A stretch of DNA of 32,278 bases, taken from the sequence record SRR31156797_1811; one strand, written 5' to 3'. A program made the translations under genes and the position numbers. Each line of letters opens with the position of its first letter. The stretch's first letter is position 1. Below the pieces are notes generated by a model. The model was not told the origin of the DNA and searched no databases. It saw only the letters and a list, made by a program, of their open reading frames with translations. Below, in pieces: positions 1 through 32,278 of the stretch.

Positions 1-26
1 CTCTTTTTTAGAATCGAACTCGGGTT
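1..26. mobile_element. Probable terminal inverted repeat of an IS982-like element (rest lies outside the window)
   Basis: Reverse complement of 1-25 reads ACCCGAGTTCGATTCTAAAAAAGAG, and 5'-ACCC is the conserved IS982-family terminus. IS110-like coding sequence begins abruptly at 27, and that frame has a TAG at 9-11. Confidence 0.45.
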
Positions 27-1028
27 AGTAGCTTTTTACCTGACAATGAAACAGAACAATTACGCACTTATTGTCGGCATCGCTCTAATCTTATCAATAT
101 GGCAGCTTCAACATCAAAAAGGATGCAAAAATACTTACGTCTGCTTAATTTAAGATTAGATGTTGTTGTTAAAGATGTTTGTGGATTGACAGGACTAAAG
201 ATTATACGTGCTATTAGTAGCGGAGAAAATGATCCGAAAAAATTGGCATCTCTACGTCACTATAATTGCAGAAAAAGTGAAGAAGAGATTGCTAAAGCAT
301 TACACTCAAATGGTAGAAAAGATTACTTATTTGCATTACGTCAGGAACTGGAAACTTATGACCACTTACAGAACAAGATCCAACAATGTGATTTAGAAAT
401 AGAACAGATGCTTAATCAGATTATCGATAATGACGTAAAAAAAGAACATACAATAGAACCCAAACCATATAAGCGTCTAAATAAGAACACCCCCAAAAAT
501 ATTGATATTAATCTTAAAGGATATCAAATGCTTGAAAGAACTGATCTTTTAGCAATAGAAGGTATGAGTCATTTAACGGTATTGGCAATCATAAGTGAAA
601 TTGGAATTGAAGGGATAAGAAAGCTTCCAACTGCTAAACACTTTACTAGTTGGCTTCGAATAGCTCCCAATAATAAAGTTAGTGGGGGTAAAGTATTATC
701 CAGCAAAGTTCCCAAAGGTAGTAATCGTGTAAAAATAGCATTAAGACGTGCTGCCAATGCAATTGGAAACTTGAAAGACTCTACTCCCTTAAGAGATTTT
801 TTTCATCGAATTAATTTCAGGAAAGGTCGAGTATCTGCCATCAGTGCTACTGCACGTAAACTAGCAGTCATTATTTGGAATATGATTATTCATAATAAAC
901 CATACATTAATCCGGAAGGATACTTATATTTAGATCAGAAAAGAAAGCTTGGCATTGCCAAAAGAATACAAAAACAGATTGACAAATACGGAATTAACCC
1001 TAATGATCTTGATTTTACATCTGGTTGA
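27..1028 (+). mobile_element. IS110-family transposase, 5'-truncated (N-terminal DEDD/RuvC domain missing)
   Basis: The frame stays open upstream of the ATG at 99 (SSFLPDNETEQLRTYCRHRSNLIN). It has IS116/IS110/IS902-type C-terminal motifs LLAIEGMSHLTVLAIISEIG, FTSWLRIAP..SGGK and AISATARKLAVIIW. An in-frame stop at 9-11 cuts off the N-terminus. Confidence 0.85.
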
Positions 1029-1234
1029 TATATAGGATTTTAATTTTACGTTAGTCAGAATATAAAAGTAGGCAGTTCGACAAATCTACACTTTAACAAT
1101 CATAAATCGAAAATCCACATATCGTCAACCTCAATTCATAGAACCTAATTCCTTGACTAACAAAACTCTTGTTTCGAACTGTTCAAAAAGCACGAAAAAC
1201 ACACTTTTTTACCATGGCAGTAGCAAAAAAATTA

Positions 1235-1242
1235 TAAATTTG
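1235..1242 (+). promoter_or_regulatory. Bacteroidota sigma-A -7 promoter element (TAnnTTTG)
   Basis: TAAATTTG at 1235-1242, about 20 nt before the likely upxY start. The -33 TTTG match is poor (ATGG near 1214). Confidence 0.55.
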
Positions 1243-1264
1243 CTTGTTCGAAAATCGAAGTATT

Positions 1265-1774
1265 TTGAAAGAAGACACAACAACGCATACCTGGTATGCT
1301 TTATATACCAAATCAAGAGCTGAAAAAAAAGTTGCTGAGGGACTAAATAAAATTGGAATTACCAATTACCTTCCTTTGAAAAAGGAGTTAAAACAATGGA
1401 GTGACCGCAAAAAATGGGTCGAATCTCCGGCTATTAGCTCCTATATCTTTGTTCACATCACTCCTAATCAATACCGGTCTGTTTTTGAAGTAAATGGCGT
1501 TGTTGCCTATGTGGCACACAAGGGTAATGCATTAAGTATTCCCGAGCATGAAATTTATGCTATGAAGCAAACCATTGAGAATAAGATCGCTTTCGATGTT
1601 GAAGCAACAAATATTATAAAAGGAGAGGAAATTACTGTAACCTCAGGTCCTTTAAAAGGTATAAGCGGGATAGTGAATTCAATACAGGGGACAAAAAAGC
1701 TTTATTTAAATATTTCGAATATTGGTTATACCTTGGTTGTAGACTTAAATGATGCTATGATTGAGAGGAAATAA
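1265..1774 (+). CDS. upxY: UpxY-family (NusG/RfaH-like) transcription antiterminator
   Basis: NGN motif WYALYTKSRAEKKV..YLPL..WSDRKK..SYIFV and KOW motif GEEITVTSGPLKGISG. TTG at 1265 is preferred over 1244, which abuts the -7 box. Confidence 0.92.
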   Translation: MKEDTTTHTWYALYTKSRAEKKVAEGLNKIGITNYLPLKKELKQWSDRKKWVESPAISSYIFVHITPNQYRSVFEVNGVVAYVAHKGNALSIPEHEIYAMKQTIENKIAFDVEATNIIKGEEITVTSGPLKGISGIVNSIQGTKKLYLNISNIGYTLVVDLNDAMIERK

Positions 1775-1896
1775 ATATATCTATTAAAAAGTAGTTGAAT
1801 TGATCAAATATGTAATCGAGTAATATCATTTCTTATTTGATTTTCCTTTTGCTTAGTTTGTAGCTAAGTGACATAATAAAAGCGAGTTGTATTTTG

Positions 1897-1943
1897 CTCA
1901 CTCCATATGATATGGGACTGAGGGAGGCGAAGCTGTGGAGTGA
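1897..1943 (+). promoter_or_regulatory. Candidate ops-like pause / UpxY loading element
   Basis: Hairpin 1897-1922 (CTCA..CCATA-tga-TATGG..TGAG), then GCGAAGC at 1927-1933. A competing perfect 8-bp stem pairs TCACTCCA (1898-1905) with TGGAGTGA (1936-1943). The segment is GC-rich within an AT-rich spacer. Confidence 0.55.
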
Positions 1944-1944
1944 T

Positions 1945-2006
1945 ATAAGGTTAAAGTTGATAAGGTTAAAATGAGAAAAGGTAAAACTCTTAAGCTTAAA
2001 AGTTAG
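1945..2006 (+). repeat. Family-A short repeats, G/T-rich arm
   Basis: ATAAGGTTAAA at 1945-1955 and 1960-1970, with degenerate copies AAAGGTAAAA (1977-1986) and TAAGCTTAAAAGT (1991-2003). Confidence 0.75.
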
Positions 2007-2010
2007 GAAA

Positions 2011-2393
2011 ATTGAAAAAGATCTGGCAGAGAGGTTATTTAATTTTGCTGTTTTACTCATTAAAACCACCCGAAGATTACCTTATAAGCAGGAATTCAAA
2101 ATAATATCATATCAACTGATTAAATCCTCTTCTTGTGTTGGTGCTAATTATGAAGAAGCACAAGGAGCTGTATCTAAAAGCTGATTTTATAAATAAAATA
2201 GGAATTTGTCTAAAAGAAATCAGAGACGATTTATTGGATTAAGATTCTTATTGAAATATCAGATAACAACAACGAATGGACTCCTTTAAAACAAGAATCA
2301 GAAGAAATCATGAAAATAATAGGTTCTATTTATTTTAAAACATCCATCAAGAGATATAAAAATCACTTTAACCTATACACTTATAGCCTTTAA
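2011..2393 (+). pseudogene. Four-helix-bundle protein (23S rRNA-IVP / TIGR02436-like) pseudogene
   Basis: Three frame segments join into EKDLAERLFNFAVLLIK..QLIKSSSCVGANYEEAQGAVSK / ADFINKIGICLKEIR / TIYWIKILIEISD..LKQESEEIMKIIGSI. There is an extra A near 2176-2179, a 2-nt loss near 2222-2226, and ATT rather than ATG at 2011. Not in the ORF track. Confidence 0.88.
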
Positions 2394-2426
2394 CCTTAAT
2401 TAAGTACTTTAACCCTTAACCTTTAT
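2364..2426 (+). repeat. Family-A roughly 7-nt periodic repeats, C/T-rich arm (complement of 1945-1970 and 3034-3047)
   Basis: CACTTTA ACCTATA CACTTAT AGCCTTT AACCTTA .. ACTTTAA CCCTTAA CCTTTAT. CTTTAACCTTA (2388-2398) is the exact reverse complement of 1946-1956. Confidence 0.75.
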
Positions 2427-2446
2427 AAACATTAAATCTTATTAAA

Positions 2447-3037
2447 ATGAGCATTCATCCAACAGACATATACCTGACGCGTGCAGATAAAGAACAATAC
2501 CTAAAGCAAAATGCTAAAGTGATCTGGATAACAGGATTAAGTGGTTCAGGTAAAAGTACATTGGCCAGTGGTTTGGAAAGAAGGTTAGCTGAAAGAGGGT
2601 ATTTTACACAGGTTCTGGACGGGGATAATATCCGATCAGGTATAAATAAAAACTTAGGTTTTACTGATGAAGATAGAACGGAAAATATACGTCGTATTGC
2701 CGAAGTAAACAAGTTGTTTTTAAACTGTGGTATTATTACCTTAAATGCTTTTGTATCGCCGACCAACGCGATTCGTCATATGGCAAGAGAAATTATCGGT
2801 AATGAAGATTTTATAGAAATATTTGTTGATGCCAGTTTTGATACTTGTGCTCAACGCGATCCGAAAGGGCTCTATAAAAAAGCACTGGCTGGTGAAATTA
2901 AAAACTTTACCGGACTGGATGCTCCTTTTGACAAACCGGATGATGCGGAAGTAACCATCAATACTGATGAGTTGAGTATTGAGGAGGGTGTAGAGAAAGC
3001 TTTAGCTTATGTGTTGAATAAGGTCAATAAGAGTTAA
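2447..3037 (+). CDS. cysC: Adenylyl-sulfate (APS) kinase, PAPS-forming
   Basis: WITGLSGSGKST P-loop, LDGDNIR, DRTENIRRIAEV, RDPKGLYKKA and FTGLDAPF. Confidence 0.97.
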   Translation: MSIHPTDIYLTRADKEQYLKQNAKVIWITGLSGSGKSTLASGLERRLAERGYFTQVLDGDNIRSGINKNLGFTDEDRTENIRRIAEVNKLFLNCGIITLNAFVSPTNAIRHMAREIIGNEDFIEIFVDASFDTCAQRDPKGLYKKALAGEIKNFTGLDAPFDKPDDAEVTINTDELSIEEGVEKALAYVLNKVNKS

Positions 3038-3106
3038 GGTTAAAGTAATAAGTATTCAGCGAACAGCTAACAACTTAAAGCTAGCAGCTAAGAACTAAAA
3101 ACTAAT
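3034..3106 (+). repeat. Hybrid spacer: family-A arm followed by a family-B heptamer array
   Basis: TTAAGGTTAAAGTA (3034-3047) overlaps the cysC stop. Seven heptamers follow at 3058-3106: AGCGAAC AGCTAAC AACTTAA AGCTAGC AGCTAAG AACTAAA AACTAAT, ending 2 nt before the wzm ATG. Confidence 0.85.
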
Positions 3107-3108
3107 AA

Positions 3109-3969
3109 ATGAATTCCGAATCTCAGCATACAAAAACAACAGTATATCAGGCTCAGGATAGTTTATCTTTAAGAAAAATTTTCATAGAACTGCTGATTGA
3201 TATAAAACCAGCCAGAGAATTAGGATTACAACTGGCTAAAAGAGATATAAAAGCTGCATACAGACAATCACTATTAGGTATTTTATGGGCATTTATACCA
3301 CCGTTAATGAACTCATTAATATGGATTGTTCTGAATAGCTCAAAAACAGTTACTATTCAAAAAACACCGATTCCTTATCCTGCATTTGTATTAATTGGTA
3401 CCTTAATGTGGCAGGTCTTAACAGAATCGGTCAATCAACCTTTGCGTAGTGTTAAATCAGGAAAAAGTATATTAGCTAAACTAAATTTCCCCAGAGAATC
3501 ATTATTATTTCATGGTTTTTTCACCTTACTGTTCAATACTCTATTAAAGTTAACAATTATTGTAGCAGTACTATTGGTATTTAAAATCAACCCGGGTTGG
3601 CAAGGACTTGGGTTTATTCCAATGCTAATTGGTTTGATGATAACAGGTTTCTCTATTGGAATGCTTGTTTTACCAGTGGGCATGATGTATGGAGATATTT
3701 CGCGGATGATTCCATTGGCAATGCAATTTCTAATGTTACTAACTCCGGTGGTTTTTCCAATGCCTGAGTCTGGTAAGTTGTTGATGTTTAATCAGATTAA
3801 TCCATTTTCGTATTTAATAGAAACTACTCGAAACCTATTAACAGCTCAAGCTATTCCCAATTTGGTTCCAACATTAAGTATACTCGGAGTAGCATTTGTA
3901 TTTTTAATAATTGCCGTGATTGTGTATCGCTTTATCATGCCTATTATTATTGAACGTGTCGGTGCGTAA
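3109..3969 (+). CDS. wzm: ABC-2 polysaccharide exporter permease
   Basis: KRDIKAAYRQSLLGILWAFIPP, KLNFPRE, LTPVVFP and NPFSYLIE motifs, with several hydrophobic helices. Confidence 0.93.
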   Translation: MNSESQHTKTTVYQAQDSLSLRKIFIELLIDIKPARELGLQLAKRDIKAAYRQSLLGILWAFIPPLMNSLIWIVLNSSKTVTIQKTPIPYPAFVLIGTLMWQVLTESVNQPLRSVKSGKSILAKLNFPRESLLFHGFFTLLFNTLLKLTIIVAVLLVFKINPGWQGLGFIPMLIGLMITGFSIGMLVLPVGMMYGDISRMIPLAMQFLMLLTPVVFPMPESGKLLMFNQINPFSYLIETTRNLLTAQAIPNLVPTLSILGVAFVFLIIAVIVYRFIMPIIIERVGA

Positions 3970-4047
3970 TAGCTGTTAGGGAATAGTTCTTAGCTAGTAG
4001 GTAGCTGCTAACACCTAAGAACTAACAGCTACTAGCTAAAAACTAAC
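3968..4047 (+). repeat. Family-B heptamers in inverted arrangement
   Basis: Reverse units at 3968-4002 (AATAGCT GTTAGGG AATAGTT CTTAGCT AGTAGGT) and forward units at 4006-4047 (TGCTAAC ACCTAAG AACTAAC AGCTACT AGCTAAA AACTAAC). 3984-4000 pairs with 4029-4045 at 16/17. Confidence 0.88.
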
Positions 4048-4051
4048 AACA

Positions 4052-4411
4052 ATGAGTAATTTTGGATTTAAAGAATTGACCGTTTGGCGAAGAGCTCTTG
4101 AATTTGCAAACTCTGTAATTGAACTCACAGAATCTTTAAATTCACACCATAAACATTATCGCTTAATCGAACAGATAGAATCGTCATCAGCATCTATTGC
4201 ACAAAATATTGCAGAAGGAAAAGGTAGATATTCTAAGAAGGAATTTAAGCAGTTCCTTTATTACTCCAGAGGATCATTATTCGAAACCGTAACTCTTCTT
4301 AATCTTTTTGCGTTAAGAAATTGGATTACGAATAATGAATTGGAGAAACTCGAAAATGAAGCCAATGAAATTGGCAAAATGTTAAATGGACTAATCAATA
4401 GTATCAAGTAG
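4052..4411 (+). CDS. Four-helix-bundle protein (23S rRNA-IVP family, Avd-like fold)
   Basis: 119 aa with FKELTVWRRA, QIESSSASIAQNIAEG.GR.SKKEF..FL..SRGSL.E and EIGKMLNGLI. Confidence 0.93.
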   Translation: MSNFGFKELTVWRRALEFANSVIELTESLNSHHKHYRLIEQIESSSASIAQNIAEGKGRYSKKEFKQFLYYSRGSLFETVTLLNLFALRNWITNNELEKLENEANEIGKMLNGLINSIK

Positions 4412-4511
4412 CTCTTAGGACGCTTCGCTTTAGTTCTTAGTAATCAATTCGTAACAACTACGAGCTAAGAACTAACAACTACGAGCTAAGAACTAACAAC
4501 TAATAACTAAA
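4407..4511 (+). repeat. Family-B heptamers: reverse arm, then forward array with a perfect 21-bp tandem duplication
   Basis: Reverse units AGTAGCT CTTAGGA .. TTTAGTT CTTAGTA (4407-4442). TAACAACTACGAGCTAAGAAC x2.4 at 4452-4502. The array ends 1 nt before the wzt ATG. Confidence 0.9.
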
Positions 4512-4512
4512 A

Positions 4513-5736
4513 ATGTCTGAAGTACTCGTAAAAGTAGAAAACGTATCTAAAAAATTCAGCCGTGATTTAAAAAAATCATTATGGTATGGTGTTAAAGATA
4601 TGAGTTCTGCTTTATTTACTAATAATACCAACCATAGTGAACTACGCCCATCTGAATTCTGGGCTGTAAAAGATGTAAGTTTTGAATTACGCCGGGGAGA
4701 GTGTTTAGGACTAATCGGGCATAATGGAGCAGGAAAATCAACATTGCTAAAAATACTTAATGGTTTAATACGTCCTGATGAAGGAAAAATAACCATGCAT
4801 GGACGAATTGGGGCATTGATAGAGCTTGGAGCAGGTTTTAACCCCATTCTTACGGGTCGTGAAAACATATACAATAATGGTGCGGTATTAGGTTTTTCTA
4901 AAAAAGAGATTGATGCCAAGTTAGAGGCGATTATTGAATTTTCAGAGATAGGGGATTTTATAGATACACCTGTTCAAAATTATAGCTCTGGGATGAAAGT
5001 ACGATTGGGCTTTGCGGTAGCAGCCCAAATGGAACCTGATGTGTTAATTATTGATGAAGTATTAGCCGTTGGAGATGTAGGATTTAGAACCAAATGTTTA
5101 AATCGTATTACGGAATTAATGAAATCGAGTGCTGTAATTTTTGTTTCACATTCTATGCCATTAATTGCAAGGACTTGTAATAAAGTTCTATTTATGGCAA
5201 AAGGGAAAAGCGCTTTTTTTGGGAATGAAATAGCTTATGGTATAGAATTATATTATGATTCCTTTCAAGCAGAACAAAAAAATATAATTGGAAAAGAAAA
5301 AATAATAATCAATGATCTTCAAATTCAGAATGAAAAAATAGATGTAGATCAATCAGGAGTAATTGAGGTAAAAACTTATGATAAGATTCAAATACTTATA
5401 AGTTTTATTTCAAAAGTTAATATTGATTATTTAAATATTGTTATTATTATAAAGAATAAAAATTTGCAACAGGTTGCGGCTCTTTTTTCAAGAAGTGATA
5501 ATTTTATTATTAAAAATACAAATGAGCAAATGACATGTAAACTAACCTTTATTAATTCTTTAACACCGGGAGTGTATACTATTGATCTTGCATTTGTTGA
5601 ATCATATTCAAATGATATTCACAAAGTAGGTAAAGTAATTAGTAACTATCAATCAATTGCATCTCTAAAAATAAAAATAGATAAAGTAGTAAATCATATT
5701 CCTGTTCAATTTAAGGGGCTTTGGGAAATAGTTTAA
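4513..5736 (+). CDS. wzt: ABC polysaccharide exporter ATPase with C-terminal Wzt_C-like domain
   Basis: Walker A GHNGAGKST, signature YSSGMKVRLGFA, Walker B LIIDEVLAVGD, VSH switch, and a beta-rich C-terminal extension of about 150 aa. Confidence 0.95.
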   Translation: MSEVLVKVENVSKKFSRDLKKSLWYGVKDMSSALFTNNTNHSELRPSEFWAVKDVSFELRRGECLGLIGHNGAGKSTLLKILNGLIRPDEGKITMHGRIGALIELGAGFNPILTGRENIYNNGAVLGFSKKEIDAKLEAIIEFSEIGDFIDTPVQNYSSGMKVRLGFAVAAQMEPDVLIIDEVLAVGDVGFRTKCLNRITELMKSSAVIFVSHSMPLIARTCNKVLFMAKGKSAFFGNEIAYGIELYYDSFQAEQKNIIGKEKIIINDLQIQNEKIDVDQSGVIEVKTYDKIQILISFISKVNIDYLNIVIIIKNKNLQQVAALFSRSDNFIIKNTNEQMTCKLTFINSLTPGVYTIDLAFVESYSNDIHKVGKVISNYQSIASLKIKIDKVVNHIPVQFKGLWEIV

Positions 5737-5749
5737 TCAGTTTATAATA

Positions 5750-6622
5750 ATGAAATTAATACAAGGAATTAGGAATAAACTTTTATTAGGAAACCAAGAT
5801 AAAAAACTACCCTTAAGAAGTTTTCCAAGTAATCAAACAAATGCACCAACATGTATTATAGGTAATGCAATCCCTAAAAGTGGAACATACTTACTTAATA
5901 GCATTTTTAAATACCTTAATTTATGGTCTCCAACTAATGTTCATTTGTTAGATTCTCAGTACTTTATTATGCATTCAGATAAGGATACTAGCGTTATAAG
6001 GGAGCAATCTAATAATTCACTTAAGAAAATATTAAATGGTCAAATAGTAGCTGCTCATCTTCATTGGAATAAGGAAATTGGAGACTATTTAAATGAGCAT
6101 AGAAATATAAAGCACATTTTTATGTATCGAGATCCTCGAGACATTTTTGTGAGTTTTAAAAACTACATGACCTATTCTAAGGCAGCTGCTCACTGGTGGA
6201 AGCCAAGAAAAGAACAACAGTTTCTTAATTCATTTTTTAATAATGATGACGATCGTTTATGGTACCTTATTGTTGAATATATGAAAAGGGAAAACTGGGA
6301 AGATTACCTTCCTTGGTTCTCCCATGATAACACACATATATTAAAATTTGAAGATCTTTATTTAGAAATCAGTTTATTAAAGAAAGATGGTTTTGGTAAG
6401 TGTTTAAAAGGACTTTTTGAATATCTGGAAGTAGATATTAAAGAGCACGATCCCGAAATATTTTATGATAATGTAATGGGTAAAGGCTATACTTCTACGG
6501 GAGATTTAGATAAAATAGAACGATATAAAAAAGAGTTCAAAGTACAACACTATAATTTATTAAATACCGAATCATTTAAAGAAATACTTAGAAGTTTTGG
6601 ATATGAATGGTACCAACCTTAA
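5750..6622 (+). CDS. Sulfotransferase-domain protein
   Basis: 5'-PSB-like IPKSGTYLL, 3'-PB-like YRDPRDIFVS, and LKFEDL. Confidence 0.8.
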   Translation: MKLIQGIRNKLLLGNQDKKLPLRSFPSNQTNAPTCIIGNAIPKSGTYLLNSIFKYLNLWSPTNVHLLDSQYFIMHSDKDTSVIREQSNNSLKKILNGQIVAAHLHWNKEIGDYLNEHRNIKHIFMYRDPRDIFVSFKNYMTYSKAAAHWWKPRKEQQFLNSFFNNDDDRLWYLIVEYMKRENWEDYLPWFSHDNTHILKFEDLYLEISLLKKDGFGKCLKGLFEYLEVDIKEHDPEIFYDNVMGKGYTSTGDLDKIERYKKEFKVQHYNLLNTESFKEILRSFGYEWYQP

Positions 6623-7391
6623 AGCAGTCATATTGTGCGGAGGCAAAGGCACTAGACTTGGAGAAGAAACAAGCGTAAAACCAAAACCGATGGTTAGCGT
6701 TGGAGGGTTGCCTATTCTTTTACATATAATGAAAATTTATTCCCATTATGGGGTGAATGAATTCATTATATTATTAGGATATAAAGGTTATTTGATAAAA
6801 GAATATTTTGCAAATTACTACCTTCATAGAAATGATTTAGTAATTGATCTCACAGATAATAGTTTTACATATTTAAATGATAGAAGTGAAAACTGGAAAA
6901 TTACACTTCTTGATACAGGTTTGGAAACTATGACTGGAGCTCGGATAAAGAAAGTCAAACACTTGTTAAAAGATGAGACTTTTTTTCTAACATATGGAGA
7001 TGGTTTGTCTGATGTAAATATTCAAGAATCACTAAATTTTCATCAAAATCATGGAAAGCTACTTACTATGACAGCAGTTCAACCTGAAGGGCGATTTGGT
7101 GCTTTAAATATTAAAGAAGATAATAAAATTGATACCTTTAAAGAAAAACCTCAAGGAGATGGAGCTTGGGTTAATGGAGGTTTTTTTGTTTGTGAGCCTG
7201 GAATATTTGAATATATCAATGATAGTGAAGATGAAGTTTTTGAAAAAAAACCTTTGGAAAATATTGCCAAAGCAAACGAATTAGTTGCATACAAGCATAA
7301 CGGATTCTGGCAACCAATGGATACGTTGAGAGATAAGGTATTATTAGATGAATTGGCAAAATCAAATGCTCCATGGATGAATTTAAAATAA
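6603..7391 (+). CDS. rfbF: Glucose-1-phosphate cytidylyltransferase
   Basis: AVILCGGKGTRLGEET..KPKPMV, LDTGLETMTGARIK, LTYGDG and GFWQPMDTLRDK. ATG at 6603 is preferred over TTG at 6597. Confidence 0.96.
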   Translation: MNGTNLKAVILCGGKGTRLGEETSVKPKPMVSVGGLPILLHIMKIYSHYGVNEFIILLGYKGYLIKEYFANYYLHRNDLVIDLTDNSFTYLNDRSENWKITLLDTGLETMTGARIKKVKHLLKDETFFLTYGDGLSDVNIQESLNFHQNHGKLLTMTAVQPEGRFGALNIKEDNKIDTFKEKPQGDGAWVNGGFFVCEPGIFEYINDSEDEVFEKKPLENIAKANELVAYKHNGFWQPMDTLRDKVLLDELAKSNAPWMNLK

Positions 7392-8482
7392 ACACTCTTT
7401 TTAATGGGATTTATGCAGGAAAAAGAATCTTAGTTACAGGTAATACTGGCTTTAAAGGATCTTGGCTTCATCTATGGCTGAGTAAACTAGGAGCCAATGT
7501 TTATGGAGTTTCTAATGGAATACCGACTTTACCTAGCCATTTCGAGTGCATTTTTGATAACTCAAATTATACTCAGATAGATATACGTGATCAAAAGAAA
7601 GTTTTTGAATATTTTAAAAATAACAACTTTGATATAGTATTTCATTTAGCAGCACAACCTTTGGTAAGGTATTCCTATGACGCACCTCTGGAAACTTATG
7701 AAACTAATATAAATGGAACTCTGAATATACTGGAAGCTATTCGTACTTATAATAGCAGTAAAGCAATTGTCGTAATAACTAGTGATAAGTGTTACGAGAA
7801 CAAAGAGTGGGATTGGAGTTATCGGGAAAATGATCCTCTTGGGGGATATGATCCTTATAGCAATTCAAAAGCTTGTGTGGAACTAATTACAAGTGCCTAT
7901 CAAAATTCGTACTTTAATACAAAGCATTATTTAGATAAACATTCGATACTTCTGGCTAGTGCAAGAGCCGGAAATGTTATAGGGGGTGGTGATTGGGCAC
8001 TAGACCGAATAATTCCAGACAGTGTAAAAGCAGCATCAAATAAAGAGAAACTGATAATTCGTAATCCTCATGCCATACGTCCATGGCAACATGTTCTTGA
8101 ACCTTTAAGTGGATATCTATTGTTAGGTCAAAAACTATTGGAGCAACAAACTAAATTTGCAAGGGCATGGAATTTTGGACCTCAAGCTGATTCCACCATA
8201 TCTGTTGAATCAATCATTAAAATAGCTCAGCAGTATTGGAAATCTGTTGAATATGAGGTTGTTTCAGAAAGTGTTTTGCATGAAGCAAACTTATTGAAAT
8301 TAGATTGTACATTGGCTTTTAATAAATTACAATGGAAACCAGTTTGGGATATAAACAAAACAATAGAGAAAACAGTTAATTGGTACAAGGAATACTACGA
8401 GACAGGTAGTACAAATTCAGAAAAGGATTTATTTGAATACATTAGAGCAGCCAAAGAGAAACATGTTCTATGGAGTAAGTAG
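7373..8482 (+). CDS. rfbG: CDP-glucose 4,6-dehydratase
   Basis: VTGNTGFKGSWL, HLAAQPLVR, TSDKCY, DPYSNSK, RAGNVIGGGDWA and RPWQHVLEPL. Confidence 0.96.
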   Translation: MDEFKINTLFNGIYAGKRILVTGNTGFKGSWLHLWLSKLGANVYGVSNGIPTLPSHFECIFDNSNYTQIDIRDQKKVFEYFKNNNFDIVFHLAAQPLVRYSYDAPLETYETNINGTLNILEAIRTYNSSKAIVVITSDKCYENKEWDWSYRENDPLGGYDPYSNSKACVELITSAYQNSYFNTKHYLDKHSILLASARAGNVIGGGDWALDRIIPDSVKAASNKEKLIIRNPHAIRPWQHVLEPLSGYLLLGQKLLEQQTKFARAWNFGPQADSTISVESIIKIAQQYWKSVEYEVVSESVLHEANLLKLDCTLAFNKLQWKPVWDINKTIEKTVNWYKEYYETGSTNSEKDLFEYIRAAKEKHVLWSK

Positions 8483-8514
8483 AAAGAGTTGTAACTGTTT
8501 ATATTCCAAATTTA

Positions 8515-10203
8515 GTGAAAGTATCGCATTATATAGCAAATTACTTAAAAGTACAAGGTGTAAACCATATCTATGAGATGATTGGGGGAATGATCACCCA
8601 CATACTAGATTCATTACATACAGAAACTGATATTCACGTTATTAGTTTACACCACGAACAAGCTGCTGGATTTGCAGCAGAGGCATCTGCCCGCTTATCA
8701 GGAATTCCTGGTGTTGCTCTTGCGACAAGTGGTCCAGGAGCAACAAATTTAATAACATCAATAGGAAGTTGTTATTTTGATTCTGTACCAACAGTATTTA
8801 TTACAGGTCAAGTAAATACAAATGAGCAAAAGCAAGATCTGGATGTTCGTCAATTAGGTTTTCAAGAAACAGATATTGTATCGATTGTAAAGCCTATAAC
8901 AAAGGCAGCTTGGTTGGTAACATGTGCAGATGAAATTCCTGAAATTTTTAATAAAGCTTTTCAAATAGCTCTTTCAGATAGGCCAGGACCTGTATTAATT
9001 GATATTCCAATGAATATTCAACGTGCTGAATTACCAAATACTCCTGCATTTATAGCTAAATCAAAAAGAGTTGGAAATGAATCGAAAAGTTATTTAGCAA
9101 CATTAAAAGAAGGACTAAAAGTTGCTCAAAAACCTATAATTTTGGCTGGAGGCGGAATCAATAGTGCAGGTGTTGCAAATGAATTTAGAAAAATTGTAAA
9201 CCAGTTAGGTATACCCGTAGTAAATTCTCTTCAAGCTACAGATGTACTTCCGTATTCAAATCCATTTCGTGTAGGATTAATTGGTACTTATGGAAATAGA
9301 TGGGCCAATATGGCTCTTGCTCAATCAGATCTTATTTTGGTACTAGGAAGTAGGTTAGATGTTAGACAAACCGGAGCACTTACAGAAGAATTTGCTACAA
9401 ATAAGAAGATTTTTCATATTGATTGTGATCAATCCGAATTAAATAATCGGATTAAGAACTGTTTGACTCTCCAAATGGATTTACAGCTCTTTTTTAATGA
9501 TCTTAGTAGTACTCTTATAAAGCCATTTGAAAGCAAAAGCTGGATGTCATTAATAAATGATTTAAAAAATAAATATCCTGATACGGAAGAGATTCCACCA
9601 TCAGATTCTATTAATCCAAATCAATTTTTAAACAAACTCAGCCAAGTTTCTCAAAATGCCAATTCAATAACCGTTGATGTTGGAAACAATCAAATGTGGG
9701 CAGCACAATCATTTCAAATTTCAAAGAATCAGCGTTTTTTATCCTCTGGAGGAATGGGAAGTATGGGATTTGGATTGCCCTCAGCTATCGGAGCTGCATT
9801 TACAACAAATAAGCCGGTAATAAGTATCTCTGGTGATGGAGGTTTTCAGTGTAATATCCAAGAATTACAAACAATTGCGCATCATCAACTCCCCATCAAA
9901 ATAATTGTTTTTAACAATAATAGTTTGGGTATGGTACGTAATTTTCAAAAACAGTATTTTGAACAAAAATATCAATCAACGGTATGGGGATATAGTGCAC
10001 CTAATTTCGTAAACGTTGCTAGTGCTTATCAAATAAACTCGAAACGAATAGATAAAATAGATGAAATAGAAGACGGAATTAATTTTTTATGGGAGGATCC
10101 AAACAAGCCAGCTCTATTAGAAGTTGTTATTGATATAGAGACTCCTATAAATCCAAAAATTGCCTTTGGAAAACCTATTTCAGAAATGGAACCATTAAAA
10201 TAA
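8515..10203 (+). CDS. ThDP-dependent acetolactate-synthase-like enzyme, YerE-like sugar C-branching carboligase by context
   Basis: HHEQAAGFAAE, ATSGPGATN, FQETDIV and the ThDP motif GDGGFQCNIQEL..NN. GTG start. Located between rfbG and rfbH. Confidence 0.8.
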   Translation: MKVSHYIANYLKVQGVNHIYEMIGGMITHILDSLHTETDIHVISLHHEQAAGFAAEASARLSGIPGVALATSGPGATNLITSIGSCYFDSVPTVFITGQVNTNEQKQDLDVRQLGFQETDIVSIVKPITKAAWLVTCADEIPEIFNKAFQIALSDRPGPVLIDIPMNIQRAELPNTPAFIAKSKRVGNESKSYLATLKEGLKVAQKPIILAGGGINSAGVANEFRKIVNQLGIPVVNSLQATDVLPYSNPFRVGLIGTYGNRWANMALAQSDLILVLGSRLDVRQTGALTEEFATNKKIFHIDCDQSELNNRIKNCLTLQMDLQLFFNDLSSTLIKPFESKSWMSLINDLKNKYPDTEEIPPSDSINPNQFLNKLSQVSQNANSITVDVGNNQMWAAQSFQISKNQRFLSSGGMGSMGFGLPSAIGAAFTTNKPVISISGDGGFQCNIQELQTIAHHQLPIKIIVFNNNSLGMVRNFQKQYFEQKYQSTVWGYSAPNFVNVASAYQINSKRIDKIDEIEDGINFLWEDPNKPALLEVVIDIETPINPKIAFGKPISEMEPLK

Positions 10204-10212
10204 TTTTTAACA

Positions 10213-11526
10213 ATGAATAAGTCAGCTAAAGAGCTTAGATCAGAAATACAGGAATTAGTAAAACAATATCATTCTGTAAATTTTACAAAGAAGAGTTATA
10301 CTAAAGGGGATAAAATACATTATGCAGGAAGAGTTTTTGATGAAAAAGAGTTGTGTGCATTAGTTGATTCATCATTAGACTTTTTTCTAACGGCTAACAG
10401 ATATACAGAAGAATTCGAAGCTGATTTTGCAGACTATTTTGATGTGTCTAATGCATTACTTGTTAATTCAGGATCATCAGCCAACCTTGTAGCATTAACA
10501 ACTCTAACCTCTCCATTATTAGGTAAAAGGCAGTTGGTGCCTGGTGATGAGGTTATTACAGTTGCTGCTGGTTTTCCAACTACAGTCGCTCCTATTATTC
10601 AAAATCAATTAATACCGGTATTTCTGGATGTTGAACTTGGTCATTATAATGTAAATCCGGATTTACTGGAAAGTGCCATTGGCCCCAAAACCAAAGCCAT
10701 CATGATGGCTCATACCATGGGAAATCCATTTAACCTTAAAGTAGTAAAAGAGCTAGCTGAAAAGCACAATTTATGGTTGGTTGAAGATAACTGTGATGCA
10801 CTGGGATCAAAATACGATGGTCAGCTAACTGGAACATTTGGTGATATTGCAACATTTTCGTTTTACCCAGCTCATCATATTACTATGGGTGAAGGCGGTT
10901 GTGTAATAACTGATAATGATTTATTAGGAAGGATTGCCCGTTCGTACCGAGACTGGGGGCGTGATTGTTATTGTATCGGAGGTGAAAATAACACCTGTGG
11001 AAAACGTTTTACTCAACAATTTGGAAAACTTCCGGTAGGTTTTGATCACAAATATGTTTATTCACATATCGGGTATAATCTGAAAGTAACAGATATGCAG
11101 GCTGCTATCGGTTGGGAACAATTAAAAAAAGTAGATTCTTTTATTGACAAAAGAAAAGAGAATCATAAAATGCTTTCTGAGAGATTATCAAAATTTCAGG
11201 ATCACTTAATTTTACCTTTTGCCACTCCAAATTCTGATCCTTCTTGGTTTGGTTTTGTTATGACACTTAAAGAAAACTCAAAATATTCACGAAATGATTT
11301 AACTGGTTATTTAGAATCTCAAGGTATTGAAACCAGAAATCTTTTTGCGGGTAATCTTTTAAGGCAACCGGCATTTATGAATATTAATCATCGCTTGCAT
11401 GGGAATCTCGACAATACGGATAAAGTAATGAACTCAACTTTCTTCATTGGGTGTTATCCTGGATTAACAGATGAGCATATCGACTTTATTGAAGAATCCT
11501 TCACTAATTTTTTCTCTGACAAGTAA
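10213..11526 (+). CDS. rfbH: CDP-4-keto-6-deoxyglucose 3-dehydratase (E1, DdhC/AscC)
   Basis: VNSGSSANL, EDNCDALGS, SFYPAHHITMGEGG (His in place of the Schiff-base Lys), Fe-S ligand cluster RDCYC..NTC, and DHKYVYSHIGYNLK. Confidence 0.95.
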   Translation: MNKSAKELRSEIQELVKQYHSVNFTKKSYTKGDKIHYAGRVFDEKELCALVDSSLDFFLTANRYTEEFEADFADYFDVSNALLVNSGSSANLVALTTLTSPLLGKRQLVPGDEVITVAAGFPTTVAPIIQNQLIPVFLDVELGHYNVNPDLLESAIGPKTKAIMMAHTMGNPFNLKVVKELAEKHNLWLVEDNCDALGSKYDGQLTGTFGDIATFSFYPAHHITMGEGGCVITDNDLLGRIARSYRDWGRDCYCIGGENNTCGKRFTQQFGKLPVGFDHKYVYSHIGYNLKVTDMQAAIGWEQLKKVDSFIDKRKENHKMLSERLSKFQDHLILPFATPNSDPSWFGFVMTLKENSKYSRNDLTGYLESQGIETRNLFAGNLLRQPAFMNINHRLHGNLDNTDKVMNSTFFIGCYPGLTDEHIDFIEESFTNFFSDK

Positions 11527-11530
11527 TTAA

Positions 11531-12265
11531 ATGGCAACAATAAGACATATTAAATGTCAGGTAAAAAAGATTACCTTTCATTCGGATAATGTTTATTCAC
11601 TTGATTTAATTCCCGAGAAGAGATTGCCCAAATTTAAACCTGGGCAATTTTGTCATTTAGCAATTGATGAATATGATCCAACAGGATTTTGGCCGGAATC
11701 AAGAGCATTTTCTATTGCTAGTTCTCCAGAAGAACGTAGTTTATTAAAATTAACTTACTCTGCGATAGGTTCTTTTACAAACAGAATGGTTTCTTCCATA
11801 AAAGAAGATGATACTGTTTGGATTAAATTACCATATGGAGAATTTACGATAAATCCGGATAAAGATACAGTTGTAATAGCAGGAGGAACAGGTATAACTG
11901 CATTTACAGCTTACTTATCCCAACTTAATGAAAATAGTCCGCATAAGACGCTTATTGCATATGGTGCTAAAAGTATAGATTTATTAATCTACCATGATCT
12001 TGTGAAAGATATAGTAAAGAACAACAATAATATTGAAGCACAATTTTATTCTGAATCAAGCATAGAGGATTGTATGTCAGAGCATTCTAATATTAAGTAT
12101 CTAGAGGGATTTATTGATATTAATAAAATAGTTGAAAAAGTATCAGATAAAAATAATACACTCTTTTACATTGCAGGTCCTCCTATAATGATAGAAACTA
12201 TTTCTACAAGTTTGTTAGCATTATCTATTAGTAATAAAAATATAATTATTGATAATTGGTCGTAA
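11531..12265 (+). CDS. FNR-type FAD/NAD(P)H oxidoreductase, probable E3 (DdhD/AscD-like) partner lacking a 2Fe-2S domain
   Basis: FKPGQF, RAFSIASSP, LPYGEF, IAGGTGITAF and YIAGPPIM. Directly after rfbH. No ferredoxin Cys motif. Confidence 0.75.
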   Translation: MATIRHIKCQVKKITFHSDNVYSLDLIPEKRLPKFKPGQFCHLAIDEYDPTGFWPESRAFSIASSPEERSLLKLTYSAIGSFTNRMVSSIKEDDTVWIKLPYGEFTINPDKDTVVIAGGTGITAFTAYLSQLNENSPHKTLIAYGAKSIDLLIYHDLVKDIVKNNNNIEAQFYSESSIEDCMSEHSNIKYLEGFIDINKIVEKVSDKNNTLFYIAGPPIMIETISTSLLALSISNKNIIIDNWS

Positions 12266-12269
12266 TAAT

Positions 12270-13130
12270 ATGAATCAAATACTTCCATCCAGGCCTAATA
12301 ATAAAATATTCTTTCATTTACACGTACCTAAAACTGCAGGATCTTCACTTAGAGAAATTTTAAAGAAAAATTTTAAAGATGCATATAAAATTGACTCACC
12401 GTTAATTTCCTATCATAAATTTTCAAGAGATGATATTGAGGCTTTATTATACCTTTACCCCTATAATTGCTATAGCTCTCATAATTATGGTTTAGAAGAA
12501 TTAATGTCATTTGAACAGATTAGTGCATTCTCACTAGTTAGGAATCCTATTGAAAAAACAATTTCCAGTTATTTCTATTTAAGAAATAGAAAAATGACTT
12601 CCGAATGGCATATTTGCAAGACAATGAAACTGGGAGAAGTTATAAATTACCTAGACAATCATAGAATATATCATCCGTTTTTATTAGATTCTTCTCAAAC
12701 AGAATGGATTACGGGAAAGATGAATGATCCTTTAAACTATATCGAAGAAGCAATCAAAAAGGGGCGTTATAATATTTTTCCAACAGATAAATTTGATGAG
12801 ATGTGTGTAATACTTGAAAAAATGTATCCTGATAATTTTTTAGATTGCAGTTATCAGAAGAGTATAAACACATCGCGAAAGGATTACAAGATATCAGATG
12901 AAGAATTAGATCAGATAGAGAAACTTCCATGGGTACAAGAGGATTTAAGGTTATATAACTTAGCATTAAAAAATCTTGAAGAACTTAAAAAAAAGTATTT
13001 CTCTAGTGATAAAGAATTCTATTTTGATTTAGAAAATTTTAAAGAAAGATGTCAGCCTAAAACCCAGAAACCTAAAGCATTAAATAAATCTTTATATAAA
13101 AAAGTATTAAAGAAAATAGGATTGAAATGA
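12270..13130 (+). CDS. Sulfotransferase family protein (Sulfotransfer_2-like)
   Basis: FHLHVPKTAGSS and VRNPIEKTISSYFY. ATG at 12270 follows the upstream stop at 12265. Confidence 0.8.
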   Translation: MNQILPSRPNNKIFFHLHVPKTAGSSLREILKKNFKDAYKIDSPLISYHKFSRDDIEALLYLYPYNCYSSHNYGLEELMSFEQISAFSLVRNPIEKTISSYFYLRNRKMTSEWHICKTMKLGEVINYLDNHRIYHPFLLDSSQTEWITGKMNDPLNYIEEAIKKGRYNIFPTDKFDEMCVILEKMYPDNFLDCSYQKSINTSRKDYKISDEELDQIEKLPWVQEDLRLYNLALKNLEELKKKYFSSDKEFYFDLENFKERCQPKTQKPKALNKSLYKKVLKKIGLK

Positions 13131-14215
13131 TAAGTAAACCGTTGCTTTCTCTTTGTATACCAACTTATAACAGAGCTGAATCATTACAACAATTACTATT
13201 TTGTATTGAAAAACAAATTAAGAACAAAATTAATGAAATTGAACTTGTAATCTCTGATAATTGTTCCACGGATAATACAGAGCAGGTTGTTAAAAACTTT
13301 AGTCAGCATCTTCCTATTAATTATCATAAAAACAACAAAAATATTGGGGCTCCATCCAATATATTAACTGTAACTAAATTTGCAGAGGGAAAATATATTT
13401 GGATTATAGGAGATGATGATTTATTATATGATGATGCATTAGAACAGGTTATTAAAATACTTCAATTAAATGTATACAATGCTATTTGTGTTGGTTTTAG
13501 TTATGAGTCTATTGATGATAAGGACAAAATTATAGAAGGAGATTTTAATACTTTAATTAATCACAAATCTATTATTCCACAAGATTCAAATAGTAGGACT
13601 ATTAGCTGGAAAGAAATATTTGAAATTTTGGAGAGACCACAAGGATATCTAACATCAATAGTTTCACATATTGTTGAAAAGAGTTTATGGGATGAACAGG
13701 TTCATGAGATCCTTACTCTTTGTATACAAGAACAATATTTTACATCTACAGTTTCAACATTTCCGCATTCTATCATTTGGATTAGGGCTTTAGCTTCTAA
13801 AGAAGTCTTATTTTTTAATAAAGATTTAGTCTTTTTTTTTGTAGGTGAACAAGATTGGTTAGTTAATTGGAATTCTATGTATTTTACTTCTTTGATAGAT
13901 TTGTCAAAGTTTATGGTATCTGCAAAGCTTGATAAGAAAAATTTAGACATCTTTTTAAAAAAGGTATTACTATTGAATACTAAAGGATTCGCTAATTTGT
14001 TTTATAACAAAAATAAACAGTCACTATTTAAACTTTCTAAGTTTATTAAAGATTATCAATTATCAAGTTACCTTTGGCAGTTACTTGTAGAAGTTTATTT
14101 TGACATAACTTCTACAAAGCAAAAACTTTTTTTTCTTTTAACTATCGCAAAAAATAGTTGTCAATATTCAAAATTCTATACTAATTTTCTTTTTAAGGTA
14201 TTAAAGCTTAGTTAG
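13127..14215 (+). CDS. GT2 glycosyltransferase, possibly the dideoxyhexosyl (RfbV/WbaV-like) transferase
   Basis: LLSLCIPTYNRA, ISDNCSTD and GKYIWIIGDDD. Adjacent to the CDP-dideoxysugar genes. Confidence 0.8.
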   Translation: MISKPLLSLCIPTYNRAESLQQLLFCIEKQIKNKINEIELVISDNCSTDNTEQVVKNFSQHLPINYHKNNKNIGAPSNILTVTKFAEGKYIWIIGDDDLLYDDALEQVIKILQLNVYNAICVGFSYESIDDKDKIIEGDFNTLINHKSIIPQDSNSRTISWKEIFEILERPQGYLTSIVSHIVEKSLWDEQVHEILTLCIQEQYFTSTVSTFPHSIIWIRALASKEVLFFNKDLVFFFVGEQDWLVNWNSMYFTSLIDLSKFMVSAKLDKKNLDIFLKKVLLLNTKGFANLFYNKNKQSLFKLSKFIKDYQLSSYLWQLLVEVYFDITSTKQKLFFLLTIAKNSCQYSKFYTNFLFKVLKLS

Positions 14216-14217
14216 CT

Positions 14218-14967
14218 ATGACTAATTTTATAATATACTCATATCCTCGAACAGGTAGTACCTATTTGTGCAAAGCACTCAATTCTGGAGATAATATCAT
14301 TTGTCATTCTGAAATTTTCCATAAGGAATACAAAGCATTCAATCGTTCTTTTCTAGATAAAGGAGTTATTAATAAGGTGAAAAAAAGCAGTATTTTTATT
14401 AATTCAGATAAAAAAGCAATTGAAAAACTGTATCTGTTAAGAAACAAAAAGCCAGATGAATTTCTAAAAAAAGTATTTAAATCACAGGATAATACAGACG
14501 GGATTGGTTTTAAAATATTTGCAGGGCAAAATGATAAAGTGTTGGAAACGTTATTAGCTTCCGATGATGTAAAAAAGATTTTTTTATATAGAGAGAATTT
14601 TATAGAAAGCCTTATTTCTGAAAAAATTGCCTTAAAATCAGGAATGTGGGATAGTACTTATAATAAAAGAGAGAAAGTTGAAATAACTATTACCCCAGAA
14701 GAAATAATAAGTTATAGTTCTCGAATTGAATCATACACTAAGCTTATTCAAAATATTTCTTCTGATTTTCTATCAATTTCATATGAGGAAATTACAACTA
14801 ACTTTCCTATAGAAAAAATAGAGGATTACCTAGGAATAAAGTTGCGTAACATTTCATTACAAACAGATGAAACAAAGCAAAATACTTTTAATTTAGGTGA
14901 GATAATAACCAACTATCAGGAATTAAAAAGTCATTTTGAGGGTACTAGATTTTTCAAATATCTATAG
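14218..14967 (+). CDS. Sulfotransferase (Stf0/LpsS-like)
   Basis: FIIYSYPRTGSTYL, HSEIF, GFKIF, FLYREN..SLIS..IA and ISYEEI. Confidence 0.75.
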   Translation: MTNFIIYSYPRTGSTYLCKALNSGDNIICHSEIFHKEYKAFNRSFLDKGVINKVKKSSIFINSDKKAIEKLYLLRNKKPDEFLKKVFKSQDNTDGIGFKIFAGQNDKVLETLLASDDVKKIFLYRENFIESLISEKIALKSGMWDSTYNKREKVEITITPEEIISYSSRIESYTKLIQNISSDFLSISYEEITTNFPIEKIEDYLGIKLRNISLQTDETKQNTFNLGEIITNYQELKSHFEGTRFFKYL

Positions 14968-15038
14968 TATAAATCTTTTTAATATAAAATTAGATTAAAA
15001 AATAACTATAAAGAACAGCTCTTTAGATAAAACGAAGT

Positions 15039-16106
15039 ATGAATAACGATAATATAGATATTAAGCCAATAGCATTTTATCTACCTCAATTTCATCCTAT
15101 ATCCGAGAATAATGAATGGTGGGGAACCGGATTTACAGAATGGACAAATGTAACCAAGGCAAAACCTTTATATAAAGGACACGACCAGCCATTTTTACCT
15201 TCAGATTTAGGGTTTTATGATTTAAGAATACCTGAAGTAAGAGAACTCCAAGCCCAATTAGCAAAAGAAAGTGGTTTACACGGATTTGCCTATTGGCATT
15301 ATTGGTTTGGAAATGGTAAAAGAATACTGGAGCATCCTTTTAATGAAGTGATAAAATCAGGGAAGCCCGATTTTCCTTTTTGTTTGGCGTGGGCAAATCA
15401 AACATGGACAGGGCACTGGCATGGAAATGATAAAAGCGTATTAGTGGAACAAAAGTATGGTGGAAAAGAAGATTATAAAGCCCATTTTGAAGCATTATTG
15501 CCTGCATTTAAGGATAGTCGTTATATTAAAATAGATAACAAACCTCTTTTTATAGTTTATAATCCATGGGATATACCCAATCCAAAAGAATTTACAGACT
15601 ATTGGAGAGAATTAGCTGAAGAAAATGGATTAGCAGGATTTTACTTTATTTCAATCGATGGTCATAGAAACACCGAGAAATATGGTATGGATGGATCAAC
15701 ATGGCATGAACCAGTTTCACATTTAGGCATAAAGTATAGTAAGCTTGAAAAATTTAAACGTAAACTAAATGGGAAGCATAAAAATCCTCTGCGAATTGAA
15801 TATGCCGATTATATTAATACTATTTTAAACAAGCCTTTAGCCACTAACCAATTTCCAGTAATTATGCCTAATTGGGATAATACTCCCAGAAGTGGAGCCA
15901 ATGGATTGGTATATGAAAATTCAACTCCTGAGTTATTTAAACAAGGTATGATAAAAGCAATAGATAGTTTAAGTAATAAGGCACCATCTCAAAAGCTTAT
16001 TTTTATCAAGTCGTGGAATGAGTGGGCAGAAGGAAATGTTCTGGAACCAAGTATTGCCTGGGGTAACAAATATCTTGAGGTATTAAAAGAGCTTATTGTA
16101 GGTTAG
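15039..16106 (+). CDS. WbsX-family / GH99-like-domain putative glycosyltransferase
   Basis: IAFYLPQFHPISENNEWWGTGFTEWTNV, LGFYDLR, PNWDNTPR and KSWNEWAEGN.LEP. Confidence 0.88.
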   Translation: MNNDNIDIKPIAFYLPQFHPISENNEWWGTGFTEWTNVTKAKPLYKGHDQPFLPSDLGFYDLRIPEVRELQAQLAKESGLHGFAYWHYWFGNGKRILEHPFNEVIKSGKPDFPFCLAWANQTWTGHWHGNDKSVLVEQKYGGKEDYKAHFEALLPAFKDSRYIKIDNKPLFIVYNPWDIPNPKEFTDYWRELAEENGLAGFYFISIDGHRNTEKYGMDGSTWHEPVSHLGIKYSKLEKFKRKLNGKHKNPLRIEYADYINTILNKPLATNQFPVIMPNWDNTPRSGANGLVYENSTPELFKQGMIKAIDSLSNKAPSQKLIFIKSWNEWAEGNVLEPSIAWGNKYLEVLKELIVG

Positions 16107-16119
16107 TTAATTCTTTTAT

Positions 16120-17238
16120 TTGTCATTTATGGTTATATACCGTTTAACGGAGTTTGCCTCATTACAAAATGGCCATGGTGGTCAAAAAAGGACTTTGCAC
16201 ATCGAAAAAGTTTTAAATGGGAAAGGTTTTGAAATTATTGATGTTGATTCTAAAAATGAACTTAATTCAAATAAAAGTAAATTTCAAAGACTTCTTAGAA
16301 CAATTCAATTTCTTGTACAATTTAAAATCAGCATTAAAAATCTACAACACTTTAAAAAGATTCACACCCTAATAATAAAAGCGGATAATATTTGCACATT
16401 TTACAAAAAAGGATCAGTGTTTCTTTACGAACATTCCCGATTTTCAAATTGGCCGTTTCCAGTTATTGCCAATCAATACGGGCATAAGGTAATTGCGAAT
16501 ATTCATAATATAGAAACTTTAGTACCCGATCAGGTATCTTTACTAAAGATGACGAAATCACCGGATGGATTTCTTGAAGAGATTAAAATGTTAGAAGCTT
16601 GTAAATTAGCCTTGACAATATCCAAAGAAGAAAATTGGCTACTAAAACTCTTTAATATTCATTCAATTTATGTACCATACGAACCTACGGTTAACGAAAA
16701 AGAAGAGTTACAAACTATAAAGGATGCCAGAAAAGTAAGGGATTCAGATAAATCTTTTCTAATTTTTGGATCAGCTTCCAATAACCCTACTCGCAAGGGA
16801 ATGATTGAATTAATTAAAGTTCTTCAAAATTTCGGAATAGAAAATCATACATATCATATAGCAGGGTACGGTACAGACAGTTTAAAAAAAGATCTGGTAT
16901 TCAAAGATAATTTTATCTTTCATGGTGCAATTAGTATCACAGCGTTACACGATTTTTATAAGAATGTAGATGCAGTGTTAATACATCAACCTTGTACAAC
17001 AGGAGCATTAACTAAAATTCCGGAATTACTGTATTCAAATATTCCAATCATAGCTAATAGTTATGCATCCAGAAACTATTATAATACGCCCGGGGTTTTT
17101 ACATATTGGAGTTTTGATGAGTTAAAAAAAATACTTTCAGGGCAATTGTATTCAAAAACATCTTTTGGTTTTCAAATAGATAATGATGTTACTATCTCAA
17201 TTAGTAACGAGATGTTTTTTTCATATTTAGAAGCTTAA
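16120..17238 (+). CDS. Putative GT-B (GT4-like) glycosyltransferase
   Basis: HNIE motif, GS..N.P, HIAGYG, FHG and a TG..TKIPELL..IPII C-terminal pattern. Divergent, and the start codon is uncertain. Confidence 0.55.
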   Translation: MSFMVIYRLTEFASLQNGHGGQKRTLHIEKVLNGKGFEIIDVDSKNELNSNKSKFQRLLRTIQFLVQFKISIKNLQHFKKIHTLIIKADNICTFYKKGSVFLYEHSRFSNWPFPVIANQYGHKVIANIHNIETLVPDQVSLLKMTKSPDGFLEEIKMLEACKLALTISKEENWLLKLFNIHSIYVPYEPTVNEKEELQTIKDARKVRDSDKSFLIFGSASNNPTRKGMIELIKVLQNFGIENHTYHIAGYGTDSLKKDLVFKDNFIFHGAISITALHDFYKNVDAVLIHQPCTTGALTKIPELLYSNIPIIANSYASRNYYNTPGVFTYWSFDELKKILSGQLYSKTSFGFQIDNDVTISISNEMFFSYLEA

Positions 17239-17308
17239 AATATTTATTAATTGAGAGTACTAATATTTTGTTCAAGTAATATCACATTGCATTAATCTAA
17301 GCACTACA

Positions 17309-18082
17309 TTGTTTTCAATAGTAATACCAACTTATAACAGCGCTTTAACCATTTCAAAAGCTTTAGATAGTCTATTATATCAAACATATACAAATTTTGA
17401 AGTTTTAATAATTGACGCAAATTCAACAGACGATACATTAAAATCAATTCAAAAAATTAATGATAAAAGAATAAAAATAATATCAGAACCTGACAATGGT
17501 ATTTATGATGCCATGAATAAAGGAGTTAGACTAGCCAAAGGGGATTGGATATACTTTTTAGGAAGTGATGATCAATTGTATACTCCTGATGTTTTAAAAG
17601 ATGTTAGCCATATTATCAATGAATCAGAAATTGATTTATTATATGGAAATGTGTTGTTAAGTGACAGTAAGGAGATATATAACGGAGAGTATAAATACAT
17701 CAATTTATATAATAGGAATATTTGTCATCAAGCTATTTTTTATAGAAAGGCATTATTTGCAAAAAAAAGTTTTAATACGGACTATAAAGCATTAGCAGAT
17801 TGGGAATTTAATTTAAAACAATTTGGGAATCCCAGGATCAATATAAAGTATACAAATAAAATTATTGCTTTGTTCCATAATGATGGATTTAGTAACAACT
17901 TTCTGGATGAAAGCTTTCTTTTAAAAAAACCATACTTGTATTTATGTTATGGTTATCGTGTACTTTCTTTGGATATTATAAAGAAACATGCTAAAAGGTT
18001 AATAAAATCAGACAGGATAACATGGAAGCAAAAAATGAAAGTTGTTTTTATACTAATTGTTTCTACTTTGTTCAAAAGCTAA
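17309..18082 (+). CDS. GT2 glycosyltransferase (WcaE-like)
   Basis: FSIVIPTYN, IDANSTD, SEPDNGIYDAMNKG, FLGSDD and CHQAIFY. Confidence 0.88.
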   Translation: MFSIVIPTYNSALTISKALDSLLYQTYTNFEVLIIDANSTDDTLKSIQKINDKRIKIISEPDNGIYDAMNKGVRLAKGDWIYFLGSDDQLYTPDVLKDVSHIINESEIDLLYGNVLLSDSKEIYNGEYKYINLYNRNICHQAIFYRKALFAKKSFNTDYKALADWEFNLKQFGNPRINIKYTNKIIALFHNDGFSNNFLDESFLLKKPYLYLCYGYRVLSLDIIKKHAKRLIKSDRITWKQKMKVVFILIVSTLFKS

Positions 18083-18195
18083 ATATTAAGCTTATTACAT
18101 TTCTATAAATATTCAATAGTTGGGAATAAGTGTTAATTAATGAGACCTAAAATAGAACTGATCCATTAAATTCTTGCCATATTATAAATCAATCA

Positions 18196-19002
18196 ATGGA
18201 AAATAAAGTACTTATTATATTAGGTATGCATCGTTCAGGAACCTCTTTAACAGCAAATTGGTTGCAGACTTGTGGTCTTAATATTGGGAGTAGATTACTT
18301 GGTCCAAAATATTCGAATAAAAACGGACACTTTGAAGATAGCGACTTCTATAATATTCAGGAGGCCATATTTGAGAATCACAATATCCCGTACGGAGGAT
18401 TTGAAAATATCGAAAATCTATGTCCGGATGCCAATGAACAGAAATTACTGATTGATTTAATAGAGAAGAAAAACAATACTTATAAACAATGGGGATGGAA
18501 AGATCCAAGAACATGCCTTTTTCTTAAAGAGTATTCTAAGATATTGCCACAAGCTAATTATCTAATTGTACTAAGAGATTATCACCAAATTATTGATTCG
18601 TTATTAAGACGATTTTACAAACCAATTAACGATAAAATAAAAAATCAACGATTTGGAAAGATAAAGTATTTAAAATATAAATACACGCTCAGAAAAGAAG
18701 GAATAAAAAAGATGAGTTTGTATTATGAAAATGCAACGATTGTATATTTAAGCAGGTTATTGGAGCTGTATAACTTTGTGGAAAAGGAAAAGATTACCTG
18801 TTTTAAGATTGATGATTTAATAAAATACGACAGAAAAATATTAGAAAAACTGAAGCTTGATTTTGATTTGAATTATAATCCGGCATCTCAGATTTATAAT
18901 CCCAGTTTCTATACCCATAAAATAAAGTTATATAAACCCAGTAAAGTTAATTCAGAACGTTTAACGAATTTACAAAAACAACTCTTTAAGAAAAGTATTT
19001 AG
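18196..19002 (+). CDS. Sulfotransferase family protein
   Basis: IILGMHRSGTSL, N.NGHFED and WGWKDPRT. Confidence 0.85.
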   Translation: MENKVLIILGMHRSGTSLTANWLQTCGLNIGSRLLGPKYSNKNGHFEDSDFYNIQEAIFENHNIPYGGFENIENLCPDANEQKLLIDLIEKKNNTYKQWGWKDPRTCLFLKEYSKILPQANYLIVLRDYHQIIDSLLRRFYKPINDKIKNQRFGKIKYLKYKYTLRKEGIKKMSLYYENATIVYLSRLLELYNFVEKEKITCFKIDDLIKYDRKILEKLKLDFDLNYNPASQIYNPSFYTHKIKLYKPSKVNSERLTNLQKQLFKKSI

Positions 19003-19005
19003 TTA

Positions 19006-19935
19006 ATGAGAATAATTGCAATAGTGGTCACCTACAATGGTTCCAAATGGATTGATAAATGTTTTGGGAGTTTAGTTTTATCGTCTATTCCTATGGAAAT
19101 ACTTGCAATAGATAATGGATCATCAGATAATACTCCGGAACTTATAAAACAGAAGTTTCCTCAGGTTGAGATTATTGAGACAGGAGAAAATTTAGGATTT
19201 GGAAGAGCCAATAACCTGGGATTGAAAAGAGCATTAGATAAAAAAGCAGATTTTGCTTTTTTGTTAAACCAAGATGCATGGATCAAAAATGAAACAATCG
19301 CAGAATTAATAAAAGTATATGATAAAAATCCAGATTATGGGATTTTAAGTCCGATACATCTTAATGGACAAGGAAATGCTATAGATCCAAAGTTTGCATC
19401 AGCTATTGTAAAACAAAATCCCAAGTTTATTAATGACGCTTATTTTGATACAAAAAAAGATACATATGAGGTAACATTTGTGAATGCTGCTATTTGGTTA
19501 ATACCCCTTAAAACTTTGAAAATAGTTGGGGGATTTGATACTTTCTTTCATATGTATGGAGAAGATACAGATTATTGTAGGCGAGTATTATTTCATAAAT
19601 TAAAAATTGGTGTTTGTACAAATGTTACAGCTCATCATGCAAGAGATAATTCTTATTATAAGAAAAAGAAATTTTTTAAGGATATATCTTTTAATATAAC
19701 TGAAATTAAAAGATTCATCTTTCAAAATATTAAAAATGTTCAGAATTTAGTTAAGTATAATATTATCAATTTGCATTGCGAATTGGGTTCTATCTTTATT
19801 AGTAGTTTTTTTAAAAGAAAATTTACTTCGTTATTAGCTGTTATTATCTCATACTTTTCATTACCGGTATTAATGATTAAAGCTATATCAAGCAGAAAGT
19901 ATTCTTCACAAAGAAGATCCAGTTTTTTAGAATAG
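19006..19935 (+). CDS. GT2 glycosyltransferase (rhamnosyltransferase-like subgroup)
   Basis: IVVTYNG, IDNGSSD, NLGFGRANN, LLNQDA and GGFDTFFHMYGEDTDY. Confidence 0.88.
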   Translation: MRIIAIVVTYNGSKWIDKCFGSLVLSSIPMEILAIDNGSSDNTPELIKQKFPQVEIIETGENLGFGRANNLGLKRALDKKADFAFLLNQDAWIKNETIAELIKVYDKNPDYGILSPIHLNGQGNAIDPKFASAIVKQNPKFINDAYFDTKKDTYEVTFVNAAIWLIPLKTLKIVGGFDTFFHMYGEDTDYCRRVLFHKLKIGVCTNVTAHHARDNSYYKKKKFFKDISFNITEIKRFIFQNIKNVQNLVKYNIINLHCELGSIFISSFFKRKFTSLLAVIISYFSLPVLMIKAISSRKYSSQRRSSFLE

Positions 19936-20034
19936 TTATCACGAATTTTTGATAAGACAGCAAATAAGAAACTATAATAGCATGTCTCAATTTTTTAATA
20001 ACTTACATAAGTTCAGCAAAACACTCTTTTGTAA

Positions 20035-20820
20035 ATGAAAATAGGAATTCTATATATATGTACAGGTAATTATCACGAGTTTTTTGAAGAATTTTATCAG
20101 TCTGCCAAAAAATATTTTATACCTGAAGAAGAAAAACATTTTTTTGTTTTTGCTTCTCAAAACTATGAAAAGTTTAATAAGTCAGATATTACTTTTATTC
20201 CTCAGCATCAATGGCAATGGCCGGATGTTGTATTGCAAAAGTTTCATTATTTTCTACAGGTACAAAACTTGTTTACAGATGTTGATTATTTAATCTGTTT
20301 TAATGCTAACCTTGTTTTTCAAAATCAAATATCGGGAAAAGAATTTTTGCCAGACGCACATGATAACTATTTAGTTGGAGTAAATCATCCTTCTCATTTT
20401 AATAAGTCAGATAATACTCAGTTTATTTATGACCGACAGGTTGGATCTACAGCCTATATCGAATCAGGGAAAGGTAAGTTCTACTATCAATCAGCCATAT
20501 TTGGAGGGCGAAAACAAGAGTTCTTGGAATTATGCAGGGTTTTACGAGATAATGTTGAAATTGATTATGCTAATAACATAGTAGCGTTATGGCACGATGA
20601 GTCCCATGTAAATAAATATTTTCTTGATAATCCTCCAAAAACCCTTTCGCCTGGTTTTCTATATCCAGAAAACAGGAATTTACCTGTTGAAAAGCGAATA
20701 ATACAAATGGATAAAAACCAAAAAGGTTTTTCGTACTTCAGAAAGTATAATAACAAAAATAACAAAAACAAAAAGTCCGTATTCTATAGAGTACTGAGTA
20801 AAATAAAAAACAGTTTATAA
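20035..20820 (+). CDS. GT6 (ABO-like alpha-1,3-Gal/GalNAc transferase), NXN type
   Basis: KIGILYICTGNY, WP..L.KF, FNAN in place of DXD, FYYQSAIFGG and ALWHDESHVNKY. Confidence 0.92.
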   Translation: MKIGILYICTGNYHEFFEEFYQSAKKYFIPEEEKHFFVFASQNYEKFNKSDITFIPQHQWQWPDVVLQKFHYFLQVQNLFTDVDYLICFNANLVFQNQISGKEFLPDAHDNYLVGVNHPSHFNKSDNTQFIYDRQVGSTAYIESGKGKFYYQSAIFGGRKQEFLELCRVLRDNVEIDYANNIVALWHDESHVNKYFLDNPPKTLSPGFLYPENRNLPVEKRIIQMDKNQKGFSYFRKYNNKNNKNKKSVFYRVLSKIKNSL

Positions 20821-20823
20821 AAG

Positions 20824-21642
20824 ATGACCCGATATATAATTGTAGGACATGCCAGATCAGGAACATCCGTTACTCACCACTTATTAATGGATCATTCTGA
20901 GGTTAGTGCTGTATATGATGAGGTGGATTGTAACCCCTTCTTTACTAAGGGAATTGGAGCATTTACACATGGCTTAGATAAAGAATCAGAAAAGCAAAAG
21001 TCCTTCTTGAGTTTATTTGATGCCATAACCCAATTAAATGTAACTCCTGTAACAAAAGCATGCGGTTTAAAAACTGCGATTAATAATCCCAATGCAGCTC
21101 TTGCTATGGTACATACCTTGCAAGAAAATATGAAAGACATTAAGATTATTATCGTTGTTCGTAATAGTCTTGTAGATTTAATGGGGTCCATAGAAAGAGC
21201 TAAAAAGACAGGAAATTGGCATTCATGGCAAAAAAATATAAAAAAGGAAAATATTCGATTTAGTATTCCCAAAGATGAATTTATTGAGTTTGCTATCAAT
21301 AGTTCTCATGTCTATGAAATTCTATCTGGTTTGCAAAAAAGTCATGAAGTAATTTTCTTTGATTATGAAAAAGATATTTCACCTAATAATCCAGATAATT
21401 ACAATAAACTATACGACTTTTTAAACCTTTCAAGTCATCAAACACAAATTCCGTTAAAAAAAGTTGCTCCGACTGCAGAGGAATATTTAATAAATTATAA
21501 AGAGTTGAAAGATTTAGAAGCAAAAATTAAAAATAAAGAAATCGATATAGAAGAATGGCAAGCTTCTAAACGTAAACACAATGTCAGTAATGTTTTCAAG
21601 TTTATTTCTAAATCGATGAGCAGAATTAGACATAAAAAGTAA
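20824..21642 (+). CDS. Sulfotransferase (Stf0/LpsS-like)
   Basis: YIIVGHARSGTS, CGLK, VVRNSLVD..S..RA..TG.WH and FDYE. Its C-terminal YLINYKELK resembles IITNYQELK in 14218-14967. Confidence 0.75.
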   Translation: MTRYIIVGHARSGTSVTHHLLMDHSEVSAVYDEVDCNPFFTKGIGAFTHGLDKESEKQKSFLSLFDAITQLNVTPVTKACGLKTAINNPNAALAMVHTLQENMKDIKIIIVVRNSLVDLMGSIERAKKTGNWHSWQKNIKKENIRFSIPKDEFIEFAINSSHVYEILSGLQKSHEVIFFDYEKDISPNNPDNYNKLYDFLNLSSHQTQIPLKKVAPTAEEYLINYKELKDLEAKIKNKEIDIEEWQASKRKHNVSNVFKFISKSMSRIRHKK

Positions 21643-21683
21643 GTTCTAATTCTTCTAGTTTAAATAAATTTCTAGTATTTATA

Positions 21684-22514
21684 ATGTCCTCAAGTACCAT
21701 AATTGTTATTCCTATTTTCAGACCTAAACCATTAAAATATGAAGTTATAGCAATAAAGCAGGCTGTCAGAATTTGGGGTAAAGTCAGACCAATTACTTTA
21801 ATTCATCCAACTGCTTTAAATGTAGATATTTATAAGGTTTATTTTAAAGGGTGTACGGAATTAGAATTAATTTCCTTACCAGATCGATATTTTGAATCTG
21901 TTAGAGCTTACAATGAGTTATGTTTTCAGCCATGGTTTTATGAGCTTTTTAAATCCTACCAATATTTATTGATTTATCAAACAGATTGTTTTGTATTTAA
22001 AGATGATATAAGTAAGTGGGAGAATCGAGAATTTGACTATGTCGGATCGCCTTTTATTACGAATAAAAAGGAATTATGGCTATGTGGAAATGGAGGCTTC
22101 TCATTTAGAAAAATAGATTCTATTATAAGCATTTGTAAAAAGTTTAAAAGAAGTCCTCGAAAAACCATTAAAAGCTTTAATGAGCTAAAGTCTCTTGGAT
22201 TAGTCAGAGCATTGCTATATAGTTTTGGATATTGCAACAACGTAAAATATAGTATGCAAAAAAACAACTATTGGTCGGAAGATTATTTTTGGTCTATTTA
22301 TGCAAAGTATTATAAATCTGATTATTCAAAGCCAACAGCTAAAGGTGCGCTGGAGTTTGGTTTCGAGATGCAACCAAGTACGGCTTATAAACTAAATCAT
22401 AATCAATTACCAATGGGGTGTCATGCTTGGCATAATAATGAGTTTGATTTTTGGAAACCTATAATAGAATCTTTTGGGTATAATTTAGATAATTATCGAG
22501 ACCCGATACTTTAG
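21684..22514 (+). CDS. DUF5672-like putative GT-A glycosyltransferase
   Basis: YLLIYQTDCFVF, FDYVGSP, GNGGFSFR, EDYFW, F.FE..P and PMGCHAW. Confidence 0.75.
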   Translation: MSSSTIIVIPIFRPKPLKYEVIAIKQAVRIWGKVRPITLIHPTALNVDIYKVYFKGCTELELISLPDRYFESVRAYNELCFQPWFYELFKSYQYLLIYQTDCFVFKDDISKWENREFDYVGSPFITNKKELWLCGNGGFSFRKIDSIISICKKFKRSPRKTIKSFNELKSLGLVRALLYSFGYCNNVKYSMQKNNYWSEDYFWSIYAKYYKSDYSKPTAKGALEFGFEMQPSTAYKLNHNQLPMGCHAWHNNEFDFWKPIIESFGYNLDNYRDPIL

Positions 22515-22532
22515 ATAATTCAGTTAAAAATA

Positions 22533-23408
22533 ATGATCATTATAAAAATACTTGGGGGATTAGGAAATCAAATGTTCCAATATGCAACAGCATATTCAAT
22601 GTCTCAAAAATTTAAAGTGCCCGTTAAGATGGATTTAAGAGGGCTGTATAATGGAGAAGAAAGATCTAGAAATACTTATGAGCTTGATGTTTTTGGAATA
22701 AAAGAAGTACAAGCTAAGAAAGAGGAAATATTCCCTTTTATCAGAAGATCTTATCTTGGGTCTGAAAAATTATATAATTGGTATAAAAAGTGGAAAAAAA
22801 TAGTTCATTATAAAGAACTATACTATCATTATAACAATGAACTGGACGAACAAGCATCTCCAAATATCTTATTAAGAGGCTTATTTCAAAGTGAGAAGTA
22901 TTTTATAAATAGCAGACAGGAGTTGTTAAATCTTTTTAACTTTCCTCCTTTATCTGGTAAAAACAAGGTATTGCAGGAAGAATTAGAATCAAATAATGCT
23001 GTATCTATTCATATTAGAAGAGGTGACTATGTAAATGATAAGGAGTACAGTAAAAATATTGGGACCTGTGATATTTCATATTATTATAAAGCAATAGATT
23101 TGATTCAGTCAAAAACTGAAAATCCTATTTTCTATATATTTTCTGATGATATTTCGTGGGTGAAAGAAAATTTGAAGATTAATAATGAATGCGTTTATGT
23201 TAGTTGGAATAAGGGTAAAGAAAGTTATTGCGACATGCAGCTGATGAGTCTTTGTAAATATAATATAATTGCTAACAGTACCTTTAGCTGGTGGGGAGCC
23301 TGGTTGAATACTTATCCGGAAAAAATAGTGATAGCACCCAATAAATGGTTTGCAGGTTGGCAATATGATACTAAAGATTTAATACCTGAAAACTGGATTC
23401 AACTATGA
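22533..23408 (+). CDS. GT11 alpha-1,2-fucosyltransferase-family protein
   Basis: GGLGNQMFQYA, FQSEKYF, SIHIRRGDY, FSDD and IANSTFSWWGAWL. Confidence 0.93.
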   Translation: MIIIKILGGLGNQMFQYATAYSMSQKFKVPVKMDLRGLYNGEERSRNTYELDVFGIKEVQAKKEEIFPFIRRSYLGSEKLYNWYKKWKKIVHYKELYYHYNNELDEQASPNILLRGLFQSEKYFINSRQELLNLFNFPPLSGKNKVLQEELESNNAVSIHIRRGDYVNDKEYSKNIGTCDISYYYKAIDLIQSKTENPIFYIFSDDISWVKENLKINNECVYVSWNKGKESYCDMQLMSLCKYNIIANSTFSWWGAWLNTYPEKIVIAPNKWFAGWQYDTKDLIPENWIQL

Positions 23409-24619
23409 ATGTATTATTTGTAATACCAAATCTTGAAATAGGAGGGGCACAATCTTTTCTATTGCGTTTGGTATCCGCCATGCACCCAAAACATAATGTT
23501 ATACTACTAAACGTACATCCCCATCAAGTTAATGAAAAATTTAGTGGACAGCTACTGTCTCCAGATGTTAAGGTAATTCATTCATGTGCTGAATGGCTAG
23601 ACTTAAAAATCAATAAATATTTACCAAAGCCATTTGCCGGCATTGTAAAAAGAATATTATTTAAAATTATCAGACCAAACAAAATAAATCAACACCAATT
23701 AAAAAGAATACTGAAAAAGAATAAAATAGAAGTAATTAATAGCCACATGTATTTAGCTGATTTATATGTCTATAATCATTTAAATAATCAGCAAAATAAG
23801 GTAAAATGGATACCCTCTTTTCATGGATGTTATAATTTATTGTTGGATAAATATGCAGATTCTCCTCTCTTAAAAAAGATTTCAAAAGATTTAAAGAACA
23901 TACTGGAAAAGACTAATGGTGTTATTACGGCTGCAGAAAAACACTATCAAGTACAAACAAGTTTACAACTTCAGGATATTCCGTTTAAAAAGGTTTATTA
24001 CGGTTTTACTCCTCATTCTTTTAATAAAATTGATTTAAGAGAGAAATATAGTATACCTAAAGACAACATCATATTTGGAATGGTTGCCAGAGGTGATAAA
24101 ACTAAAGGCTGGCAGGAAGCCATTAATGCTTATCTAAGTTTATCTGCAGAAGATAAAGAAAGGTCTTATCTGGTATTAACCGGAGATGGCGACTATCTAT
24201 TAGAACTAGAAAATGACTATCAACATGAATCTCATATTATTTTTACAGGTCCTTCGGATAAACCTCTTAGAGAAATAAATAATTTTGATGTAGGTTTACT
24301 GCCTACTTATTATCCGGCAGAAAGTTTACCAAACACTGTAATTGAATATTTATATTGTGGAAAACCTGTTATTGCTTCAGATTGGGCAGAAATTCCATTT
24401 ATGATTGATTCACAGATTGAAAAAGCAGGTATCATCATTGGTATCACAAATAATAAAGCCGACTTTTTAGAATTAAGTAATGCAATGTCTTTTTATATTG
24501 AAAATAAGTATAAAAAGATAGAAGAACACGGGAAATTGGCACTACAGGCTTTCGAAAAGTTTAAAATGGATAAATGTATAAATGGATACATAAGTTTTTT
24601 TAATAATCCACAATGTTAA
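23405..24619 (+). CDS. GT4 glycosyltransferase
   Basis: LEIGGAQ, MVARGDKTKG and LPTYYPAESLPNTVIEY..GKPVIASD. Confidence 0.88.
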   Translation: MNVLFVIPNLEIGGAQSFLLRLVSAMHPKHNVILLNVHPHQVNEKFSGQLLSPDVKVIHSCAEWLDLKINKYLPKPFAGIVKRILFKIIRPNKINQHQLKRILKKNKIEVINSHMYLADLYVYNHLNNQQNKVKWIPSFHGCYNLLLDKYADSPLLKKISKDLKNILEKTNGVITAAEKHYQVQTSLQLQDIPFKKVYYGFTPHSFNKIDLREKYSIPKDNIIFGMVARGDKTKGWQEAINAYLSLSAEDKERSYLVLTGDGDYLLELENDYQHESHIIFTGPSDKPLREINNFDVGLLPTYYPAESLPNTVIEYLYCGKPVIASDWAEIPFMIDSQIEKAGIIIGITNNKADFLELSNAMSFYIENKYKKIEEHGKLALQAFEKFKMDKCINGYISFFNNPQC

Positions 24620-25635
24620 ACAATCCTTCAGTTACCATATTAATGCCTGTATATAATGGAGAATTATATATAAAAGAAGCTATTGACTCTGTATTGCGTC
24701 AGACTTATGAAAATTTTGAATTATTGATTATTAATGATGGATCAACAGATGGTACACAAAAGATTATTGATTCATATGAAGATAGTAGAATAAAGTGTAT
24801 TCAACAGGAAAATATAGGGGTGTCCCGATCTCTAAATAAGGGTATAGCTTTAATAGAAACACCTTTTATTAGAAGGCACGATGCTGATGATATATCATTG
24901 CCAGATATGTTAGAAATACAAATGAAGTTTTTATCGGAACATCCCGATATTAGTATTGTAAGTAGTCAATGTGCTTTTATGACCAATAGAAGCAAAATAG
25001 CGTTGAAATATAGGCAACCCAAGAATCATTATTTTAAAAATAAAGAATATACGATTGTAGAAAGAGAACACTTTAATCCATTTTCACCTATTGTGCACGG
25101 AACCGTCCTTGGCTCCACTAATATATTTAAAGAATTTAATGGGTATAGAACTGAGTTTTTAACATCTGAAGACAATGATTTATGGCTTAGAATTATTGAA
25201 AAATACAAGATTGCTGTATTAAATCAATGCTCGTACTTTTTGCGCTTAAGTGCAGGTTCAGCTACTCAAATGCATAAATCCAGTGTGCCATATTATCGGC
25301 AATTAGCCAATGATTATGCTAAAGAAAGAGCATTAAAAGGTACTGATCCAATTTTACGTGGAGAAAAAGTTCCTCCACCTCCAGAAATGAAAAAAGATGC
25401 TGAAATAGCAATTGCCAGAAACGGTCTTCAATATAGAAATGATCTATTGGATTACCATTATAAAGTAATGCTTAACGCCAAAGATTTAGTGAATATCATG
25501 CGCGCAATAAAATTATCGATAAGAGATGGTTGGCGTGTTGGACAAACGTGGAAGTCAATATTATATCCGATATTGGGTGATAAAATAGTAGAGAAAGGTG
25601 TGTTAATAAAGAAAGTAATACGTGGCAGAAATTAG
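24613..25635 (+). CDS. GT2 glycosyltransferase
   Basis: VTILMPVYNGE, INDGSTD, RHDADD and SEDNDLWLR. Confidence 0.9.
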   Translation: MLNNPSVTILMPVYNGELYIKEAIDSVLRQTYENFELLIINDGSTDGTQKIIDSYEDSRIKCIQQENIGVSRSLNKGIALIETPFIRRHDADDISLPDMLEIQMKFLSEHPDISIVSSQCAFMTNRSKIALKYRQPKNHYFKNKEYTIVEREHFNPFSPIVHGTVLGSTNIFKEFNGYRTEFLTSEDNDLWLRIIEKYKIAVLNQCSYFLRLSAGSATQMHKSSVPYYRQLANDYAKERALKGTDPILRGEKVPPPPEMKKDAEIAIARNGLQYRNDLLDYHYKVMLNAKDLVNIMRAIKLSIRDGWRVGQTWKSILYPILGDKIVEKGVLIKKVIRGRN

Positions 25636-26599
25636 TATTATCATACCTAATTATAATCGAGCCAATTTTCTTTCGGAGACTATACAATCGGTTCTTGACC
25701 AAAGCTATCTGGATTGGGAATGTCTGGTTGTTGATGATGGTAGTAATGACAATTCTTATAAGGTAACTGATAGTTATATAAAAAAGGATTCCCGAATAAA
25801 ATGGATAGAAAGAAACAGGCTTCCGAAAGGAGCTCCTACATGCAGAAATATAGGAGCAGAACTGTCCGCTGGAAAGTATATCATATTTTTAGATTCGGAT
25901 GATCTGTTAGCTCCTCATTGTTTAGATCAAAGAATAAATATAATGGAGAATCATCCGGAACTGGATTTGGCCGTATTCCCCATGCAGATATTTAATCAAG
26001 GTATTGAAGATGCTACAAAGATTTGGAATATTGAAACGGGGGAAGATTATTTAAAAAGATTTTTGAGTTTAGATTCTGTATGGCAAACCAGTGGTCCAAT
26101 TTGGAGAAGACATGCTTTTGAAAAAACTGAGGGTTTCAATGAAAAGTTAAGCTGTTGGCAAGATATTGATATTCATTTGAGAGCCTTTTTAAGCCATCTG
26201 AATATCAGAACATTTTATGATTTATCTATAGATTGTTATTATAGATCTCATCAAAATAATTCAATAAGTCAGGGCAGTATAAATTCAGTAAATAAATTAC
26301 AAAGCAGAAAAGACTTATATTTCTGGAGTCTAAACCAGATAAATGATAAAAAATTGGCAAAACCTATGGCACTCAATATTATTGTTAGTGCTATAAAGAG
26401 TCTAAAAATTAAATTCGCTCTTCGATTTTTAAGTAGAGCAAAACAACGCTTTAGTTTTCAGGAAGTTTATGTAATAGTGATTTATTTTCTTGTTTTTATA
26501 TCCCGCTTATATAAAGTAAGCTTCTTCCAGTCGTACCTCCATAAGCAATTAATAAAATTACAGTCAACCATTCATGTCGGAAAACACATCCAAGCATAA
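25622..26599 (+). CDS. GT2 glycosyltransferase
   Basis: ISIIIPNYNRA, VDDGSND, GAPTCRN and FLDSDD. GTG start. Confidence 0.9.
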   Translation: MAEISIIIPNYNRANFLSETIQSVLDQSYLDWECLVVDDGSNDNSYKVTDSYIKKDSRIKWIERNRLPKGAPTCRNIGAELSAGKYIIFLDSDDLLAPHCLDQRINIMENHPELDLAVFPMQIFNQGIEDATKIWNIETGEDYLKRFLSLDSVWQTSGPIWRRHAFEKTEGFNEKLSCWQDIDIHLRAFLSHLNIRTFYDLSIDCYYRSHQNNSISQGSINSVNKLQSRKDLYFWSLNQINDKKLAKPMALNIIVSAIKSLKIKFALRFLSRAKQRFSFQEVYVIVIYFLVFISRLYKVSFFQSYLHKQLIKLQSTIHVGKHIQA

Positions 26600-27527
26600 G
26601 CCATATATTTCAATTATTATACCCGTAAAAAATGGTATATCCACCATTGAATCATGCTTAAAGGGTATAGAAAAGCAATCATTATATAAGCAATGTGAAG
26701 TTTTAATAATAGATAGTGGTAGCACAGATGGCACATTAGAAGTTCTACAAAATTATAAGGTAAAACTGTTTAAAATACCACCTCAGGAGTTTAATCATGG
26801 AGCTACACGAAATTATGGTATATCATTGGCAGAGGGAGAATTAGTTGTTATGACAGTGCAAGATGCTACTCCATCTAATACTTTGTGGCTTGAAAATATG
26901 GCACGTCATTTTATTGATCCGGAAGTCGCAGGAGTATGTGGGCAACAGGTTGTACCTCATCATCCGGATAAAAACCCTCATCGATGGTTTCGACCGCAAT
27001 CGGAAGGAGGATATAGAAAAGTTCAATACTCTAATCAGGAGGATTTTTTTAATTTATCTCCCGAGAATAAGAAACAAGCTTGTAGCTGGGATGATGTAAC
27101 AGCCATGTATCGAAAGACTGCTCTTTTAGAAATTCCGTTTCAGCCGGTAATGTTTGGAGAAGATATGATTTGGGCCAGAGATGCTTTGTTAAAAGGGTTT
27201 TCGTTAATATACGATTCGACAGCTCGAGTGGAACACTACCATCATCACTATCCTGATTATACATACCGTAGGGTATTAATTGTATGGTTATTTATTTATA
27301 AAACATTTGGATATCAACGCGCTAATCCAATTGTATTTAAGGATTATATATTAATCATATATAGAAATATAAAATGGAGACTACCTTTTAAATGGATATG
27401 GCATAATTGGAGCTTAAATTATTATATTTCCAAAGCAGTAAAAGATTTTAATTTGTCAATTGAAAAGAATCAACTTAATAAAATAGAGCAAAAGTTGGCT
27501 CTACATATTCCTCAAGGAAAAATATAG
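26574..27527 (+). CDS. GT2 glycosyltransferase (rhamnosyltransferase-like)
   Basis: ISIIIPVKNG, IDSGSTD, FNHGATRN, TVQDA and FGEDMIWA. Confidence 0.88.
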   Translation: MSENTSKHKPYISIIIPVKNGISTIESCLKGIEKQSLYKQCEVLIIDSGSTDGTLEVLQNYKVKLFKIPPQEFNHGATRNYGISLAEGELVVMTVQDATPSNTLWLENMARHFIDPEVAGVCGQQVVPHHPDKNPHRWFRPQSEGGYRKVQYSNQEDFFNLSPENKKQACSWDDVTAMYRKTALLEIPFQPVMFGEDMIWARDALLKGFSLIYDSTARVEHYHHHYPDYTYRRVLIVWLFIYKTFGYQRANPIVFKDYILIIYRNIKWRLPFKWIWHNWSLNYYISKAVKDFNLSIEKNQLNKIEQKLALHIPQGKI

Positions 27528-27536
27528 ATAGAATAT

Positions 27537-28403
27537 ATGCAACCACTTGTCAGTGTTTTAATGACCGTTTATAATCGTGAAAAGTATATTTCTCAAGCTA
27601 TTGAAAGCATTGCAAAAAGTACTTATCAAAATTGGGAATTAATTATAGTAGATGATCAAAGCAAAGATCGGTCAGTTGAAATTGCACAAAGCTATGCAAT
27701 AAATGATAAGAGAATAAGAGTTTATGTTAACGAGGAGAACTTGGGAGATTATACAAATCGGAATAAGGCCGCATCATATGCATTGGGTAAATATATAAAG
27801 TATGTTGATGCTGATGACATGATATATCCTTATGGGATAGAACAACTTGTATATTATATGGAACAATTTCCAAATGCAGGTTATGGACTTTGTTCTTTGG
27901 AGCAGGATAAAGAAAAAATATTTCCTTTTCAATTAGATCCAACTGCAGCCTATCAGAGGCATTATTTCAAAACACCTTTGTTTCATAAAGCTCCGCTATC
28001 GGCCATCATAAAAAAAGAGGTTTTCGATAAAGTTGGTGGCTTTACAGGAAAGAGGATGTTGGGTGATTTTGAAATGTGGCATATCTTATCACAGCATTAT
28101 CCTGTTGTATTAATGCCTCATGGAATTGCTTGGTATCGTGTACACGATGAACAAGAGATGTCCTTGCACAGATCTGATCCAATGGAACCATTTAAATATC
28201 TGTTAATAGCCAAAGGGCTTGTAGCTAGTGATAAATGTCCGTTAAATAAAAAAGAGAAAGAGGAGGCGCAACATATAATTGCTAAAAAGATGGCCAAATC
28301 AGTTCTTAGTGCTGGCAAACATCATTCAATTAAGAAAGCGATAGAACTTAAAAATTCCTCTCAATTGAATTTTATTCAAATTATTAAAAAGGTAATAATG
28401 TGA
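27537..28403 (+). CDS. GT2 glycosyltransferase
   Basis: VSVLMTVYNRE, VDDQSKD, NLGDYTNRN and YVDADD. Confidence 0.9.
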   Translation: MQPLVSVLMTVYNREKYISQAIESIAKSTYQNWELIIVDDQSKDRSVEIAQSYAINDKRIRVYVNEENLGDYTNRNKAASYALGKYIKYVDADDMIYPYGIEQLVYYMEQFPNAGYGLCSLEQDKEKIFPFQLDPTAAYQRHYFKTPLFHKAPLSAIIKKEVFDKVGGFTGKRMLGDFEMWHILSQHYPVVLMPHGIAWYRVHDEQEMSLHRSDPMEPFKYLLIAKGLVASDKCPLNKKEKEEAQHIIAKKMAKSVLSAGKHHSIKKAIELKNSSQLNFIQIIKKVIM

Positions 28404-29152
28404 TGCTTATTTTTAAATTACTTTTTTATTGGCTTAAAGTCATTGTAAGATATTTTTATTGGCTATACCGCTTAACTCAAATTAAGGGTATAAATAAGGC
28501 TCGTTTGGAATTTCCCGTAATTGTAGAAGGTAAAGGGAAATTAGGATTAGGTGAAAATGCTATAATTGAAAAAGGTATAGAACTAGGATTAGGAGAGGGC
28601 TCTGTAACCACAATTGGAAATAGTTTTAAACTAGGATCAAAAACTATTTTAAAAATTGCAAAGTATAAAACGCTTCAAATTGGTAATCATAGCGAAATAA
28701 ATGCGGATTGCGAGATATATGTGAATAATAATTGGGAAATAGGAAACAATGTATCCATTGCCAAAAGGTGTGCGATATTCTCTCGTGAAAAGGATTTTTT
28801 TGGTTCACTGCACATACATGATGGAGTGCGCATTGGAGATAATGCGATTATTGATTTAAGCGATCACGTTATATTACACGAAAATGTTGGAATGGGGCCT
28901 AATTGCGTAATCTACACACATGGTCATATTAAAACTGAAAATAGCCATCTACCCATTTGGAAAGATCAAGTTAAAAATGGCCCCGTTGAGATAAAGAAAA
29001 ATGTTTATATCGGAACAAATGTTATCATATTACCGGGAGTAAGTATTGGTAATAATTCAATTATAGCTGCAGGTTCTGTAGTTAATAAATCAGTTCCTGA
29101 TAATGAATTATGGGGGGGGATACCTGCAAAAAGGATAAAATCTATTTTATAA
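28400..29152 (+). CDS. Hexapeptide-repeat (left-handed beta-helix) O-acyltransferase
   Basis: Many IG.N..I repeats and the C-terminal VYIGTNVIILPGVSIGNNSIIAAGSVVNKSVP..WGGIPAK. Confidence 0.9.
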   Translation: MMLIFKLLFYWLKVIVRYFYWLYRLTQIKGINKARLEFPVIVEGKGKLGLGENAIIEKGIELGLGEGSVTTIGNSFKLGSKTILKIAKYKTLQIGNHSEINADCEIYVNNNWEIGNNVSIAKRCAIFSREKDFFGSLHIHDGVRIGDNAIIDLSDHVILHENVGMGPNCVIYTHGHIKTENSHLPIWKDQVKNGPVEIKKNVYIGTNVIILPGVSIGNNSIIAAGSVVNKSVPDNELWGGIPAKRIKSIL

Positions 29153-29155
29153 ACT

Positions 29156-29899
29156 ATGGCTAGTAAAAAAGGAGTTATATATACTGCAAGTGGTAAAAAA
29201 TATATTGATGAAGCAATATATTCTGCAAAAACGCTTAAAAAACACAATAAAGGTATACATGCCACATTATATACATCAGATGTAGGAGTCAAAAGTAGGT
29301 ATTTTGATTCCATCATTAATCAACCAGCAAACAAGCATCCCCAAAAGTACAAAATAGAGAACATGGTAAATTCTCCTTACGAAAAAACACTTTACCTGGA
29401 TTCTGATACGAAAATAAATGGTTCTATTTCAGAGCTTTTTGATTTTTTATTAATCTATGATATGGGGTTTACAAATCGGGTTTTGTGTACATGGGGAAAA
29501 CCAGTGCGATTTAAAGATTATATAGATAAAGATTGTATTAATGGAGGTTTCATTTTGTTTAGAAAAAATGAGAAGACCATTCAATTTTTATCAGATTGGT
29601 CAACGAAAATGAATCGTAATAAAGATGAAGATATAAAACCAGGTACTCCTACAGGTGACCAAATTCCTTTAAATGACCTAATTTTTAAGGAAAAATTATT
29701 GGAAAAACTAAACATTAATTTCGTTATTCTTCCTAATAAAATTTATAACGCAAGACCTTGGTTGTGGAAACAAGCAAAATTAGATGGAGAGTTTAAAAAT
29801 ATTAAAATATTACATGATAAGGGACTGAAGAAATCATTGTTGATGAGATTGGTAAGTAAAGTAAAATATATCGTAGGAAAGATCTATGCCTCTAGATAG
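29156..29899 (+). CDS. Putative nucleotide-diphospho-sugar transferase (GT8/GT77-like GT-A fold)
   Basis: GVIYTASGKKY..EA..S, SPYEKTLYLDSD, NGGFILF, DQ..LN and LP..YNAR. Confidence 0.7.
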   Translation: MASKKGVIYTASGKKYIDEAIYSAKTLKKHNKGIHATLYTSDVGVKSRYFDSIINQPANKHPQKYKIENMVNSPYEKTLYLDSDTKINGSISELFDFLLIYDMGFTNRVLCTWGKPVRFKDYIDKDCINGGFILFRKNEKTIQFLSDWSTKMNRNKDEDIKPGTPTGDQIPLNDLIFKEKLLEKLNINFVILPNKIYNARPWLWKQAKLDGEFKNIKILHDKGLKKSLLMRLVSKVKYIVGKIYASR

Positions 29900-30596
29900 A
29901 AAAAAAAAGCTTCTTTTTATTCATATACCCAAAGTTGCAGGTACAAGTATTGAGAAAGCATTAGGTTTATATGGAAAACATTTCGAAAGTTCTTTAGAAC
30001 TTGCATTTGGTAAACATACTACAAATGGAGAAACGTATGCATTGCAACATATAGGGTATGATCAGTATGTTAGTTTAGGAATTTTAGAAGATGAAGAGAT
30101 AAAATCCTACTTTTCATTTTGTTTTGTTCGTAATCCTTGGGATCGTGCTGTATCTGACTATAAATGGCAAAAGAATATCAGAAAGAGAAAACTAACTTTT
30201 CGAGAATTTTTAAAAGAATCTAATCAAATCATTCAAAAATATGAGAATAGCAGATTAATTAATTATACCAATTGTCATTATGTTCCTCAGTCATGGTACA
30301 TATATGATAAAGAGGGCAATACTAACCTGAATTTTATTGGGAAGTATGAAAATCTGGATAATGATTTGCAATCTGTGTTAAAGCAATTAGATATTAGTGA
30401 TTTTGCTTTACAGAGTAGTAATCAAGGAAAAATGATTCCTTATTTTTTTTATTATTACGACGTAAGAAATATTTCTCTTGTTTGTAAAATGTATAAGGAA
30501 GACATTAAAAGATTTAATTATTACTTTTTGAAAAGTAATGCAGCCAGAGTTGCAATAAAGAGGGTATTTAAGAAAATCTACACTAAAAGTAAATAG
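29886..30596 (+). CDS. Sulfotransferase family 2 protein
   Basis: LFIHIPKVAGTSI, FVRNPWDRAVSDY, HYVPQ and FIGKYENL..D. Confidence 0.88.
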   Translation: MPLDRKKKLLFIHIPKVAGTSIEKALGLYGKHFESSLELAFGKHTTNGETYALQHIGYDQYVSLGILEDEEIKSYFSFCFVRNPWDRAVSDYKWQKNIRKRKLTFREFLKESNQIIQKYENSRLINYTNCHYVPQSWYIYDKEGNTNLNFIGKYENLDNDLQSVLKQLDISDFALQSSNQGKMIPYFFYYYDVRNISLVCKMYKEDIKRFNYYFLKSNAARVAIKRVFKKIYTKSK

Positions 30597-30608
30597 AGAT
30601 TAGAATCT

Positions 30609-31580
30609 ATGAAATTAGTATCAATCATAATACCTCTTTACAATTCGGAAAGTTTTCTAAATGAAACACTTAATTCTGTTCTGTCACAAACTTACAAAAA
30701 TATAGAAGTAATATTAGTTGATGACAATTCAACTGATGGCTCTTTAAATATTGGATTAAATTTTCAAAAGCAACATCCCCAAAAAATACTATTATACAAG
30801 AATAAGGGAAAAGGAGCTTGTGCTGCACGCAATTATGGTTTTGAATTATCCAAGGGTGAATATATTCAGTTTTTGGATGCAGATGATATGCTAAGTCCGG
30901 ATAAAATAGAACGGCAGGTTAAAGCTTTAGAGGAGCAACCAGGATGCATAGCTGTATGTGAAACCTGGCACTTTAAAAATACTATCCAGGAAGCAATAAA
31001 TTCAGATAAAGAATATCTGTTCTCAACAACAAAACCAGAGGACTTTTTTATTCAGCTTTGGGGAGGCAATGAATTACTTCCAAATATGATTCAGACTTCG
31101 GCTTGGTTAACACCTCGTGACTTAATAGAAAGAAATGGTTTATGGGATACTTCATTAAAGAAAGATCAGGATGGTGAATTTTTTGCCAGAATAGCGCTAA
31201 ATAGTAAAGGCATAGTTTATATCCCTGAAATAAAAAACTATTATCGCAAACATACAAAAGGGAAGAATATAGCCGGACAAAAACAAAAAATACATTTGGA
31301 AAGTAACCTAAAAGCAACCAATCTTAAAGAGCTGTATCTATTAAACAGAACTAATTCAACATGTGTAACTAAAGCTATCGCTACTCAATATCTAATAGTA
31401 GCCATTGACGCCTGGCCAAGGTATAAAGACATCACAAAACAAGCCTTAACTAAAGTTAAACAATTAGGAGGTACCAGTTATTTGCCAGTTCTGGGAGGTA
31501 GTTTAATTGAGGGTATTAAAAGAACATTAGGTTGGAAAATTGCGAAAGGATTTTCATACTATCTTCATAAATTTATTTAA
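30609..31580 (+). CDS. GT2 glycosyltransferase
   Basis: VSIIIPLYN, VDDNSTD, GACAARN, FLDADD and DQDGEFF. Confidence 0.9.
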   Translation: MKLVSIIIPLYNSESFLNETLNSVLSQTYKNIEVILVDDNSTDGSLNIGLNFQKQHPQKILLYKNKGKGACAARNYGFELSKGEYIQFLDADDMLSPDKIERQVKALEEQPGCIAVCETWHFKNTIQEAINSDKEYLFSTTKPEDFFIQLWGGNELLPNMIQTSAWLTPRDLIERNGLWDTSLKKDQDGEFFARIALNSKGIVYIPEIKNYYRKHTKGKNIAGQKQKIHLESNLKATNLKELYLLNRTNSTCVTKAIATQYLIVAIDAWPRYKDITKQALTKVKQLGGTSYLPVLGGSLIEGIKRTLGWKIAKGFSYYLHKFI

Positions 31581-32278
31581 TGCAAAATAATAATACATTT
31601 CTTTTTTTAACTTCCAATAATTTAGCCACAAACCCTCGATTATTCAAGGAAGTAAAATCAGTAATAGATTTAAATTATGGATATAGTATTATTCAGTTTC
31701 GATTAGGTAATTGGAGTGATTCTAAAAGCGATGAATTATGTAGAAGCTTAAAAGGAGCGCAGTCTGAAATAATAGGAATTGATGCTAAAGCAAAAAATAG
31801 GCTTAATTGGATAAAATGGGGCACATTGGAAAGAATAGCGCAAAAATGTTGGCCTTTGTTTCAAAAAAATATTCTAATCAGTAGTCTTGCATCTAACCGA
31901 CGTTCATTACAAATATTAAAACAAGCATATAAATTAAAGGAAAAACCGGATCTGATTTGTGCCCACAATCTGGCAGCATTATATCCGGCTTGGAAACTTA
32001 GTAAAAAATGGAATATTCCATTTTTTTTTGATATTGAAGACTATCACCCAGGTGAGTATATAGGTAGAGAAGCAAAGAATGAAAAGAGCCGACGTGAGTT
32101 TTTAATGAAAAAACTACTTCCTGATGCCATAGCTATTACCAGTGCAAGTCCGTTAATTGGAGAGTATACCTTAAAGTTAATAGGTGGTCACCCTAACCAT
32201 CAGGTGATTTTAAACAGTTTTCCAAAGTCTGAATTCAAAGAGCCATCAAATCAACAAATCAACAAATCAACAAATCAA
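31580..32278 (+). CDS. GT4-like glycosyltransferase, N-terminal part (runs off the window end)
   Basis: The ATG overlaps the previous TAA and the frame stays open for 233 codons to the end. Motifs TSNNLATNPRLFKE, PDLICAHNL, FDIEDYHPGE, SASPLI and ILNSFP. Not in the ORF track. Confidence 0.8.
   Translation, partial: MQNNNTFLFLTSNNLATNPRLFKEVKSVIDLNYGYSIIQFRLGNWSDSKSDELCRSLKGAQSEIIGIDAKAKNRLNWIKWGTLERIAQKCWPLFQKNILISSLASNRRSLQILKQAYKLKEKPDLICAHNLAALYPAWKLSKKWNIPFFFDIEDYHPGEYIGREAKNEKSRREFLMKKLLPDAIAITSASPLIGEYTLKLIGGHPNHQVILNSFPKSEFKEPSNQQINKSTNQ
32247..32278 (+). repeat. Perfect octamer tandem repeat (CAAATCAA)x4+, in coding frame
   Basis: Four exact copies run to the last base and encode NQQINKSTNQ. 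Confidence 0.95.

What the first reader, a model, noticed from the sequence alone, without database searches (positions are those of the whole stretch)
1945..4512. Four-helix-bundle genes embedded in a network of complementary heptamer-repeat arms: candidate undescribed RNA-structure or mobile-cassette system
Seen: five consecutive spacers consist of about 7-nt periodic repeats, and I saw no comparable array in any spacer downstream of wzt. The repeats therefore co-localise with the two FHB genes. G/T-rich arms overlap stop codons (3034, 3968, 4407) or precede the FHB pseudogene. C/A-rich arrays run up to start codons (wzm, FHB, wzt) or end about 20 nt before one (cysC). Both FHB genes are enclosed by complementary arms: 1946-1956 with 2388-2398 (11/11), and 3984-4000 with 4458-4474 (16/17). 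Known: this protein family was first found inside stem-bounded, excised 23S rRNA intervening sequences, and it shares its fold with the pentameric nucleic-acid-binding DGR protein Avd. Inference: these may be mRNA-level intervening elements looped or cut out of the operon transcript, mobile cassettes whose arms are their signature, or binding arrays wrapped by an oligomeric FHB ring (TRAP-like). I cannot verify novelty.
Basis: partly seen in the sequence, partly recalled or inferred. Interest (0 to 1): 0.85.

Follow-up and report, generated by a model that had tools for sequence, protein, structure and literature searches.

The report
Heptamer-armed four-helix-bundle gene cassettes
Two small genes of the "ribosomal-RNA intervening-sequence protein" family sit inside a sugar-coat operon as inserted units, each closed by mirror-image runs of 7-base repeats; the same build surrounds this gene family in many bacterial groups and ties it to the long-unexplained 7-base repeats of bacterial genomes.

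Summary
The observation largely holds. One intact PF05635/TIGR02436 gene (4052-4411) and one decayed copy (about 2005-2362) lie in a UpxY-cysC-wzm-wzt polysaccharide operon. The stated arm pairs are exact, at 11/11 and 16/17. Three of the five spacers are strongly 7-periodic (z 6.3-7.3), and two are weak.

The build is a family rule. In 76 of 106 PF05635 loci, from over ten phylum-level groups, the two flanks pair better than 95% of mismatched flanks. Strong periodicity is almost only lag 7, 8 or 14.

The unit behaves as a cassette:
- The wzm-wzt junction holds an orthologous gene in G005 (82% aa identity, dN/dS 0.06).
- It holds an unrelated GxxExxY cassette in G011.
- It holds nothing in G001, the nearest genome, most simply by loss.

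My best reading is an IVS-like, operon-embedded cassette whose arms close a long stem, as in the Coxiella 23S IVS. RNA cutting is inferred, not shown.

Three results argue against a strict protein-repeat link:
- Gene-free arrays outnumber the genes.
- Arrays occur in three genomes without the gene.
- Repeat word and protein similarity co-vary only among close kin.

This scan has noted the same cassette class many times on other DNA. I found no paper stating the general rule.

The parts
1938..1990 (+). G/T-rich upstream arm of the decayed cassette (two copies of TAAGGTTAAAGT at 1946 and 1961)
   Evidence: Direct repeat family D3 and inverted pairs I6 and I11. G 0.25, C 0.04; lag-7 periodicity is weak (z 1.0).
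2005..2362 (+). Four-helix-bundle pseudogene of the L005/L036 type, with at least one stop and one frameshift
   Evidence: Three-frame translation and tblastn hits at window 2029-2187 and 2223-2342. It is not orthologous to the intact gene at the same site in G001.
2362..2446 (+). C/A-rich downstream arm of the decayed cassette, ending about 20 nt before the cysC start
   Evidence: Pairs I6 and I11 with 1946-1974; also pairs I1 and I13 with 3019-3049. G 0.02, C 0.21; lag 7 is the best lag (z 2.1).
2447..3037 (+). cysC (APS kinase), a host gene
   Evidence: PF01583, E 9e-62. Only 85-87% identical to G001/X1, while wzm is 98%.
3034..3108 (+). Gene-free heptamer spacer: a G-type word TAAGGTTAAAGT followed by a C/A array of period 7/21 that runs up to the wzm start
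   Evidence: TRF 3064-3104, period 21. Lag-7 z 6.4. G001 has about 290 nt of arrays at this position.
3109..3969 (+). wzm (ABC permease), a host gene
   Evidence: NF050109 match, E 8e-17, below its cut-off. 98% identical to G001.
3967..4004 (+). G/T-rich 5' arm of the intact cassette (TAGNNNN x5), overlapping the wzm stop
   Evidence: Pairs I2-I5 and I12. Pairs with the 3' arm in the minimum-free-energy fold. Sequence read.
4005..4051 (+). Inner C/A-rich array (CTANNNN x6) that runs up to the FHB start codon
   Evidence: TRF 4008-4050, period 7. Direct repeat of 4451-4500 at 82% (family D1).
4052..4411 (+). Intact four-helix-bundle gene, 119 aa
   Evidence: PF05635, E 5.7e-33. TIGR02436, E 1.5e-33. 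PDB relatives 2gsc and 2rld. 82% identical to the G005 ortholog, with dN/dS 0.064.
4407..4451 (+). Inner G/T-rich stretch after the FHB stop
   Evidence: Sequence read. Forms a local hairpin with the start of the 3' array in the fold.
4452..4512 (+). C/A-rich 3' arm (21-nt unit made of 3 heptamers, 2.4 copies at 100% identity) that runs up to the wzt start
   Evidence: TRF 4452-4502, period 21, score 102. 16/17 complementarity with 3984-4000. The same array type occurs at more than 20 places in G011.
4513..5736 (+). wzt (ABC ATPase with Wzt_C domain), a host gene
   Evidence: PF00005, E 2.8e-25, and PF14524.

Best explanation
Both four-helix-bundle (FHB) genes are the cargo of small, apparently promoterless cassettes set in line inside the host operon. 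Each cassette reads: G-rich heptamer array, PF05635 ORF, complementary C-rich heptamer array. This is the same build as the ORF-bearing intervening sequence (IVS) of 23S rRNA, found here between protein genes.

Shown:
- The build is a family-wide rule.
- The unit is gained, lost and replaced independently of its neighbours.
- The gene is co-oriented with its neighbours.
- The protein is under strong purifying selection.
- Strict heptamer arrays go with this cargo and not with a second cassette family that uses the same sites.

Inferred:
- The cassette is transcribed with the operon.
- The two arms pair into a long stem that loops out the ORF.
- As in the 23S IVS, the stem is cut by RNase III. 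This would free the flanking cistrons and leave an unstructured C/A-rich leader on the downstream gene.
- The ring-forming protein binds the arrays of its own and of gene-free copies.

The gene-free heptamer spacer between cysC and wzm, and the many like it in the nearest genome, are most simply relatives or remnants of such cassettes. Recombination between the direct copies of the arrays (4001-4050 and 4451-4500) could remove the gene and leave one spacer, which is the state seen in G001.
For: Family rule.
- In 106 PF05635 loci, best flank complementarity has a median of 16.5 matched against 8.0 mismatched. The set is 33 loci from relatives plus the window, and 73 of 80 loci from the search for related loci; loci with ORFs under 90 aa, flanks under 120 nt or no start codon were dropped.
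- 76 of 106 exceed the 95th percentile of mismatched pairs and 59 of 106 exceed the 99th.
- Strong periodicity has best lag 7, 8 or 14 in 47 of 106 upstream and 45 of 106 downstream flanks, and no other lag from 2 to 15.
- The upstream arm has G>C in 63 of 76 significant loci.

Enrichment. Only 7 of 329 spacers in 800 kb of FHB-free G001 DNA pass the same criterion at lag 7 or 14.

Cassette behaviour.
- G001 lacks window 3976-4499 between wzm (98% identical) and wzt (99% over window 4500-5000).
- G005 has the orthologous gene at the junction (82% aa; dN/dS 0.064).
- G011 has a TIGR04256 gene there, with its own inverted arms.
- The pre-cysC site holds non-orthologous FHB genes with different arms in the window and in G001.
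- At one orthologous site in the genus, the arm word differs between species yet both arms change together: AGTATAAAG with CTTTATACT, against AGTATCAAG with CTTGATACT.

Operon setting. The gene is co-oriented with both neighbours in 85 of 98 loci, against 307 of 515 (60%) of genes in the G001 sample.

Cargo-specific arms. GxxExxY cassettes have complementary flanks in 26 of 39 loci, but lag-7 arrays in 0 of 39.

Folds. Long-range closure is predicted for the window cassette (z -4.49) and for the G005 cassette (z -2.05).

Precedent (passages read, PMC4990558). The Coxiella IVS has a 28-bp stem of terminal inverted repeats. It has tandem GACAGAT heptamers before the S23p start, and RNase III cuts at the first repeat in vitro.

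Ring form. PDB relatives 2gsc and 2rld each have five chains per entry. The same paper cites a homopentameric toroid.

Link between genes and arrays.
- In 201 Bacteroidota genomes, CAG- or GAC-type five-unit arrays occur in 110 of 162 genomes with the gene and in 5 of 39 without it (odds ratio 14, rho 0.49; related genomes are not independent).
- 10 of 11 gene-free arrays in G001 use a word within one mismatch of a resident FHB arm word. The control mean is 2.3, and 0 of 1000 draws reach 10.
Against: - No transcript data. No RNA run is listed, so cutting and even co-transcription remain unshown.
- Mismatches in the arms show no G.U bias (60 G.U-compatible against 55 A.C; 149 transversions). 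The polarity therefore gives no direct RNA signal.
- In the window, each spacer also forms a local hairpin as good as the long-range pair (I12, 94%).
- The pseudogene cassette folds no better than shuffles (z -0.66).
- 30 of 106 loci show no arm complementarity above the 95th percentile.
- No enzyme for mobility is known, and the ORF has no catalytic signature.
- The wzm-wzt polymorphism is most simply a loss, so no fresh insertion is documented here.
- Gene-free arrays outnumber the genes. By extrapolation from 7 per 800 kb there would be about 50 per G001 genome, against 5 genes.
- G176, G194 and G221 have arrays (145, 35 and 9 pattern hits) but no PF05635, TIGR02436 or PF22296 match.
- G011 has more than 20 arrays of the window's word. 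The three of its five FHB genes whose proteins I resolved are only 32-36% identical to the window's, and those and a fourth (L017) carry other arm words; the fifth (L221) was not resolved.
- Arm word and protein identity are unrelated below 60% identity (rho -0.011; 191 of 500 permutations as low).
Confidence: 0.6

Rival explanations
1. The heptamer arrays are a host feature. They would be slippage-prone simple repeats, or translation leaders of operon spacers, that exist independently of the FHB gene. On this view the gene merely lands in, or survives best in, the loops of pre-existing heptamer hairpins, so the arms are a target site and not part of the element.
For: - Arrays without a gene are several-fold more numerous than genes in G001 (7 of 329 spacers in 800 kb; examples).
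- They have the same layout: stop codon, G-type arm, C-type arm, start codon.
- Three genomes have arrays but no gene.
- G011 has more than 20 arrays of the window's word without a matching FHB.
- There is no word-to-protein covariation below 60% identity.
- Heptamer repeats before start codons are described without any link to this protein (PMC4679880, section 10 and term search read).
- Tandem heptamers are reported as the most abundant intergenic repeats, with no clue to function (10.1101/309039, passages read).
Against: - GxxExxY cassettes use the same junctions, namely wzm-wzt in G011 and the L001-type site in G005, yet lag-7 arrays flank 0 of 39 of them. FHB flanks show such arrays in 47 and 45 of 106. 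The heptamers therefore follow the cargo and not the site.
- The arm-gene-arm build recurs in phyla with very different base composition, each with its own word.
- Arrays are rare in genomes without the gene (5 of 39) and rise with copy number, reaching 91% of genomes with 11 or more copies.
Confidence: 0.15
2. A REPIN-RAYT-like partnership. The FHB protein would be the trans-acting partner that spreads, homogenises or maintains the dispersed heptamer hairpins. The gene flanked by inverted arrays would be the master copy, and the gene-free hairpins would be its non-autonomous relatives.
For: - Genome-level association and dose response.
- Gene-free arrays in G001 share words with resident FHB arms in 10 of 11 cases.
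- Both arms change word together between species at one site, which points to a homogenising process.
- The gene is under purifying selection.
Against: - A 119-aa helical bundle has no known nuclease or recombinase chemistry.
- Arrays occur in FHB-free genomes.
- Several different words coexist in one genome.
- The REPIN-RAYT comparison is recalled from memory and comes from no call.
Confidence: 0.15
3. A TRAP-like translational regulator. The pentameric ring would wrap the single-stranded C/A-rich heptamer array ahead of start codons and tune translation of the downstream gene and of itself. The complementarity of the arms would be secondary.
For: - The arrays abut start codons (wzm, FHB and wzt in the window; median gap to the next gene 53 nt).
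- Five chains per PDB entry in relatives.
- Many arms run to about five heptamer units, for example TAGNNNN x5 in the window.
- Avd homology is weak: NF033474 scores 25.4 bits against a cut-off of 80.
Against: - Nothing tested here speaks for binding.
- Conserved complementarity between the two flanks (76 of 106) is not explained by binding to a single strand.
- An earlier claim in this scan that the protein reads the repeat base by base is marked as partly fallen.
Confidence: 0.1

Closest known systems
ORF-bearing intervening sequence (IVS) of 23S rRNA, S23p type (Coxiella burnetii; Leptospira by citation). PMC4990558, passages read.
   Same: - The same protein family in the loop (PF05635).
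- Terminal inverted repeats that form the closing stem.
- Tandem heptamers ahead of the ORF start.
- A size of roughly 450-550 nt.
- Transcription from the host operon.
   Different: - It sits between protein-coding genes of an mRNA operon, not in helix 25 or 45 of 23S rRNA.
- Cutting by RNase III is not shown here.
- Each side carries both a G-type and a C-type array.
- The protein is clearly under selection (dN/dS 0.06), whereas the Coxiella ORF is described as decaying.
Intergenic TAACTGA-type heptamer direct repeats of Beggiatoaceae, Cyanobacteria and Bacteroidetes (MacGregor 2015). PMC4679880, abstract, section 10 and term search read.
   Same: - Heptamer arrays immediately upstream of start codons, or in reverse orientation just after stop codons.
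- Length changes in steps of 7 between strains.
- Present in Bacteroidetes. G001 carries TAACTGA-containing arrays.
   Different: - That paper does not mention the 23S IVS protein (0 hits for '23S', 'intervening' or 'helix bundle').
- It does not describe the inverted pairing around a gene.
DGR accessory protein Avd. PMC10053308, passages read.
   Same: A four-helix-bundle fold family. The paper states that PF05635 resembles Avd.
   Different: - The Avd model NF033474 scores 25.4 bits against a cut-off of 80.
- No reverse transcriptase is found among the 28 of 34 listed window ORFs scanned, which run up to 27527.
- I did not look for a TR/VR pair.
REPIN-RAYT systems and integron gene cassettes (both recalled, from no call).
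   Same: - A gene flanked by inverted copies of a repeat that is also dispersed without the gene.
- Promoterless single-gene units co-oriented with host transcription.
   Different: - There is no transposase or integrase.
- The repeat is a tandem heptamer array whose word differs from copy to copy.

Membership tests
PF05635 / TIGR02436 four-helix-bundle (23S rRNA IVS protein) family | Match to the family model above its curated cut-off | tested here: met
   PF05635 scores 113.7 bits against 33.8. TIGR02436 scores 115.2 bits against 24.
PF05635 / TIGR02436 four-helix-bundle (23S rRNA IVS protein) family | Four-helix-bundle fold and homopentameric ring | tested here: inconclusive
   There are sequence matches to 2gsc (E 6e-10) and 2rld (E 4e-8), each with 5 chains per entry. 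The pentamer is cited in PMC4990558. I made no model or complex prediction for this protein.
ORF-bearing 23S rRNA intervening sequence | Located inside a 23S rRNA gene (helix 25 or 45) | tested here: not met
   It lies between wzm and wzt, and ahead of cysC. There is no rRNA or other Rfam match in 1-6000.
ORF-bearing 23S rRNA intervening sequence | Terminal inverted repeats that close a stem around the ORF | tested here: met
   Pairs of 16/17 and 11/11. The minimum-free-energy fold closes the long-range stem (z -4.49). 76 of 106 family loci score above the control.
ORF-bearing 23S rRNA intervening sequence | Excision from the precursor by RNase III | not testable with these tools
   No RNA run is listed for this DNA.
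ORF-bearing 23S rRNA intervening sequence | Tandem heptamers ahead of the ORF (as reported for Coxiella) | tested here: met
   TRF 4008-4050, period 7. Lag-7 z 7.3.
Diversity-generating retroelement (Avd component) | Avd equivalog score, a nearby reverse transcriptase and a TR/VR pair | tested here: not met
   NF033474 scores 25.4 bits against a cut-off of 80. No RT family appears among the 28 of 34 listed ORFs scanned. I did not search for TR/VR.
TAACTGA-type intergenic heptamer repeats (MacGregor 2015) | Tandem heptamers within a few nucleotides upstream of a start codon | tested here: met
   The arrays end at the start codons of wzm, FHB and wzt. The word here is CTAANAA rather than TAACTGA.

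The most novel reading that the evidence does not exclude
PF05635 proteins would be the missing protein partner of the tandem heptamer repeats, which have been reported as the most abundant intergenic repeats of prokaryotes with no known function. On this reading the pentameric ring binds heptamer arrays. Gene-bearing hairpins are the master copies of a pan-bacterial family of elements, and the gene-free hairpins populate operon spacers and shape mRNA processing or translation. The classical 23S rRNA IVS would then be just one insertion site of this system.
Probability: 0.25. Interest if true: 0.85.

Novelty: new variant of a known kind. Interest (0 to 1): 0.7.

Why it matters
PF05635/TIGR02436 is a very large family with no assigned function. 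In the sample here it occurs at 1-19 copies in 162 of 201 Bacteroidota genomes. Tandem heptamers are a long-noted but unexplained feature of bacterial intergenic DNA.

The gene almost always travels inside a hairpin made of heptamer arrays. The arrays track the gene across genomes, and the classical 23S IVS is one instance of the same unit. Together these facts turn three loose observations into one testable system.

For operon biology, it would mean that many polycistronic mRNAs carry built-in long stems next to start codons. For this window, it explains the odd spacers of a sulfated-polysaccharide operon. It also marks them as places where the locus has been rearranged.

Tried and rejected
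- Own genome. It is not held, so I used the nearest genome, G001, and its relatives.
- RNA evidence. No RNA holder is listed for window 1800-4700. The one run listed, X1 (contigs, kind unknown), carries a G001-like layout: a different 565-nt filling ahead of cysC, 244 nt between cysC and wzm, and 41 nt between wzm and wzt. It may be the same strain as G001 and is not independent support.
- Rfam. Only two chance-level snoRNA matches in 1-6000.
- First attempt at search for related loci. The 22-sequence alignment had no stretch conserved enough. A 9-sequence alignment worked.
- G.U wobble test for a sense-RNA signature. No bias (60 against 55, p 0.71). Most mismatches are register effects between variant units, so the test has little power.
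- Word-to-protein code. No relation below 60% identity. The sample is narrow because all proteins were picked by likeness to one alignment.
- Idea that TAG every 7 nt supplies stop codons in all three frames. This holds for the window's word, but words such as AGTATCA contain no stop codon (one search list). I dropped it as a general explanation.
- RNAduplex energies on 130-nt flanks. Matched mean -46.7 against mismatched -32.3 kcal/mol, and rank 1 in 11 of 34. I replaced this with the ungapped score on more loci.
- One G011 FHB locus (L221) was not resolved by my ORF script.
- No structure or complex prediction was run. Supplementary tables of the papers could not be read. MacGregor's supplementary tables of flanking ORFs might show FHB genes next to the repeats.

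Full report
**What is in the window**

The window opens with an IS110-family transposase gene (99-1028). A UpxY-type antiterminator gene follows (1244-1774). After that comes one long same-strand operon for a sulfated polysaccharide: cysC, wzm, wzt, sulfotransferases, sugar-nucleotide enzymes and many glycosyltransferases.

Two members of the PF05635/TIGR02436 four-helix-bundle (FHB) family lie in its first 3 kb. The intact gene is at 4052-4411, between wzm and wzt (PF05635 E 5.7e-33; TIGR02436 E 1.5e-33). A decayed copy with at least one stop and one frameshift lies at about 2005-2362, between the operon leader and cysC.

**The observation**

Arm 1946-1956 pairs with 2388-2398 at 11/11, and 3984-4000 pairs with 4458-4474 at 16/17.

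Lag-7 periodicity is strong in three spacers: 3034-3108, 3967-4051 and 4407-4512 (z 6.4, 7.3 and 6.3 against shuffles). It is weak in 2362-2446 (z 2.1) and absent in 1938-1990 (z 1.0, which is really a 15-nt direct repeat). Eight other spacers of the window give z between -1.3 and 1.3. TRF agrees.

Two cautions apply.
- The 5' arm of the intact cassette pairs just as well with the array right behind it (I12, 94%). Even so, the minimum-free-energy RNA fold of 3960-4520 chooses the long-range closure (z -4.49).
- Taken alone, the arm scores are modest. The intact cassette scores 14.5, between the 95th (11.5) and 99th (14.8) percentile of mismatched FHB flanks. The pseudogene pair is borderline, and its fold is no better than shuffles.

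The case therefore rests on the family, not on this one copy.

**The family rule**

The nearest held genome, G001, shares 53% of 31-mers with the window and has five PF05635 genes. Of 31 relatives, 29 have the gene, with up to 16 copies each. A degenerate-motif scan of one genome per species gave 80 more loci. They come from Bacteroidota, Acidobacteriota, Clostridia, Planctomycetota, Verrucomicrobiota, Chloroflexota, Elusimicrobiota, Nitrospirota, Patescibacteria, Desulfobacterota, Ignavibacteria and a Luteimonas.

The printed flanks show the same picture almost everywhere. There is a G-rich array of roughly 7-nt words upstream and the complementary C-rich array downstream, and the word differs from locus to locus.

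I dropped ORFs under 90 aa, flanks under 120 nt and two loci with no start codon, which left 106 loci.
- The best ungapped complementarity between a gene's own flanks has a median of 16.5, against 8.0 for flanks of different genes.
- 76 of 106 exceed the 95th percentile of that control, and 59 exceed the 99th.
- Where self-identity over 28 nt reaches 75%, the best lag is 7, 8 or 14 in 47 of 106 upstream and 45 of 106 downstream flanks, and never another lag from 2 to 15.
- The upstream arm is richer in G than in C in 63 of 76 significant loci.
- The gene is co-oriented with both neighbours in 85 of 98 loci, against 60% of genes in a G001 sample.

**Are the arrays specific to the gene?**

Partly. 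In 800 kb of G001 that holds no FHB gene, 7 of 329 spacers pass the same criterion at lag 7 or 14. The arrays are therefore about 20-fold enriched beside the gene. Scaled to the genome, however, gene-free arrays outnumber the five genes several-fold. They have the same layout of stop codon, G-type arm, C-type arm and start codon.

Ten of eleven gene-free arrays in G001 use a word within one mismatch of a resident FHB arm word. The control mean is 2.3, and 0 of 1000 draws reach 10.

Across 201 Bacteroidota genomes, five-unit CAG- or GAC-type arrays occur in 110 of 162 genomes with the gene and in 5 of 39 without it. Frequency rises with copy number, from 13% at zero copies to 91% at eleven or more. 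Related genomes are not independent, so the p-value overstates the case.

The exceptions matter. G176, G194 and G221 have arrays but no PF05635, TIGR02436 or PF22296 match.

**Cassette behaviour**

At the wzm-wzt junction, G001 has a 62-nt spacer where the window has 543 nt. The flanking genes are 98-99% identical there.

G005 is a more distant member of the genus (72% DNA identity here). It carries the orthologous FHB gene at the same junction: 82% amino-acid identity, dN/dS 0.064 with saturated dS. Its arms are built on the same TTCTTAG/CTAAGAA word but in different numbers. The empty G001 site is therefore most simply a loss. The direct copies of the C-type array on either side of the gene (4001-4050 and 4451-4500, 82% identical) offer an obvious route for that deletion.

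G011 carries a different small gene at this junction, a GxxExxY protein (TIGR04256, E 8e-42), with its own inverted arms.

Ahead of cysC, the window's pseudogene is of the L005/L036 type. G001 has an intact gene of another subfamily there, with different arms.

At a further orthologous site in the genus, species differ in the arm word yet both arms change together. G005 has a GxxExxY cassette at that site.

**A useful contrast**

GxxExxY cassettes share sites and lifestyle with the FHB cassettes, and their flanks pair too (26 of 39 above the 95th percentile). They carry no lag-7 arrays at all (0 of 39 on either side). Their arms use a CRCARAG-like word at looser spacing. The heptamer array therefore follows the FHB cargo, not the insertion site. 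That is the best argument here against the view that the gene merely lands in host repeats.

**Mechanism**

The Coxiella 23S IVS is the closest described relative. It has an S23p ORF, a 28-bp stem of terminal inverted repeats and tandem GACAGAT heptamers before the start codon. RNase III cleaves at the first repeat in vitro (PMC4990558, passages read).

By analogy, I propose that the operon transcript folds the two arms into a stem that is cut. This would free the neighbours and leave a C/A-rich leader on wzt. Folds of the window and G005 cassettes close that stem.

This step is inferred. No RNA run is listed, Rfam is silent, and a G.U tolerance test gave no sense-strand signal.

Whether the ring-forming protein binds the arrays is open. 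The ring form rests on five chains per entry in 2gsc and 2rld. Below 60% protein identity the arm word is unrelated to the protein. G011 has more than 20 arrays of the window's word; none of the three of its five FHB genes whose proteins I resolved is close to the window's (32-36% identity), and those and a fourth carry other arm words.

**What is known**

Several pieces are in print.
- Heptamer repeats before start codons in Beggiatoaceae, Cyanobacteria and Bacteroidetes (PMC4679880; abstract, section 10 and a term search read). That paper has no mention of the IVS protein.
- G-rich heptamers of Xanthomonas and Nostoc (PMC4692102, passages read), again with no mention of the protein.
- The statement that tandem heptamers are the most abundant intergenic repeats, with no clue to function (10.1101/309039, passages read).

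My full-text searches found only the Coxiella paper combining heptamers, IVS and inverted repeats. The searches were for PF05635/TIGR02436/S23p, for heptamer plus intervening sequence plus 23S plus inverted repeat, and for heptamer terms plus four-helix bundle or Avd. I found no paper stating the general rule. Subscription journals and supplements were not searchable.

This scan's own notes list the same cassette class many times on other DNA. I re-tested the main claims rather than relying on those notes. One earlier claim, that the word is specific to the protein subfamily, is not borne out in my sample.

**Verdict**

This is a real feature. It is an IVS-like, heptamer-armed FHB cassette in an mRNA operon, and one member of a pan-bacterial class that is a new variant of a known kind. 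The RNA-processing and protein-binding steps are inferred and unproven.

Noticed in passing
L162 2121-2507 (-) = G011 wzm-wzt junction; also L174 (G005) and L172-L219: A second small-gene family, GxxExxY (TIGR04256, a predicted nuclease-fold protein), occupies the same intergenic junctions as the FHB cassettes. It is likewise flanked by complementary arms (26 of 39 loci), but these carry a CRCARAG-like word at looser spacing and no heptamer arrays.
   Followed up: partly
L034 1302-1960 (G024): An FHB cassette with heptamer arms (CAATGAA-type) sits between two tRNA-Leu genes on the same strand. It therefore lies inside a tRNA transcription unit rather than an mRNA or rRNA operon.
   Followed up: partly
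window 1938-3108 against 3109-5200: Identity to G001/X1 is mosaic: UpxY about 95%, cysC 85-87%, wzm 98%, wzt 97-99%. The jumps fall in the array-bearing spacers, so the FHB-plus-cysC block seems to have been exchanged with breakpoints in the repeats.
   Followed up: no
L224-L235 (G011, more than 20 places): Arrays of the window's CTAAGAA word are dispersed through G011. They are often joined to a conserved stretch of about 60 nt (…ttgctgcgcaaat…ttgaaata…cctaac…) and to arrays of other words. This looks like a composite dispersed repeat of its own.
   Followed up: no
G176, G194, G221 (whole genomes): These three Bacteroidota genomes have CAG- or GAC-type heptamer arrays (145, 35 and 9 pattern hits). 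They have no match to PF05635, TIGR02436 or PF22296.
   Followed up: partly
L220 (G011:C38:44688-46205): This FHB cassette has reversed arm polarity. Long C-type arrays (CATACGC/CATAAGT) lie upstream and G-type arrays (GACGTAG/GACATAG) lie downstream, each over 100 nt long.
   Followed up: no
L010 3590-3880 (G001 cysC-wzm spacer): G001 has about 290 nt of several different heptamer arrays and a hairpin with no ORF at the position where the window has a 71-nt spacer. This may be the remnant of a lost cassette.
   Followed up: no
window 99-1028: An IS110-family transposase gene (PF02371) lies directly upstream of the UpxY gene at the head of the polysaccharide locus.
   Followed up: no
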